A stretch of DNA of 64,000 nt from Paludibacteraceae bacterium (GCA_045591505.1 JAZNSW010000029.1:50368-114367); one strand, 5' to 3'; shown: positions 1-64,000, numbered from the stretch's first letter. Numbers and translations are program-made. The notes: a model not told the origin generated them from the letters alone.

Positions 1-34
1 ATACAGCAACAAATAATGTTATTAACTTTTTCAT
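1..34 (-). CDS. 5' end of a CDS leaving the window (MKKLITLFVAV..., signal-peptide-like)
   Basis: Minus-strand ATG at 34-32 followed by hydrophobic codons to the window edge. Too short to judge. Confidence 0.25.
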   Translation of the reverse strand, partial: MKKLITLFVAV

Positions 35-112
35 TTGTTTCGTAGCAGTTATATCCCATCGCCCCATCGGTTTTAAATTAATTATTAAAAACAACCTCTT
101 CTGAATAAGAGA

Positions 113-514
113 TTAGAATGTACATATAATCTTTTGAGGCCATCCCCCCGCACTTATCCGACTGAACGTCCGTGGTTTCACAACAATATCTTCCTCATAT
201 ATATCATGTGGATAATAATACGTCAAATGTACAACTATTTCATTATCTGTTATATTGAAAATTTTCCCACGTTCAAGACTTTCAAGGCAACTAAATATTA
301 TACAACTTTTTAGTTGGAAATTTTGGGGATTTACAATTCTATCTTCACAACCAAAATCTTTTATTAAGGCGTCAAACATTGTTGCTGAAACCTTTGTAAC
401 CCCGACCATAGGAACATTAACATCGTATGTTTGAAATGGAATCAATGTTACTGATTTCGGGAACGCTGTCATAGATAAGCAGATGACACACATTACGAAA
501 AAAAAGCGTTTCAT
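113..514 (-). CDS. hypothetical secreted protein (133 aa)
   Basis: ORF track. N-terminal signal-like MKRFFFVMCVICLSMTAF. AT-rich. No recognisable motif. Confidence 0.6.
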   Translation of the reverse strand: MKRFFFVMCVICLSMTAFPKSVTLIPFQTYDVNVPMVGVTKVSATMFDALIKDFGCEDRIVNPQNFQLKSCIIFSCLESLERGKIFNITDNEIVVHLTYYYPHDIYEEDIVVKPRTFSRISAGGWPQKIICTF

Positions 515-724
515 TAGCCTAAAATTATTATTTATTTACTACTTCTATGGTTTTGTAGCGTTTGCTCTGCCTTATAAACTCAATAACCATTGGAATAGAA
601 TAGGGATATCATCCTGCATTTTGAACGATAAACCTAAATTCACACATGTTTTTGAATATAAAGCGTCAACAAACGCTACATTTTATCAACCGATTATAAG
701 TCCTTGGAATAAGAGTTTAAATTC

Positions 725-961
725 TTAATAATCCAGAACAACTCCTTTATTATCACATTTATCACATCCAGCTCCAAGACAAGATGGACATCTTTTGGCT
801 GTTGGAGGAAAATCAGTCTTTGGAATATCAGAAAGAGATTGACGGCTAGAAGAACTACTGGAACTTCCGTAGGAACTACTTGATTGAGTGGAAGCACTTC
901 CTAATGCTGCAAATGTAAATAACACTAATGCAACAAGTGAAAAAAATGTTTTCTTTGACAT
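725..961 (-). CDS. small secreted Ser-rich protein with C-terminal CxxCxGxG-CxxC motif (78 aa)
   Basis: Signal peptide MSKKTFFSLVALVLFTFAALG, then a poly-Ser linker, then CPSCLGAGCDKCDNKG, which resembles a DnaJ-type zinc-finger repeat. Confidence 0.55.
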   Translation of the reverse strand: MSKKTFFSLVALVLFTFAALGSASTQSSSSYGSSSSSSSRQSLSDIPKTDFPPTAKRCPSCLGAGCDKCDNKGVVLDY

Positions 962-1341
962 AATAATACAATAATTAAAGTTAATAAATAAGTAAATAAA
1001 TCCATTATATCGAATGTTCCTGCAACAATGCCTATTTTCTGCAGTAATTCATATATAAATGGTAAAAACACAGATAAAGAAAAGAGAAAAATAGCTATTT
1101 TCTGTCTCTCATATAATGCGGACTGAAAAATCAGTAAGGATGCATACCATAGAGAATCAGGTAAACAAAAAATGAAAAAATATGTACCGATAGAACAATT
1201 TGCATAATCAATATCTACTTTTATTTTTTCCAATAATTCTATTGGAAAACACATTAGAAAATAGACATTGGGGCGATAGATGATATAAATCATAGCACCT
1301 ATCAGCAACAATAAGAACGATATGCAAATTTGTTTAAACAT
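925..1341 (-). CDS. hypothetical multi-pass membrane protein (138 aa)
   Basis: ORF track. About four hydrophobic helices. The 3' end overlaps the next ORF start by 37 nt. Confidence 0.55.
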   Translation of the reverse strand: MFKQICISFLLLLIGAMIYIIYRPNVYFLMCFPIELLEKIKVDIDYANCSIGTYFFIFCLPDSLWYASLLIFQSALYERQKIAIFLFSLSVFLPFIYELLQKIGIVAGTFDIMDLFTYLLTLIIVLLCQRKHFFHLLH

Positions 1342-1348
1342 TTTCTGC

Positions 1349-1810
1349 TTAATCCCTATTTACATATGGAGAATAAACATATCCTTTTCCTGAGATATAA
1401 ATATGCAATTTAGGCATACCATCGCTCCGTTCAGAATAATTTAGGAATCCCCAGGCTTCGCCTCCATGATCCCACCTGATATAAATTTTATATGATTTAT
1501 AACCACATTCGTTTGCAACGAAATATGAGCCACTTACATCACGGATATAATCATATATACGACCATTTTGATATAAAGAAAAGGCAGCGTCACCATTGCT
1601 TCTAATAAAATCTACTCTTACATAGCTTTTGGTTCCTTCATATGTACCATATCCTTCTTCATAATTATGTGATTTACGAATGTTATAAGTGTTCTGGCTC
1701 TCAATATTAAGTGATTGATATGCGGAACCAGTCTTTATGTTATATATTCCTTGTGCACAGACTGAATTAAACATAAATCCAAAAACAACTACAAATAAGA
1801 ATTGCTTCAT
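1349..1810 (-). CDS. hypothetical secreted protein (153 aa)
   Basis: Signal peptide MKQFLFVVVFGFMFNSVCAQG. Y/G/S-rich, probably beta-rich. Confidence 0.6.
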   Translation of the reverse strand: MKQFLFVVVFGFMFNSVCAQGIYNIKTGSAYQSLNIESQNTYNIRKSHNYEEGYGTYEGTKSYVRVDFIRSNGDAAFSLYQNGRIYDYIRDVSGSYFVANECGYKSYKIYIRWDHGGEAWGFLNYSERSDGMPKLHIYISGKGYVYSPYVNRD

Positions 1811-1997
1811 ATATTTTTATAATTTTTATTTTCTCCCTACTCACTTTTTGGCTTTTCGGTTACTCCTTGCAGTTAAAAGATTAATTCTGTATGATCGCGA
1901 TACTGCTATTTGTGACATACAGTTGTCTTTGATAAATGTTTCATAGGCATTTTGTATTATATTGTTAACACTCTTAGTTAATTACATTTCAAGGATA

Positions 1998-2561
1998 TTA
2001 TAGTTCTTTAAACGAATGGATGGCAGTTTCTAATTTGTCAGCCAATTTTCGAATGCTGGTTCCACCAGACATAATTATAATTTGATATAATCTGTCTTTT
2101 CCTTCTATAAATGCGAAACTTCCATATGCAGCATCCTTAAAGAAAGTCCTTTTTTGAAAGACATTCAATGTTATGGCATTTAATCCATTAATGGTGGTTT
2201 GAGTATAATTACCTACTTCAACTTTATCTACCTCAAACATGTTGTTAATCGCAACCGTAGCTAAGTTATCTACAATAGAATTTCCTAATCCCAATATGGT
2301 AGGTTGTGATTCCTTAACAGCTGCAATAAATTCTGATTTTGGCTCATCAATCACTAAGAAAGCAATATCTAAAGTTTTATTTCCATATTGTAACGAAGCA
2401 TCTTCACTCAGGTTCTTCATTGGAGATAAAAATGCAGGTATGTTGATAGCGTATTGATTCTTGACAATGATATTGTTATAATTATTGTCGTTTTGTGCTT
2501 GATTCTGTTTAATCAATCTCTTGGCATCCATAATACTGCCAACAATGGTACTAATAATCAT
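1998..2561 (-). CDS. hypothetical protein (187 aa)
   Basis: Long ORF in the AT-rich island. No motif recognised. Confidence 0.55.
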   Translation of the reverse strand: MIISTIVGSIMDAKRLIKQNQAQNDNNYNNIIVKNQYAINIPAFLSPMKNLSEDASLQYGNKTLDIAFLVIDEPKSEFIAAVKESQPTILGLGNSIVDNLATVAINNMFEVDKVEVGNYTQTTINGLNAITLNVFQKRTFFKDAAYGSFAFIEGKDRLYQIIIMSGGTSIRKLADKLETAIHSFKEL

Positions 2562-2591
2562 AAATTCAATTAATAATGTTAAAACTTTTGT

Positions 2592-2750
2592 TTATTCTTG
2601 GCTTTTTTTGATGGCAATAATATCCGCTATCAACCAAATGACACCGATAATTAATGTTATCCACCAACTTGTTTCACCACCAGAAATAGCTAAACCGTAA
2701 ATGCCCATGCCAATCATAGCAATGCTAAGAATAGTACTGATAATTTTCAT
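2592..2750 (-). CDS. small two-helix membrane protein (52 aa), not in the ORF track
   Basis: Own translation of the minus strand gives MKIISTILSIAMIGMGIYGLAISGGETSWWITLIIGVIWLIADIIAIKKSQE*. Two hydrophobic helices. It ends 30 nt upstream of the 187-aa ORF. Confidence 0.45.
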   Translation of the reverse strand: MKIISTILSIAMIGMGIYGLAISGGETSWWITLIIGVIWLIADIIAIKKSQE

Positions 2751-2891
2751 AATATTCTTTTTTTTTAGTTAAACTTATAAATTATTGTCTTATTTGTCTT
2801 TTTTCACAGTGGAACGCGCTCCTACTAAGTATCATAATTCGTTTATTATTAAATTGGACTTTATTTTTCATTTTTAAAACAATAGGCATAC

Positions 2892-2926
2892 AAAAAAACG
2901 TGGATTCCGACTGTTGTCGTTCCACG
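2892..2926 (-). terminator. intrinsic terminator ending the candidate ncRNA
   Basis: On the minus strand, CGTGGA..(ACGAC/GTCG inner stem)..TCCACG is followed by T7. Confidence 0.65.
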
Positions 2927-3228
2927 TTATGAGGCTCTCGCATTGCCCTTCCAATAAAACGACAACGCGAAGCCCACGCCGAATATAAACATTCTCCGTG
3001 CTATTTGAGTTAAGGTACGCGTGTGCGCATACGTATATGCACAAAAGACGTACCAAAACAGGCACAAGAGGGACAATCTATATCCCGTAGGACATCTATC
3101 GTTGCTAAGTTCTTATCAGGATTGAAGGTTGCGACATTTCAATACGTCAGAACAGAGCGCTAATAAACGCCTTTTAAATATGTCTGCTACCCCGCCGATG
3201 ACGTGCAGACATCCCCGGCGTGGAATTG
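2892..3228 (-). ncRNA. candidate ~340-nt non-coding RNA of unknown class
   Basis: It lies between a consensus promoter (3235-3265) and the terminator (2892-2926). GC is higher than in the neighbouring sequence. Only implausible ORFs are present. Several stems are visible, e.g. AUGUCUGC...GCAGACAU. Confidence 0.45.
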
Positions 3229-3234
3229 CGACTG

Positions 3235-3265
3235 CAAAGATAATACATTTTTTTGAATTGAGCAA
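3235..3265 (-). promoter_or_regulatory. Bacteroidetes-type promoter (TTG-N20-TATCTTTG)
   Basis: Plus-strand caaagata at 3235-3242 is TATCTTTG on the minus strand. A -33 TTG sits at 3263-3265. Confidence 0.55.
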
Positions 3266-3317
3266 GGAAATTTGTTTTTTTGGCGATTTTTTTGCTTAAA
3301 AACAGATAAGTAAACTA

Positions 3318-3496
3318 TTTCAGGAAAAGAGTCAACCTTTTTAGGAATCGAGTCAAGTGTTTTAGTCAAATCTTAATAAAAAGCCTTTTTTCAGTTTCGG
3401 CGTTCCTTGGTTCTTCCTTGGTTCTTCTTTGGTTCATCCTTGGTCTTTGACACGAGATTGATAAGGAAGGTACAAGAGATGGCAATCTTAATAAAA
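3318..3496. repeat. composite interspersed repeat (M1 box, 11-nt word array and conserved tail); inverted partner at 28819-29120
   Basis: Aligned by eye with the reverse complement of 29073-29120 (M1) and of 28819-28903 and 28931-29008 (word array plus tail ending aatcttaataa). Confidence 0.7.
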
Positions 3497-3653
3497 CGCA
3501 TTTTTCCAGCTTCTCATAAATTAGGCGGTCGTGCCTACCCTATACGGCACTACCCTATAGCCATACCGCTGTGCGACAGCGGCGCGATACGAAATACTTT
3601 GTAGCCTATTTGCAATAAAATCGTACTTGAAAATAAATTTTCACACGTATCTC

Positions 3654-3684
3654 TTGCAAATGTGCATTTTTTGTTGTACCTTTG
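3654..3684 (+). promoter_or_regulatory. recN promoter (TTG...TACCTTTG)
   Basis: tacctttg at 3677-3684, 25 nt upstream of the recN ATG. Confidence 0.55.
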
Positions 3685-3708
3685 CAGGTGATTTCAATTT
3701 GGATAATT

Positions 3709-5304
3709 ATGCTCACTCATCTCCACATACGTAACTACGCACTTATCTCACAACTGGATATTGATTTCCATGAAGGATTCTCCGTCATGACTGGTGAGAC
3801 TGGTGCTGGTAAGAGTATTATTCTCGGCGCACTCAACCTCGTAATGGGCGCACGCGCCGACACAAAAACCATTACCGAAGGCGAAGAACGATGCGTGATA
3901 GAGGCGACGTTCGCTCCTAAAGGTAGGATATTGGACAGCATTCTGCCTATGGGACGCCCTGACGGGCTATTGGAGATAGGCAAGGAAATGATTATTCGTC
4001 GTGAACTCAACCAAAATGGGCGTTCACGGTCTTTTGTGAACGATGAAGTAGTGACACAAGCCGAACTGAAAGCCCTGGCACGCCAACTCATAGATATTCA
4101 CTCGCAACACGAGAGTCTGATGCTCGGCGATGACCTCTTCCAACTGCAAATAGTGGATAGTATTGCCAACAACCAAGCTCAGCAAGACACCTACTCTGCT
4201 GCCTACGAACGCTACACCCAAGCTCTACACGAACTACACCAATACCAACAACGCGCAGCCAAAGCACAAGCTGATGCCGACTATACAGCATTCCAATGGC
4301 AACAATTGGAAGACGCCCATCTGCAAGCCGATGAAATGGAAGAATTGGAAGCAGAAGAATACCGCCTTGCACATGCCGAAGAGATACAAACCGCACTCGC
4401 TACTGCCCTACAACAATTGGACAGCGACAATGGTGCCCTATCACTCATACATACCAGTCTATCGGCAATTGCCAATTGCCAATTGCCCATCGCAGACCGA
4501 CTCGATAGCATAGAGATTGACCTCAAAGATATTATTTCCGACATCCAACGCCTCTATGACCACACCGAGCGCGACCCAATGCGTCTGGAGCAAGTGCAAG
4601 AGCGACAGAGCATGCTGCAAACGCTGATGAAGAAACATCGTGTGCAGACTATTGCCGAGCTGATAGCTCTACACGAAGAGTTGGGACGGCAAATGCAGCA
4701 GTTGGCAAATTTTGATGAAGATATAGCCCGTTTGCAAGGCGAAGTAGATGCCGCCCATAGTGCCCTCAACGAGGCAGCCGAAGCACTAACCCAATCGCGC
4801 CTTGCGCCTTGTAGCCATATTGCATCTCGCCTCATAGAAGACATGCAACGCCTTGGTGTAAAACATGCGAACGTGGCAGTGCAAATCACACCTACAGAGG
4901 ATTTTACGCCTACTGGCAAAGATGATGTGCAGTTTATGTTTGCAGCCAACCTCAACCAGTCGCTGCGCCGCGTAGCAGAGGTAGCTTCAGGTGGCGAGAT
5001 TAGCCGACTGATGCTATGTATCAAGGCGCTGATTGCCTCCACCAACGGACTGCCGACTATCATTTTCGATGAGATAGACACAGGCGTCAGCGGTGCTATC
5101 GCCAGTCAGATGGGCGAGATCATGCGGCAGGTTGCCGCTTCGCGTCAAGTGATTAGTATCACACACCTGCCACAAGTGGCAACGAAAGGTGAACACCACT
5201 ACTTAGTATATAAGGAAGATACAGACGTCCGCACCGAAACACATATCCGCGAACTCACTACGCAAGAACATGAGGCGGAGATTGAGAAGATGAGGAGTGT
5301 GTGA
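3709..5304 (+). CDS. recN: DNA repair protein RecN
   Basis: MLTHLHIRNYALI...GETGAGKSII Walker A, a long coiled-coil middle, and C-terminal ASGGEISR..IFDEIDTGVSG. Start moved to ATG 3709, downstream of the promoter. Confidence 0.93.
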   Translation: MLTHLHIRNYALISQLDIDFHEGFSVMTGETGAGKSIILGALNLVMGARADTKTITEGEERCVIEATFAPKGRILDSILPMGRPDGLLEIGKEMIIRRELNQNGRSRSFVNDEVVTQAELKALARQLIDIHSQHESLMLGDDLFQLQIVDSIANNQAQQDTYSAAYERYTQALHELHQYQQRAAKAQADADYTAFQWQQLEDAHLQADEMEELEAEEYRLAHAEEIQTALATALQQLDSDNGALSLIHTSLSAIANCQLPIADRLDSIEIDLKDIISDIQRLYDHTERDPMRLEQVQERQSMLQTLMKKHRVQTIAELIALHEELGRQMQQLANFDEDIARLQGEVDAAHSALNEAAEALTQSRLAPCSHIASRLIEDMQRLGVKHANVAVQITPTEDFTPTGKDDVQFMFAANLNQSLRRVAEVASGGEISRLMLCIKALIASTNGLPTIIFDEIDTGVSGAIASQMGEIMRQVAASRQVISITHLPQVATKGEHHYLVYKEDTDVRTETHIRELTTQEHEAEIEKMRSV

Positions 5305-5387
5305 GGCAATGGGGCGATGAGGCGATGAGGCGAAGAGGCGAGGATTTACACTATAATTGTAAAATGTTAATTGTAAACTAAAAACAG

Positions 5388-6695
5388 ATGCTACCATTAG
5401 CAGAACGATTGCGTCCGAAGACGCTCAACGAATACATAGGTCAGAAGCATCTCGTAGGAGAAGGAGCTATTCTGCGTCAGATGATAGAAAACGGCAATCT
5501 ATCATCATTCATACTATGGGGACCTCCAGGCGTGGGCAAAACTACGCTTGCACGGATTATTGCCCATCAGTTAGAACGTCCGTTCTACACTCTATCCGCT
5601 GTCACCAGTGGTGTGAAAGAGGTGCGCGAAGTTATCGATAAAGCTAAACGCTATGCAGCGATGAATAGTGGGTTGTTTGGCGATGGGCAATTGGCGATGG
5701 GCGATAGGCAATTGGCTATGGGCGATAGGCGAGCGATATTATTTATTGACGAGATTCACCGTTTCTCCAAATCGCAACAAGATAGTTTGTTAGGTGCCGT
5801 GGAAGATGGGACCATCACACTGATTGGTGCCACCACAGAAAACCCCTCGTTTGAGGTTATCACCCCTCTACTCAGCCGCTGCCAAGTGTATGTTCTCAAA
5901 TCACTAGAGAAAGACGACCTCTTGGAACTCCTCCACCGTGTACTAACCAACGATGAATACATCCGCGGTCTGGGTATCGAACTGCGCGAGACAGAAAGTA
6001 TCCTGCGCTACTCGGGTGGAGATGCACGCAAACTGCTCAATATTGTTGAGTTAGTTACTAACTCGGGTGTCAAAGTGATTGACAACGAGACCGTGACCAA
6101 ACAACTACAGCAGAATCCTGTAGCATACGATAAAGATGGCGAACTGCATTACGATATTATCTCTGCCTTCATTAAGTCTATCCGCGGTAGCGACCCCGAT
6201 GCAGCACTCTATTGGTTGGCACGCATGGTGGCAGCAGGCGAAGACCCAAAGTTTATCGCCCGCCGATTGGTCATCTCTGCTAGCGAGGACATTGGATTAG
6301 CAAACCCCAACGCTATGTTGGTGGCGAACGCTTGCTTCGACACATTGCAGAAGATTGGTTGGCCAGAAGGACGTATTCCGCTGGCATTGGCAACCGTGTA
6401 TCTTGCCACGTCGCAGAAATCCAATTCTGCCTATCTGGCTATCAATCAGGCACTGGAAACAGTAGAAAAGACTGGCAATTTGCCAGTACCATTGCATCTA
6501 CGCAATGCGCCCACCAAACTGATGGACGAGTTAGGGTATGGTGATGGGTATCAATATGCGCATGACTTTCCAAATCACTTTGTTAAGCAACAGTTTATGC
6601 CCGATGCATTGCAGGGTACGCAGTTTTGGCACGCACAAGGTAGCCCTCAAGAACAAAAAATGGCAGAGTGGATGAAATACCTTTGGGAAAAGTGA
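5388..6695 (+). CDS. rarA: replication-associated recombination protein A (RarA/MgsA), AAA+
   Basis: LRPKTLNEYIGQ, GPPGVGKTT, ILFIDEIHRFSKSQQD, GATTENPSF. Carries a repeat-encoded loop. Confidence 0.93.
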   Translation: MLPLAERLRPKTLNEYIGQKHLVGEGAILRQMIENGNLSSFILWGPPGVGKTTLARIIAHQLERPFYTLSAVTSGVKEVREVIDKAKRYAAMNSGLFGDGQLAMGDRQLAMGDRRAILFIDEIHRFSKSQQDSLLGAVEDGTITLIGATTENPSFEVITPLLSRCQVYVLKSLEKDDLLELLHRVLTNDEYIRGLGIELRETESILRYSGGDARKLLNIVELVTNSGVKVIDNETVTKQLQQNPVAYDKDGELHYDIISAFIKSIRGSDPDAALYWLARMVAAGEDPKFIARRLVISASEDIGLANPNAMLVANACFDTLQKIGWPEGRIPLALATVYLATSQKSNSAYLAINQALETVEKTGNLPVPLHLRNAPTKLMDELGYGDGYQYAHDFPNHFVKQQFMPDALQGTQFWHAQGSPQEQKMAEWMKYLWEK

Positions 6696-6725
6696 AAGGG
6701 GAAATGTGAGAGGTAAAAACGATTG

Positions 6726-7796
6726 ATGGCTGGTATATATATACATATTCCATTTTGCAAGAGTCGCTGTAAATACTGCGACTTTTTCTCTACAACACTA
6801 TTAGACAAACAAGAGCAATATATTGACGCTCTACTCACCGAATGGCAAGACCGACAACACGAAATTGCCGAACCTATAGAGACAATATATATAGGCGGTG
6901 GAACACCGAGTGTGTTAGGCGAGGAGGCGATTAGGCGATTAGGCGAGGAGGTGATTGGGCGAGGAGTAGAGGTGACAATGGAAGCCAATCCTGGGGATAT
7001 AACGCAAGAAAAAGCAGAAGCATGGCGAGCAATGGGTATCAATCGCCTGAGTATTGGTGTGCAGAGTTTTGATGATACACTACTACAGTTAATTGGCAGG
7101 CGACATACCGCAGCAGAAGCAAAACAAGCAATAACCATAGCACAAGCTGCAGGATTTGACAACATATCTATTGACCTCATGTATGCCCTACCCTCACAAA
7201 CGTTGCAGCAATGGCAAAACGATGTGGCACAAGCCCTCCAAATGGGGGTACAACATATATCCACCTACGGACTTATCTACGAAGAAGGTACTCGCATAAC
7301 GCAACTATTACAAGAAGGCGAAATCGAAATGGTGGATGAAGAAATAGAAATGCAAATGTATGATTATTTGGTGGAGCAATTAACAGCGAATGGTTACGTT
7401 CACTATGAAGTAAGTAACTTCGCATTACCTGAATGCGAATCCAAACATAATTCCAGTTATTGGAATGGTACCCCCTACATAGGATTGGGAGCTGGAGCAC
7501 ATAGTTACAATGGCACACAGCGACAATGGAACATCAGCCATATTGACCGCTACATAGAACAAGCATTGTCACATAATCTTCAACCCGAAATAGAAATCCT
7601 ATCCGCAGAACAGAAGCATATGGAACAAGTCATGTTAGGATTACGAACGAACCACGGCGTTAATCAAACATTAGTTAATATGGTAGCAGCACAACCATAC
7701 ATTCAAAAAGGATTACTCACCCTATCCAACGGACATGTGATAGCCACTACTCAGGGCTTTCATATACTAAATCGGATAATAGAAGACATACTATAA
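6726..7796 (+). CDS. hemW: radical SAM heme chaperone HemW (HemN-like)
   Basis: IYIHIPFCKSRCKYCDF (Cx4CxxC), GGGTPS, MEANPG, NRLSIGVQSF. Confidence 0.9.
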   Translation: MAGIYIHIPFCKSRCKYCDFFSTTLLDKQEQYIDALLTEWQDRQHEIAEPIETIYIGGGTPSVLGEEAIRRLGEEVIGRGVEVTMEANPGDITQEKAEAWRAMGINRLSIGVQSFDDTLLQLIGRRHTAAEAKQAITIAQAAGFDNISIDLMYALPSQTLQQWQNDVAQALQMGVQHISTYGLIYEEGTRITQLLQEGEIEMVDEEIEMQMYDYLVEQLTANGYVHYEVSNFALPECESKHNSSYWNGTPYIGLGAGAHSYNGTQRQWNISHIDRYIEQALSHNLQPEIEILSAEQKHMEQVMLGLRTNHGVNQTLVNMVAAQPYIQKGLLTLSNGHVIATTQGFHILNRIIEDIL

Positions 7797-7843
7797 AGAA
7801 TATATTCCAAAAGAGAAATAATATACTATCAAAGAGACGAAGT

Positions 7844-10135
7844 ATGAATAACAAGCAAAACAAAAAAACAGACACCTCATCATTCAAGAAGAAATTTTTG
7901 GCATGGTTCTGGGGACTTTTATGCACAGGCATAGTGGCTATTGTGCTCGTATTTTGGATGATTACCAAAGGCTGGTTGGGGTATCTTCCTCCGTTAGACG
8001 AATTGCAAAACCCAAAAAACAAATATGCCACTGAGGTTATATCTGCAGATATGCAATTACTGGGTCGCTATTACCGCAATGAAAATCGCGTAGGTGTTAC
8101 CTACAACGAAATATCCCCCAATATGATTAACGCTTTGATAGCCACCGAAGATGTGCGCTATTACTCTCACACAGGCGTAGATCTCAAATCGCTGATGCGT
8201 GCTATTATCATGTTAGGTAAAGCAGGTGGCGGTAGTACTATCACCCAACAATTGGCTAAACAACTATGGTCACCACAAGCCAATAATATCTTTGAACGCG
8301 CTCTGCAAAAACCTATCGAATGGGTGATTGCTACAAAATTAGAGCGTTTGTACTCCAAAGAAGAGATTCTAACTATGTATCTCAACCAATTTGACTTCCT
8401 CTACAATGCAGTTGGTATCAAATCTGCAGCACAAGTATATTTTAGCACTACCCCAAGTGATTTGAAATTAGAAGAAGCAGCCATGTTGGTGGGTATGTGT
8501 AAGAATCCATCCTTATACAACCCCCGTCGTCGTCCCGAAAATGCACTCAACCGCCGAAATACCGTGCTCAACCAATTATGCAAATACGACTATATCACAG
8601 AGCAAATGTGCGATTCCCTTAAAGCACTTCCTATCGAACTCAAATACCAGTCTGTGGATCACAAGCAAGGTGCAGCACCCTATTTCCGCGAATATCTGCG
8701 ACAAATACTGACTGCCAAAGAGCCCAAACGTAGTCACTACTCCGAATGGAATCAATTGCAATATGAGATTGATAAACGACAATGGGAAGAAAATCCATTG
8801 TACGGATTTTGCTACAAAAATCATAAGCCCGATGGCACTCCTTATGATCTCTATCAAGATGGCTTGCGCATTTACACCACCATCGACTCACGTATGCAGC
8901 AATATGCCGAAGAAGCAGTAAGCGAACATATGCAAGCACTGCAAAAAACATTCTTCCGCGAGAAACGTAAAAAGAGTTATGCCCCATTCTCCGCAGACCT
9001 TGAGAAAGAAGATATTGATGCTATCATGAATCGCTCTATGCGGCAAACAGACCGCTACCGTGCTCTAAAAAAACAAGGTATGAGCGAAACGGATATTCGT
9101 AATGTGTTCAACACCCCTGTTGCAATGCGCGTCTTCTCCTACGATGGAATGATAGATACCACTATGAGTCCTATGGACTCTATCCGATGGAATAAACACT
9201 TCCTCCGTTGCGGGTTCATGTCGATGGAAACACATTCTGGCGCGGTGAAAGCCTATGTCGGAGGTCCAAACTTCACCCATTTTCAATACGACATGGTAAA
9301 TACAGGGCGACGACAAGTTGGCTCTACCATCAAGCCCTACCTCTTTACCCTTGCCATGGATGAAGGTATGTGGCCATGTGATAGCACTGTAAACGATTCT
9401 ATCACCCTCATTGATGGCAATGGTGTGGCATGGACACCACGCGATGAACACTTAGATAATCAGGGGGAAATGGTGACTCTGAACTGGGGTTTGGAAAAAT
9501 CTAGCAACTGGATAACCGCCTACCTCATGTCACTCTTTACTCCCGAACAATTGGTACAACTTATGCGTTCGTTTGGTATTGAAGGGCAATTGGACCCTGT
9601 TGTTAGTCTCTGCCTCGGACCATGCGAAGTGAGCGTAAAAGAAATGGTGGATGCCTATACTACCTTCCCTAATAAAGGTATTCGTGTGGAACCGCTGTAC
9701 GTGACACGTATCGAAGATAATAATGGCAATATTTTAGCAACATTCACGCCTAAAACCTATGAGATTATCAGCGAAACGACCTCCTACAAGATGATATACA
9801 TGCTGCGCAATGTGATGGATCATGGCACGGGTGTTCGTGCACGCTTCCGCTACGGGCTCAAAGGCCCAATGGGCGGAAAAACAGGTACCTCACAAAATCA
9901 CTCCGATGGTTGGTTTGTCGGCTTTACTCCATCCCTCGTTAGCGGCGTATGGGTAGGAGGCGAAGACCGCTCTATTCACTTCGATAATATGTCCGCAGGA
10001 CAAGGTGCCAACATGGCATTACCTATTTGGGCAATCTATATGCAAAAAGTACTCGCAGATGAAGAGTTAGGATATAATCCCGAAGAGCAGTTTGATGTAC
10101 CCGAATGGTTTGACCCTGAGGCAGGGTGCAAATAA
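7844..10135 (+). CDS. penicillin-binding protein 1A (GT51 transglycosylase plus transpeptidase)
   Basis: N-terminal TM helix, EDVRYYSHTGVD, GGSTITQQLAK, RRQVGSTIKP (SxxK), KTGTS. Confidence 0.92.
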   Translation: MNNKQNKKTDTSSFKKKFLAWFWGLLCTGIVAIVLVFWMITKGWLGYLPPLDELQNPKNKYATEVISADMQLLGRYYRNENRVGVTYNEISPNMINALIATEDVRYYSHTGVDLKSLMRAIIMLGKAGGGSTITQQLAKQLWSPQANNIFERALQKPIEWVIATKLERLYSKEEILTMYLNQFDFLYNAVGIKSAAQVYFSTTPSDLKLEEAAMLVGMCKNPSLYNPRRRPENALNRRNTVLNQLCKYDYITEQMCDSLKALPIELKYQSVDHKQGAAPYFREYLRQILTAKEPKRSHYSEWNQLQYEIDKRQWEENPLYGFCYKNHKPDGTPYDLYQDGLRIYTTIDSRMQQYAEEAVSEHMQALQKTFFREKRKKSYAPFSADLEKEDIDAIMNRSMRQTDRYRALKKQGMSETDIRNVFNTPVAMRVFSYDGMIDTTMSPMDSIRWNKHFLRCGFMSMETHSGAVKAYVGGPNFTHFQYDMVNTGRRQVGSTIKPYLFTLAMDEGMWPCDSTVNDSITLIDGNGVAWTPRDEHLDNQGEMVTLNWGLEKSSNWITAYLMSLFTPEQLVQLMRSFGIEGQLDPVVSLCLGPCEVSVKEMVDAYTTFPNKGIRVEPLYVTRIEDNNGNILATFTPKTYEIISETTSYKMIYMLRNVMDHGTGVRARFRYGLKGPMGGKTGTSQNHSDGWFVGFTPSLVSGVWVGGEDRSIHFDNMSAGQGANMALPIWAIYMQKVLADEELGYNPEEQFDVPEWFDPEAGCK

Positions 10136-10144
10136 TACTTTAGC

Positions 10145-10240
10145 GGAAAAGTGAAAAGGATACTAAACATCGTATTGTTAAAGCGAAAAGAATACTAAAC
10201 ATCGTATTGGAAAAGTGAAAAGGATACTAAACATCGTATT
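10145..10240 (+). repeat. three tandem 32-nt units spanning the start of the TPR gene
   Basis: Units at 10145-10176 and 10209-10240 are identical. The middle unit has 4 mismatches. Confidence 0.9.
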
Positions 10241-12215
10241 GGCATGCTGCATGAGCATTGTAAGCATGGCACAGTTGAATACCGATCGCATTACTGCCAT
10301 TGGACGTAATGCGTTGTATTTTGATGACTATGTGCTAAGTATTCAGTATTTCAATCAAGTTATTAAACTAAAACCCTATCTCAGCGAACCCTATTTGCTG
10401 CGTGCTATTGCCAAAATCGAATTAGGCGACTATACAGGCGCAGAAATGGATTGCAACGCCGCTATTGAACGTAATCCCTTTCAACCTGGTGCATACTATA
10501 CCAGAGGATATATCTACCGCCAAACTAACCAATTGGATAAAGCGGAAAAAGACTTTAGCGAAGCACTCATTTTTGCTCCTGAAAACAAAACTTATATCGC
10601 CATGCGAGCAGATGTGCGCGCAGGATTGGAGAAATATGAATTAGCATTAGACGACATTCAACACCTACTCCACCGCGAACCACAATCGGCTGCTTTGCAT
10701 TTTGAAAAAGGTAGTATATGCCTACGGAGTGGCGACACTATATGTGCTAAAAATGCGTTTATTAAAGCCACAGAATACGACTCGCAAAACCCATCTAACT
10801 GGTCAGCATTGGGAGTAGTACAATTGCTACTCAATGAGGAAGATGATGCCCTTGCCTCTATCTCACAATCTATTGAACATGGTAGTAAATGGGCAGGGGA
10901 TTATATCAATCGCGGCATCATCTATTATCATCGTCATAATTATCGCAGTGCGATGACCGATTATGACAAAGCCATATCCCTTGCTCCACGAGACCCACAA
11001 TGCTATTACAACAGAGGGGTACTACGACAAGAATTAGGCGACTACAACCGCGCATTAGAGGATTTATCACAAGCCATCAACTATGATCCCGAAAAAATGG
11101 AGATTTATTATCAACGTGGATTAGTGCAATTGCAATTGCAGCAATGGCAAGAAGCATTAACCGATTTTCAAACTATCATACAACGTAAACCCTATTTCCT
11201 ACCCGCTTACTACCTTGCAGCGCAAGCACAAACAGCAATGGGGAATGGCAAAGAAGCATTTAATCTGCGACAACAAGCCTTTCAATTGGAGCAGAAAAAA
11301 GATAGTATTCAGTCTATCACCACTAATATGCAGGTGGCAGAAGCCCAACCGCAAAAACGAGATAGAAGAAAAGAGTTCTCTGCCCTCGCTGCGCAAAATC
11401 AAGAAGCGAATGACGAGGAAAATAAATACGATAGCGATACACGTGGTAATGTACAAAAACGCTACACCGATGTGGTGAATGAGCCCAATATATTCCTCTC
11501 CTACTATGCTACCGCATCCAATACCAATTCCTTGCGACAAACGAATTATTCACATGCAAGCATTGATGCATACAACCGTAGCATGCAACTACCGGCTCCA
11601 CTACGTTTCACCACCAAAGAAATGACACTTTCTGCCGATATGGTTAATCAACACTTTGCTCAGATTAGCCATTTATCTCATCAGATTGACCTCTTGGAGC
11701 AAATGGCAGTACCACATTCACCCCAAAACAATCAACTCTGCGCTGCCTATGTGGCTCGTGCAATTGAGTTTGCACTCGTGCAAGACTATTCCTCTGCCAT
11801 AGACGATATAACACGCGCTACCCTACTGGATGATAATCTCTATTTTGCCTATTTTAGCCGAGCGAACTGGCGATATAAACTCATTGAATACAAACGTGCT
11901 ACAGGCGAAAAAGTAGAGAGTGCAGACTTTGAGATTATGATGCGCGATTACGATTATGTGATACAGCATCAACCCGATTTCTCTTTTGCCTATTACAACA
12001 AAGCCAATATGCTATGCCTACAACAAGACTTTAAAGCCGCAATCTCCTACTACACTCAAGCCATTGCCGTAGATAGCGATTTTGCAGAAGCATATTTCAA
12101 TCGTGGACTTACATATATTTATATCAACGAAACAGATAAAGGTATAGCCGATTTAAGCAAAGCAGGCGAATTAGGTATATACCAAGCATATAATTTGATT
12201 TCAAGATTCCAATGA
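10215..12215 (+). CDS. tetratricopeptide-repeat protein with signal peptide (666 aa)
   Basis: GTG start. MKRILNIVLACCMSIVSMAQ. Many AxxYYNRGxxY-type TPR units. Confidence 0.85.
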   Translation: MKRILNIVLACCMSIVSMAQLNTDRITAIGRNALYFDDYVLSIQYFNQVIKLKPYLSEPYLLRAIAKIELGDYTGAEMDCNAAIERNPFQPGAYYTRGYIYRQTNQLDKAEKDFSEALIFAPENKTYIAMRADVRAGLEKYELALDDIQHLLHREPQSAALHFEKGSICLRSGDTICAKNAFIKATEYDSQNPSNWSALGVVQLLLNEEDDALASISQSIEHGSKWAGDYINRGIIYYHRHNYRSAMTDYDKAISLAPRDPQCYYNRGVLRQELGDYNRALEDLSQAINYDPEKMEIYYQRGLVQLQLQQWQEALTDFQTIIQRKPYFLPAYYLAAQAQTAMGNGKEAFNLRQQAFQLEQKKDSIQSITTNMQVAEAQPQKRDRRKEFSALAAQNQEANDEENKYDSDTRGNVQKRYTDVVNEPNIFLSYYATASNTNSLRQTNYSHASIDAYNRSMQLPAPLRFTTKEMTLSADMVNQHFAQISHLSHQIDLLEQMAVPHSPQNNQLCAAYVARAIEFALVQDYSSAIDDITRATLLDDNLYFAYFSRANWRYKLIEYKRATGEKVESADFEIMMRDYDYVIQHQPDFSFAYYNKANMLCLQQDFKAAISYYTQAIAVDSDFAEAYFNRGLTYIYINETDKGIADLSKAGELGIYQAYNLISRFQ

Positions 12216-13087
12216 TTATGAAACGGTTTCTTCTTAGTTGTATATTATTTCTCTATGCCCTATCATCATCAGCCCAGGTGCTATATCGTATATCGGGAAA
12301 CTCTGTGGCCGCCCCATCGTATATTTTAGCCACTAATCGCACTGTGGATATGACCTTCATCGATTCCATACCCAATGCGTTTAAATGCTATAGCGAGTGC
12401 AATAAGGTAATTACCGAATTTGCTATGCAAGACTATGAAGCCATTGCCGCTTTACGCCAAGCAGCATTGTTGCCCGATTCTGTGCAGCTGAACCATTTTT
12501 ACACAGCCGAACAATATCAAGAAATTGATGAAGCGTTACGCCTTCATATAGGCATGGGATTAGATAAAATAGGACGTATGAAGCCCTCCTATCTCACAGA
12601 AATGTATCGCAATGAGCTGATGAAGAAATGGCTCAATTATGACGAAGACCGCTCTATGGAAACATTCTTCGAGAAAGTTGCGGCACAATCGGATATTCCT
12701 GTATATGGCTTAGATGACGTGGGGGAAACCATGTATATGCTTTTTGACCGCGAACCATTTCATTGGCAATGCGAAGAATTGCTCAAAGTAATACAATATC
12801 CTGAAAAAGAAGTTCGTCAAGAACGCACTTTACGAGAAATGTATCTCTATGGCCGCTTGGTAGATATTGCTTACCAAATCAAAGGTCCTGATAATACCAC
12901 CTCTATCTCATACTCAGATTATAAAGTGTATAGCCAACGCAATCAAGTATGGGTAAAACGCTTAACCCCCTTCTTACGAGAGGGAAAAGCGTTTATCACA
13001 CTCAATGCCATCTATCTTGGTGGCGAGGATGGATTAATTGAACAACTGCGCAAAGCAGGATTTCGCGTGAAAGCAGTAAATAGATAA
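12212..13087 (+). CDS. TraB/GumN family protein (secreted)
   Basis: Signal peptide. N-terminal SYILATN and C-terminal NAIYLGGEDGLIEQLRKAGFRV resemble GumN boxes with the His positions substituted. 4-nt overlap with the upstream gene. Confidence 0.65.
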   Translation: MIMKRFLLSCILFLYALSSSAQVLYRISGNSVAAPSYILATNRTVDMTFIDSIPNAFKCYSECNKVITEFAMQDYEAIAALRQAALLPDSVQLNHFYTAEQYQEIDEALRLHIGMGLDKIGRMKPSYLTEMYRNELMKKWLNYDEDRSMETFFEKVAAQSDIPVYGLDDVGETMYMLFDREPFHWQCEELLKVIQYPEKEVRQERTLREMYLYGRLVDIAYQIKGPDNTTSISYSDYKVYSQRNQVWVKRLTPFLREGKAFITLNAIYLGGEDGLIEQLRKAGFRVKAVNR

Positions 13088-13127
13088 TCGGTATTCAGAA
13101 GGATGTATGATTATCGAATATGGGTGA

Positions 13128-15839
13128 TTAGCGAATCACCTTCTTGGTGGCATAAGCACCATTCTTCTCATATTGTATGATATACAATCCCGATTGCAAT
13201 CCACTTAAATCAGGCATCATCACATTGTTTTGCGATGAGATAACATAGCCATTGATGTTATACACTTTCACATTATATGGAGGTAAGATCTCCGTATCAT
13301 TTTCTACAACGATATTCTCCACATCAGTCAAGAAGCTGTAATAAGGCAATAACTCAGGTAATGCCACTTCTTTACCCGTGAAAATCATCACTTCCCCAGG
13401 AGCCAGTGTAAGATTTGTTTCAGTTTGTGGCTTTTGTTGGAAATAATTATACCATGTTCCCTCAGGCAAGGTAGCAGTCTCATTTCCTTCCACAGCAAAA
13501 TTACCTACCACAAACACATCACTACCCCATTGAATGGTACGAATTTTCTTTCCACCAGAAATATTTACTTTGGTAGGATTACCCTCAAACACCTCAGGCA
13601 TAATGCGTGTACGCAACTGAATGGTTTGTGCCACCTTGTGGAAAGCATCTGTGCGCCATGCACCTTCTCCCAGCCATGTCTCAATGCGTTTTTTGGCTTG
13701 CATTTTTACTTCATATCCAATCACATCTTTCTCGCCATAAGGATTCGTACCCCATCTGCCATTTTTATCTTGATATTTGGAATAATCAAAACCAAACTCA
13801 GCAAAATGGTAGAACATTTGTGGGCCATTAAGCATGGTAAGGAATGCCATGTTCAGCGGCACGCGCGCAATACGCTCTTGGTCATCCGTCTGCAAGTCTC
13901 CATTACCAAAATGTTTCGCTTTGAAGAACGCACGCTCCTCATCATGGCTCTCGCAATAACTTACGTAACCATCGCGGTTGGCATTGGTAAAGCTATCACC
14001 ATCCTTAAGCCATCCCATAGCCGTTTGATAATATGCATTGGTGGTATTATCCCAGCAGAGCATACCTTTGCTGATTAATTTTGGACGCTCAGACCCCATT
14101 TGACTTCCCCAATGCTCAAGAATGAAATACGCATCTTCTGCAACCGCCTTAACGCCTTTCTCATAGTACTCTGTAATATGATCTACAGCATCGTAGGTTG
14201 TACCGCACAATCCGTGACTGAGGTCCATACGATAGCCATCCACCTTATACTCGGTTAACCAATAATTGAGCGCACGGATCATCATGCTTTTAGCAGGAGC
14301 AAAATCGTGATTCCAATCCTCGTATACATTATCAGAGTGAGGTGCAGAGACGTTAAACCAAGGGTTATGCTTCAAATCTTCGCCATATGGGTAGAGTTTG
14401 TTCATTGGGTTCAAACCCGTAGAATGGTTGAATACCATGTCTAAGATAACCGCAATTCCCCTTTTGTGGCACTCGTCAATAAAGGTTTTCAAATGCTCTG
14501 GTGTACCATATGCTTTGTCCAACGCAAAATAGTGGTTAGGTGAATAGCCCCAGTTTTCATTACCATCAAACTCAGTTACAGGCATCAACTCAATGGCATT
14601 TACACCCATATCCTCATAGTAATCCAAACGGTCCATTAATCCAGGAATAGAGCGGAATGGCGTATGGTCATATACCCACAACTCATAAATAATCAAGTTG
14701 TTTTTATCAGGGCGTTTGAAATTCAGTGTAGCCTCAGACCAAGGGAACTCTGGTTTAGCCGTTTGAATAACGGTTACATAATCACTACCCTCTTTTGGAT
14801 AATCCATCAAAGTAGGGTCAATATCCTTTGGCTCGTATTGGTCATTAGGGTGCAGCACTTTCTCCGAGAACAAATCAGAAATACGTTTTACCACACCATC
14901 CGCACGAACGACTACATATTGCATAGCATACTCTTTCTGAGGAGTCAAACCTTTGATTTCCAACCAGAAATAATTGCCATCTTGCTTCATTTGATAGTCA
15001 TCCGAGATCACCCAATTATTAAAATCACCTACCACAAATACATGTTTAGCAGGAGCAGACTTGCTGGCAGCATAGGTACAAAGCGTTACTTTTGTGTCGT
15101 CCTCCTCGTCGTAGTAAATACCCATATCTACCCCTTCAGGTCGTTTTGCTTGTTCAGGCAGACCAGCGACACAAGTAAATGCCTCTGCTTTGGCTTCATC
15201 GGTAGCCGTTTTTGCGGTGAAGATGAAGTGATAGTTTCCTGTTTCGCTCAAGGTAATCGTATGCGTCAGCTTTGTTCCTTCAGCCGTAGCGATTTGCTCC
15301 CCATTAAGCGAGAGAGTCAATGTGGCAGCCTCTGTGGAAACACACTCAAGATTTACCACGTCGCCCTCTGAAGAAATATCAGGCAATGTATTGCTGATTA
15401 TCGCAGCGAGTCCAGCATCTGCCAAGTCCACAAAAATATCCGCATTACCATCGGCTTTTCCCTCCAACGTGCCATTAGGTCCATCGTTAAACACAAAGCA
15501 CAATTGCGTAACATTTGTTGATTCAGGCACACCATAGTAGGCGTAGATATTAGGCGTGATTTTCAATTCCCAATTGCCATCTGCGTTTTTGGTCATTTTG
15601 TATTTATCTTTCCCATCGCGCCAACCACTGGTATTTTGCCACGAAGTACCATTGTAGGTAATACCTGTATGGGCATAGCACTTTGTGGCATTGACCATAC
15701 CCTTATTTCCTTCGTTAGGGTTGAATACGATTGTTACTTCTCCTTTATAACCTTTTTGCACAATACTAGGTATTGTAGTTACTTGCGCAAATACGCTACT
15801 TGCGAGAAACAATAAAATGAAGAGTAGATTTTTTTTCAT
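13128..15839 (-). CDS. GH13 alpha-amylase-family glycosidase with N-terminal carbohydrate-binding region and T9SS C-terminal sorting tail
   Basis: GH13 regions ILDMVFNHS, DGYRMDLSH, ILEHWG and YCESHDE. Signal peptide at M23 (MKKNLLFILLFLASSVFAQ). C-terminal ...GLYIIQYEKNGAYATKKVIR. Confidence 0.88.
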   Translation of the reverse strand: MKKNLLFILLFLASSVFAQVTTIPSIVQKGYKGEVTIVFNPNEGNKGMVNATKCYAHTGITYNGTSWQNTSGWRDGKDKYKMTKNADGNWELKITPNIYAYYGVPESTNVTQLCFVFNDGPNGTLEGKADGNADIFVDLADAGLAAIISNTLPDISSEGDVVNLECVSTEAATLTLSLNGEQIATAEGTKLTHTITLSETGNYHFIFTAKTATDEAKAEAFTCVAGLPEQAKRPEGVDMGIYYDEEDDTKVTLCTYAASKSAPAKHVFVVGDFNNWVISDDYQMKQDGNYFWLEIKGLTPQKEYAMQYVVVRADGVVKRISDLFSEKVLHPNDQYEPKDIDPTLMDYPKEGSDYVTVIQTAKPEFPWSEATLNFKRPDKNNLIIYELWVYDHTPFRSIPGLMDRLDYYEDMGVNAIELMPVTEFDGNENWGYSPNHYFALDKAYGTPEHLKTFIDECHKRGIAVILDMVFNHSTGLNPMNKLYPYGEDLKHNPWFNVSAPHSDNVYEDWNHDFAPAKSMMIRALNYWLTEYKVDGYRMDLSHGLCGTTYDAVDHITEYYEKGVKAVAEDAYFILEHWGSQMGSERPKLISKGMLCWDNTTNAYYQTAMGWLKDGDSFTNANRDGYVSYCESHDEERAFFKAKHFGNGDLQTDDQERIARVPLNMAFLTMLNGPQMFYHFAEFGFDYSKYQDKNGRWGTNPYGEKDVIGYEVKMQAKKRIETWLGEGAWRTDAFHKVAQTIQLRTRIMPEVFEGNPTKVNISGGKKIRTIQWGSDVFVVGNFAVEGNETATLPEGTWYNYFQQKPQTETNLTLAPGEVMIFTGKEVALPELLPYYSFLTDVENIVVENDTEILPPYNVKVYNINGYVISSQNNVMMPDLSGLQSGLYIIQYEKNGAYATKKVIR

Positions 15840-15876
15840 CACGATATAAATTTTACTATTATTTTCAAACGATGTG

Positions 15877-15908
15877 CAAAGGTACAAAAAAATTTGCATA
15901 CACACAAG
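15877..15908 (-). promoter_or_regulatory. amylase promoter (TACCTTTG)
   Basis: Plus-strand caaaggta at 15877-15884. It lies inside the over-extended ORF, which supports the M23 start. Confidence 0.5.
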
Positions 15909-15962
15909 TTTTTCGAAGAAAAAATTGCATATTGATCAAAAAATTTTGACGAAACAGGAGGT

Positions 15963-16182
15963 ACTTCGACATATTTTTTCTTGTGAAAGTGTGAAAGTGC
16001 AAAGTGTTAAATTTTATTAATTTTCGACAGGCAATTTTTCAGTTTTTGGTCAATTAACGAGGGGATATAGATAGTCTATCTACTCGGTATCTACACGGTA
16101 TCTACCCGAGTTATGTCATTTCAATTTTGCGCGTTTGCACTTTCACACTTTCACACTTTCACAGAAAAAAAAGAGTCGAAGT
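15963..16182. repeat. MITE-like or long-hairpin element: ~41-49-nt inverted arms around a ~130-nt core
   Basis: The left arm acttcgac..cttgtgaaagtgtgaaagtgcaaa (15963-16003) pairs with the right arm tttgcactttcacactttcacactttcacag..gtcgaagt (16134-16182). Confidence 0.7.
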
Positions 16183-16203
16183 GCAGCATATATGCAAAAA
16201 AAA

Positions 16204-16235
16204 TTTGTAGATTTACAAAAAATTCACTACCTTTG
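16204..16235 (+). promoter_or_regulatory. mnmA promoter (TTTG-N20-TACCTTTG)
   Basis: tttg at 16204-16207 and tacctttg at 16228-16235. Both lie inside the 16135 ORF extension. Confidence 0.55.
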
Positions 16236-16275
16236 CCCCGAAATTTATCATTCATCATCCAAAACGATTAGTCAC

Positions 16276-17388
16276 TTGTCCAAGCGTGTACTCATAGGAA
16301 TGTCTGGCGGAATAGATTCTACCGTAGCCGCCATCTTGCTGCAAGAGCAAGGGTATGAATTAGTAGGTGCGACCTTCCGCACCTTTGATACTGTTAAAGA
16401 ATCTTGCCTTGCTAAAGAAAAAGGCTGCTGCTCATTAGAGAGCATTTTAGAAGCACAGCGCATGGCTTCAACATTGGGTTTTGAGCATCATATACTGGAT
16501 TTTCGCGATACATTTCGCGATCATGTGATTGCTAATTTTGTGGATGAATACGCGCACGGGCGCACGCCTAATCCATGTGTATTATGCAACTCACATATCA
16601 AATGGGGCAAACTTATGCAGGCCGCAGAGCAATATGGATGCGATTATATTGCGACTGGGCACTATGCTCAAATTGCAGAACACCGCGGACACACCTATCT
16701 CAAGAATGCAGTAGATACCCACAAAGACCAAACCTACTTTCTCTGGATGCTTACCGAAGAGAACCTTCGCCATACCCTATTCCCATTAGGCGGACTAACG
16801 AAAACAGAAGTACGCCAAATCGCTTTGTCACACGGATTTGAAGCATTGAGCAAGAAAGCGGAAAGCCAAGAGATTTGCTTTGTGCCGAACAACGATTATC
16901 GCACTTTCCTCGCCCAGCAAGGAGTATCCGTTCCAAAAGGCGAATATATTGATAATCAGGGAAACATATTGGGTATGCACCAAGGTTATTGCCATTATAC
17001 GATTGGTCAGCGCAAGGGATTGGGTATTGCATTAGGAGCACCTAAGTTTGTGACCAAGATTGACGCTGAGAATAACCGTGTTACGTTGGGCGACCGTGAT
17101 GACTTGCTTACTACCCAAGCCACTATTGCTGATGTGCGTATCCGCGATTGGGATTGGCTCAAGGAGTCGCCCCATGTGCAAGCCCGTATCCGCTACAAAT
17201 CCCCTGCTGTAGAAGCAATGCTGAATCATGAATTAGGAATTAAGAATGATGAATTAAACACCGAACTCAACATTCAACATTCAACATTCAACATTATCTT
17301 CTCCACTCCCGTTTGGGGTGTAACACCCGGTCAGTCATTGGTGATGTACAAAGACAACCTCGTAGTGGGTGGTGGGATTCTTCAATAA
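16276..17388 (+). CDS. mnmA: tRNA 2-thiouridine(34) synthase MnmA
   Basis: KRVLIGMSGGIDSTV PP-loop, NPCVLCN, and a C-terminal VTPGQ...GGG. The start is probably TTG 16276 (alternative ATG 16300), because the promoter lies at 16204-16235. Confidence 0.9.
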   Translation: MSKRVLIGMSGGIDSTVAAILLQEQGYELVGATFRTFDTVKESCLAKEKGCCSLESILEAQRMASTLGFEHHILDFRDTFRDHVIANFVDEYAHGRTPNPCVLCNSHIKWGKLMQAAEQYGCDYIATGHYAQIAEHRGHTYLKNAVDTHKDQTYFLWMLTEENLRHTLFPLGGLTKTEVRQIALSHGFEALSKKAESQEICFVPNNDYRTFLAQQGVSVPKGEYIDNQGNILGMHQGYCHYTIGQRKGLGIALGAPKFVTKIDAENNRVTLGDRDDLLTTQATIADVRIRDWDWLKESPHVQARIRYKSPAVEAMLNHELGIKNDELNTELNIQHSTFNIIFSTPVWGVTPGQSLVMYKDNLVVGGGILQ

Positions 17389-17392
17389 AAAA

Positions 17393-17413
17393 ACGGGTAA
17401 CCCCGTTTTTTTT
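17393..17413 (+). terminator. intrinsic terminator after mnmA
   Basis: acggg-taac-cccgt followed by T8. Confidence 0.6.
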
Positions 17414-17475
17414 ATTTAGATAGCAAATACCGCCCCTCTTGCATTTTCTAACTGACATTTTTATTAGCCTTACAA

Positions 17476-17504
17476 ACAGAAAAAGCGGAGAAATTCCGCT
17501 TTTT
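17476..17504 (-). terminator. intrinsic terminator after the LVIVD lipoprotein gene
   Basis: On the minus strand, GCGGA-AUUUC-UCCGC followed by UUUUUCUGUUUG. Confidence 0.6.
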
Positions 17505-17531
17505 CCATAGGATGAAATATGTTTGGAGATA

Positions 17532-19907
17532 TTATTCGGTCATGCCCAATTCGTAGATTTGGAGTCCGTACATGCCGTACGCCACGTAGATACGACCGTC
17601 AGGACCTTTCTTTACGAAGTTAGCAGATTGCTTGATGTCGGTATTGTTGGTGACCTTTGTAGCAGCGCAGCCTGTGTAGCAGAGGCGTTTAATCATGCGG
17701 TTGCAGATATTGCCATTCGCTGCTGTGTATGTGCTATTCTTATCCAATATCACCAATCCATCGCCTGCAGCGAGGTAGATATGATGTTCGTCCACATCCA
17801 CACCGTTGGCACTGCGATTACTACCACCTACGCGATTGCCAGCGTAGTCGTAAACGCCAAAGCCGTTTTGACCTTTGCAGACATAAATATGCTCATTATC
17901 GCAGATACATACATTCTTGCCGTCAACAGGATAAATAGAGCCGACCTCAAATGATGCTTCTTCCACCATTTGCGCGTTATAGATAGTCACGATACCACGA
18001 TCGGTATTATTCAGTGTCACCACCTTGCCATTCTCCTTATTATAATAAATATATTTACCTTGGAAGTTATCAGTATTTTCGTTGATGCTCTTTTTCTCTT
18101 GGTTGGTATTGTCGTTCAAGCCAAACTTATTGATTCCTCCATTGGAATAGCCAGAGATAGTCACCAACTCATCTCCAATACGATCCACGCAGTTAGCTGA
18201 ATAGCCAGTCAAATTAACGCGTTCTTCTTTGTAGTTCTCAATAGCGGGGAAGCGGCCATTGCTACTGAGTGCTACTTTTGTCATTGCAGCGCCTACCATA
18301 TTGCTCGTAGCAGCGGTGTAAACCACATTGTCAGAGAAGAAGATATGATTGTATTTGAACTCACTATTCTCCATGGATTGCTCAAAAAGACTGTTGGTAA
18401 TGTCATAACTATCAATATGAATCACATCAATGATGCCACCAAAGTCATCTGCGCTATCCACGGATGGACTGTAGTTATGCTCAGCGTATTTGAGATTGGT
18501 CTCTGGGTTAGCGTGCCAACTCAAATATATTACATCGCCATTAAAGGCAATGCTGGTAGCCGAGTACTTGTGTGTAGGAGAACTACTCTCTGGAGGCAGC
18601 ACCTCAATGACAGGCACGTTGCCCACCTCTGGACGACAACCATCTTCTGACGCTGGAAGCCATGAGTTGGTTCCGATTGTGACCGTTGAAGGAACTACCA
18701 TGTTCTCTTCATTGAGCACTGCTTTTTCGTCTGCTACATCGTAATAGAACTTGATGCGGAGGTTGCCTTGAACGTCCAAATTACCTGTTAGATTGCCGCA
18801 TGGGAATGCTGCTGCAGCCACATCGCCAGGCACATTGGTGTACTCGTTACCACGGTCAAAATAGAGTTTTCCGCCCACTTTTACAACAGATTTATAGGTA
18901 GCTTCCAAACCGTTGACCACGATGCGTTGGCTACCTTTATCCACAAACATACCGTCGCTGATGATTTCAAACAAAGCATTTTTGAGGTTCATGGTACCCA
19001 CTCCTTGATTGGTAAGCAAGGTGTTAGTTTGCAAGTACTTATTCACATTCACAACAGCCGAACGACTTGATTTGAAGTCCAACTCGCGCATTACGTACAC
19101 GCAGTCGTCAAAGGTCACATCTGCCGCGCCCTCTACGTAGAGGTCTTTGCCGATAGTTACTTGATTGGTGGTATGTGTCTTACCGCCATTGAGCAGTGCG
19201 GTACCTTCAACATACATCTCGCGCTCGCAGTAGAAGTCAGATGCAGGATCTACTTGGAAAGAGGAGTAAGCATTGTTGTTGTTGATGGTATTGTTGTTTG
19301 CTTTCACGTAGAATGGCTCGCCTTCGGTGCCATATATGTAGAGCAAACCAGCTTCATACAAGCGCAATCCCATGTTGTCTGGAGTGGTGATATTACCCCA
19401 GCAATATACCTTGGTGGCTTTTTTGATTTTCACTTTGTCATCCCAACCTGCTTCGCAGTAGGTGAGTACTGCCCCCTCAAGGATATAGATGTTTACAGGC
19501 GTGTCATCGTTCCACCATGCACCAGAGAAGGTAGCGTCGGCTGCAATGTAGATATCGATGCTGCCCTCACCGGACCAATCTTGGCTGACGGTACCAGTCC
19601 ATGGTTCGTTGATGTAGTAGGCCTTACCTTTGGTAAGGGTCACACCATTGTTCCAGTTGGTAGGCGCATCTTTGAGTGGAAGTGCATCCGCAGGAATAGC
19701 GGGTGCGGGTGTTGTTGCCACGCGCTTGCGTGTTGGTAGTAGCTTGTGACTGCTGCCAAAAACTAATCGCGATGATAATTGTGAGGGATCATCGATAATT
19801 GTTACATTTTCGGTGGTCGATACAGCAGGGTTTTGACCGTTATCGCATGATGCACTGGCAAATAACAAAATTGTCAATGTACAGACAATAGAAAAACTCT
19901 TTTTCAT
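17532..19907 (-). CDS. large lipoprotein with LVIVD-like beta-propeller repeats at the C-terminus (791 aa)
   Basis: Lipobox LLFASASC. Repeats of the form HIYLAAGDGLVILD, HIYVCKGQNGFGVYD and RIYVAYGMYGLQIYE. Confidence 0.75.
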   Translation of the reverse strand: MKKSFSIVCTLTILLFASASCDNGQNPAVSTTENVTIIDDPSQLSSRLVFGSSHKLLPTRKRVATTPAPAIPADALPLKDAPTNWNNGVTLTKGKAYYINEPWTGTVSQDWSGEGSIDIYIAADATFSGAWWNDDTPVNIYILEGAVLTYCEAGWDDKVKIKKATKVYCWGNITTPDNMGLRLYEAGLLYIYGTEGEPFYVKANNNTINNNNAYSSFQVDPASDFYCEREMYVEGTALLNGGKTHTTNQVTIGKDLYVEGAADVTFDDCVYVMRELDFKSSRSAVVNVNKYLQTNTLLTNQGVGTMNLKNALFEIISDGMFVDKGSQRIVVNGLEATYKSVVKVGGKLYFDRGNEYTNVPGDVAAAAFPCGNLTGNLDVQGNLRIKFYYDVADEKAVLNEENMVVPSTVTIGTNSWLPASEDGCRPEVGNVPVIEVLPPESSSPTHKYSATSIAFNGDVIYLSWHANPETNLKYAEHNYSPSVDSADDFGGIIDVIHIDSYDITNSLFEQSMENSEFKYNHIFFSDNVVYTAATSNMVGAAMTKVALSSNGRFPAIENYKEERVNLTGYSANCVDRIGDELVTISGYSNGGINKFGLNDNTNQEKKSINENTDNFQGKYIYYNKENGKVVTLNNTDRGIVTIYNAQMVEEASFEVGSIYPVDGKNVCICDNEHIYVCKGQNGFGVYDYAGNRVGGSNRSANGVDVDEHHIYLAAGDGLVILDKNSTYTAANGNICNRMIKRLCYTGCAATKVTNNTDIKQSANFVKKGPDGRIYVAYGMYGLQIYELGMTE

Positions 19908-20032
19908 CGTTTATTTTTTTTAGATTGTTATTAAGATTGTTTTTTATTTAATGTATTAGTTTTTAGTTAGTTATATCCTTTTCACATACACAGAAAAGTC
20001 ACTTTCAAAAAACTTTCCCGCAAATTACGCTA

Positions 20033-20063
20033 CAAAGATAGTATATTTTTTTGAATTACCCAA
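20033..20063 (-). promoter_or_regulatory. promoter of the lipoprotein gene (TTG-N20-TATCTTTG)
   Basis: caaagata at 20033-20040 and caa at 20061-20063 on the plus strand. Confidence 0.5.
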
Positions 20064-20234
20064 AAAGCAGGGGCATTTTTTTGCAAAAAAATTGCATTTT
20101 GCTAAATTGGATTTTACAAAAACGACACACATGATAGTTAGTTCATAGAGAAAACAAAAAACTGATCACTCCCCAATCATCTCTTCGCATAGCACTTGAT
20201 GACCATTAGGACTTTCCTTGATACCTCATAATCA

Positions 20235-20267
20235 ACAAAAAAAGACTTACGAAATTCCGTAAGTCTT
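20235..20267 (-). terminator. terminator downstream of tRNA-Pro
   Basis: On the minus strand, AAGACUUACG-loop-CGUAAGUCUU followed by a U-run. Confidence 0.6.
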
Positions 20268-20278
20268 TCTTAGGTTAG

Positions 20279-20353
20279 TCGGGATGGCGAGATTCGAACT
20301 CACGACCTCCTGCTCCCAAAGCAGGCATTCTAACCGGGCTGAACTACATCCCG
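20279..20353 (-). tRNA. tRNA-Pro (anticodon UGG), 75 nt, no encoded CCA
   Basis: Hand-folded cloverleaf. Acceptor CGGGATG/CATCCCG, D stem GTTC/GAAT, anticodon stem CCTGC/GCAGG with loop TTTGGGA, T arm GTGAG-TTCGAAT-CTCGC, discriminator A. Confidence 0.92.
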
Positions 20354-20379
20354 CATGCTTTCTCTCTCGAAAGCGGGTG

Positions 20380-20387
20380 CAAAGGTA
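20380..20387 (-). promoter_or_regulatory. -7 box (TACCTTTG) upstream of tRNA-Pro
   Basis: Plus-strand caaaggta, 27 nt upstream of the tRNA 5' end. Confidence 0.45.
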
Positions 20388-20470
20388 CTGCTTTTTTTTG
20401 ATATGACCAAATTTTTTTGAAAAAAAATGCGATTTTTTTCATTTTTCTTTCATATTTCAGTTTTTTTGCG

Positions 20471-20478
20471 TACCTTTG
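20471..20478 (+). promoter_or_regulatory. -7 box (TACCTTTG) upstream of yidC
   Basis: tacctttg lies about 110 nt upstream of the yidC ATG. Confidence 0.4.
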
Positions 20479-20586
20479 CACGTTTTTCGGTGCGTTTGTT
20501 ACCCGTTTTTGCGCTGAAATCGGAAAACATGATTTATAGGACATAGAAAAATAATTTACATATAATATAAATTAAGGTATAGAACA

Positions 20587-22518
20587 ATGGACAAAAACAC
20601 ATGGATTGGCTTTTTACTGATAGCCGCAATCATTGTAGGATTTTCTTTTATCAATCGCCCCTCAAAAGAGGAGTTAGCAGAGCGTCAACGCGTGCAAGAT
20701 TCTATTGCATACGTGCAAGCGATGGAATTGGAGGCAAAACAATTATCACAGCAGATTGCTCAACAATTATCCGCTGAGCAAAGTGCAGAAACAACAGCAG
20801 AAACTCCCGAAGCATTAGCACAACAAGTGGCAGCGGTATATGGTCCGTTTGCTCCATCCGCACAAGGCGAAGAAGGATTAATAACAATTGAGAACAGCAA
20901 AATTCGCATTGGAATCGACCGCCGCGGAGGTCGTATTGCCAAAGCAGAACTCAAAGAATACAAAGCATACGGCGATAGCGTTAACGATTTGTGCCTTTTC
21001 CAAGGCGATGAGAGTAGTCTTAATTTCACTCTTGTAACAAATAGCAACCGTATTCTTGCCACCCAAAATCTATATTTCACCCAAGCCAATCAAACAACAG
21101 ATAGCGAAGGTAATACCACCCTCACCATGCGCCTTAATACCAATATTGAGGATTGCTATCTTGACTTTGTATATACCTTACTTGCAGATGATTACATGGT
21201 AGGCATGAGTATTCAGCCACACAATATGCAATTGACATTGGCACAAAACATGTCATCTGTGGAGGTGCAATGGAATCAGTCTATTCCACAACAAGAAAAA
21301 GGTCGCACGTTTGAAGAACGATATGCCCAACTGCAATACATGTTTGTTGGAGGTGACATAGAGAAACTCTCTGAGCAAAAAGCAGATCAAACCAAAGAGT
21401 CCGCTCGATTGAAATGGATAGCATACAAAGATCAGTTCTTCTCCACCGTAATCATTGCAGAAGATGGTTTTGAGTCTTCAGAAATGCAGTCCACACCCCT
21501 CAACGCAAATAGTCACTATATCAAAGAGTACAAAACGAACACCCGATTGCCATTTGATATTACAGGCAAGAAAAATACCAATTTACGCTATTATTTAGGT
21601 CCTAACCACTACAATACACTCAAAGCATATGACAAAGATGTAGAAAAAGAGAACAAACTGCATCTCAATGAGTTAGTGCCATTAGGTTGGAAGATTGTAG
21701 CATGGATTAACAAGATTTTGGTAATTCCAATGTTTGACCTCTTTACTTCATGGGGTTTGCATATTGGTATTGTGATTCTGCTGATGACTTTGGTGATTAA
21801 ACTTGTGCTCTTGCCATTCGTTTTTGCCTCCAACAAATCCAGTGCAAAAATGCGTGTTCTCAAGCCACAATTGGATGAGATAAATGCAAAATATCCACCA
21901 GAAAAGATGCAAGAGCGTCAGCAAGCCACCATGGCCTTGTATCAAAAAGCAGGCGTTAGCCCTATGTCTGGATGTTTGCCAATGTTATTCCAATTCCCTG
22001 TGCTGATGGCTATGTTCTGGTTCTTGCCAACCGCTATCGAGCTCCGTGGTCAATCGCTCTTCTGGGCAGATGACCTCTCTACTTACGATGCGATTATTAC
22101 GTGGAATACTCACATTCCTATCTTCGGCACGCACCTCAGTCTATTCTGCTTGCTCATGACCATTGTGAATATCGTATATACACATATCACCATGCAGTCA
22201 CAATCAGGCGGACAAGAAATGAAGATGATGAAATGGATGATGTATCTCATGCCACTCATGTTCCTCTTCTTCTTCAACGATTACGCCGCAGGTTTGAGCT
22301 ATTACTACCTCGTGAGTCTTCTTATGACTATTATCCAAACGATGATTTTCCGATTCGCAATAGATGATAAGAAAGTGCTTGCCGAGCTGGAAGCAAACGC
22401 TAAGAAAAAGAATACACAAAAGAAATCAGGCTTCGCTGCACGATTGGAACAAATGCAACGCGAACAACAACGTCTTGCACGCGAAAACGCAAAAGCACAA
22501 CAGAAAAAAATGAGATAA
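20587..22518 (+). CDS. yidC: membrane protein insertase YidC (long Bacteroidetes form)
   Basis: N-terminal TM helix, a large periplasmic domain, a C-terminal 5-TM core with ...MRVLKPQLDEINAKY...GCLPMLFQFPVL..., and a basic tail. Confidence 0.9.
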   Translation: MDKNTWIGFLLIAAIIVGFSFINRPSKEELAERQRVQDSIAYVQAMELEAKQLSQQIAQQLSAEQSAETTAETPEALAQQVAAVYGPFAPSAQGEEGLITIENSKIRIGIDRRGGRIAKAELKEYKAYGDSVNDLCLFQGDESSLNFTLVTNSNRILATQNLYFTQANQTTDSEGNTTLTMRLNTNIEDCYLDFVYTLLADDYMVGMSIQPHNMQLTLAQNMSSVEVQWNQSIPQQEKGRTFEERYAQLQYMFVGGDIEKLSEQKADQTKESARLKWIAYKDQFFSTVIIAEDGFESSEMQSTPLNANSHYIKEYKTNTRLPFDITGKKNTNLRYYLGPNHYNTLKAYDKDVEKENKLHLNELVPLGWKIVAWINKILVIPMFDLFTSWGLHIGIVILLMTLVIKLVLLPFVFASNKSSAKMRVLKPQLDEINAKYPPEKMQERQQATMALYQKAGVSPMSGCLPMLFQFPVLMAMFWFLPTAIELRGQSLFWADDLSTYDAIITWNTHIPIFGTHLSLFCLLMTIVNIVYTHITMQSQSGGQEMKMMKWMMYLMPLMFLFFFNDYAAGLSYYYLVSLLMTIIQTMIFRFAIDDKKVLAELEANAKKKNTQKKSGFAARLEQMQREQQRLARENAKAQQKKMR

Positions 22519-22522
22519 TCGT

Positions 22523-23227
22523 ATGAAAAGAATTTCAATAATCTTGGTCCTATGCTCAGTTATGAGCATGGGACTTTTTGCGCAAAAAGAAGACAAATAC
22601 ACCTTTGGCGATTTCTTTGACGCACTAGATTTGCCTACCGTGTTGGGCGTAGGGTTTACCCCTAACGGAATTGAAAGTGCGACCTTCAATTCTGCCATGC
22701 GATTGGGATGGCGTCATCATAAAAACTATGGTACGTTTGTTTACATCACCTATGACACGCATAGCAACACATATAAAGACCTACAAATCGCAGGTTCCAA
22801 TTTCCGCAGCGGCGAAGTATGGTATAACGAGGTTGGCATGAGCGTAGGATACCGTATTCCATTGGTGAAAGATATTAAAGCTTTTTACGAGAATCCTTGT
22901 TTTCATCCATGGGATTTCTTTGTAAGTGTGCAACCTGGTGTATCCATTGCAACAGTCAAAAATGCAGTTGTATATCAAGAAGAAGGGTCACTAGAAAACA
23001 TATCCAATTATGAGATGCAAAACGTTGATAATGTAGTTCCTACATTACGCTTTTCAGCAGGTGTAGAATGGTTTATATTCCCAAATTTTGGCGTGTTTGC
23101 AGAAGCAGCATACACACAACATTTGATGCCTACATTCATCGAGCAAGCTGCCATCGAAAAGGGTGACATCCAATCGCCATCAGGGCCAATAACCGTCTCT
23201 GTCGGACTATCATTGTTCTTCAACTAA
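22523..23227 (+). CDS. putative outer-membrane beta-barrel protein (234 aa)
   Basis: Signal peptide, alternating beta-strand pattern, C-terminal ...VGLSLFFN. Confidence 0.6.
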   Translation: MKRISIILVLCSVMSMGLFAQKEDKYTFGDFFDALDLPTVLGVGFTPNGIESATFNSAMRLGWRHHKNYGTFVYITYDTHSNTYKDLQIAGSNFRSGEVWYNEVGMSVGYRIPLVKDIKAFYENPCFHPWDFFVSVQPGVSIATVKNAVVYQEEGSLENISNYEMQNVDNVVPTLRFSAGVEWFIFPNFGVFAEAAYTQHLMPTFIEQAAIEKGDIQSPSGPITVSVGLSLFFN

Positions 23228-23245
23228 TTGATATACTACACAGCC

Positions 23246-24436
23246 ATGCAAAATGTGATACAATACATTACTACTTTCCTACTCTATGGAGATTTTGAAG
23301 CAACAAAATTAGTAGGATACACTGCCGACGAAAAAGAATGGCATAACTTTCGCATTTTGATTGTTCCTAATGGACATTTAGGAAAGAAAATTGTGTTGCC
23401 CGATTTTTCAAATCCCGTAGTGGATGTTTTGCCTACCACGGATGAGGATAGCAAAAATAAGCCTACCTATATCATTCGCACAGATTTGATATACAATACA
23501 TTCTTCTTCATCTCCCGTGCTGAAGAACTAATTAATAATCAACGCGATGAGCATGGGCGTTTTCTGGCAAAACATTCCATTCTTGGGCAAAATAATCGCT
23601 TAATGATTCCCATAGTGGATGAATATGCACGATTATTAATGAAACTGCTTGAACTCCCTTTACCCACCTCCTCTTTCAGCCACATATACCTCACCCACGA
23701 TGTGGACACTATTGCCCACTACCGTCATTTGCGTGGAATGGTGGGGGGCATTTTGCGTGGTCAGTGGCGCAAAGTATTTGCTTCGCTAAGGGATATTCAT
23801 AACGACCCTGCTTTCACCTTTCCGTGGCTTATATCGCAGGATAAACGGGTAAAAGGAGCAGAATCTATCTACTTCATCAAAGATACAGAAGGCAAAGGGT
23901 ATGATTACCCTCAATACAATCTCAATGGTAACGATTTCGCCATTGTGAAACAGTTGACAGAGAATAGCGGTGCAAAGATTGGATTACATTCGAGTTACTA
24001 TGGAATAACTCAAAATTTAAAATTCAAACTTCAAAATTTACTTCATCGCAGCCACTATCTGCGCTGTTCGATCGACCAAATGCAGCATTTTGCAGCATCT
24101 GGCATCACCGACGACTTCACCATGATGTTTCCCGATCAAATAGGATTTCGTTTGCAAACCACACGCCCTGTGCGTTGGATTAATCCGCTAACCATGCAAC
24201 TGACTCATTTAACACTGCATCCACTAACCGTTATGGACTGCACACTCAGCAATGCCAACTATATGCATCTCAACGAGGATGAAGCATATTTTGAATGTCA
24301 GCGGTTGTTTGAAAAAGTGCACCAAAATAGCGGTGAAATCGTGCTCTTGTGGCATAATTCCACACCTGAAAACAATCCATATCACCGCACGTTATATCCC
24401 AAACTGTTGAATCTTATAACGAGTTATAACGAATAA
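23246..24436 (+). CDS. polysaccharide-deacetylase-like protein
   Basis: The LTHDVDTI motif and its position in an operon with two glycosyltransferases. ATG 23246 preferred over TTG 23228. Confidence 0.55.
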   Translation: MQNVIQYITTFLLYGDFEATKLVGYTADEKEWHNFRILIVPNGHLGKKIVLPDFSNPVVDVLPTTDEDSKNKPTYIIRTDLIYNTFFFISRAEELINNQRDEHGRFLAKHSILGQNNRLMIPIVDEYARLLMKLLELPLPTSSFSHIYLTHDVDTIAHYRHLRGMVGGILRGQWRKVFASLRDIHNDPAFTFPWLISQDKRVKGAESIYFIKDTEGKGYDYPQYNLNGNDFAIVKQLTENSGAKIGLHSSYYGITQNLKFKLQNLLHRSHYLRCSIDQMQHFAASGITDDFTMMFPDQIGFRLQTTRPVRWINPLTMQLTHLTLHPLTVMDCTLSNANYMHLNEDEAYFECQRLFEKVHQNSGEIVLLWHNSTPENNPYHRTLYPKLLNLITSYNE

Positions 24437-25554
24437 TGGCACTACGTATCCTCATAGTAGCAGATCCATATGGTGCACCTTCTTATGCGCCAAGATTACG
24501 CTTCCTCTGCCAATATTTGGTGGAGAGAGGACACGCTATTGAGGTATATACGGAGCAATTTCAGAAATACGACTTCCCACATAACTACCCTATTGTTGAA
24601 AAACCACTCAGCCACCACCATACTTGGCAATGGGCCATTCAATCGCTTTGGTCATTGCTTACCGATTGGCGAAATAGAAAGTTTGCACAATGGCTAAATG
24701 AGCAAGTAAAACACAAGGACTATGACCTTGTTTTCTGTACTACATTTTCCACTTTTCCATTACGTGCAGCGCAAACCATTTCCAGCATAAAAAAAATTCC
24801 ATTAATAGTAGATATTCGCGATTTAGACGAACAAATAGCAGGAGCACAATACCAAAGCCACCGTCAATGGTGGGCTAAACCTTTCAGCAAATGGTATCAA
24901 GCAATAAATATCCAACGTCGTAACCGCGTTTTGCGACAAGCACACGCAATTACTACTATATCGCCATGGCATGTAGCATTCATTCGCCAATTAAATCCGA
25001 ATGTGCACCTTATATACAATGGGTACGATCCTGCACAATTTTATGCCCAAGATATTGTTACTGACAAATTTTTAATTGCATATATTGGCAAGATATATGA
25101 GTTTCAAAAAATGCAACTCCTTGAGCAGATTCTTCAAGAGTTACAATTGCCCAATACTGAAATCAATCTCCATACACCGCAGCATCACCCTATTTCTATT
25201 GCGAAAGTAGGCGATGAAATCAGGCGAAGCAGCATATCACTCGTACTCACCAATCCGAATGCAAAAGGCATGATGACAACAAAGTTTTTTGAAGCATTAG
25301 GTTGCGAGAAACCTGTACTATGTATTCCTTCTGACAACGGATTATTGGCACAAACGATTAGCGCAACCAATGCGGGACTGGCATCATCTAACAGCGATGA
25401 GATTAAGACCTTTATTCTTGAGAAATACCACGAATGGCAGCAAAATGGCTTTACTCGCCAAGCAGTTACGAATAAAGAGCAATTCTCTCGCGAAAAACAA
25501 GCACGGCAATTTGAACAGTTATTCATTGACACAATAAAATCCTACAACTCTTGA
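24436..25554 (+). CDS. glycosyltransferase (GT4-like)
   Basis: Size, C-terminal ...KFFEALGCEKPVL... (an EX7E-like region), and start/stop coupling with both neighbours. Confidence 0.65.
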   Translation: MALRILIVADPYGAPSYAPRLRFLCQYLVERGHAIEVYTEQFQKYDFPHNYPIVEKPLSHHHTWQWAIQSLWSLLTDWRNRKFAQWLNEQVKHKDYDLVFCTTFSTFPLRAAQTISSIKKIPLIVDIRDLDEQIAGAQYQSHRQWWAKPFSKWYQAINIQRRNRVLRQAHAITTISPWHVAFIRQLNPNVHLIYNGYDPAQFYAQDIVTDKFLIAYIGKIYEFQKMQLLEQILQELQLPNTEINLHTPQHHPISIAKVGDEIRRSSISLVLTNPNAKGMMTTKFFEALGCEKPVLCIPSDNGLLAQTISATNAGLASSNSDEIKTFILEKYHEWQQNGFTRQAVTNKEQFSREKQARQFEQLFIDTIKSYNS

Positions 25555-26282
25555 GCACCATTTCCGTCATAGTACCCATCTACAATGCTGAAGCATATTT
25601 GGCTAAGTGTATCGAATCACTGATACACCAAACTTATCGTGCCCTGCAGATAATTCTCATTGATGACGGTTCAACTGATAATAGTTTGGCTATTGCAGGG
25701 CAATTCGCTGCAAATGACCCACGTATTGAGACTTACGCACAGCCCAATCAAGGGCAATCAGCAGCGCGTAACAACGGATTGCAACATGCCACAGGTGAGT
25801 ACATTTCATTCGTAGATGCAGATGACTATCTGGACAACGATTTCTACGAAACCCTTCTACTATATATTGCCAACTACGACTGCGTGCAGATTGGTTATAG
25901 GCGCGTAAGTACCGAAGGTCGTATCATGGAGGAGAAACTCCCTCGCTATTTCTATCAGTTCACTTCGCCGTGTATGCGATTGTATCATCGTAACATTTTT
26001 ACACAACATGCTCTCACTTTCCCCGAAGGAATGATTTACGAAGATGTGGTTTTCTCCTTGGATTTTTGGAAGGTCAATCCCACATACGTTCAAGTCCCTT
26101 ATACGGGCTATAACTATACATTCAATCCCCTTTCTACGACTGCCAAACGTAATCGCACAAAGGAGGAACAACTTTTCCATATTTTGCGACAACGATTGCG
26201 CCATGCCGCCACATTCAAGCATTGGTGTATTGTATTATTAACTATCATCCGACTAAAATTCCATTTCAAACGATATGACTAA
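25551..26282 (+). CDS. family 2 glycosyltransferase
   Basis: ISVIVPIYNAEAYL...LIDDGSTDNS...FVDADD. Confidence 0.85.
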   Translation: MSTISVIVPIYNAEAYLAKCIESLIHQTYRALQIILIDDGSTDNSLAIAGQFAANDPRIETYAQPNQGQSAARNNGLQHATGEYISFVDADDYLDNDFYETLLLYIANYDCVQIGYRRVSTEGRIMEEKLPRYFYQFTSPCMRLYHRNIFTQHALTFPEGMIYEDVVFSLDFWKVNPTYVQVPYTGYNYTFNPLSTTAKRNRTKEEQLFHILRQRLRHAATFKHWCIVLLTIIRLKFHFKRYD

Positions 26283-27633
26283 TCAAGAACTCCTTCAATT
26301 ACTCCGTTGTGAGGTCATCCCTGCAATCGGTTGTACAGAACCGATTGCCGTGGCATTGTGTACAGCGCGCGCCAAAGAACTCCTTGGTGCCGAGCCAGAC
26401 AAGATCACCGTTTATCTCTCGAAGAACGTTTATAAGAACGCCCTCGCGGTGGGTATCCCCAACACGGGCATGACGGGCTTGCCCATCGCTATTGCCCTCG
26501 GTGCTACGGTCGGCAAATCCGAGTATATGTTGGAGGTCTTGCGCGATGCCACACCCGAAGCAGTAGCGTATGCCAAGGAGTATATGCTACGCGTGCCTGC
26601 TAGTATCAAGGTAGATTACGATGCGCCAAGCTTACTCTACATCCATGTTGAAGTCGCCAATGGCGACCGCACCGCTCAAGCCACTATCATCGATGAGCAT
26701 ACCAACTTCGTCCCATCCCCTGTATCCAATAGCGAAGCGTCCAATAGCCCAAAGGGCGTCCAATATCCTATAGGCAGTACGCCGTCCAATAGCGAAGCGT
26801 CCGAGCCTTCGGCTCTCTCTCTCCGCCGTGTCTATGACTTCGCTATGGAAGTGGACACCCACGAACTCACGTTCTTGCTTGAGGGAGCACAGATGAACAC
26901 TACCGCCGCCGAAACCTCTTTCGCCGAGCAGTATGGTCATGGTTTAGGTCGCCTCCTTCGCCCAATATCCAATAGCGAAGCGTCCAATAGCCCGCAGGGC
27001 GTCCAATATCCAATAGGCAGTACGCCGTCCGCCCAAGCCCTCTTCGGCGACACCCTCTTCACCAAGATTATCAGTTACACCTGCGGCGCATGCGATGCCC
27101 GCATGTCGGGTGCGATGGTGCAAGTAATGAGCAATTCAGGTTCGGGTAATCAGGGCATTTCGTGCTCTATTCCTGTGTATTTGTACGCGAAGGAGAATCA
27201 TTGTTCCGAAGAACAAACACTTCGCGCTCTGGCACTGAGCAACCTCACCGTTATCTATATCAAACAGTCGCTCGGACGTCTGTCTGCCTTGTGCGGTTGC
27301 GTGGTGGCTGCCACGGGTTCGGCAGCAGGTATCACCTACCTCATGGGCGGCAACTACGAGGAGATTACCTACGCCATCAAGAATATGATTGCCAATATAT
27401 CGGGTATGATTTGCGACGGTGCTAAACCGGGTTGCGCATTGAAGGTTACCAGTGGAGTAGCTACGGCTATCTTCAGCGCATATCTGGCAATGCAACACTC
27501 ATATGCCGACTCCACCGAAGGTATTGTGGAAGACGATATCGACCGCACTATCCGCAACCTCACTCGCATCGGTCACGATGGTATGAAAGTCACCGACGAC
27601 CTCATCCTCGACATCATGACCCACAAAAAATAG
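26275..27633 (+). CDS. UPF0597 / YhaM-like (serine dehydratase alpha-like, cysteine desulfidase family) protein
   Basis: N-terminal LLRCEVIPAIGCTEPIAVAL and a C-terminal GMICDGAKPGCALK motif. Contains two in-frame 63-nt repeat copies. Confidence 0.8.
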   Translation: MTNQELLQLLRCEVIPAIGCTEPIAVALCTARAKELLGAEPDKITVYLSKNVYKNALAVGIPNTGMTGLPIAIALGATVGKSEYMLEVLRDATPEAVAYAKEYMLRVPASIKVDYDAPSLLYIHVEVANGDRTAQATIIDEHTNFVPSPVSNSEASNSPKGVQYPIGSTPSNSEASEPSALSLRRVYDFAMEVDTHELTFLLEGAQMNTTAAETSFAEQYGHGLGRLLRPISNSEASNSPQGVQYPIGSTPSAQALFGDTLFTKIISYTCGACDARMSGAMVQVMSNSGSGNQGISCSIPVYLYAKENHCSEEQTLRALALSNLTVIYIKQSLGRLSALCGCVVAATGSAAGITYLMGGNYEEITYAIKNMIANISGMICDGAKPGCALKVTSGVATAIFSAYLAMQHSYADSTEGIVEDDIDRTIRNLTRIGHDGMKVTDDLILDIMTHKK

Positions 27634-27822
27634 TGCCAAAGGCACGAAAAGCGGTCGCCATTGGCGACGTAAGTAGTTTTCGACGAAAATGGCACCTGTG
27701 GTGCGAAAGTGGCTAAAGCGTACATGAGCGAAGCGAATCAATTTCGTGAACGAAGTGAACCATTTTCGTGAGCAAAGCGAAGTAATAACGTGAAACGAAG
27801 TGAAACCATCAACGTGAATAAA

Positions 27823-28824
27823 ATGAACAAATTCCGCCCCATCCGCGCTTATCATACTGGTTGGCTTTTGCCATTCATTGATTTTCTTATCCTCTACCCT
27901 ATCCTTTTGGTCATGCGTCGTAAGACCACCAAGGGTATCCAACTGCAATATCATGGCGACAGAAAGCAGATTGAGCAAGATATCCGCCATGGTGCTTTCT
28001 TTATGACCAACCACCGCGACATTATCATGGATGCCACTTGGCTCACTTTCCTGTTGCGTGTCCGCTATTTTATCCATCCCTATTTTGGTATTGGCAACAA
28101 CCTGTTCGGCAAATGGTGGATTGAGTTCGTAGTGCGTTTCCTGCGTGGTTTTGTAGTTATCCGCAATGGTGGTTTCCGTGAACAAGTCAGCAACGCCACT
28201 ACTCTCTCGCAGTATATCCGCCACTTACGCAAACACCACAAATCCATCTGGTTAGCGCAACGCGAGGGGCGTGCTAAAGATGGCAATGATATCACCCAAC
28301 CGGGTGTGTTGAAGATGCTCACGATTGATGCCGAAGACTTCTTCGAGAGCGTAAAGGAGCTTAATATCTGCCCTGTCAGTATCTCCTATGAGTTCGATCC
28401 TTGCGACTACCTCAAAGCTCGCGAGATGCAACTCAAACGCGATAATCCCAAGTGGCGCAAGTCCCGTAAGGATGATTTGGTTTCCATGAAAGTGGGTATT
28501 GATGGTCAGAAAGGACGTATTGTCTATCGTTTGACACCATCTATCAATCACGATATTGACCGTGCTCTTGCTGCGCAACCCGAGTTGCGCGAACTGAGCC
28601 GTAACGAGCAGATTCAGTTTGTATGCCAAATCATTGACCAGCATATCCATGCGGCGTATGAGATCTACCCACGCGGCAAAGAGTTTGACGAGTATATTGA
28701 TAGCCGCTTGCAACTCATCCACCTCTCCAATAAGGACACGGACTTCCTCCGCGCCCGCCTCTATGAGATGTACAACTACCCTGTACTAAACTACGAAAAA
28801 GCAGTAAAAAAGTACGATTATTAA
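27823..28824 (+). CDS. lysophospholipid/glycerol acyltransferase family protein
   Basis: NHRDIIMD (the HX4D acyltransferase motif). ATG 27823 preferred over GTG 27790. Confidence 0.75.
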   Translation: MNKFRPIRAYHTGWLLPFIDFLILYPILLVMRRKTTKGIQLQYHGDRKQIEQDIRHGAFFMTNHRDIIMDATWLTFLLRVRYFIHPYFGIGNNLFGKWWIEFVVRFLRGFVVIRNGGFREQVSNATTLSQYIRHLRKHHKSIWLAQREGRAKDGNDITQPGVLKMLTIDAEDFFESVKELNICPVSISYEFDPCDYLKAREMQLKRDNPKWRKSRKDDLVSMKVGIDGQKGRIVYRLTPSINHDIDRALAAQPELRELSRNEQIQFVCQIIDQHIHAAYEIYPRGKEFDEYIDSRLQLIHLSNKDTDFLRARLYEMYNYPVLNYEKAVKKYDY

Positions 28825-29120
28825 GATTTCATTCCCTTGTACCTTCCCTATCTCTCTCGTGTTAATAACCAAGAACGAACCAAAGACGAACCTAGGATGA
28901 ACCTACCAACTCTCAAACTCAAAAAAGTACTTTTATTAAGATTGCCATCCTTTTTCCCTCTCTTATACCTTCCCCTATTTCACCGACCGACGACCGACCG
29001 ACGACCGAGAGAACTCCGACTCAACTCCTCGCTTACAAAAATGCTTTTTGTTATGCTTTTTGTTAATATAACCTAAAATACTTGACTCGATTCCTAAAAA
29101 GATTGACTGCTATCCTGAAA
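28819..29120. repeat. composite interspersed repeat, inverted partner of 3318-3496 (two word-array/tail units plus M1 box)
   Basis: Unit 1 at 28819-28903, unit 2 at 28931-29008 (word ccgaccgacgaccg), M1 at 29073-29120. Unit 1 overlaps the stop codon of the acyltransferase gene. Confidence 0.7.
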
Positions 29121-29207
29121 AGATTACCTGATAATTATGCACTTCACACTCATTTTTGAGTGCGCTATCTTAAAAATCTCTCACTTCCGTTACAAAATAA
29201 AAAAATA

Positions 29208-29239
29208 TTTGCATATTTCAAAAAAAATAAGTATTTTTG
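29208..29239 (+). promoter_or_regulatory. promoter of the J-domain cassette (TTTG-N20-TATTTTTG)
   Basis: tttg at 29208-29211 and tatttttg at 29232-29239, about 40 nt upstream of ATG 29279. Confidence 0.55.
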
Positions 29240-29278
29240 CGGTCACATATGAAATTTAGAATAAACTTATAAACAATT

Positions 29279-29674
29279 ATGGCTTTTTGGAATAGAATAG
29301 TAAACTGGTTTAGAGATTTATCAGAACGAGATAGATTGATAAACGATTTTAATGCATCTGCAAGGGGCGCTTTTACACAATTATCTGTTGGAACATTGTT
29401 AGAGGCCAGGTCAAAAAGTGGTTGTAAAGAGTTTAGACATGAATGTTCTAGTTTCTTTTTACCAACAGGTTTCTGCATTAAAGCCACTAAAGGAATTCCT
29501 TTGACTAGAGATGAAATCTTGTACATTGGAACTGTTATCCTTACAAATGAGGCTTTAGTTAGAAGACTATTTGTGCTAGGGTGGGACACCCTATATGTAG
29601 AGGACATTGTAGGAAATAAACAAGCTAAGTGGTCAATAAAAGAGTTTACTAACATAGGTTTAATGCTTCGATAA
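29279..29674 (+). CDS. hypothetical protein (131 aa), first gene of the cassette
   Basis: ORF track. AT-rich. Its stop is 1 nt before the next ATG. Confidence 0.6.
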   Translation: MAFWNRIVNWFRDLSERDRLINDFNASARGAFTQLSVGTLLEARSKSGCKEFRHECSSFFLPTGFCIKATKGIPLTRDEILYIGTVILTNEALVRRLFVLGWDTLYVEDIVGNKQAKWSIKEFTNIGLMLR

Positions 29675-29675
29675 A

Positions 29676-29969
29676 ATGAGCAAGATAGGAAGATTTTTTA
29701 GAGGTTTATTTAAAACCTCTGAAACAGACAAGTTAAGAGATAAAATACTAAATGAAGAAATAGATTTTGGAAATGTTGTGTCAAGTTCATTACTCGCTAA
29801 GAACCTATATGATGAATTAAAGAAAATTTGCCACCCAGACAGATTCCTTAACGAGCAAGACATAAACAAAGCTAATGAGTTATTTCAGTTAGTAACGCAA
29901 AATAAAGGAGATTATAACAAACTCCTATCCCTAAAAGAACAAATATATAAAGAATTACCTATTAACTAA
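29676..29969 (+). CDS. stand-alone J-domain-like protein (97 aa, HPD motif)
   Basis: ...NLYDELKKICHPDRFLNEQDINKANELFQLVTQN... HPD at residues 53-55 (29832-29840), between segments resembling J-domain helices II and III. Confidence 0.6.
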   Translation: MSKIGRFFRGLFKTSETDKLRDKILNEEIDFGNVVSSSLLAKNLYDELKKICHPDRFLNEQDINKANELFQLVTQNKGDYNKLLSLKEQIYKELPIN

Positions 29970-29986
29970 AAAATATTGATAATTAT

Positions 29987-30790
29987 ATGGGCGACAATAA
30001 AGTTTCTGAAAAAGCCATCTGGGAAGGTTCTATTCCATCAGACGATGGGAATACTCAATTTTCTCCATTCCCGCAATCTCAACCGCAAATGATGTTTTGC
30101 TATAAATGCAAAAATGTCATCCCTGCTAATTCCAAATATTGTCCATTTTGTCAAATCGAATTATATACAAAATGTCCGAAGTGTGGAGCAAAATACTCGT
30201 CGCAATATCCTGCTTGTAATCAGTGCGGAACAAATAGATTAGAGTACTTAAAGGCACAGAAAATAGAGCAAGAACGAGTTGAAGCAAGAAAACGAGAAGA
30301 AGCTGAAAGACAAGAGAAGGAAAAGTACGAGCGCAAAAAAGAGCAGATAATGAATACTCAGGAGTATCAATCTACATATTCTATTTTGGAAGAAGCTTTA
30401 GAAAGTTTTGGAAGAAAAGATATAATAAAATGTATAATGAAGATTGTTTTATTATTAAGCACTTTTTTGGTATCTTGTTGGTTGATATATGATGATTCGT
30501 GGATAGATTCCCTAAATGAAGGAATAGTTGTAGTAATAATTTTTTTATGGGCTTTGCTACAAATAGGTCTCATTGTTGGAATTGTACTATCAATCGGTCA
30601 ATTAGGCGATATAGAAACACGGGAACAATATATTTGGCGGTATATCGGCAAAAAGGAATATGATTATAATAAAGATATGCTTGAATTTGTAGTGAAGCAA
30701 TTTAGAGATTCCTCATTATCTACATCCGACATACTGGAAAAATTGTCACGATGGTGCGTTGATGCTTATGAGGAAAAAAGAAAAAAATAG
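29987..30790 (+). CDS. double zinc-ribbon, coiled-coil, transmembrane protein (267 aa)
   Basis: CxxC pairs at C38/41, C52/55, C63/66 and C77/80. A KE-rich stretch EQERVEARKREEAERQEKEKYERKKE. Two to three hydrophobic helices (residues ~150-205). Confidence 0.65.
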   Translation: MGDNKVSEKAIWEGSIPSDDGNTQFSPFPQSQPQMMFCYKCKNVIPANSKYCPFCQIELYTKCPKCGAKYSSQYPACNQCGTNRLEYLKAQKIEQERVEARKREEAERQEKEKYERKKEQIMNTQEYQSTYSILEEALESFGRKDIIKCIMKIVLLLSTFLVSCWLIYDDSWIDSLNEGIVVVIIFLWALLQIGLIVGIVLSIGQLGDIETREQYIWRYIGKKEYDYNKDMLEFVVKQFRDSSLSTSDILEKLSRWCVDAYEEKRKK

Positions 30791-30857
30791 ATATATCTCA
30801 CGCCTCATATAAAAAACGCAACTCTTCAGAAATGAGATAGCAAATTTTAACACGACT

Positions 30858-31334
30858 ATGGATAAGAAGGAATTATGGCATGAAATGCTAACCACATATT
30901 GCAGTAGAATGCATTATACAGGATTAACATTGCCTAATATGATAGGTGCATATTATTACTATTGTAAGTTCAATTATGAAGACTATGATTTATCATCAAG
31001 TAATTGTGTCTTTCGGGTGTTATATGACATATCAAATAGTCTAAAAGACATGGGAGTGCTAATCAGGTATTGTGGACACATTAGGAAATATGTTTTATCT
31101 CCCCTCGAAGATAAGAATATGCAACATCCTAAACTTAATGATAGAATCTTTTTACAAATGTACGATTCGCAACTAAAAACAAATTCTTCTAGTATAGAAA
31201 ATCTTGCAGAATATTTATATTCGCTTCATCAAAACGAAATTAAAGAAAAGAAATTCTCGCTTAAAAACGGCATTTGGCAACCTCTATCTAATATTGAACG
31301 TGAATACATTAACAACATTATACATTCCCTTTAG
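30858..31334 (+). CDS. hypothetical protein (158 aa)
   Basis: ORF track. A possible winged-helix-like segment (DMGVLIRYCGHIRKYVLSP), weakly supported. Confidence 0.5.
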   Translation: MDKKELWHEMLTTYCSRMHYTGLTLPNMIGAYYYYCKFNYEDYDLSSSNCVFRVLYDISNSLKDMGVLIRYCGHIRKYVLSPLEDKNMQHPKLNDRIFLQMYDSQLKTNSSSIENLAEYLYSLHQNEIKEKKFSLKNGIWQPLSNIEREYINNIIHSL

Positions 31335-31411
31335 TAACCATGACAACTTTCAATAGAATGATTAATGTTGCTGTCGAAAAAGTTGACACTTAAGATATGC
31401 AAAAACAAAAA

Positions 31412-31443
31412 TTTGCACATATAGAAAAAAAGCAGTACCTTTG
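31412..31443 (+). promoter_or_regulatory. promoter (TTTG-N20-TACCTTTG) of the 227-aa membrane protein gene
   Basis: tttg at 31412-31415 and tacctttg at 31436-31443. Confidence 0.55.
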
Positions 31444-31482
31444 CAATGAATTTTAATAATTAAACATAAACTAATTATAACT

Positions 31483-32166
31483 ATGAAACTTTCTCTTAAA
31501 ACTTCATCCCTTTTCGCCGCAATAGCAATATCCATCTACTGTGTATATACAATATTAGATGGAGCAATGAACACCCCCCGATATCATCATGTATTTACCA
31601 GCTTATACATAGACAAGTTTTTAACATTCCAATATAATAGGATGATTTGGGTCACACTGATGCTTGTCGCTATTGCTCTATTAGGTGTGGCATTATTCAT
31701 TCATCGCAAACATATACCACAACTATCCAAATCTTTACTTTGGCAGGCGAGGATTATTACTACGATACTTTCTCTATATATCATTTACAACATTGCACGC
31801 CAAACCATTGGATCATCTTTTGAATCATTAACACATCTTGAGTATTCCTTGTATGTCACTGATTGCGTTGAGAGTACAATGATGTATAATGGTGGTCTTA
31901 TGGTGTGGATTTCTATATGGTTGTGGCAATTCGCTTTTCTAAAGCCAACAAATACCTTTGAGACCAACCGTTTAGGCATTAGTGGCATTTTAATCGCAAT
32001 AGGCGTAGGCATCATTTTATTATTGATGTTCATCTCTTTTGTACATGTCATGACAACTGATCGTGTAATTGGTTTCAGCATAAATATATTTATCGGTTGG
32101 TTTAAACCTCTATCTGCTCTAGCATTATTGAGTGTATATTTATTAGAACAACGCAAGACCCACTAG
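31483..32166 (+). CDS. hypothetical ~6-helix membrane protein (227 aa)
   Basis: ORF track. Repeated hydrophobic helices. Confidence 0.6.
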   Translation: MKLSLKTSSLFAAIAISIYCVYTILDGAMNTPRYHHVFTSLYIDKFLTFQYNRMIWVTLMLVAIALLGVALFIHRKHIPQLSKSLLWQARIITTILSLYIIYNIARQTIGSSFESLTHLEYSLYVTDCVESTMMYNGGLMVWISIWLWQFAFLKPTNTFETNRLGISGILIAIGVGIILLLMFISFVHVMTTDRVIGFSINIFIGWFKPLSALALLSVYLLEQRKTH

Positions 32167-32303
32167 GGCAAAGTTCAAAAAAACACTACAAGCAGGAGGT
32201 AAATAATGAGCATTTTCGAAGTGTGACAATTTGTCACCAACTGATCTTTTTTACAAAAGTAAAAAATCGTGATACGATATCCTAATTAGAGTATTATTAA
32301 ACT

Positions 32304-32664
32304 ATCTTCGGCACACGAAAACTTTTTTCAAAAAAAATACACCCACGCGGGAAGTCCAGTAAACACTGCACTTCCCGCGTGTTGTATATACCATTTTACC
32401 CTCCAAATTCTCCAATCTTCGGCGCAAAAACCTTTCCACACCGAAGATTCAGCACCCCTATAGTATATAGATGCGTAAGGAAAACGGAAAGGTGAAAACG
32501 GAAAACTAAAAGCCACAAATAGGGCACATTTAGGCAACAGATATGCTACAGTGGTCGCGAATTGGTCGCCAAGCCCGCAGTCAACTCGAGAGTGACCTGA
32601 AAGCCACCGAAAGCCCATAGATGTCCCAGAGATCTCCTATGGTGGTCGCCTAATTTGCAGGGAA
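32304..32664. repeat. structured intergenic repeat, copy 1 (conserved ends, variable centre)
   Basis: Alignable to 34007-34382 over the first ~165 nt and the last ~55 nt. Hairpin at 32346-32379 preceded by A8. Confidence 0.8.
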
Positions 32665-32742
32665 TTTTTTGCACAAAAGCAACAAAACGCACCAAAAAAT
32701 GTGCAAATATCAAATAAAATGCACCAAAAAAAGTGCATTCTC

Positions 32743-32773
32743 TTGCATGAATAAGATTTTTTAGTTATCTTTG
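32743..32773 (+). promoter_or_regulatory. promoter (TTG-N20-TATCTTTG) of the AAA ATPase gene
   Basis: ttg at 32743-32745 and tatctttg at 32766-32773. Confidence 0.5.
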
Positions 32774-32811
32774 CAGCGAATTTTGAATACGCAATACAAA
32801 ACAAACATACT

Positions 32812-33987
32812 ATGAAAGCTCTGCAAGAAGAAATGAAACGCCAGTTGAAGCACCTTAATCCTAAGATGATTCGACGTTACATGCACGACGTAATTGATTG
32901 GGACGCACGCCTAATAAGTATCCTTGGTGCTCGAGGAGTGGGAAAAACAACACTTCTACTTCAGCATATAAAAGAAACTAATGACATCGAACATTCGTTG
33001 TTTGTGTTTGCTGATAACATCTATTTTGCGACACACCGCCTATTTGACTTGGCAAATACATTTGTACAATATGGAGGTAAGTACTTGTATATAGATGAAA
33101 TTCATAAATACGCTAATTGGTCCACCGAAATTAAAAACATCTATGATAGTTTCCCTTCATTGAAAGTAGTATATACTGGTTCCTCTATCTTGGACTTAGA
33201 AAAAGGTGGTGCCGATCTGTCACGTCGAAAACTGCAATATCATATGCAAGGACTTAGTCTGCGTGAGTTTGTGGAACTGAAATATGGATATAAAATTCGG
33301 CAACATTCGCTACAGGAACTGATAGATGGAAAAATAGACTGGCCTTACGATGCACTGAAACCATTACCCGTGATGGCTGAGTATTTGCAATATGGGTATT
33401 ATCCATATTTTACAGATGGACATTTCCACGAGCATCTTCATAGTTCGCTATTGCAAACACTCGAGGTTGATATTCCCACTTTTGCACAGATGAATGTCGG
33501 AACAACCCGAAAACTCAAAACATTGCTCGGTATTATTGCAGCTAGTGTACCATTCAAACCTAATATGCAAGCCATTGCGCGGGATTTGGGAATAAGTCGT
33601 AATGATATTTCTGACCTGCTATTCTATCTCGAAAAAGCAGGAGTAATTATGCAACTCCGCCAAACTACTGAAGGTATAGCCCTTTTGGGTAAAGTGGAAA
33701 AAGTATATCTCAACAACACGAATTTAATGTACCTTTTAGCATCTGAAAACATTGAGATAGGCAACGTGCGCGAAACCTTCTTCCTTTCAGCCACCAATAT
33801 GACAGAACGTGTTTTTGCCTCAACAATTAGCGATTTCCAAATAGGCGAATATACATTTGAAGTTGGAGGTAAAAAGAAAGGGAAAAAGCAACTTGCAGAA
33901 GCAAAATATGGCATTGTTGTTCGTGATGATATTGAATATGCATCGCCTGCGGTTATACCACTCTTTGCCTTTGGGTTATTGTACTAA
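32812..33987 (+). CDS. AAA+ ATPase of the COG1373 type (AAA_14 plus DUF4143-like C-terminus)
   Basis: Walker A GARGVGKTT and Walker B LYIDEIHKY. Size and C-terminal region are typical of this family, as far as I recall. Confidence 0.8.
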   Translation: MKALQEEMKRQLKHLNPKMIRRYMHDVIDWDARLISILGARGVGKTTLLLQHIKETNDIEHSLFVFADNIYFATHRLFDLANTFVQYGGKYLYIDEIHKYANWSTEIKNIYDSFPSLKVVYTGSSILDLEKGGADLSRRKLQYHMQGLSLREFVELKYGYKIRQHSLQELIDGKIDWPYDALKPLPVMAEYLQYGYYPYFTDGHFHEHLHSSLLQTLEVDIPTFAQMNVGTTRKLKTLLGIIAASVPFKPNMQAIARDLGISRNDISDLLFYLEKAGVIMQLRQTTEGIALLGKVEKVYLNNTNLMYLLASENIEIGNVRETFFLSATNMTERVFASTISDFQIGEYTFEVGGKKKGKKQLAEAKYGIVVRDDIEYASPAVIPLFAFGLLY

Positions 33988-34006
33988 TGTAGGATTTCTT
34001 ACATAA

Positions 34007-34382
34007 CCTTCGGCACAATCTTCGCGCGAAGAAACTTTTTTCAAAAAAAATACACCCACGCGGAAGCTCTTGTAATACAGATGCTTCCGCGTGTTGTATA
34101 TACCATTTTACTCTCCAAATTCTCAAACCTTCGGCACAAAACCCCTTCCGTGCCGAAGATACGGCATTACTATATATAATAGAGAGATTCCTTGAGCGCC
34201 CAAGGGAGTTGATTCGGGCGCAATGTTGTTGATTTGATGTTGTTGAAGTTGTTGATATTGTCGTCTGACAACAAACAAGCGGCAGAAGTAGCGACATTAT
34301 TATAGAGACGCATCAAAAAAGCCATAGAAAGCCCATAGATGTCCCAGAGATATCCTATCATGGTCGCCTAATATGCAAGGAA
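34007..34382. repeat. structured intergenic repeat, copy 2
   Basis: See copy 1. It starts 20 nt after the ATPase stop codon. Confidence 0.8.
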
Positions 34383-34459
34383 CTCGTGGCAATTTCAATG
34401 CAACTGACCGCTTATATATAACTTTTTGCAAGAAAAACAATAAAAAGTTTCATATTTTC

Positions 34460-34490
34460 TTTGATAAATCAATTATTTATTGTACCTTTG
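34460..34490 (+). promoter_or_regulatory. promoter (TTTG-N19-TACCTTTG) of abiEi
   Basis: tttg at 34460-34463 and tacctttg at 34483-34490. Confidence 0.55.
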
Positions 34491-34511
34491 CGGAGAATTT
34501 GAAACCAACTA

Positions 34512-35270
34512 ATGAATCTATTATCCTTTCTACATAGTAAATTATTGTTTACATTACAAGATGTATCCCTAGAAACTGGCAACACACGTAGTGCACAAAC
34601 TTTGCTTATGCGCTATCAAAAGCAAGGGTATGTGTCCAAAGTGCGACGTGGGCTATACTGCGTGAATAACATTGCTACCCATCTGCCTGAAGCAAACAAA
34701 TTTCAAGTAGCATCTGCCATTACGCCAACCTCCTATATCGCTTATCATGCAGCCATGGAGTACCACGGATTGGCACATCAAGTATATTACGATGTGGCAG
34801 TTGGAGGCGAACAAGCATTTAATGCCTTTGAGTTTGATGGGATTCACTTTGCCTTCCGTCAAATCCCTACGCATATAGGTATTGACACGCCTATTGCTGA
34901 TTCGCATGTGCGCGTGACGAATGTAGAGCGCACAGTGATTGATTGCATTGATCGTATTGACCTATGCGGTGGTTGGGAAGAACTGACCAATTGCCTCAAA
35001 AGCGTGCAATATCTTCGCGAGGAAATGCTACTAACCATCTTACAAACCTATAATAAGATTGCATTATATAAGAAGGTGGGCTTCTTGTTTGAACAGCTAC
35101 ATCTGCCAGTTTCCAGCAACTTGATAGATACTTGTAAACAATATGCCAAAGAGAGTGTCACTTATCTCACATCAGATGGCGATAGCGATACCTTCAGTGC
35201 AGCATGGCGACTATATGCACCTAAAAATCTACTAACCATCAATCAACAAAACACAGATGAACTCGTATAA
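34512..35270 (+). CDS. abiEi: type IV toxin-antitoxin AbiEi-family antitoxin/transcriptional regulator
   Basis: An N-terminal wHTH-like region ...YQKQGYVSKVRRGLYCV... and a C-terminal AbiEi-like domain. 14-nt overlap with the downstream nucleotidyltransferase gene. Confidence 0.75.
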   Translation: MNLLSFLHSKLLFTLQDVSLETGNTRSAQTLLMRYQKQGYVSKVRRGLYCVNNIATHLPEANKFQVASAITPTSYIAYHAAMEYHGLAHQVYYDVAVGGEQAFNAFEFDGIHFAFRQIPTHIGIDTPIADSHVRVTNVERTVIDCIDRIDLCGGWEELTNCLKSVQYLREEMLLTILQTYNKIALYKKVGFLFEQLHLPVSSNLIDTCKQYAKESVTYLTSDGDSDTFSAAWRLYAPKNLLTINQQNTDELV

Positions 35271-36201
35271 CAAAAACGACATAGCCCAATTGGCAAGCGA
35301 AACACATTTCTTGCGCGATAACTTGGAAAAGGTGCTGCGCCTGGTGGATGTGCTACAATTCATTATGCAGAATGACAAACTGAATGATTGTTTGGTATTG
35401 AAGGGAGGAACAGCGATAAACTTGACTGTTTTTGAAATGCCCCGTTTGTCTGTGGACATTGATTTAGACTTTCACAAGGATTGCTCACGCGAGGAAATGC
35501 TACAATATCGTGCCGCTATCAATGCCGAGATAGTGGCATATATGACAAGCCAAAGGTATAATCTCAGTCCAAACACCAAGAATCCTCACTCGCTGGATTC
35601 GTGGGTATTCTTCTATCAAAACGCAGGTGGCAATCGGGATAACATCAAAATAGAAATCAACTATTCTATGCGGCAGCATGTCTTCCTTCCGCAGACACGC
35701 GCAGTCAATGTGGTTTTTCTGCAAAACATACCTATCAGGACCCTTCATCCGATAGAACTCTTTGGCAGTAAAATCAAAGCATTGATAGAGCGACACACCT
35801 GTCGTGATTTGTATGATGTCTATAATCTACTACATAGTGAGGTGATTAAGGATTTTGACCTTGCTATACTACGTAAGGTAGTACTGTTTTATTTAGCGGT
35901 AGGTGGTAGTGAACAACCAAGTACACAGTATGACTTGAGCGGCATAAAGCAAATCAAATTTCCACAAATTCGTGCCACCTTACTGCCTATGCTTAAGAAA
36001 GGCGATACATTTGATTTTGAGACTGCTAAAACGGAGGTGGTGGCATTCTTGGAGAAATTGTTGCAATGGACAGATAGTGAGATTGCATTTATCGAATCCT
36101 TTGTTGCAAAACAATACAAGCCCAAATTATTATTCTCTGATGCAGAAATAATCCATAATATTTGCAATCATCCAATGGCACATTGGAAAGTAAGAGAATA
36201 A
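35257..36201 (+). CDS. abiEii: AbiEii/AbiGii-family nucleotidyltransferase toxin (DUF1814)
   Basis: ...LVLKGGTAINL...PRLSVDIDLDF..., the nucleotidyltransferase signature of this family. Confidence 0.8.
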   Translation: MNSYNKNDIAQLASETHFLRDNLEKVLRLVDVLQFIMQNDKLNDCLVLKGGTAINLTVFEMPRLSVDIDLDFHKDCSREEMLQYRAAINAEIVAYMTSQRYNLSPNTKNPHSLDSWVFFYQNAGGNRDNIKIEINYSMRQHVFLPQTRAVNVVFLQNIPIRTLHPIELFGSKIKALIERHTCRDLYDVYNLLHSEVIKDFDLAILRKVVLFYLAVGGSEQPSTQYDLSGIKQIKFPQIRATLLPMLKKGDTFDFETAKTEVVAFLEKLLQWTDSEIAFIESFVAKQYKPKLLFSDAEIIHNICNHPMAHWKVRE

Positions 36202-36252
36202 TATAAACTTTCAGCAAGCCCACACACGCCCCACACCATTCTACACAAAATA

Positions 36253-36284
36253 TTTGCAAATATGCAATATTTTTAGTACCTTTG
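36253..36284 (+). promoter_or_regulatory. prfB promoter (TTTG-N20-TACCTTTG)
   Basis: tttg at 36253-36256 and tacctttg at 36277-36284. Confidence 0.55.
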
Positions 36285-36310
36285 CGCCCAAATTGGCAAA
36301 TTAGAAACTT

Positions 36311-37417
36311 ATGATAACTATAGAACAACTTAAAGAGATTCAACAACGCGCGGAGAAACTCAAACAATACCTCGCGATTGATGAAAAACGTGTGCAACTC
36401 GAAGAAGAAGAACTGCGCACACAAGACCCTGGTTTTTGGGAAGATGCCAAAGCTGCTGAAGTGCAAATGCGCAAAGTAAAAGGCATCAAAGCATGGATTG
36501 AGGGCTATGAAGGTGTACGCTCCGCTACCGAAGAACTGCAACTCGCGTTCGACTATTGCAAAGAAGAACTCGTCACCGAAGAAGAGGTAGATGCCGCATA
36601 CGCTCACGCTCTCCATGAGGTAGAAGCCCTCGAAATGAAGAATATGCTATCTCACGAAGAGGACCAAATGCCAGCGGTACTAAAAATCGTGTCGGGTGCA
36701 GGTGGTACCGAAGCACAAGACTGGGCAGAACAACTCATGCGCCTCTACCAACGCTACTGCGAGAAGCACGATTATAAGGTAACCATTGCCAACCTGCAAG
36801 AAGGCGACGAAGCTGGTATTAAGACAGTTACCTTCAATATCGAAGGCGATATGGCATACGGCTACCTCAAATCCGAGAATGGTGTGCACCGCCTCGTTCG
36901 CGTGAGTCCATACAACGCGCAAGGCAAACGTATGACCTCGTTCGCATCGGTGTTTGTGGTGCCACTCATCGACGATACCATCGATATTCACGTGGATCCT
37001 GCAGGTATCTCGTGGGATACATTCCGTTCATCGGGTGCAGGTGGACAGAACGTCAACAAAGTAGAATCGGGTGTGCGCTTGCACTATAAGTTCATCAACC
37101 CACTCACCAACCAACCCGACGAGATTGTGATTGAGAACACCGAGACACGCGACCAACCAAAGAACCGCGAGAATGCCCTCCGCCACTTGCGCAGTCAACT
37201 CTACGAACTCGAACTCGAGAAACGCCGCCAAGCTGCAGCGAAAGTAGAAGCAGGCAAGAAAAAAATCGAATGGGGCAGCCAAATTCGCAGTTACGTCTTC
37301 GATGACCGCCGCGTAAAAGACCACCGCACCAACTACCAAACAAGCAACGTGAACGCCGTAATGGACGGCGATATTGATGAGTTCATCAAGGCATATTTGA
37401 TGGAGTTTCCAGATTAA
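36311..37417 (+). CDS. prfB: peptide chain release factor 2, uninterrupted ORF
   Basis: SGAGGTEAQDWA, HRLVRVSPY (the SPF-type motif), SGAGGQNVNKVES (GGQ). Confidence 0.92.
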   Translation: MITIEQLKEIQQRAEKLKQYLAIDEKRVQLEEEELRTQDPGFWEDAKAAEVQMRKVKGIKAWIEGYEGVRSATEELQLAFDYCKEELVTEEEVDAAYAHALHEVEALEMKNMLSHEEDQMPAVLKIVSGAGGTEAQDWAEQLMRLYQRYCEKHDYKVTIANLQEGDEAGIKTVTFNIEGDMAYGYLKSENGVHRLVRVSPYNAQGKRMTSFASVFVVPLIDDTIDIHVDPAGISWDTFRSSGAGGQNVNKVESGVRLHYKFINPLTNQPDEIVIENTETRDQPKNRENALRHLRSQLYELELEKRRQAAAKVEAGKKKIEWGSQIRSYVFDDRRVKDHRTNYQTSNVNAVMDGDIDEFIKAYLMEFPD

Positions 37418-37457
37418 TGTTTAATGTTTAAAGTTTAAAGTTTAAAGGAAAGAATAT

Positions 37458-38675
37458 ATGAAAAAAGTATTATTATCAGTACTACTTGGTGCATTTGCAC
37501 TCAATAGTATGGCACAAGCCGACACCGCACAAGTTGCAAGCGATTCCACAGAGGGTTTCCGCTTCACCACAGTAGATAGCATTGCTATCACTCCAGTCAA
37601 AGACCAAAACCGCAGCGGAACATGCTGGAGCTACTCTACCATCGGTTTCCTCGAGAGCGAACTCCTGCGTATGGGCAAAGGCGAATACGATTTGAGCGAG
37701 ATGTTTGTGGTTCACCACACTATGCTCGACCGCGCCGAATATGTAGTACGCATGTACGGCACTGCACAATTTGCTCCTGGTGGCTCGGCATACGATGTAA
37801 TCTACTGCCTCAAGAACTATGGTCTTGTACCACAAGAGGTTATGCCAGGTATCCAATATGGCAGCACTCCTGCTGACACCCTTCCTGTTCATACCGAATT
37901 GGACGCTGTAGCAGGTGGCGTAGTGGATGCAGTAGCCAATAGCGGACTAAAGAAACTGACCCCTGTATGGAAAAAAGCCCTCACCGCAGTATATGACACC
38001 TACCTCGGCAAATGCCCTGAGACCTTCACCTATAATGGAAAAGAATATACTCCACAAGAATTCGCTAAGGAGTTGGGCTTGAATGCGGATGACTATGTAA
38101 GCATTACCAGCTACACCCACCATCCATTCTACACCACTTTCGCACTCGAAGTACCAGACAACTGGCGCATGGACCAGATGTACAACGTGCCTTTGGAGGA
38201 GATGATGGCTATCATTGACAACGCACTGGCCAACGGCTACACCTTGGCTTGGGGTGCAGATGTCAGCGAGATGTGCTTCACCCGCAAGGGTTTGGGCGTA
38301 GTGCCAGAAGAAGAGAAAGCAGCCGACCTCACAGGCAGCGATGCCGCTCGTTGGTTGGGACTCTCAGCTACAGATAAGCGCGATGAGCTTACCAAGAAAC
38401 CTCTTCCTGAGAAAACTATCACCCAAGAGATGCGCCAAGCTGCATACGACAGTTGGGAGAACACCGACGACCACGGTATGCAAATCTTTGGTACAGCCAA
38501 AGACCAAAACGGCAAACGCTACTACATGGTGAAAAACTCATGGGGTACCAAGAAAAGCGAATACAAAGGTATCTGGTATGTATCTGAAGCATACATGCAA
38601 TACAAGACCAACGACGTACTCGTTCATAAGAACGCTATTCCAAAAGATATTCGCAAAAAATTAGGAATCAAGTAA
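37458..38675 (+). CDS. pepC: C1-family cysteine aminopeptidase (PepC/bleomycin-hydrolase-like) with signal peptide
   Basis: QNRSGTCWSYS active-site Cys context and a C-terminal ...KNSWG... Confidence 0.85.
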   Translation: MKKVLLSVLLGAFALNSMAQADTAQVASDSTEGFRFTTVDSIAITPVKDQNRSGTCWSYSTIGFLESELLRMGKGEYDLSEMFVVHHTMLDRAEYVVRMYGTAQFAPGGSAYDVIYCLKNYGLVPQEVMPGIQYGSTPADTLPVHTELDAVAGGVVDAVANSGLKKLTPVWKKALTAVYDTYLGKCPETFTYNGKEYTPQEFAKELGLNADDYVSITSYTHHPFYTTFALEVPDNWRMDQMYNVPLEEMMAIIDNALANGYTLAWGADVSEMCFTRKGLGVVPEEEKAADLTGSDAARWLGLSATDKRDELTKKPLPEKTITQEMRQAAYDSWENTDDHGMQIFGTAKDQNGKRYYMVKNSWGTKKSEYKGIWYVSEAYMQYKTNDVLVHKNAIPKDIRKKLGIK

Positions 38676-38679
38676 TTAT

Positions 38680-39738
38680 ATGTCTAAACTTGGTTTTTGG
38701 ATACAAAATGCTCGCAGCATCTCACTACCGCAGTCAGCCCTTCCCTGTTTGACTGCGATAGTACTTTGCATCGGTCAAGAAGGGTTTGTATGGTGGCTCG
38801 CACTACCCGTGCTATTAGGCATATGTGCTGCACACCTTGGTATGAACCTTGCAGATGACTATTTCGATTTCAAACACGACTCACGTATCCGTGCCGACAT
38901 CAGCAGCAATAGTGTACGTGCTCGTATGGAGAAATGTCACTATTTAGACCGCTCTGCTGAAAGCAAAAACGGAGAAGTAGAAAGCGGAAAAGCCACGCTT
39001 CATCAATTAGGTTGGGCAATAGTTGGTTTTCTTGGATTTGCAGCACTAATGGGCTGTATTGCCTTCGTAGCACAATGGCTGTTACATGGTTGGCAAGCGG
39101 CTATGGGCATTGTGATCTATGCACTACTGGGATTATTTGTAGGAATCAACTACTCAGGCAAACCGCTCGAGCTGGGTTACCACGGATTAGGCGAATTGGT
39201 CATTGGCTTGATGTTCGGTCCGCTGAACATATTGGGCGTACAAGCCGCCCTCACAGGCACACCATTCTCATGGCAAATGCTATGCATGAGCATAGGTATT
39301 GGCTGTATGGTAACAAATATCGTCTATGTACACTCCGTGATGGAAGTGAATGCTGATGCTGAATTAGGCAAGATGACCTTTGCACGCTTGCTGAAGAACA
39401 AGGCTGCTATGATTATCTTCATCGGCTTCTTCGCTATCATGCCATTTATGATGTTGGGGTTAGGTATTGCATTGGGCTGGTGGAGTCCATGGTATCTCCT
39501 GACGCTAGCCACGCTGCCTATGTCCATTTTCCTCATCCACTCCACCCGACTCTTTGCTTACGGTCTTCCACGCAACGACACACCTCGCTGGTGGATGGGT
39601 CCGATGGGCAACTGGAATGACTATAAGAAAGCAGGCATCGACTGGTTCCTCTTCCGCTGGCTACTCGCACGAAATATCTGCACATTCTTCTGCTTGATAC
39701 TGATGATGGTGCATGTTGTATTAAAGGTGATAGGTTAA
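38680..39738 (+). CDS. UbiA-superfamily prenyltransferase
   Basis: Multi-TM protein with the Asp-rich motif NLADDYFDFKHD. Confidence 0.75.
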   Translation: MSKLGFWIQNARSISLPQSALPCLTAIVLCIGQEGFVWWLALPVLLGICAAHLGMNLADDYFDFKHDSRIRADISSNSVRARMEKCHYLDRSAESKNGEVESGKATLHQLGWAIVGFLGFAALMGCIAFVAQWLLHGWQAAMGIVIYALLGLFVGINYSGKPLELGYHGLGELVIGLMFGPLNILGVQAALTGTPFSWQMLCMSIGIGCMVTNIVYVHSVMEVNADAELGKMTFARLLKNKAAMIIFIGFFAIMPFMMLGLGIALGWWSPWYLLTLATLPMSIFLIHSTRLFAYGLPRNDTPRWWMGPMGNWNDYKKAGIDWFLFRWLLARNICTFFCLILMMVHVVLKVIG

Positions 39739-39771
39739 AACGGAAAGGTAAAAAGTGAAAACGGAAAACTT

Positions 39772-40695
39772 ATGAATCTATTCAAGACATTAGGACATTA
39801 TATCTATTTGGCTCAATGGTTTGTGCGTGCGCGCTTCTTCGGCCGCCGTGCGCCATTGCAGACGGTATTGTTTATTACGGACAAGTGCAACTTGCGCTGC
39901 AAGCACTGCTCGGTGTATGGTAGTGCGGGCTATAAGCAACGCACGTTCGAAGATATCGTGGCAGACATGCGTTATTCCTACGAACTAGGTTCGCGATTCA
40001 TTGATTTGGAAGGTGGCGAACCAACGCTTTGGAAAGAAGGCAATCGAACCATCAACGACCTAATTGATGCAGCCTTAGAGATTGGTTTCTTTTCTATCAC
40101 CGTCACTACCAATGCACAGCAAGACTTCTCGTGGATTCGTCCACAATCCATTTGGGTAAGTATGGACGGCGTAGGAGAATACCACGACCGTATTCGTAGC
40201 GAAGGTTCGTTTACTCGGTTGGAAGAAAATATTCGCAATTCGGGATTCAAACACATATGCGTAAACATGGTGGTAAATGCGCTCAACTACGAGTCATTGG
40301 ATGCTGCGATGGAGTATGCGAAAAATAACCCTGCTATTGAGCAAATATCTATCAATTTCCATACTCCCTACCCTGGCACAGAATACTTAATGTTGCCACC
40401 AGAGAAGAAAGCGGAACTAATTGATAAGGTCTTGACTTATAAGAAGAAAGGTTATCCTATCATGAACTCGCATTCAGGCTTGAAACTCATGAAGCGTAAT
40501 GCTTTAGGCGAGATAGAGTTGGGCAAGGAATGTTTTGTAACGAACTTCATATATACCGATGGTAGCCGCAGCTTGTGCTTGGGCTATGGCACAGAGCAAT
40601 GCCGCGTATGCGGATTCTGCATGGCAGGTGAAATGGCCAGTGTCTTCCATTTCAAGCCCGACACGATTCTTTCGGGATTCAAATTGAGGATGTAA
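39772..40695 (+). CDS. radical SAM protein with C-terminal Cys cluster
   Basis: CNLRCKHCSVYG (CX3CX2C) and C-terminal CLGYGTEQCRVCGFC. Confidence 0.8.
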   Translation: MNLFKTLGHYIYLAQWFVRARFFGRRAPLQTVLFITDKCNLRCKHCSVYGSAGYKQRTFEDIVADMRYSYELGSRFIDLEGGEPTLWKEGNRTINDLIDAALEIGFFSITVTTNAQQDFSWIRPQSIWVSMDGVGEYHDRIRSEGSFTRLEENIRNSGFKHICVNMVVNALNYESLDAAMEYAKNNPAIEQISINFHTPYPGTEYLMLPPEKKAELIDKVLTYKKKGYPIMNSHSGLKLMKRNALGEIELGKECFVTNFIYTDGSRSLCLGYGTEQCRVCGFCMAGEMASVFHFKPDTILSGFKLRM

Positions 40696-40756
40696 AATGG
40701 CACGATTTTTGTGCAAAAATAATCAAAGCAATAATATATTCTAAATACATACAATT

Positions 40757-41278
40757 ATGATTTCAAAGAAATTAGAAGAGGCTATTAATGCCCAAATTAA
40801 TGCCGAAATGTGGTCGGCTTATCTCTATTTGAGTATGTCTGCATATTGCCAAGATGCAGGTCTGCCTGGTATGGCAAACTGGTTTGCTATTCAATTCAAA
40901 GAAGAGCAAGACCATGCGATGATACTTTTCAACTATTTGCAAAGTCGTGGCGGTCGCGTACTACTCGCCCCTATTGCTGCTGTAGATACCGAATGGGATT
41001 CTCCTCTGGCTGCGTTTGAGCACACACTCGCTCACGAAGGCAAAGTAACCGCCCTCATCAACAACTTGATGGCACTTGCCGTAGAGGAAAAAGACTTCGC
41101 TCTCCAAAGTCGCCTCAACTGGTTCGTAGATGAGCAAGTGGAAGAAGAAGAAAACGCAACAGACTTAGTACATAAGCTTCGTCTTATTGGCGATAATGGC
41201 TACGGTCTCTACCAACTAGACCAAGAACTCGCAGCACGCGTTTATACACAAGCAAGTCCTTTGGCTACGGCTGAATAA
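40757..41278 (+). CDS. ftnA: non-heme ferritin
   Basis: INAEMWSAYLYLSM...FKEEQDHA... ferroxidase-site residues. 173 aa. Confidence 0.9.
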   Translation: MISKKLEEAINAQINAEMWSAYLYLSMSAYCQDAGLPGMANWFAIQFKEEQDHAMILFNYLQSRGGRVLLAPIAAVDTEWDSPLAAFEHTLAHEGKVTALINNLMALAVEEKDFALQSRLNWFVDEQVEEEENATDLVHKLRLIGDNGYGLYQLDQELAARVYTQASPLATAE

Positions 41279-41352
41279 AAATCCTACCCCCAGCCCCTCC
41301 CTATTAGGGCGGGGAGCAGGTGTAAAGTGTAAAGTTTAAAGACACAGATAAT

Positions 41353-42120
41353 ATGAAAAAGATTTTTATTTCGCTACTGGCATTAGGATGCTTGGTAGCA
41401 TGCACCCCTAAGAAAACAGCATACGAGCAATACATTGAAATGTATAATGCCCTCGACGCACAATTAGAGAATATAGAAGATCGCGCAGTACGCGACTCAC
41501 TCATCGAGGGCTTTGTGGCTGACGGATACACCCTATTGATGGAAAATGTAGAAGATATAACCTCCGACTCTATCGTATTGGCACATTTCTATATGCTTAC
41601 CCCAGAGCAGAAAGCAGAACTCTTTGCAGCCATTCCAGCAGAGCGCTTGGAAATGCCTACATTGCAACCTATACACCAAGAGTATCTGATTGAGTTAAAA
41701 ACCTCAGCAGGTAATCCATATATTGATATTGTATCATTGAAAGCAGATGGCACAGCATTGGCTTTGAGCGAGTTAGTAGGAAAAACAGACTATGTATTGG
41801 TGGACTTCTGGGCTTCATGGTGCGGTCCATGCCGCCGATTGATGCCTGTACTCAAGGAGTTATACGAGTCGTACCACCCATCTGGCAAATTGGAAATCTT
41901 GGGTGTTAGTTGCGACCGCGACGAGGCAGCATGGCTCAAAGCTATCGAAGAAGATGAGTTGCCTTGGTTGCATATCCGTGACCAACGCGCAGAGCCTTAC
42001 ACCCCAAGCGATACCTATGGTATTTCTGCTATTCCAACCACCATCCTCATCAACAAAGAGGGCATGATTGTAGGTCGCAACCTCAACGAAGCAGAGATTG
42101 AAGCTATCCTGTCTAAGTAA
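41353..42120 (+). CDS. TlpA-like thiol-disulfide oxidoreductase lipoprotein
   Basis: Lipobox LALGCLVAC and thioredoxin motif WASWCGPC. Confidence 0.88.
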   Translation: MKKIFISLLALGCLVACTPKKTAYEQYIEMYNALDAQLENIEDRAVRDSLIEGFVADGYTLLMENVEDITSDSIVLAHFYMLTPEQKAELFAAIPAERLEMPTLQPIHQEYLIELKTSAGNPYIDIVSLKADGTALALSELVGKTDYVLVDFWASWCGPCRRLMPVLKELYESYHPSGKLEILGVSCDRDEAAWLKAIEEDELPWLHIRDQRAEPYTPSDTYGISAIPTTILINKEGMIVGRNLNEAEIEAILSK

Positions 42121-42144
42121 AAAAGAAAAGGTGAAAGATCATAC

Positions 42145-42182
42145 TAAAAAAGAAATCATCCCATCGGATGATTTCTTTTTTA
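42145..42182. terminator. bidirectional intrinsic terminator between convergent genes
   Basis: aaaaaagaaatcatcc-catc-ggatgatttctttttt. Confidence 0.7.
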
Positions 42183-42215
42183 ATAGTTACACTTCGTTGC
42201 GTATATCTGCTGCTA

Positions 42216-42647
42216 TTAATCGTCCACTCGAACAAAGTCGTATGAATGATTGAAAATCAAATCTACTCCGTTACTCAACTCAGCGTCCAAATGGCGGTAA
42301 TCAACAGAATAAGAAACAATAAATGATTCTGGAAAATACTGTTTAACATACGCTTGAATGGGCTCTGGAATAATCGTTTCAGGCACAGGAGAAATCTTGC
42401 AGTCAACTGATTCAAAACTACCTTGTGCTCCAAATTCAATTTCTACACCGCTTTTAAGATACACTTTATATTCCTCACGTAAGCCCTCTCTTTCATACAT
42501 GATATGAGATACTGGCAAAGTAGGAAAATGAGTAGTCACAAAAGTTTGCGCCGCATGGGGTAATTGCTCAAAAGTAATAGGCTTATCATTCGCACATGAA
42601 GTAAGCGAAACAAATAAAATGGACAAGAGGATAAAAATCTTTTTCAT
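42216..42647 (-). CDS. PepSY-like (putative beta-lactamase-inhibitor-like) lipoprotein
   Basis: Lipobox SLTSC. Two-repeat pattern with ...LPHAAQTFVTTHFP... and ...IQAYVKQYFP... Confidence 0.65.
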   Translation of the reverse strand: MKKIFILLSILFVSLTSCANDKPITFEQLPHAAQTFVTTHFPTLPVSHIMYEREGLREEYKVYLKSGVEIEFGAQGSFESVDCKISPVPETIIPEPIQAYVKQYFPESFIVSYSVDYRHLDAELSNGVDLIFNHSYDFVRVDD

Positions 42648-42736
42648 AGAATTAATCTTTTAATTTGGTTAATACTACAAGCATAAAGACAAAAATTATG
42701 CCAAAATTATAAAATCAACACAAAAGGACAGAAAAA

Positions 42737-42768
42737 TTTGCATAGTTACAAAAAAAAATGTAACTTTG
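42737..42768 (+). promoter_or_regulatory. dxs promoter (TTTG-N20-TAACTTTG)
   Basis: tttg at 42737-42740 and taactttg at 42761-42768. Confidence 0.55.
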
Positions 42769-42832
42769 CAGCCCTTTAGGCTGCGTTGGTAAAAAATCAG
42801 TCTAAAAATATAACTATAGCAAAAGAAAAATA

Positions 42833-44731
42833 ATGGAATATAAATACCTAAATACGATACAATATCCAAAAGATTTGCAAGCTTTGCCTCTAGAAGCATT
42901 GCCTACAGTATGTGACGAGTTGCGTGATTTTATTGTGCAAGAATTGAGCCATAATCCAGGACACTTAGGTTCATCGCTGGGAACTATTGAGTTAACTGTT
43001 GCTCTACACTATGTATTTGATACACCCAATGACCAATTGATATGGGATGTGGGGCATCAAGCATACGCACATAAGATTTTAACAGGACGCAGAGAGCGTT
43101 TCTGTACTAATCGTCAATTCAAAGGTCTTGCACCTTTTCCAACTCCAGCTGAGAGCGAATATGATGCATTTATTGCAGGACACGCCAGTAATAGCATTTC
43201 TGCTGCATTAGGTATTGCCATAGGTTCGTGCAACAAAAGCAATCATGTGGTAGCGATTATTGGAGATGGTGCTATGACTGGTGGTTTAGCCTTCGAGGGA
43301 CTGAACAATACATCCATGACCAAAAATAATCTACTCATTGTTCTCAATGATAATAACATGGCCATTGATCCTATTAAAGGAGGTTTCACCCAATATCTAC
43401 TAGATATAACTACCAGCAAACGCTACAACCAATGGCGTTGGTGGGGATACCAATTTGCACGCAAAATACACCTTATTAATGATAAAAACAAAGGTCGTGT
43501 ACTGCGATTTACCAATAACCTAAAAGCCATGCTCACCAAACAAGAGCAGAACATTTTCCAAGGGTTAAATATTCGCTATTTTGGTCCTGCTGATGGGCAT
43601 AATGTATTGGATTTAGTGCGTATCTTTAGCGAAATCAAAGACTATGAGGGTCCTAAAGTGCTACATATTATCACCAAAAAAGGCAAAGGTTATAAACCTG
43701 CGGAAAATGACCAAACGACTTGGCATGCACCAGGAGAATTTCGCGTAGAGACGGGAGAAAGACTAAAAGTTACTGATAAAAACGATAAAGGACAAAACAA
43801 AAGAATTAGCACTTTGTGGCAAGATGTCTTTGGTGACACTTTATTAGAGTTAGCACTACAAAATGAGAAGATAGTAGGTGTAACCCCTGCAATGCCCAGC
43901 GGTTGTAGCATGATTACCATGCAGGATGCCCTTCCCAATCGTGTTTTTGATGTAGGAATTGCAGAAGGACATGCTGTAACATTCTCTGCAGGCATGGCCA
44001 AAGCAGGAATGATTCCTTATTGCAATATATACTCCAGTTTCATGCAGCGCGCATATGACAATATAATCCATGATGTAGCCCTGCCTAATTTGCATGTCGT
44101 GCTGTGTATTGATCGTGCAGGTATTGTCGGTAATGATGGAGCAACGCATCATGGATTATTGGATTTGGCCTATCTTCGCCCTATTCCCAACATGATTATT
44201 GGAGCACCCATGATAAGCACAGATTTGCAACAAATGTTGCGATTAGCTCAAACAGTAAATGGACCAATTGCTATCCGCTATCCTCGCGGTTGTACAGTAA
44301 GCCGCACAGGACTCCCCCCCGTAGTGTTAGGCGAAGGCGTCTGCGTGAAACATGGTAGTAAAATAGCAGTATTGAGCATTGGAGCAATCGGCAATACTGT
44401 TATTGATGCTATTAATAGTATGGATATAGGCAAACAAAATCTATTTGCACACTATGATATGCGATGGTTGAAGCCCATCGATGAAATGCTGTTGGAGGAG
44501 ATAGCTCAGCAATTTAACACCCTAGTCACCGTTGAAGACGGTATGGTAAACGGCGGATTAGGAAGTGCAGTACTTGAATATATGGCAGACCATGGCTATA
44601 CACCAAAAGTTATTCGCCTTGGTGTGCATGACCAGTTTGTAGAACATGGTAGCACGAAAGAATTATATCAATTATTAAAATTAGATAAAGACGGAATATG
44701 CGAATCATTATTGCAGGCGCAGGCGCAGTAG
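42833..44731 (+). CDS. dxs: 1-deoxy-D-xylulose-5-phosphate synthase
   Basis: GHLGSSLG, DVGHQAYAHKILTGRR, IIGDGAMTGG. Confidence 0.95.
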   Translation: MEYKYLNTIQYPKDLQALPLEALPTVCDELRDFIVQELSHNPGHLGSSLGTIELTVALHYVFDTPNDQLIWDVGHQAYAHKILTGRRERFCTNRQFKGLAPFPTPAESEYDAFIAGHASNSISAALGIAIGSCNKSNHVVAIIGDGAMTGGLAFEGLNNTSMTKNNLLIVLNDNNMAIDPIKGGFTQYLLDITTSKRYNQWRWWGYQFARKIHLINDKNKGRVLRFTNNLKAMLTKQEQNIFQGLNIRYFGPADGHNVLDLVRIFSEIKDYEGPKVLHIITKKGKGYKPAENDQTTWHAPGEFRVETGERLKVTDKNDKGQNKRISTLWQDVFGDTLLELALQNEKIVGVTPAMPSGCSMITMQDALPNRVFDVGIAEGHAVTFSAGMAKAGMIPYCNIYSSFMQRAYDNIIHDVALPNLHVVLCIDRAGIVGNDGATHHGLLDLAYLRPIPNMIIGAPMISTDLQQMLRLAQTVNGPIAIRYPRGCTVSRTGLPPVVLGEGVCVKHGSKIAVLSIGAIGNTVIDAINSMDIGKQNLFAHYDMRWLKPIDEMLLEEIAQQFNTLVTVEDGMVNGGLGSAVLEYMADHGYTPKVIRLGVHDQFVEHGSTKELYQLLKLDKDGICESLLQAQAQ

Positions 44732-46032
44732 GACGCCATTTGGCCAAACTGTTATCGCACGAAGATATGGACATAAGTTTGATAGATGAGCGTCAAGATC
44801 GTTTAGGGGATTTGGATGCAAACTATGACCTACTTACAAAAATAGGAAGTCCAACATCCATCCATGACTTGAAAAATATCAATGTCAAAGATGTTGACCT
44901 CTTTATTGCTGTAACCCCATCTGAGTCCGATAATATCACAGCATGCTTGCTGGCAAATCAATTAGGTGCAAAAAAAACATTAGCGCGTATTGATAATTAT
45001 GAATATTTAATCCCCGAGAACAAACGTATTTTTGAACTTATGGGATTAAATCATCTAATTTATCCAGAACTATTAGCAGCACAGGAGATTACAGCTTCCC
45101 TCAAAACCAATTGGATGCGCTATCATATTACCTTGTGCAATGGCGCATTAGAATTATGCGTAGTCAAAGTACGAACAGGAGCTGAAGTGATTGGCAAAAA
45201 ATTTATTTCTGGATTTTTTAATCATGGTCTATACCGCGTAGTAGCTATCAAACGCGGACAGGAAACCATCATCCCTGGTGGTCAAGATGAAATCTACCCC
45301 GATGATACTGTGTACGCAGTATGTACACGCGAAAATATGAAGATTTTGCGCGAACAAATGGGTAAACAAAAGCGCGAAATCAAAAATATCATATTCTTTG
45401 GTGGCTCTAAAATTACACAAAAAACAGTGCAAAATCTTCCTGATGACCTCAGTATTAAAATCCTTGAAGCCGATCGTGAATTGTGTTATAACTTGAGTGA
45501 AAAAATAAGCAATGCACTCATTATCAATGCAGATGGTAGTGATATGGCAGTTCTTAAAGAGGAAGGAATCGAAGATGCAGATGCATTTGTAGCCGTAACC
45601 GACAGCAGCGAAGCCAATATTTTTGCTTGCATGGCCGCAAAACGATTCGGAGTAAAAAAGACCATTGCTGAGATTGAAAATATTGACTACATATCTATGG
45701 CAGAGGGATTAGAGATTGGTACAGTATTGAATAAAAAGACCATTGCAGCTTCATACATATACCAAATGTTATTAGACGCTAGCGTGCTCAACGTGCGCAA
45801 TCTCACTAGTGCCGATGCAGAAATCGTGGAATTTATGGCAGAAGAGGGGAGTCGCATCACCAAATGTAAAATACGTGATATGCGTTTACCAATAGATACC
45901 AATATAGGAGCCATCGTGCGTGCGGGTGAGGGTATTTTAGTAAATGGTGATACACAAATATTACAAGGAGATCAAGTAGTGGTCTTCTGCAAAAGTCAAG
46001 TTATTAGACAATTAGAAAAATTCTTCCGTTAA
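44698..46032 (+). CDS. trkA: Trk potassium uptake protein TrkA (two RCK/NAD-binding domains)
   Basis: MRIIIAGAGAVGRHLA. A second domain begins at about residue 230. 34-nt overlap with dxs. Confidence 0.9.
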   Translation: MRIIIAGAGAVGRHLAKLLSHEDMDISLIDERQDRLGDLDANYDLLTKIGSPTSIHDLKNINVKDVDLFIAVTPSESDNITACLLANQLGAKKTLARIDNYEYLIPENKRIFELMGLNHLIYPELLAAQEITASLKTNWMRYHITLCNGALELCVVKVRTGAEVIGKKFISGFFNHGLYRVVAIKRGQETIIPGGQDEIYPDDTVYAVCTRENMKILREQMGKQKREIKNIIFFGGSKITQKTVQNLPDDLSIKILEADRELCYNLSEKISNALIINADGSDMAVLKEEGIEDADAFVAVTDSSEANIFACMAAKRFGVKKTIAEIENIDYISMAEGLEIGTVLNKKTIAASYIYQMLLDASVLNVRNLTSADAEIVEFMAEEGSRITKCKIRDMRLPIDTNIGAIVRAGEGILVNGDTQILQGDQVVVFCKSQVIRQLEKFFR

Positions 46033-46090
46033 TTTACTATCGCATTATTCCAAGAATTATTCAGCAAATCGGTATAAAATCAAACATTCT

Positions 46091-47560
46091 ATGACCCGTA
46101 CTTTTAACACAAGAATGGTTTTTCGCACAATGGGTGCCCTATTGCTATTAGAAGCCCTTTTTATGGCATTAGCATTAGGTGTCAGTCTATGGTATAAAGA
46201 AGCAGACAACGGAATCTTCTTGCTATCCACCATCATCACATTGTGCGCAGGTGTAGTAGGATTACTCATTGGACGAAATGCAGAGTCGCGCATGGGCGAA
46301 CGAGAAGGCTATGTGATAGTGGCAATGGTATGGGTAGTGTTTTCCGCCTTTGGATTGCTCCCCTATTACCTTAGTGGACAAGTCCCTAGTTTGACCGATG
46401 CATGGTTTGAGAGCATGTCAGGTTTTACCACGACGGGTGCCACTATTATCCCAGACCTAGATGTAATTACCCATGGATTGCTTTTCTGGCGATCACTCAC
46501 ACAGTGGATTGGCGGTATGGGAATCATTGTGCTGTCTATTGCTATATTGCCTATCTTTGGGCTAAATGGTATGCAACTCTATGCTGCTGAAGTGTCGGGA
46601 TTGACCTACGAGAAAGTGTCACCCCGTATTTCTGATACGGCAAAAATGATGTGGAGTATATATATTTTACTCACTGTTACGGAGGTAGTTGCATTGTGGT
46701 TATGTGGCATGGATGTATTTGACGCGGTATGTCACTCCTTCTCGACTATTGCGACTGGTGGTTTCTCCACACACAACAATAGCTTAGAATACTACGACTC
46801 GGCAGCTATTCACTATACAGTGGCATTCTTCATGTTTATTTCGGGTATCAACTTCGTGCTACTTATCTATTTACTGCGTGGTAAAACCCGCTATTTCTTT
46901 AAGGATGAGGAGTTACGTTGGTATAGTGTAGCAGTAGCAGTGTTTGCAGTATTGCTGACATTAGGATTGTATATCGCTCGCCCAGGTTGGTCGGGTATTG
47001 AGATGGAGCGCGCTTTCCGCGATAGTGTGTTCACGGTGATTAGTTCAATGACATCAACAGGCTTTACCATTTCTGACTATATGTATTGGCCAGTTGTGGC
47101 ATGGGTAGTAATCTTCTTTTTGATGCTAACGGGTGCTTGTGCAGGTAGTACAGCAGGAGGAATTAAGTGGGTGCGTTTAGCTATTATTTTAAAGAATGGT
47201 ATAGCAGAGTTTCAACGACGTATTCATCCTAATGCGATTATCCCAGTAAAACTCAATGAAAAAACTGTACCTCAGCAGACAATTAATAATATAATGGCAT
47301 TTTTGATTTTCTATATATTCATCATTGTTATCACGGTGGTTATTTTCTGTGCCACTGGTGTAGATTTTGATGAGGCTATCGGTTCTGCTGTATCGGCTAT
47401 TGGCAACGTGGGAATTAGTATTGGTCAGTTTGGTCCAGCAGGTACGTATGCTGACTTCCCTATGGTAGCGAAATGGGTAATGAGTTTTGTCATGCTTATT
47501 GGTCGTTTAGAGATTTTCACTGTCTTGCTACTCTTCACTCGCACATTATGGAAGAAATAA
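46091..47560 (+). CDS. trkH: Trk potassium transporter membrane subunit TrkH
   Basis: Multi-TM protein with repeated selectivity-filter-like GFTTTGA, ATGGFST, TSTGFT and AGGIK motifs. Confidence 0.9.
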   Translation: MTRTFNTRMVFRTMGALLLLEALFMALALGVSLWYKEADNGIFLLSTIITLCAGVVGLLIGRNAESRMGEREGYVIVAMVWVVFSAFGLLPYYLSGQVPSLTDAWFESMSGFTTTGATIIPDLDVITHGLLFWRSLTQWIGGMGIIVLSIAILPIFGLNGMQLYAAEVSGLTYEKVSPRISDTAKMMWSIYILLTVTEVVALWLCGMDVFDAVCHSFSTIATGGFSTHNNSLEYYDSAAIHYTVAFFMFISGINFVLLIYLLRGKTRYFFKDEELRWYSVAVAVFAVLLTLGLYIARPGWSGIEMERAFRDSVFTVISSMTSTGFTISDYMYWPVVAWVVIFFLMLTGACAGSTAGGIKWVRLAIILKNGIAEFQRRIHPNAIIPVKLNEKTVPQQTINNIMAFLIFYIFIIVITVVIFCATGVDFDEAIGSAVSAIGNVGISIGQFGPAGTYADFPMVAKWVMSFVMLIGRLEIFTVLLLFTRTLWKK

Positions 47561-47584
47561 ACGATACTTTTCGAATGTAACAAT

Positions 47585-49024
47585 ATGAAACCACGATATA
47601 TTGCATACATAATATGGATTATCATTGCCGTCTTGGCTATGGTTTGTTTGATTGTACCAGAAGGTGGTTTCTCCATCGGAAAATGGACACTACGCTGGCC
47701 TACAATAACAGAAGCATTAGATTTAGAGGGAGATTCTATCGTTGATTTCGAAATAGAAAGTATAAATGACTCGCTTTTGACCAAAATAGATACAACAAAT
47801 TTATTGCCAATAGACAGCATAGTAGAACAAGATACATCAATAGTACATGATACAACACTAAAGAAACCTCAACCTACGATTCCATCAGTAGATGTGGTCA
47901 ATATCGATACACGAACATATCTTGGTGCGTTCTATGCTGCGTTAGATAGCGCAAGCAGTATGCCAGTACGTGTAGTTCACTATGGTGATTCGCAAATAGA
48001 AGAAGACCGAATAACCAATATTCTACGTGAATGTTGGCAAAAAGCATATGGAGGAGGAGGTCCTGGACTATTACCGCTACATCAAACTATTCCTACACGC
48101 ACTATTCGACAATGGTTATCTATTGATGGGGTTGTACAAACAACTCAGGGAGGACCTAAACGCTACCTTGTATATGGTCCCCGCTCTATGCGTATGACTG
48201 ACAGTGATGAATATGGTGTAATGGGACAAGTGGCTATAATGGATAGTACACTCATGGCTAACAGCACAAACATAGTGATGCATATAGAACCTATGAACAA
48301 TACATACAAATCGTATAATTACTTCAATCGCATTCGATTAGTGGCAGAGAATATACTTGGAGAAGTATCTACCAATGATACACTCATTCCTCTATCAGAT
48401 GATGGTGTCACACACTTAGCTGATAGCACGGTTCGTTGTGACATCCGATTGCAAGGATTAGGTAATGTGTACGGTGTGAGTTTAGAAACGCCGACTGGGG
48501 TGATAGTGGATAATATCCCTATGCGTGGTTGTTCGGGCAACATATTCACCAAAATAGATAGTACACAATTGAGTGATTTCTACCATAAAACCAATACTCG
48601 GCTGATTATCTTGGAATTTGGAGGAAATATGATTCCACAGACAGAAAATCCATCCACGATCAGTGGCTATGTACGTAATACGTTACGCCAACAAGTACGA
48701 TACATACGCGCTTGCGCGCCGCAGGCATCAATACTATTCATCGGTCCGAGCGATATGTCCACCCGCATTGATGGCAATATGACCACTTATCCATTGATTC
48801 CATATATGGATAAACAACTAAAGAAGATGGCGACGGAAGAGCAAATTGCATACTGGAGTATGTATGATGCTATGGGTGGAAAAAATAGTATGGTACATTG
48901 GGTTGAGATAGGTTTAGCTGGTAGCGATTATGTACACTTCACTAGAGCTGGAGCTAATAAGGTAGGACGTATTCTATATGAATGGATAATGGAATATCCA
49001 CAATCACTAAACACTAAACCATAA
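47585..49024 (+). CDS. SGNH/GDSL-like hydrolase or acyltransferase partner protein (479 aa)
   Basis: N-terminal TM helix, VVHYGDSQIEED (a GDS block), and pairing with an MBOAT gene. Confidence 0.6.
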   Translation: MKPRYIAYIIWIIIAVLAMVCLIVPEGGFSIGKWTLRWPTITEALDLEGDSIVDFEIESINDSLLTKIDTTNLLPIDSIVEQDTSIVHDTTLKKPQPTIPSVDVVNIDTRTYLGAFYAALDSASSMPVRVVHYGDSQIEEDRITNILRECWQKAYGGGGPGLLPLHQTIPTRTIRQWLSIDGVVQTTQGGPKRYLVYGPRSMRMTDSDEYGVMGQVAIMDSTLMANSTNIVMHIEPMNNTYKSYNYFNRIRLVAENILGEVSTNDTLIPLSDDGVTHLADSTVRCDIRLQGLGNVYGVSLETPTGVIVDNIPMRGCSGNIFTKIDSTQLSDFYHKTNTRLIILEFGGNMIPQTENPSTISGYVRNTLRQQVRYIRACAPQASILFIGPSDMSTRIDGNMTTYPLIPYMDKQLKKMATEEQIAYWSMYDAMGGKNSMVHWVEIGLAGSDYVHFTRAGANKVGRILYEWIMEYPQSLNTKP

Positions 49025-49040
49025 ACACTAAATTAGAATA

Positions 49041-50909
49041 ATGGATTTTTTACGCCACATATTTGCATTTGATAGTAATAGTCCACTGCTATTTACCCAA
49101 TTCTACTTCTGGGCATTTTTTGCAATTGTTTATACCATATATGCTGTCATCATGGAAGTAAAGCCCAGTATCGGCCCCTCCAAAAAGGCAAAAGAACTGG
49201 GTGGTGGAGGAAGAGGCATGCATACTCGCCTGCACTTACGAAATGTATTTTTAATGATGGTTAGTTGGTTCTTTTACTATAAAACCAGTGGACTATTCCT
49301 GCTCATATTGATATTTGTAACAATCAGCGACTGGCTGATAGCAAAGCAGATATACAGATGTAGGCGAGAAGGTGATGAGATAATAGAGCCCTCGATAGAG
49401 CAAAAAAGAAAGAGACAAGCAAAGTGGTGGTTAGCACTAAGTGTGGTGATTGATTTGGGACTATTGTGCTATTTTAAATATGCCTACTTCTTTACGAATG
49501 TGATAAATGACATATTCAGTACGGAGTTTGCAGTGTTTGATATATTTGCGTATATCGGCAATGGTTTCAGTGAAAATGGACGATTTATGGTGGACAAAAT
49601 CATATTACCTGTAGGTATATCGTTCTACCTATTCCAAGTAATGTCCTACACCATTGATGTCTATCGTGGACAAGTAAAACCTGTGCAAAAAATCTTAGAC
49701 TTTGGCTTTTATGTTAGTTTCTTTCCTGGATTAGTAGCAGGTCCTATTGTGCGAGCAAATGAATTTATTCCACAACTGTATCGACCATTCAATCTTAGCC
49801 AACGTATAGTAAAATTAGCCATATTTTGGATATTAAATGGATTAATAAAGAAAATTGTATTGAGCGACTATTTAGCAGTCAATCTCATTGATAGAGTATT
49901 TGACAATCCACTACTATTCAGCGGGTTTGAAAATTTATTTGCGTTATTTGCCTATTCTTTGCAAGTATATGCAGACTTTTCAGGCTATACTGATATTTCC
50001 ATAGGTATAGCCATGTTGATGGGATTTTATTTGCCTCAAAACTTCGACTCTCCCTATAAGTCTCGTAATCCACAAGAATTCTGGCGTCGATGGCATATGT
50101 CCCTCAGTAGATGGCTGAAAAGTTATTTATACATTCCTTTAGGCGGAAATCGCAGCATCTTGGGGAAACAAGTAAAAGACAAAATTGCTGCAGGAAATTT
50201 TAATTCATTCATTACCATGCTATTAGGTGGATTATGGCATGGAGCCAGTTGGAATTTTGTAATTTGGGGAGCACTAAATGGTGTAGGTATGATTGTTTAT
50301 AAAGTGTGGGCCAAGATGAACTGGAATATCAAGATGCTTCTAATGACATTACTTATGAGTGGCTTATGGTTCGCAAAAATGTTTCTACATGCGCCTATTT
50401 GGAATTTGTTCTTTGTATGGGGACTTATATTGTGGATTGGAACCCTTATTCGTTACATATACTGGTGGATTGAAAGATTAGGTAGTATCGCTATCAGCGG
50501 AACACCACGTGCCAACATCACCCGCAGCCTTAGTAATGCATGGGCAATAGCACAAACATTTGTTTTTATCACCTTCACACGACTATTTTTCCGTTCTGGT
50601 AGCAATCTTGATCCAGAAACAGCAAACTTAGAAGCGTGGGAAACAGCCCAAAATATGGTCGATCAAATCGGTGGAGCATGGAATAATAGCGTCATCCCTA
50701 GTTTTTTATGGGAATATCGTAATGTAGTCATTTTATTTATGTTGGGCATGATAATCCATTGGCTTCCTAGTAAAACGAAACGTTGGTATCGCCTTCGCTT
50801 TTGCACCTTACCTATATGGGTAATCATATTAATTTCTGTAATCGCAGTAATTGGCGTTTATCAATTTGTGACTGCAGATTTACAAGCATTTATATATTTT
50901 CAGTTCTAA
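49041..50909 (+). CDS. MBOAT-family membrane O-acyltransferase (AlgI/DltB/PatA-like)
   Basis: FWRRWHMSLSRWLKSYLYIPLGGNR with the conserved His. Multi-TM. Confidence 0.85.
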   Translation: MDFLRHIFAFDSNSPLLFTQFYFWAFFAIVYTIYAVIMEVKPSIGPSKKAKELGGGGRGMHTRLHLRNVFLMMVSWFFYYKTSGLFLLILIFVTISDWLIAKQIYRCRREGDEIIEPSIEQKRKRQAKWWLALSVVIDLGLLCYFKYAYFFTNVINDIFSTEFAVFDIFAYIGNGFSENGRFMVDKIILPVGISFYLFQVMSYTIDVYRGQVKPVQKILDFGFYVSFFPGLVAGPIVRANEFIPQLYRPFNLSQRIVKLAIFWILNGLIKKIVLSDYLAVNLIDRVFDNPLLFSGFENLFALFAYSLQVYADFSGYTDISIGIAMLMGFYLPQNFDSPYKSRNPQEFWRRWHMSLSRWLKSYLYIPLGGNRSILGKQVKDKIAAGNFNSFITMLLGGLWHGASWNFVIWGALNGVGMIVYKVWAKMNWNIKMLLMTLLMSGLWFAKMFLHAPIWNLFFVWGLILWIGTLIRYIYWWIERLGSIAISGTPRANITRSLSNAWAIAQTFVFITFTRLFFRSGSNLDPETANLEAWETAQNMVDQIGGAWNNSVIPSFLWEYRNVVILFMLGMIIHWLPSKTKRWYRLRFCTLPIWVIILISVIAVIGVYQFVTADLQAFIYFQF

Positions 50910-50935
50910 TTAACATAACAAGAGTAGCAAATAAC

Positions 50936-51526
50936 ATGATTGTTGGTTTGACTGGTGGGATAGGAAGTGGTAAAAGCACAATTGCTAAGCAGTTGTGCAA
51001 AATGGGGTACGTTATTTATGATACAGATAGTCACGCCAAAAGACTAATCATTGAAGACAAATCAGTACGCCAACAAATAGAGCAACTATTTGGTAAAGAA
51101 GTGTACAAAGATGGTAGATATCAAACCGCAATAGTAGCTCAACGAGTATTTGCGGACAAGACTCTTCTTTCCCAACTCAACGCAATTGTTCATCCTGCGG
51201 TAAAAAATGATATTCTTCGTTGGGCTGAACAAAACCCATCTGCAACGTGTATTGTAGAATGTGCCATATTGTATCAAGCAGGTTTTGACAAACTTTGCGA
51301 CAAAGTAATAGCTGTGACAGCCCCCGAAGAATTACGCATACAACGTGCTATAGCACGCGACCAAACTGATATAGAAAAGGTACGCGCTCGCATGCGCGCG
51401 CAAGATATAGAAAAATCACTACAATATGCAGACTTAGTAATTAATAATGATGGAAACACAAAAATTGAGAATATCTGCTTGCAAATTGAATATTTTTTAC
51501 ACTCAATAGAAGCACCTAATCATTGA
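50936..51526 (+). CDS. coaE: dephospho-CoA kinase
   Basis: MIVGLTGGIGSGKST. The upstream part of the 50783 ORF overlaps the MBOAT gene and is rejected. Confidence 0.9.
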   Translation: MIVGLTGGIGSGKSTIAKQLCKMGYVIYDTDSHAKRLIIEDKSVRQQIEQLFGKEVYKDGRYQTAIVAQRVFADKTLLSQLNAIVHPAVKNDILRWAEQNPSATCIVECAILYQAGFDKLCDKVIAVTAPEELRIQRAIARDQTDIEKVRARMRAQDIEKSLQYADLVINNDGNTKIENICLQIEYFLHSIEAPNH

Positions 51527-51551
51527 AAGTAATATTAAAAACAGTTTTTTC

Positions 51552-51582
51552 TTGCATATATCCATTTTTTTTTGTAACTTTG
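51552..51582 (+). promoter_or_regulatory. promoter (TTG...TAACTTTG) of the MBL-fold gene
   Basis: taactttg at 51575-51582. Confidence 0.5.
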
Positions 51583-51623
51583 CGGGCTGAATTTGTATTC
51601 TTAATATTACAATTAATCAACAA

Positions 51624-52451
51624 ATGACAGATAACCAACTTATATTCAGAAGTTTTGCCAGTGGTAGTAGTGGTAATTGCTACTATTTGGGGACTCCCCA
51701 ATGGGGTGTATTGATTGATGCGGGGATTTCTGCTCGCACCATTCAAAAGAATCTTCGTGAGATGGGTTTGGATTATGCCAATATCATGGGTGTACTTATC
51801 ACACACGACCATGCTGACCATATTCGTGCAGTAGGCACTTTGGGCGAACGTGTGCACCTTCCTATATATTCTACACGTACCATCCACGATGGTATTGATC
51901 GCAATTATGGTGTACGAGAGAAATTACGCACGTCTCAACGATACTTTGAAAAAGGCATTGCATGGGAACTCAAAGATATGACCATCAACACGTTTGGCAT
52001 CTCACATGATTCATCAGAGTGTATTGGATATGTAATTGATTTTCATGGACAACGTTTTATGATTGCTACAGACTGTGGCCAACCGAATGCTACCATGGAA
52101 ATGTATTTAAGTACAGCCAATCATGTGGTGATAGAAGCCAATCATGATGAACAATTGCTCTTAAATGGTCCATATCCTACTTATCTAAAGCAACGCATTC
52201 TCTCTAACAAGGGGCATCAAAGTAATGTTACATGTGGCGAACTGCTCTCAAAGAATTGGCATATAGGAATGCGAAATGTATTTTTATGCCACTTGAGTCA
52301 TGAAAATAATGATCCTACAGTTGCTCTTAACACCATTAAGGATATATTACTTGATAGTGGCATAATGCCAGGTGAAGATGTTTTCATTACTCCTCTTGAG
52401 CGACAGAAACCAAGCGATGTATATACATTAACTGATACGGTTATCAAATAG
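51624..52451 (+). CDS. MBL-fold metallo-hydrolase
   Basis: LITHDHADHIRAVG (HxHxDH). Confidence 0.85.
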   Translation: MTDNQLIFRSFASGSSGNCYYLGTPQWGVLIDAGISARTIQKNLREMGLDYANIMGVLITHDHADHIRAVGTLGERVHLPIYSTRTIHDGIDRNYGVREKLRTSQRYFEKGIAWELKDMTINTFGISHDSSECIGYVIDFHGQRFMIATDCGQPNATMEMYLSTANHVVIEANHDEQLLLNGPYPTYLKQRILSNKGHQSNVTCGELLSKNWHIGMRNVFLCHLSHENNDPTVALNTIKDILLDSGIMPGEDVFITPLERQKPSDVYTLTDTVIK

Positions 52452-52463
52452 AAACAATCAACT

Positions 52464-53204
52464 ATGGATAAATTAGTTATTATTCCTACTTACAACGAGA
52501 AGGAAAATATTCAAGCAATTATTACAGCAGTGATGAATCTCCCATTAGGTTTTCACGTGTTAGTAATTGATGATGGTTCACCTGATGGTACTGCAAACAT
52601 TGTAAAAGGTATGATGGAAGGTGAATACTCAGGCAAATTGCATATAATAGAACGCCAAGGTAAATTAGGTTTAGGTACAGCCTATATTACAGGTTTTAAA
52701 TGGGCTATTGAGCACAAATATGACTACATATTTGAGATGGATGCAGATTTTTCTCACAATCCTGAAGATTTGCTAAAATTATATGATGCTTGCGCTAATC
52801 AAGGTGCAGATGTAGCTATTGGAAGTCGCTACGTCAGCGGTGTGAATGTTGTAAACTGGCCAATGGGACGTGTGCTGATGTCCTACTTTGCAAGCAAATA
52901 TGTACGCTTTGTGCTGGGAGTAAATATCCACGACACCACAGCAGGATTTAAGTGTTATCGTCGCCAAGTATTAGAAACTATTGAATTAGATAAAATACGC
53001 TTCAAAGGTTATGCTTTTCAAATTGAGATGAAATATACTGCCTATAAGTGCGGTTTTACGATTAAAGAAGTGCCTATCATCTTTATCAATCGTGTATTGG
53101 GAACAAGTAAAATGTCTGGTGGAATCTTCTCAGAAGCCCTGCTTGGGGTTATCCAACTGAAATTGAATTCAATCACACGCAAATACCCACAGAAAAACGC
53201 TTAG
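52464..53204 (+). CDS. polyprenol-phosphate mannosyltransferase-like GT2
   Basis: VIIPTYNEKENI...VIDDGSPDGT...EMDADFSH. Confidence 0.85.
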   Translation: MDKLVIIPTYNEKENIQAIITAVMNLPLGFHVLVIDDGSPDGTANIVKGMMEGEYSGKLHIIERQGKLGLGTAYITGFKWAIEHKYDYIFEMDADFSHNPEDLLKLYDACANQGADVAIGSRYVSGVNVVNWPMGRVLMSYFASKYVRFVLGVNIHDTTAGFKCYRRQVLETIELDKIRFKGYAFQIEMKYTAYKCGFTIKEVPIIFINRVLGTSKMSGGIFSEALLGVIQLKLNSITRKYPQKNA

Positions 53205-53269
53205 GCGTTTTTCTTAATTTAGAGAATGCCAATCTGCCACTATAATTTAGATTTAAAGGAAAAAATAAT

Positions 53270-54478
53270 TTGAAAAATTATATCTATATATTAAGTGTGT
53301 TGGTAGCAATGATGGTATCATGCGCCAAGACCGACAAAAATCAAGAAGAACAAGCACCAGAGCCTATTGTTCGTTACGAATGGGGATTGCCCATAGACTC
53401 ATTTCGCATAGACACATGCATCGTTAAAGCTGGTGAAACATTGGGCGGAATAATGAATAAATTAGGTGCTACACGGCAACAGATAACAAGTATTACGCTG
53501 ATGCCTCGCTCTGCATTTGATGTTCGTACCATTCGTCCTGGTAAAACATACTATGCACTCTATCAAACAGATAGTACTGGTACAGAAAGACTAGAATACT
53601 ATATTTATCTTCCAAATATTCGCGAAGCTTTTGTGTTGCATTTGACAGATAGCATACATGTAGAGCACACAGAAAAACCCATTATTCATCGTAATCGAGC
53701 AGCCGAGGTTGTGATTGAATCAAGTTTATGGAATGCCATGGTTAGCAATGATTTACCTGCTGAATTAGCTCTAGAATTAAGCGATATTTATGCATGGACG
53801 ATTGACTTTTTTGGGTTGCAAAAAGGAGATTCTATTCGCGTATATTACGATGAACAATACGTAGATAGCATCCGCATTGGTATAGGTCGCATATACGCAG
53901 CAGACTTTTATCACGGAAAAAAATGGCAAGAGGCATTTTGGTTTGAGGACGGAGACATTAGCAACTATTTTGATGCTGAAGGTAATAGTTTGCGCAAAGC
54001 TTTTTTAAAGGCTCCGCTAAACTACAAACGTATTTCTTCTGGTTTTACCTATGCCCGTAAACACCCTATTTATAAAGTTGTTAGGCCTCATACGGGTGTG
54101 GATTATGCCGCTCCAGCAGGAACACCCGTTGTAAGTATTGGAGATGGAATTGTAACTATGAAACAATACAAAGGTGGTGGCGGACACACCGTAAAAATCA
54201 AACATAACTCCACATATACGACTGCATATCTACATTTATCTAAATACGCCAAAGGATTGGCTGTTGGACAACGTGTTCAGCAAGGTCAAGTGATTGGTTA
54301 TGTGGGTAGTTCAGGTGCAAGTACAGGTCCTCACTTGGATTTTCGCGTTTGGAAAAACGGAACACCTATAGATCCACTCAAAATGCAATCTCCCCCCGCG
54401 TTGCCTATCCCTGAACAATATAAAGATACATTTGAAACAGTAGTAAAGAGCTACCGTTCATTGCTGAAAAACAACTAA
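53270..54478 (+). CDS. M23-family metallopeptidase lipoprotein
   Basis: HTGVDYAAPAGTPV and GSSGASTGPHLDFRV. TTG start. Lipobox MVSC. Confidence 0.88.
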   Translation: MKNYIYILSVLVAMMVSCAKTDKNQEEQAPEPIVRYEWGLPIDSFRIDTCIVKAGETLGGIMNKLGATRQQITSITLMPRSAFDVRTIRPGKTYYALYQTDSTGTERLEYYIYLPNIREAFVLHLTDSIHVEHTEKPIIHRNRAAEVVIESSLWNAMVSNDLPAELALELSDIYAWTIDFFGLQKGDSIRVYYDEQYVDSIRIGIGRIYAADFYHGKKWQEAFWFEDGDISNYFDAEGNSLRKAFLKAPLNYKRISSGFTYARKHPIYKVVRPHTGVDYAAPAGTPVVSIGDGIVTMKQYKGGGGHTVKIKHNSTYTTAYLHLSKYAKGLAVGQRVQQGQVIGYVGSSGASTGPHLDFRVWKNGTPIDPLKMQSPPALPIPEQYKDTFETVVKSYRSLLKNN

Positions 54479-54491
54479 TTTCATATTCTTT

Positions 54492-54980
54492 ATGCTTCGC
54501 CTACGCAAAATAGAACCTAGCGACCTCCCCTACATGTATCAATGGGAGAACGATGCGCAGATGTGGGCGGATTCTGACACCCATAACCCATTATCACAAG
54601 CAGATTTACGCGACTATATAGGCTCATCCACAGGCGATATATATCGTGATGGGCAATTGCGACTAATGATTGATAACGAGGGAGAAACAATGGGGTGTAT
54701 AGATTTATTTGATTTTGATCCACGCAATCGAAAGGCTGCAATAGGAATGTATATTGCTCCCCACGCAAGAGGAAAAGGTATTGGAAGACAAGCAGTGAAA
54801 TTATTGGAAGAATATGCCTTTGGTTTTCTAAACATGAGAATGTTGTATGCCATTATTGCTACGCAAAATATAGCATGCTCCTCCATATATGAAAAAGAGG
54901 GCTATACGCCCTCCTCCGTTCTTCCTGCATGGACACTTGAAGATGATGCTATTATTTGGCAGAAATGGACTTCTCAATGA
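54492..54980 (+). CDS. GNAT-family N-acetyltransferase
   Basis: Size and the ...ARGKGIGRQAV... acetyl-CoA loop. Confidence 0.8.
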   Translation: MLRLRKIEPSDLPYMYQWENDAQMWADSDTHNPLSQADLRDYIGSSTGDIYRDGQLRLMIDNEGETMGCIDLFDFDPRNRKAAIGMYIAPHARGKGIGRQAVKLLEEYAFGFLNMRMLYAIIATQNIACSSIYEKEGYTPSSVLPAWTLEDDAIIWQKWTSQ

Positions 54981-55010
54981 AACAATAGATAATCATGTTG
55001 CCTATCATCA

Positions 55011-55430
55011 TTAGCCCAATAGTCCAAATAAACCTTTCTTTTTCTTTGGCTCTTCCACTATATTTCCAGCAGGAGCTGGGCGATGAGGATTACCTGAACT
55101 AATCATTTGGTAGATCACTCCCCAATCAGGAATCCCACCTAAATTTCGGTCATCAATAAAAAGTTCTGCCTCTAATTTGCGTGCACGAACAATATCTGCA
55201 TTCTCTTCAGGGAAATTGGAATTTACTGCATAAAACTCTAATCCTTTCGAAGCACAATAGTCCACAGCCTCTTGCAACAATTCCCCCTCGCGACATGTCC
55301 ACAAAATCAACTGATGATGACCTTCTTGTTGCAATTTCTTTAATGTCTCAATGGCAAAAGGAATAGGTTTGCCAATTCGAGGATATTCATGGGTAACAAT
55401 AGTACCATCAAAATCTACAGCGATTGTCAT
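55011..55430 (-). CDS. small HAD-superfamily-like hydrolase
   Basis: N-terminal IAVDFDGTI (DxDGT) and FIDDR near the C-terminus. Confidence 0.65.
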   Translation of the reverse strand: MTIAVDFDGTIVTHEYPRIGKPIPFAIETLKKLQQEGHHQLILWTCREGELLQEAVDYCASKGLEFYAVNSNFPEENADIVRARKLEAELFIDDRNLGGIPDWGVIYQMISSGNPHRPAPAGNIVEEPKKKKGLFGLLG

Positions 55431-55462
55431 AGTTATTTACAATTTTACAGATTATATTCGAA

Positions 55463-55927
55463 TTAGTAATTCTCTTGGTCAGGATAAGTTGGCTGAAGCT
55501 CCAATTCCATTTTACGAATAGAAGGCTTTGTGAAATACCAACCAATTGCAGCCACCGCTGCAACCCACAACATCGACTGATATGCTCCCATCAGATAAAA
55601 TGCTGCGATTGCAAATACCATTGCATTGCTAACCAATATGATACGCATTCCAGCTGCTTTTTTATATCCCAATAATTTCTCTTCTTCATTTTCTAAAGTA
55701 CTGAGTTTAATGCATTGTTTTTTACATAGATACAATCCCAATGGGATAGTTACAAGTGCATCAAAAATAACAATGTATTGTATTGTTTGTCCAAGAGTAG
55801 AAAGAGAATCAATAGGTTGCACATACTCCTTCATAATCAAGAAATATGCCAAGGTACCCACTAAAAGGGTTAATGCCATAATTCCATAGTAATACACATT
55901 AAGTGTTCGAATAATTTTTTGTTCCAT
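55463..55927 (-). CDS. hypothetical 4-helix membrane protein
   Basis: ORF track. Hydrophobic helices. Confidence 0.55.
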   Translation of the reverse strand: MEQKIIRTLNVYYYGIMALTLLVGTLAYFLIMKEYVQPIDSLSTLGQTIQYIVIFDALVTIPLGLYLCKKQCIKLSTLENEEEKLLGYKKAAGMRIILVSNAMVFAIAAFYLMGAYQSMLWVAAVAAIGWYFTKPSIRKMELELQPTYPDQENY

Positions 55928-55975
55928 GAGTAAATTATTTTTATTTCTATTCTAATATGTTTTAATGAAGATTAA

Positions 55976-56617
55976 TTAAACCTTAAATTCTATTCTATTG
56001 ATTATTGAACGTCCTAACGTAATTTCATCTGTATATTCCAATTCGTTACCAATAGCTACACCACGCGCAATTTGGCTAATTTTTAGAGGTATAGCCTCTG
56101 TTGCTTCAGAACAGTTTGTTTTGCTATTTTGCAAACGACGATAAATATAAAAATTGGTTGTATCCCCTTCCATAGTGGTAGGCAAAGCCAAAATAACTTC
56201 TCTTATTTCTTCAGGTTCTATGCGTGCCAAAAGAGAATCAATCTCTAAATCCGATGGGCCTACTCCATCCATAGGAGAAATAACTCCCCCCAAGACATGG
56301 TACAAACCATGATACTGCCCAGTATTCTCAATAGACATGACATCCTGCACATTTTCAACCACACATACCGTATGCCTATCGCGTTTAGTAGATTGACATA
56401 TTGGGCAAATTTCTTGATCTGAAATCGTATGGCAGATGCGGCAATAAAAGACATCCTTTTTTAGTGAATTGAGTGCAGCAGTAAACGCCTCTACATCACT
56501 ATCCGATTGACGCAAAAGATGTAACACTAAACGAAGTGCTGTCTTTCTGCCAATACCAGGCAAAGAGGCGAACTGATCCACAGCCTTGCTGAGTAATATG
56601 GAAGGATAAGAAAGCAT
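55976..56617 (-). CDS. recR: recombination protein RecR
   Basis: [12 protein letters not shown] Hh[17 protein letters not shown] zinc finger, and a Toprim region VCVVENVQD. Confidence 0.92.
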
Positions 56618-56665
56618 TTATAATGGATATATAATGGATGTATAATGGATAGTGAATAGAATTTA

Positions 56666-58117
56666 TTATTCTTTTTTCTTTGCCCAACGAGCAGGAACCA
56701 TTCGGTAAGGATAGTTTTCACGCATATTATCTGCATTAGGACAATCGCAACGATGAATACGAATTCCCTTGAAAATACTGATAAAACCAAAAATCGGATC
56801 ACCAGGTTGAGGATTACAACATTTTGCGAGGTTGTAATCAACACTCTTCACATTAATATCCACTTCCAGAGCTAAAGCATCCTGCTGTTGAGTAGCAAGA
56901 GGTTCATACGCTGTACGTAAACTTTCATAATGTGGTTCATCCATGGAAAGAAAAACCTCTTTGATACGCAATAGGTCTTCCTTACCAGATGCAATGGATT
57001 GGTACAAGTCTGTGGTCATCTTATACCCTAACTTGAGTGCTAAGCGTGAAATATCTCCCTCTTCATAGTCAATTTTCCAATTCTTAAAACGTCTCTCAAG
57101 CATCTCCCTACCTTCCGCAGCATTGCGATATTCCACTTCTTTGAGTGCTTGACGAATCTTATTCTTAGCTCGATGAGAAACTACTATATTCAACCAATCC
57201 GCAGAAGGTTTTTGATTGGGAGAAGTCACGATTTCGACCTGATCACCATTTTGTAGTTTTTGACGAATACTCACATTCTGATTACGAATACGCCCTCCTA
57301 CACATTTGCATCCGACATCACTATGAATAGAAAATGCAAAATCTAACACAGTAGCCCCCGCAGTTAAACGCTTAAGATCTCCTGTTGGTGTGAAAACATA
57401 TACACTTTGCGTATCTGTATTTAGTCGATTACCATCAACTCCCTTATATGCCCAATGAGCAGCCACCCCTTTTTCAGCCACTTCATCCATCCGACGAGTA
57501 CGAATTTGCACCTCTACCCATTTATTTTCAGGTCCTAAAACAGTAGTATGTAAACTCTCATAACCATTTTCTTTAGGAACACTCAACCAGTCGCGCAAAC
57601 GCTTTGGATTTGGGCGGTACATATCCGTAATTATCGAATATACTTGCCAACAATCCAACTTCTCTCTTTCTAAGGGAGAATCTAAAATGATACGAATGGC
57701 AAACAAATCGTAAATACGATCTACATCGCATTTTTGCACTTGCATTTTGTGATAAATGCTATGAATAGATTTTGGTCTTCCTTTAATAGTGAATTCAAAA
57801 CCAGCTGCTTTGAGTTTTTGCTCCAAAGGAGTAATAAACGAAGTGATATAGGCATCGCGTTGGGCTTTTTTTTCATTCAACGCATGCGCAATATATTTAT
57901 AGGTTGTATAATCAGTAAACTTCAGGGCTAAATCTTCCATCTCCGTTTTGATGGCATACAAGCCCAAACGATGTGCTAAAGGAGCATGCAAAGTGCTTGT
58001 TTCACGAGCAATATGACGACGACGGTCGGAATCGCCTTCTTTATCCATTGCACGGAGTTGCTCCAAGCGTTCTGTTAAGATTTTATATAAAACTTGATTA
58101 CTATCTTCGTTAGCCAT
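56666..58117 (-). CDS. RelA/SpoT-homologue (p)ppGpp synthetase with TGS, helical and Cys-rich domains, but no HD and no ACT/RRM domain
   Basis: APLAHRLGLY...GRPKSIHSIYHKM...ESLHTTV...IRTRRMDEVAEKGVAAHWAYK (synthetase), VYVFTPTGDLKRL (TGS), and CCNPQPGDPIFGF...HRCDC. The ORF stops about 25 aa later. Confidence 0.8.
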   Translation of the reverse strand: MANEDSNQVLYKILTERLEQLRAMDKEGDSDRRRHIARETSTLHAPLAHRLGLYAIKTEMEDLALKFTDYTTYKYIAHALNEKKAQRDAYITSFITPLEQKLKAAGFEFTIKGRPKSIHSIYHKMQVQKCDVDRIYDLFAIRIILDSPLEREKLDCWQVYSIITDMYRPNPKRLRDWLSVPKENGYESLHTTVLGPENKWVEVQIRTRRMDEVAEKGVAAHWAYKGVDGNRLNTDTQSVYVFTPTGDLKRLTAGATVLDFAFSIHSDVGCKCVGGRIRNQNVSIRQKLQNGDQVEIVTSPNQKPSADWLNIVVSHRAKNKIRQALKEVEYRNAAEGREMLERRFKNWKIDYEEGDISRLALKLGYKMTTDLYQSIASGKEDLLRIKEVFLSMDEPHYESLRTAYEPLATQQQDALALEVDINVKSVDYNLAKCCNPQPGDPIFGFISIFKGIRIHRCDCPNADNMRENYPYRMVPARWAKKKE

Positions 58118-58143
58118 AGTTACTCATATTACAAATTCGGGTG

Positions 58144-58175
58144 CAAAGTTACAAAAAAAAATGCACGTATGCAAG
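58144..58175 (-). promoter_or_regulatory. promoter (TTG...TAACTTTG) of the RSH gene
   Basis: Plus-strand caaagtta at 58144-58151. Confidence 0.5.
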
Positions 58176-58200
58176 AAAAAAGATAAAACACGAAAAATTA

Positions 58201-58232
58201 TTTGCATATATCAAAAAGAATTTGTAATTTTG
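58201..58232 (+). promoter_or_regulatory. promoter (TTTG-N20-TAATTTTG) of the 255-aa gene
   Basis: tttg at 58201-58204 and taattttg at 58225-58232. Confidence 0.55.
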
Positions 58233-58286
58233 CAGCGTATTTGGGAATACGATGAATATTAACCTGTAAATTTAAATAAAAACAAT

Positions 58287-59054
58287 ATGAACGCAACAAA
58301 AATCATTATCCAAACATTGCTTGGAGTAGGTGTCGTTTTCATGGCATTTATTTGCGTGAAGAGTGTAGTTACTCCTATCCAATTTGAAGAGGAGCGCGCA
58401 GTGCGCGAAACTCAAGTTATCGCAAACCTTATTAGTCTTCGTACCGCAGAAGCTCAGTTCCGTTTGGACAAGGGCTATTTTACTGCAGATCTTGACTCGC
58501 TGGTTGATTATTTGAAAACAGCTCCTAAGAAAGAGGTGCTGAAAGAGGGTTCACTATCTGAGAAACAATTGGAAGATGGTATGACTGAATTTAAAGCAAG
58601 CAAGATTCTTGAAAAAGCACGTATCAAAGCACAACGCAAGATGAATTTCCAAGGTCCAGACAGCCTTATTCAACTCTACAATTATGTATGGGAGAATGAC
58701 CGTGAAGTTAAATCTGCTGGTTTGCAAAATTTCCGTCGTGACACTATCCTCACTAACATGATTCAAGCTCTCTACAAAGGTCAATATACTGAAGAGACTA
58801 TTGGAGAAATTATCTATATTCCTTATACTAACAATGTTAAGTTTGAGGTAGAAACTAATAATGAATATACAACCTCTCAAGGTATTCGCGTGCCAATCTT
58901 TGAGATTCGTGCACACTACAACACCTATTTGCATGACCTTAATGACCAAGAGCGTGTAAACCTCATCGATAAAGAGGAGAAACTGGAGCACTATCCTGGT
59001 TTGAAAGTAGGTTCTGTAGAGGCTCCTAACAATAACGCAGGTAACTGGGAGTAA
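58287..59054 (+). CDS. hypothetical membrane-anchored protein (255 aa)
   Basis: A single N-terminal TM helix. No motif recognised. Confidence 0.6.
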   Translation: MNATKIIIQTLLGVGVVFMAFICVKSVVTPIQFEEERAVRETQVIANLISLRTAEAQFRLDKGYFTADLDSLVDYLKTAPKKEVLKEGSLSEKQLEDGMTEFKASKILEKARIKAQRKMNFQGPDSLIQLYNYVWENDREVKSAGLQNFRRDTILTNMIQALYKGQYTEETIGEIIYIPYTNNVKFEVETNNEYTTSQGIRVPIFEIRAHYNTYLHDLNDQERVNLIDKEEKLEHYPGLKVGSVEAPNNNAGNWE

Positions 59055-59165
59055 TAGGGCTATTAGGCGATTAGGCTATTAGGCGATTAGGCTATTAGGC
59101 GTGGTTAGAGGTGAAAGGATAGAGGTTAGAGACGACTAATAGGCGAAAGCAAAGGCAAGAATATA

Positions 59166-59696
59166 ATGAGAATTATTTCTGGAACATTTAGGGGGCGTCG
59201 ATTGATGCCCCCTAAAAATATCACAGCACGTCCCACGACTGATTTTGCAAAGGAGAGTTTATTTAACCTCCTAACTAATCGTATGGATTTTGAAGGAGTG
59301 GATATGTTGGATTTATTTGCAGGTACAGGTGGAATTGGTTTGGAATTTGTTTCTCGCGGAGCACGTGAAGTGACCGCCGTAGAAATGGCACATACACAGC
59401 AGAATTTCATCATATCAAGTTGCAAACAATTAGGAATCAAAAATTTACATCTAATTCGTGGAGATGTATTCAAATATATCAAATCATGTCATATCCAATA
59501 TGATTTTATTTATGCAGACCCTCCATATGATTTGGAATTGCTGCCTACTCTCCCCGACTTGGTTTTCGAACACAATCTGCTGAAAGAAGGAGGATATTTT
59601 GTATTAGAACATTCTAAAGCACATGATTTTTATTCTCATCCGCATTTTGTAGAACAACGGAGTTACGGAAGTGTACATTTCACATTTTTCAAATAA
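59166..59696 (+). CDS. rsmD: 16S rRNA (guanine966-N2)-methyltransferase RsmD
   Basis: MRIISGTFRGRRL, DLFAGTGGIGLE, YADPPY. Confidence 0.9.
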   Translation: MRIISGTFRGRRLMPPKNITARPTTDFAKESLFNLLTNRMDFEGVDMLDLFAGTGGIGLEFVSRGAREVTAVEMAHTQQNFIISSCKQLGIKNLHLIRGDVFKYIKSCHIQYDFIYADPPYDLELLPTLPDLVFEHNLLKEGGYFVLEHSKAHDFYSHPHFVEQRSYGSVHFTFFK

Positions 59697-59698
59697 AC

Positions 59699-59729
59699 AA
59701 AAAAAAGAGGTCTGTGACCTCTTTTTTAT
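59699..59729. terminator. bidirectional terminator between rsmD and galE
   Basis: aaaaaagaggtc-tgt-gacctctttttt. Confidence 0.7.
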
Positions 59730-59745
59730 TGTATTGTTACACTCT

Positions 59746-60777
59746 CTAATTGATTCCTCGGAGTTTCTTTTCCCAATTCCATGCACTCAGAAGCACCTCT
59801 TCAATCGGGGTATCGGCTTTCCACCCTAAAATATTATTAGCTTTATCTGGTTTTGCCCAAACTTGTTCTATATCGCCTTCGCGACGCCCAACAATCTCAT
59901 ATGGGATTTCAACGCCAGTTACCTGAATGAATGTTGTTAGAATTTCTAAGACACTCAATCCTCGCCCCGTTCCTAAATTGAAGATTTCTATTTGCGTCTC
60001 TGCCTTTCCAGAAAGCATGCGTTCTACCGCTTTTACATGCGCTTTTGCCAAATCCACCACATAGATATAATCACGGATACATGATCCATCAGGGGTATTG
60101 TAGTCATTTCCATAGACTTTAAGCTGCTTGCGCAAGCCAGCAGCAGTTTGTGTGACAAAAGGCAAGAGACTTTGCGGAACACCATTGGGCAACTCACCAA
60201 TCATTGCAGAAGGGTGTGCACCAATAGGATTAAAGTAGCGTAAAATCGTAGCATTCAAAGATTTATCCGAATGAGCTTGATCACAGATAATCTCTTCATT
60301 GATTTGTTTCGTGTTTCCGTAAGGAGAGAGTGCAGCCTGAATAGGAGCAGACTCATCTACAGGCAAATGCTCAGCAGATGGCTGACCATATACAGTGCAT
60401 GAACTGGAGAAAACGAGATGATGAATAGCATGCGCTTTCATCTGCTCTAAGAGCGTAATCAGTGACATGAGATTATTGCGATAGTACATCAATGGTTTTT
60501 CCACTGATTCGCCAACAGCTTTGCTGGCAGCAAAATGAATCACAGCTTCAATATCTGCATAACGATTCATCACGTCTGCAATAGCATTCGAATCCGTACA
60601 ATCCACTTGCTCAAAATCAGGAGACTTTCCCACAATTGCAGCAATACCATTGAGCATCTCTTTGTTTGAATTGCTCAAGTTATCTACAATTACCACATCA
60701 TACCCTTGTTGCATTAGCTCTACTACCGTGTGCGAACCAATGTAACCAGTACCTCCTGTCACTAAAATACGAGCCAT
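59746..60777 (-). CDS. galE: UDP-glucose 4-epimerase
   Basis: ILVTGGTGYIGSH, a YGNTK catalytic motif, 343 aa. Confidence 0.93.
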   Translation of the reverse strand: MARILVTGGTGYIGSHTVVELMQQGYDVVIVDNLSNSNKEMLNGIAAIVGKSPDFEQVDCTDSNAIADVMNRYADIEAVIHFAASKAVGESVEKPLMYYRNNLMSLITLLEQMKAHAIHHLVFSSSCTVYGQPSAEHLPVDESAPIQAALSPYGNTKQINEEIICDQAHSDKSLNATILRYFNPIGAHPSAMIGELPNGVPQSLLPFVTQTAAGLRKQLKVYGNDYNTPDGSCIRDYIYVVDLAKAHVKAVERMLSGKAETQIEIFNLGTGRGLSVLEILTTFIQVTGVEIPYEIVGRREGDIEQVWAKPDKANNILGWKADTPIEEVLLSAWNWEKKLRGIN

Positions 60778-60813
60778 TATAATTTATAATTTGACTAAGT
60801 ATAAAATTACCAT

Positions 60814-61716
60814 TTAGAATAATGGACTTGGATAAACACCAGCATCAACCAATGCTTGGATTTTATCCACTACCATTTGACGATCATCTGCATAAGTAAC
60901 ACCGAACCATTTTGCAGGTGTATCTAACACTTCGCAAGTTGCAGTGCCTGCATTAATCATGTCATTTACCAATGTTGGGATATAGAACTCAGCCTTCAAT
61001 TCTTGTGCATTCTTCGTTAAGAAAGCCTTGAAAGCCTCTTCTGCATAAGCAAAATACTCAGGAGTGAAGCCCCACATATTCATACTAACAGGAGTATCAA
61101 ATGCAATTTCTACATCTTCACCATTATCACCTTTATAGCAAACATGTCCATCTTTATTCTCAATAGAAGTACGCTCAACAACATCTGTCAAGAAACCATT
61201 TGCATCTGTAGAACATACACCACGACTAACACTACCATGTTCGCTCAAGGTATTACCTACACGATAACCAGCCATACAATATTTACCTTGTTGACCTTCT
61301 ACCTCGTTCAAGAATTTAGCCATGACTTCAAATGACTCTTTACCATAAAAATCATCTGCATTAATGACCATAAATGGCTCTTTAATAATATCTTTTGCCA
61401 TCAAAACAGCGTGGTTAGTACCCCATGGTTTGGTACGTTCTGGGTTACGTGTAAAGCCTTCTGGCAAATTATCAATACCTTGGAAACATACTTCGCATTG
61501 TACGTGATCAGCATATTTACTGAGAACAATATTACGGAAATCTTCTTCAAAATCCTTGCGGATAACAAAAACGACTTTACCAAAACCAGCACGCATAGCA
61601 TCAAAAACGCTATAGTCCATGATAGTTTCACCATTAGGTCCAAGACCATCTAATTGTTTTAATCCTCCGTAACGGCTACCCATTCCCGCAGCCAAGATAA
61701 ATAATGTTGGTTTCAT
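60814..61716 (-). CDS. sugar-phosphate nucleotidyltransferase family protein
   Basis: LAAGMGSRYGGLKQL, the G-x-G-[ST]-R signature. Confidence 0.8.
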   Translation of the reverse strand: MKPTLFILAAGMGSRYGGLKQLDGLGPNGETIMDYSVFDAMRAGFGKVVFVIRKDFEEDFRNIVLSKYADHVQCEVCFQGIDNLPEGFTRNPERTKPWGTNHAVLMAKDIIKEPFMVINADDFYGKESFEVMAKFLNEVEGQQGKYCMAGYRVGNTLSEHGSVSRGVCSTDANGFLTDVVERTSIENKDGHVCYKGDNGEDVEIAFDTPVSMNMWGFTPEYFAYAEEAFKAFLTKNAQELKAEFYIPTLVNDMINAGTATCEVLDTPAKWFGVTYADDRQMVVDKIQALVDAGVYPSPLF

Positions 61717-61740
61717 TGTTGTAAAAATATTTAAAGGTTA

Positions 61741-62850
61741 TTATTCATTAGAAATTTCTACTCTACCATTGCGTTTACGGTGTTTCAGCCATAGACCATA
61801 AATCTCAGAGCAATTGCTTGCAGTGATAAATGCTTTGATTTCATTATCACGGATAAACGCCATCAATGATGCAAACTCTTCTTGTGTGAGCAAAGACTGG
61901 ATTTCCTTTGATTCTTCACCAGTGTATCCACCTTCTACAGTGTACAACGAGCAGCCACGAATCAAGTCCTCCACAATATATTTACGTATGCGCGCGTGAT
62001 CGCGTGAAATAATACAAACACGTTTACGACGATCTAACGAAGCTGTGAAGTAATTGATGACAATACCATTGAGCCATGTGCCAATCAAGCCAATAACCAC
62101 CATACGGAAATCATTGATTAAGAAAGCAGTACAGCAAATTAACGCACCACCAATTGAAACAGACATACCAATATCAAAATGCATAAACTTATTGATAATC
62201 TTAGCCAAGATATCCAAACCACCCGTAGAAGCATTTACGCGGAACTCAATAGCTTGACTGGCAGACAATAAGATAACAAAGCAAACCAAATCAAACCACA
62301 CATCTCCCATGCCCAATCCAGCAGACATTACTGATTCCCGCACCTGTTCTAAGACTTCGCCTGCACGGCTAAGTAGATAAGGGTTGCCATTAGCATCAAT
62401 TACTGTTTGTCCAGCTTGTAATTGTGCTAAGATGTCAGGATTTTCAATTACTTTGTGGGTAAAATTAGTGTATGGGCAAATGCGGTCCCAGACTTGAGTC
62501 AGAGGTCCCAATATCATGGCAGTATAAACCGTTTTAGCACCAAACTCATTGCCAATCAGCAAGAAAGCTAAAATCAGCAAGAAAGCATTAATACCCATTA
62601 CAAGATAGGAGAAAGTGTCAGGCGTACCTCCAATCAATGTATTAATAACGATACTCAGACCTGAAATAGTACCAATAATCAAGTGACTTGGCATCAAAAA
62701 ATAGTAAACTGCCGCTGCACCAATCATAATACCAATGGTCATTACAACCAATTCTTTCCAGAATTTTTTTGTCCCCAACGCATGCCAAAAGTCCAATGCC
62801 AGACCTTGCCAATATTTCGCTGAGAGATATTGCTGCAAATGTGAGCTCAT
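61741..62850 (-). CDS. YitT-family membrane protein (with DUF2179-like C-terminal domain)
   Basis: Multi-TM N-terminal part and a C-terminal soluble domain ...CSLYTVEGGYTGEE... Start moved to M26, because the longer ORF overlaps ribH. Confidence 0.7.
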   Translation of the reverse strand: MSSHLQQYLSAKYWQGLALDFWHALGTKKFWKELVVMTIGIMIGAAAVYYFLMPSHLIIGTISGLSIVINTLIGGTPDTFSYLVMGINAFLLILAFLLIGNEFGAKTVYTAMILGPLTQVWDRICPYTNFTHKVIENPDILAQLQAGQTVIDANGNPYLLSRAGEVLEQVRESVMSAGLGMGDVWFDLVCFVILLSASQAIEFRVNASTGGLDILAKIINKFMHFDIGMSVSIGGALICCTAFLINDFRMVVIGLIGTWLNGIVINYFTASLDRRKRVCIISRDHARIRKYIVEDLIRGCSLYTVEGGYTGEESKEIQSLLTQEEFASLMAFIRDNEIKAFITASNCSEIYGLWLKHRKRNGRVEISNE

Positions 62851-62881
62851 GATTTTAAATTTTATTAAGTAAGTATAATAA

Positions 62882-63421
62882 TTAGAGTAAATTTGCCATT
62901 TTGATAGCTGTGACTGCACCCTCAATGCCTTTGTTTCCTAAGCGACCACCTGCACGGTCAAGTGCTTGTTGCTTATCCAAAGTGGTGAGTACGGAAAAAA
63001 TCACAGGGACACGATTGATTATACTTTGTCCCGTCCACGCAGCGCCTTGTGCGTTGAGGAGTGTGACTCCTTGCGTAACGGACTGGCAGACATAATCAAA
63101 GTGAGGTGTATCGCCTTTGATGACGCAACCAATAACGATTACTGCATTTACAGGCGTTCTAAGAAAGTTGCCTTTAGCCGCTTTGCCTCCTGACACATAC
63201 AACGATGCGCCATAGGTAAGTTCTACTGTACCAGGCACATGCATCACATCGATATTTTCTTCTTGCACACCATGTTTGATAAGTGTATCAATAGCCCCTT
63301 GCGCCAGTTTGTGGGTGATTTCGCTATTCCAGTCTGCTACTACAATAGCATAACGCTGACGTGCAAGCACATCAGCGTTAGGCAATTCGTTCGCGTTATA
63401 TTGCGACAAATCGGTTGTCAT
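62882..63421 (-). CDS. ribH: 6,7-dimethyl-8-ribityllumazine synthase
   Basis: [47 protein letters not shown]. Confidence 0.9.
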
Positions 63422-63472
63422 AGTTATTTACAATTTGACAATGTACAATTTACAAAGGTGTACAAAGTCTAA

Positions 63473-64000
63473 TTATTTTACGATAGCAATATATTTTTCG
63501 ATATCTTGTGCCTCAGCAGACATTGGATATTCGTTTTTGATGGTTTCGAACGCTACTTTAGCAGCATTGTTGTTACCTAATTCCATTTGAACGAAGCCCA
63601 ATTTTTTGAGACTCATAGGTGCAATAATCTCATTATCAGAAGCAGCAGCTTTCTCGAAAGCCTTAGCAGCTTTAGCATAATCTTCTAATTGCACATAAGC
63701 ATCACCCAAGAGTTGCAATGCAGCAGGCTCAATGTTCAAGTCATTCGCATTAAATTTAGCCAAATACTCAGCAGCAGCTGTGTAATCACCTAATTGATAA
63801 TAGCAAACACCAGCATAAAGCGCAGCTAATTTACCTTCTTTTGAGCATTTGTTCTCATTAGCAATTTGCTCAAAACCAATACACTCAGCATCATCGCCAT
63901 TCAATGCTAACTCGTAGTTACCTTGCATAAAATATGCAGCAGCTTTAGCATTTTCGTTACTTGCCTCTTGTGCTTTTGGTTTGAGAACATAGTTATTAAG
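63473..64000 (-). CDS. TPR-repeat protein (3' part; ORF stays open to the window edge)
   Basis: TPR-like AAxYxxxGxCYYQLGDY units. The reading frame has no stop between 63928 and 64000. Confidence 0.7.
   Translation of the reverse strand, partial: LNNYVLKPKAQEASNENAKAAAYFMQGNYELALNGDDAECIGFEQIANENKCSKEGKLAALYAGVCYYQLGDYTAAAEYLAKFNANDLNIEPAALQLLGDAYVQLEDYAKAAKAFEKAAASDNEIIAPMSLKKLGFVQMELGNNNAAKVAFETIKNEYPMSAEAQDIEKYIAIVK

Follow-up and report, generated by a model that had tools for sequence, protein, structure and literature searches.

J-domain proteins decide where Hsp70 acts and on which target. Some of them, including DjlA, Pam18 and Sec63, are membrane proteins that act as dedicated co-chaperones. 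In the TAC modules, such as the HigBA-SecB-like system of M. tuberculosis, the third gene encodes a chaperone and not a co-chaperone. The Bacteroidota are a dominant gut phylum and, to our knowledge, almost nothing is known about their specialised J-domain proteins.

The mitochondrial import motor contains a set of three components: Pam18/Tim14, Pam16/Tim16 and Zim17/Tim15 (PMC9695410). The T4-like phage RB43 encodes Rki (gene 057w), a stand-alone J-domain protein that acts on sigma-32 via host DnaK (PMC3486835). In the rAID-1 arrays of Bacteroidales, cassettes of low GC content run in one direction, and the intergenic sequences between them are repeated and integron-like (Ross et al., bioRxiv 10.1101/471110). 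The locus analysed here, at positions 29208–32166 of a 64,000-nt stretch of DNA from a Paludibacteraceae bacterium (the window), places a small HPD-bearing protein next to a double-zinc-ribbon membrane protein.

A low-GC cassette in a variable hotspot upstream of prfB

Five ORFs, all on the plus strand, lie within 29208–32166: ORF1 (29279–29674, 131 aa), ORF2 (29676–29969, 97 aa), ORF3 (29987–30790, 267 aa), ORF4 (30858–31334, 158 aa) and ORF5 (31483–32166, 227 aa). The gap between ORF1 and ORF2 is 1 nt and that between ORF2 and ORF3 is 17 nt. The GC content of the region is 0.326 (0.30–0.36 for the individual ORFs), compared with 0.436 in the flanks and 0.41 in the whole window. A Bacteroidota-type promoter, TTTG-N20-TATTTTTG (29208–29239, plus strand), is predicted to serve ORF1–ORF2–ORF3 and probably ORF4, and its TTTG and TAnnTTTG elements are kept in the alignment of relatives. 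A second promoter of the same type was found by pattern match at 31412–31443 on the plus strand, in agreement with the earlier proposal that ORF5 has its own. Matches to TTTG-N17-23-TAnnTTTG number 15 across the window, where 3.5 would be expected; none of 100 shuffles yielded as many. The preliminary description is borne out for the ORFs and their spacing, for the HPD codons and the four CxxC pairs, and for the low GC and the promoter type.

A non-coding leader (28808–29278, plus strand) travels with the cassette and is kept upstream of ORF1 in four other loci (L012, L013, L015 and L018), behind differing upstream genes. Its 5′ part (28808–29125) is a dispersed intergenic repeat, a second copy of which lies at 2885–3494 on the minus strand; the leader had no match in Rfam.

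The cassette occupies a hotspot upstream of prfB whose content varies between strains. Sister strains hold RM, AbiE, AAA_14 and helicase cargo there, and the neighbourhood is of the defence type first suspected. An acyltransferase-like gene and a serine dehydratase subunit gene lie upstream of it. Downstream, the expected COG1373-type ATPase and AbiEi/AbiEii pair were confirmed as two separate plus-strand cassettes outside the module. The former is an AAA_14/DUF4143 gene (32812–33987; PADLOC candidate PDC-S01, 3e-27), with a 97% identical copy in a different array in L113. The latter (AbiEi 34512–35270, AbiEii 35257–36201; PADLOC 2.8e-82 and 2.1e-110) recurs upstream of prfB in L109, where the J module is missing. 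Two direct copies of a repeat, R, with 81–89% identity, lie on the plus strand on either side of the AAA_14/DUF4143 gene. Copy 1 (32294–32790) is an inter-cassette spacer with the hairpin CACGCGGGAAGT...ACTTCCCGCGTG, and copy 2 (33996–34501) carries the AbiEi promoter (34460–34490) at its 3′ end. The ∼150-nt core of copy 1 also occurs at the right end of the cassettes in L013 and L015 and once in the near-empty site L110.

Relatives of the module are found on integrase-flanked islands, two of which adjoin tRNA genes; of the 41 loci with room for one, only 9 have an integrase in the 6 kb upstream. No homologue was present in 50,697 phage records, and 2.9 million viral contigs contained only three relatives. 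A known prophage module had been raised at the outset as a competing assignment; this near-absence from phages, together with the lack of any PHROG match, speaks against a prophage or phage module.

The ORF1–ORF2 pair and its membrane partners

An ORF2-type HPD gene directly follows an ORF1 homologue in nearly all of the ∼100 loci examined, so the synteny extends well beyond this genome. In 80 loci fetched by ORF1 alone, an HPD-bearing ORF2 homologue, often overlapping ORF1, adjoins wherever there is room downstream, with about six exceptions. In P0250, the C-terminal part of ORF1 and the J-domain are apparently fused in frame. By gene order, the core unit is ORF1 plus ORF2, spread through the Bacteroidota, and not all five genes. 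The operon ORF1–ORF2–ORF3 does recur in many genomes, and this part of the preliminary description stands; its core is ORF1 plus ORF2 rather than the J-domain plus zinc ribbon.

The remaining two genes are optional, and the view of the five ORFs as one cassette has to be given up. ORF4 accompanies the triad in only six other fetched loci, all close relatives (L012, L013 and L015–L018; 82–96% identity), with a dN/dS of ∼0.2. ORF5, a multi-pass membrane protein and a separately transcribed neighbour, has homologues (∼40% identical) after ORF4 in L015 and L017 only. Four strong hydrophobic segments were counted in ORF5 instead of the ∼6 helices first described, with perhaps a few more below the threshold used. 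Neither ORF4 nor ORF5 had a match in Pfam, NCBIfam, PADLOC or PHROG. All four genes tested for selection (ORF1, ORF2, the N-terminal part of ORF3 and ORF4) are under purifying selection.

Within the module, ORF1 (‘O1’) shows the strongest conservation. It is 89–100% identical among class A loci, with a dN/dS of 0–0.04, and the identical protein is found behind at least eight different upstream genes. The family comprises 1,349 clusters (at 90% identity) from Bacteroidales, Flavobacteriales, Sphingobacteriia and Saprospiraceae, some on multi-Mb chromosomes; all members are 129–136 aa long and annotated as hypothetical, and none of the clusters has a Pfam domain. The AF2 model of ORF1 has a pLDDT of 78 and a pTM of 0.71. 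Fold and sequence searches with ORF1 gave no significant match and no catalytic motif was recognised, consistent with the initial reading of ORF1 and ORF4 as proteins lacking a recognisable motif.

ORF2 is a minimal, divergent relative of the J-domain, a kinship visible only at the level of family profiles. Its J core spans approximately residues 31–93 (nt 29766–29954), and His53-Pro54-Asp55 (29832–29840, plus strand) aligns with the HPD of canonical J-domains. ORF2 itself gave nothing at E ≤ 1 against Pfam DnaJ (PF00226), only a weak HscB match (0.023), and a narrow ORF2-family profile found no J-domain in the PDB. The ORF2-family alignment, compared by hhalign with 12 canonical J-domains (all 12 of which match Pfam DnaJ), scored a probability of 92.4% (E 5.3e-7, 43 columns) in a register that matches HPD, Tyr and Leu of helix II, and Ala and Phe of helix III. 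J-domain proteins account for 26 of the 28 PDB profile matches of the family (best E 0.016), and Sec63 is among them; sub-threshold Pfam DnaJ matches occur in 37 of 76 family members (best 2.9e-4). HPD is invariant in 76 diverse members that are 32–64% identical to ORF2, and is present in 118/120 and 145/150 homologues of two sets. The His was lost from all 34 J-like paralogous domains of class C; the HPD of ORF2 is thus specifically maintained. The J protein family has 416 representatives at 50% identity, and the dN/dS of ORF2 is 0.02–0.13.

The AF2 model of ORF2 (overall pLDDT 71) contains helices at residues 31–51, 60–75 and 80–93, with HPD in the loop between the first two. Helix order and HPD loop fit a J-domain, with helix I at low confidence; the top Foldseek match is a J-domain (2qsa), yet this fold match is not significant (E 2.2, TM 0.32). 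The J-domain assignment proposed earlier holds at profile level and fails for the single sequence in Pfam. A scan for hydrophobic segments found none in ORF2, hence no TM helix.

ORF3 consists of a double zinc ribbon, a charged linker, two TM helices and a tail. The ribbon (nt 30098–30229) has four CxxC pairs starting at residues 38, 52, 63 and 77, and residues 38–81 match Pfam DZR (PF12773) at 29.7 bits against a cut-off of 27.3. The helical linker (residues 86–148, nt 30242–30430) is 49% K/R/E/D. It is followed by predicted TM helices at approximately residues 149–167 and 173–200 (nt 30431–30487 and ∼30503–30586) and a predicted cytoplasmic tail formed by the C-terminal 62 aa. These features bear out the double-zinc-ribbon membrane protein originally described and narrow its ‘2–3 TM helices’ to two hydrophobic spans, read as two helices. 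The four CxxC pairs, spaced 14/11/14, and the charged linker are present in all 31 distinct homologues, and TM segments in all but two. The C-terminal half comes in at least 10 types and tandem paralogues are common; some other loci lack ORF3, carry it twice or have unrelated membrane proteins in its place. DNA similarity to other loci ends inside ORF3 at ∼30240–30300 and resumes at 30793, and for the same locus pairs dS rises from 0.01–0.18 in ORF1/ORF2 to 0.8–1.1 in ORF3, the N-terminal part of which has a dN/dS of 0.10–0.13. The membrane half of ORF3 is exchanged between loci.

The lineages differ in their membrane components. The class B J protein carries a TM helix at its N terminus and is followed by two small TM proteins; class C has an upstream J-like, HPD-less, coiled-coil, TM-anchored protein; and in classes A and D the downstream proteins combine an N-terminal zinc ribbon with TM segments. 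Outside class A, the J protein usually bears its own TM helix. A membrane anchor is supplied in every lineage, by the TM helix of the J protein, by the HPD-less J-like protein or by the zinc-ribbon protein. Class A is patchy, being carried by 4 of 185,579 species representatives, and represents a mobile variant specific to the gut; inside defence hotspots, its membrane partner is exchanged in the manner of a specificity module.

Possible functions of the module

The reading we favour, with middling confidence, is that the operon ORF1–ORF2–ORF3 travels as mobile accessory cargo and encodes a membrane-directed module for recruiting Hsp70 (DnaK). The three proteins would form a complex, with ORF3 held in the inner membrane by its two helices and its double zinc ribbon, linker and tail facing the cytoplasm. 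The HPD loop of ORF2 would engage DnaK and stimulate its ATP hydrolysis, and DnaK would then clamp onto whatever is held nearby. Because ORF2 lacks a client-binding domain, specificity would come from its partners. ORF1 would be the invariant, translationally coupled partner, either an adaptor or a client whose state DnaK switches. ORF3 would be an exchangeable membrane platform, here replacing the TM helix borne by the J protein in most relatives. The output, gated by DnaK, would most likely be a conflict function of benefit to the carrier island, for example keeping out or fending off incoming phage or mobile DNA, or tolerating membrane attack.

A conflict role for the module, taken on its own, is put forward more tentatively. 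The DnaK-recruiting abortive-infection module suggested in the preliminary description is possible from its genomic context. Class A neighbours include type IIG RM, MADS proteins, PDC-S02, TIR_2, HepT/MNT and AbiGi. None of the five ORFs had a significant match in PADLOC-DB v2: ORF1, ORF4 and ORF5 matched nothing at all, ORF2 had a weak partial match to PDC-S26 (0.0045) and the ORF3 zinc ribbon one to REase_II (4e-4). With Pfam and NCBIfam also negative for such families, no known defence or TA family matches the module, in line with the original statement that no described system of this build was known. Outside class A, neighbours are mostly metabolic, transport or housekeeping genes with few candidate-defence matches, and for this reason the core is perhaps not a conflict system at all. 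It is more doubtful still that the ORF1/J pair is the engine of an unrecognised class of Hsp70-dependent conflict systems widespread in the Bacteroidota. Such systems would use a membrane-tethered J/J-like set, an analogue of Pam18/Pam16, with DnaK as switch or sensor; ORF1 or the zinc-ribbon protein would be activated against phage, conjugative DNA or membrane toxins, and specificity would lie in the exchanged C-terminal halves of ORF3.

The best-surviving alternative, which we consider unlikely, is membrane proteostasis: the ORF1/J pair would be a dedicated co-chaperone like DjlA or Pam18, without a conflict role and only incidentally located on islands. DnaK would be brought to the membrane to fold, insert or assemble the membrane proteins encoded alongside (ORF3, and in relatives s63 and s68), or to signal envelope stress. 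DjlA, Pam18 and the profile match Sec63 act in this manner, and both the ∼1,350 ORF1 clusters in four Bacteroidota groups, some on multi-Mb chromosomes, and the ordinary metabolic and transport genes around non-class-A loci are consistent with such a task. However, the patchiness of class A and the occurrence of an identical ORF1 protein at many insertion sites argue against it, and partner swapping, tandem paralogues, low GC, placement in a defence hotspot and integrase/tRNA islands would all be unusual for housekeeping genes.

An improbable alternative is rAID-like interbacterial-immunity cargo, in which the variable membrane proteins would neutralise the membrane-targeting toxins of competitors. 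Variable tandem ORF3 paralogues do resemble immunity arrays, the array at 28825–36310 is co-directional, mostly ≤41% GC and has repeated spacers, and in L021, L022, L036 and L037 the gene immediately upstream of ORF1 encodes a small tyrosine recombinase. That recombinase, however, had no tblastn match anywhere in the window; the other cassettes of the array are of phage-defence/TA types (AbiE, AAA_14) and not immunity genes, no immunity-family homology was detected in Pfam or NCBIfam, and the J-domain would have no obvious immunity role.

The TAC-like toxin–antitoxin module proposed in the preliminary description found nothing specific in its support and is highly improbable. ORF1 or ORF3 would be the toxin and the other an unstable antitoxin, stabilised via DnaK recruited by ORF2. 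A compact three-gene operon on mobile DNA, adjoining another TA pair (AbiE) and encoding a 2-TM protein that could serve as a membrane toxin, would suit this arrangement. Against it, Pfam, NCBIfam and PADLOC revealed no toxin, antitoxin, ChAD-like or SecB-like match; ORF1 is near-invariant (dN/dS < 0.04), with a conservation far above that of its companion genes, ORF3 is missing, doubled or substituted at some other loci, and ORF2 would be a co-chaperone where known TAC loci encode the chaperone itself. A fortuitous HPD in a helical protein, among genes that adjoin without being related, is scarcely credible: ORF2 fails Pfam DnaJ and its model lacks a significant structural match, but the tripeptide is invariant across 76 diverse members, the synteny holds in ∼100 loci, profile–profile and PDB profile evidence points to a J-domain, and all genes tested are under strong purifying selection.

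The analysis defines a large two-gene family, hitherto wholly ‘hypothetical’, with a testable biochemical handle in HPD and DnaK. If its role is defence or exclusion, it would be the first such system built on a dedicated co-chaperone and would tie in with recent findings that implicate host DnaJ in the sensing of phage (PMC12169576). If its role is membrane proteostasis, bacteria would have in it their counterpart of the J/J-like motor pair of mitochondria.

Comparison with described systems

TAC resembles ORF1–ORF3 in being a three-gene module on mobile DNA with a chaperone-related component; it combines a SecB-like chaperone with HigB/HigA-type partners, none of which was found here in Pfam, NCBIfam or PADLOC. 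The array can be read as having the rAID-1 features (at least two co-directional genes, GC ≤41% and repetitive intergenic sequence): its eight plus-strand genes (29279–36201) range in GC from 0.29 to 0.43 and repeat R occurs twice. The defining 5′ XerD-like tyrosine recombinase of rAID-1 is absent from the window, and rAID-1 cargo consists of immunity genes whereas the array carries AbiE and AAA_14. Rki is, like ORF2, a minimal J-domain protein on mobile DNA, and ORF2 would likewise act on DnaK. Rki is encoded by a phage and acts alone, whereas the ORF2 family is essentially absent from phages and always paired with ORF1.

DjlA, the membrane-anchored type III protein of E. coli, is like ORF2 a small J protein without a client-binding domain and works at the inner membrane, as ORF2 would, and its layout of N-terminal TM and C-terminal J-domain is common to class B and most ORF2 relatives. 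In contrast to DjlA, the ORF2 family is much shorter (97–147 aa), lacks the TerB-like central domain and is confined to the Bacteroidota, and the ORF2 of the window has no N-terminal TM anchor. DjlA has no counterpart of the obligate ORF1 partner or of the zinc-ribbon membrane partner, and the similarity is limited to the J-domain. With the mitochondrial motor the relation is one of analogy only: no homology was detected beyond the J-domain, there is neither a translocon nor an ORF1 equivalent, and ORF3 is a Pfam DZR membrane protein while Zim17/Tim15 is a soluble DNL-type zinc finger. The component lists nevertheless match, with a TM-plus-J protein (Pam18/Tim14), a J-like protein without HPD (Pam16/Tim16) and a zinc-ribbon Hsp70 escort (Zim17/Tim15), which in the motor all work with Hsp70 at a membrane, and the HPD-less J-like proteins of class C extend this likeness to Pam16/Tim16.

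Layout of the cassette and its conserved core

Five plus-strand genes, ORF1 (29279-29674), ORF2 (29676-29969), ORF3 (29987-30790), ORF4 (30858-31334) and ORF5 (31483-32166), are confirmed in the window, the first three separated by gaps of 1 and 17 nt. The AT-richness reported in the preliminary description also holds: the GC content of 29208-32166 is 0.326 against 0.436 in both flanks, and runs at 0.29-0.37 over 29000-32500, 0.45-0.54 just upstream and 0.46-0.51 past prfB. For the Bacteroidota promoter pattern TTTG-N17-23-TAnnTTTG the window has 15 occurrences where 3.5 are expected, with sites directly 5' of ORF1 (29208-29239), ORF5 (31412-31443), AbiEi (34460-34490) and prfB (36253-36284); scans for E. 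coli-type sigma-70 promoters and intrinsic terminators gave results not over chance level, as expected for Bacteroidota. Compared pairwise with homologous loci, ORF1 has a dN/dS of 0-0.04, ORF2 of 0.02-0.13, the N-terminal part of ORF3 of 0.10-0.13 and ORF4 of about 0.2; ORF1-ORF4 are therefore real genes under constraint. ORF1, ORF4 and ORF5 have no match in Pfam, NCBIfam, PHROGs or PADLOC.

The 470-nt leader was considered as a structured RNA and rejected: it has no Rfam match and is a dispersed intergenic repeat. The repeat (28808-29125) has a second copy on the minus strand at 2885-3494 and holds AAAAAAGTAC..TTATTAAGATT twice, together with runs of CCGACCGACGACCGA. At two related loci, L013 and L015, the leader carries an additional insertion of ~190 nt at a TTAAG.

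The order ORF1, ORF2, double-zinc-ribbon (DZR) protein recurs across many differing neighbourhoods. The exact ORF1 sequence was found in 68 blocks of the collection; the same look-up returned no record of the exact ORF3 sequence. Among 185,579 species representatives, just four carry the window-type arrangement, and these belong to Bacteroidaceae, Rikenellaceae, Alloprevotella and Alistipes. Eighty metagenome loci, many of them short and partly redundant contigs with crude longest-ORF gene calls, were fetched by ORF1 alone, and nearly all of those with room have an HPD-bearing ORF2 homologue directly 3' of ORF1. ORF4 follows the DZR gene in the closest relatives only (six other loci) and ORF5 in two loci, so that synteny rejects the earlier view of the five ORFs as a single unit.

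Four gene orders were distinguished. Class A, the window type, contains ORF1, a soluble J protein (97-108 aa) and one or two proteins with a DZR, a charged linker and two TM segments. Class B consists of a lipoprotein, ORF1, a TM-anchored J protein (134-147 aa) and two small TM proteins. In class C, ORF1 and J come after a gene whose product combines two J-like domains with a coiled coil and is anchored by a C-terminal TM segment; in class D, ORF1 and J are accompanied by other proteins that carry a zinc ribbon at the N-terminus together with TM segments. The core is thus ORF1 plus J, with a membrane anchor always supplied in some form. The class C J-like domains have lost the motif His in 34 of 34 cases, with [DNA]P[SAEKN] in place of HPD; the pairing of J with a J-like domain in these bacteria is, by analogy, reminiscent of Pam18/Pam16. 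Upstream genes of the class C type lie at 667-1299 in L024, 6162-7052 in L051, 178-948 in L059 and 6367-6972 in L077, among others. In a 130-aa protein of the representative library (P0250), the C-terminal part of an ORF1 homologue appears to be fused in-frame to a J-domain, which may point to physical association in the Rosetta-stone sense or may be an artefact of assembly or gene calling.

The proteins ORF1, ORF2 and ORF3

The assignment of ORF2 as a J-domain stands for the family profile and fails for the single sequence. ORF2 alone has no Pfam DnaJ match at E<=1 and only a weak NCBIfam HscB match (0.023), and a narrow profile of close homologues found no J-domain, and nothing relevant, in the PDB. 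The close homologues of ORF2 number 217, all about 100 aa. The AF2 model (pLDDT 71) contains helices at 31-51, 60-75 and 80-93, with the HPD (residues 53-55) inside the 52-59 loop; its best Foldseek match is a J-domain, yet at a non-significant E of 2.2. An exhaustive HMMER search collected 416 representatives; most measure 130-147 aa and place a TM helix at the N-terminus and the HPD domain at the C-terminus. Across 76 of these relatives, aligned and 32-64% identical to ORF2, the residues His53, Pro54 and Asp55 never vary. Compared by hhalign with 12 canonical J-domains, all of which match Pfam DnaJ (best 1.5e-31), the 76-member alignment scores 92.4% probability and E 5.3e-7, in a register that pairs the HPD, the Tyr and Leu of helix II, and the Ala and Phe of helix III. 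Independently of this, Pfam DnaJ is matched weakly by 37 of the 76. When the family profile was run against the PDB, J-domain proteins (DnaJ, Sec63, auxilin, HscB and others) made up 26 of the 28 matches and had the HPD aligned, a signal that came from the broad alignment of the exhaustive search and not from the narrow profile. From these comparisons we conclude that ORF2 is a divergent yet genuine J-domain lying under current family-model thresholds; profile comparisons support membership of the superfamily, whereas curated thresholds do not.

The ORF1 family comprises 1,349 clusters by profile search. The 120 clusters listed are all 129-136 aa, lack a Pfam domain and, where named at all, are called hypothetical; the sources of the named clusters are Bacteroidales, Flavobacteriales, Sphingobacteriia and Saprospiraceae. 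The AF2 model (pLDDT 78, pTM 0.71) predicts a long N-terminal helix (2-34), a β-hairpin, two helices and a second hairpin. Invariant residues cluster on the N-terminal helix (W4, W10, F11, D13, R17, L20, N25 and A28) and around G101-D103-T104-L105. ORF1 has no significant match by sequence or fold; weak Foldseek matches in both libraries (Rai1/DXO, Cas4, YqaJ and RecB-like) all have E>0.01 and TM<0.4. A PD-(D/E)xK nuclease was rejected, the candidate residues E108, D109 and K114 being replaced (His/Gly/Tyr) in class B homologues.

The double zinc ribbon of ORF3 scores over the Pfam DZR cut-off, as had been predicted. Its four CxxC pairs keep a fixed spacing in all 31 distinct DZR homologues, whose linkers span 68-121 aa and are 41-58% charged. 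In the majority, two TM helices are followed by a tail of 65-88 aa; one form, represented by two close variants, has neither TM helices nor the charged linker. At least 10 types of TM-plus-tail half can be told apart. Between loci, DNA identity extends from the leader across ORF1 and ORF2 into ORF3 for its first ~100 codons, is then lost, and returns at ORF4. The dS is 0.01-0.18 in ORF1 and ORF2 but, for the same locus pairs, 0.8-1.1 in the N-terminal part of ORF3. ORF3 is an exchangeable partner. L017, a related locus, has two DZR paralogues, and the second shares 97% identity with the window's ORF3-ORF4 segment; the window arrangement therefore looks like the product of recombinational loss of the first paralogue.

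Hotspot, islands and neighbours

The gene for PrfB (36311-37417) lies 3' of an island at 28825-36310. Contigs encoding an identical PrfB carry wholly different upstream cargo: the site is near-empty in L110, and holds LRR proteins, DUF1810 and AbiE in L109, a type I RM system with two AAA_14 genes in L113, and DUF1848 with a UvrD-like helicase in L112. The island is therefore a strain-variable hotspot. A further version of the cargo encodes 553- and 678-aa proteins with DUF4249.

The island contains three cassettes with a repeat of ~500 nt between them, present as direct copies at 32294-32790 and 33996-34501 (81-89% identity) that precede the AAA_14 and AbiE cassettes. These neighbours were identified as anticipated: the first encodes an AAA_14/DUF4143 ATPase that matches PADLOC PDC-S01, and the AbiEi/AbiEii pair is a strong match. 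The ~150-nt core of the repeat, which contains a hairpin (CACGCGGGAAGT...ACTTCCCGCGTG), is also found at cassette ends in L013 and L015 and once in the near-empty L110. The arrangement looks integron- or rAID-like; membership of rAID-1, which calls for a recombinase, was rejected, none being present within the window.

Several relatives reside on small integrase-bearing islands, and 9 of 41 loci have an integrase no more than 6 kb upstream. In L116 an integrase and the module are followed by nucleotidyltransferase (Adenyl_transf/LinB-like_C) genes, and in L119 an IS110 transposase accompanies the integrase. In a Parabacteroides distasonis record catalogued as a 278-kb plasmid, the order is integrase, HTH_17 and other genes, and the module, which adjoins tRNA-Phe; in L022, RadC, a small integrase and the ORF1-J-DZR module abut tRNA-Leu. 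Just 5' of class A modules, a lone tyrosine-recombinase catalytic domain of ~195 aa (Pfam Phage_integrase, 3e-20) was seen at 3-494 in L021, 943-1530 in L022, 592-1179 in L036 and 1-378 in L037. The L116 genes (7521-9323, directly 3' of a class B module) are two Adenyl_transf genes, one also LinB-like_C; such nucleotidyltransferases can give lincosamide or aminoglycoside resistance. A prophage origin was rejected, as there is no PHROGs match and the module family occurs in none of 50,697 phage genomes and just 3 of 2.9 million viral contigs.

Possible roles and nearest known systems

The evidence speaks for a mobile accessory module that would take DnaK to the membrane's inner face. In it, ORF2 would provide the HPD trigger, ORF1 may be an invariant adaptor or client, and ORF3 would serve as an exchangeable membrane platform.

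Three features speak for a possible conflict role of class A: its island and hotspot location, partner swapping and patchy distribution. Class A modules elsewhere neighbour type IIG RM, MADS components, PDC-S02, TIR_2, HepT/MNT, AbiGi and SocA_Panacea; as the scans are family counts without a background rate, the defence context is qualitative. PADLOC comparison rejected a known defence system. The module may instead act in proteostasis or at the envelope, classes B-D having for the most part ordinary genes as neighbours. The TAC-like toxin-antitoxin module proposed in the preliminary description has nothing specific in its favour. A reading as rAID immunity lacks specific support as well, and the missing recombinase counts against rAID-1.

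Literature searches turned up no account of a system of this kind; the nearest reports deal with phage Rki (PMC3486835), with sensing by bNACHT25 that is mediated by DnaJ (PMC12169576) and with rAID-1 arrays (10.1101/471110). The nearest functional analogues of the proposed module are DjlA and the Pam18/Pam16(/Zim17) set.
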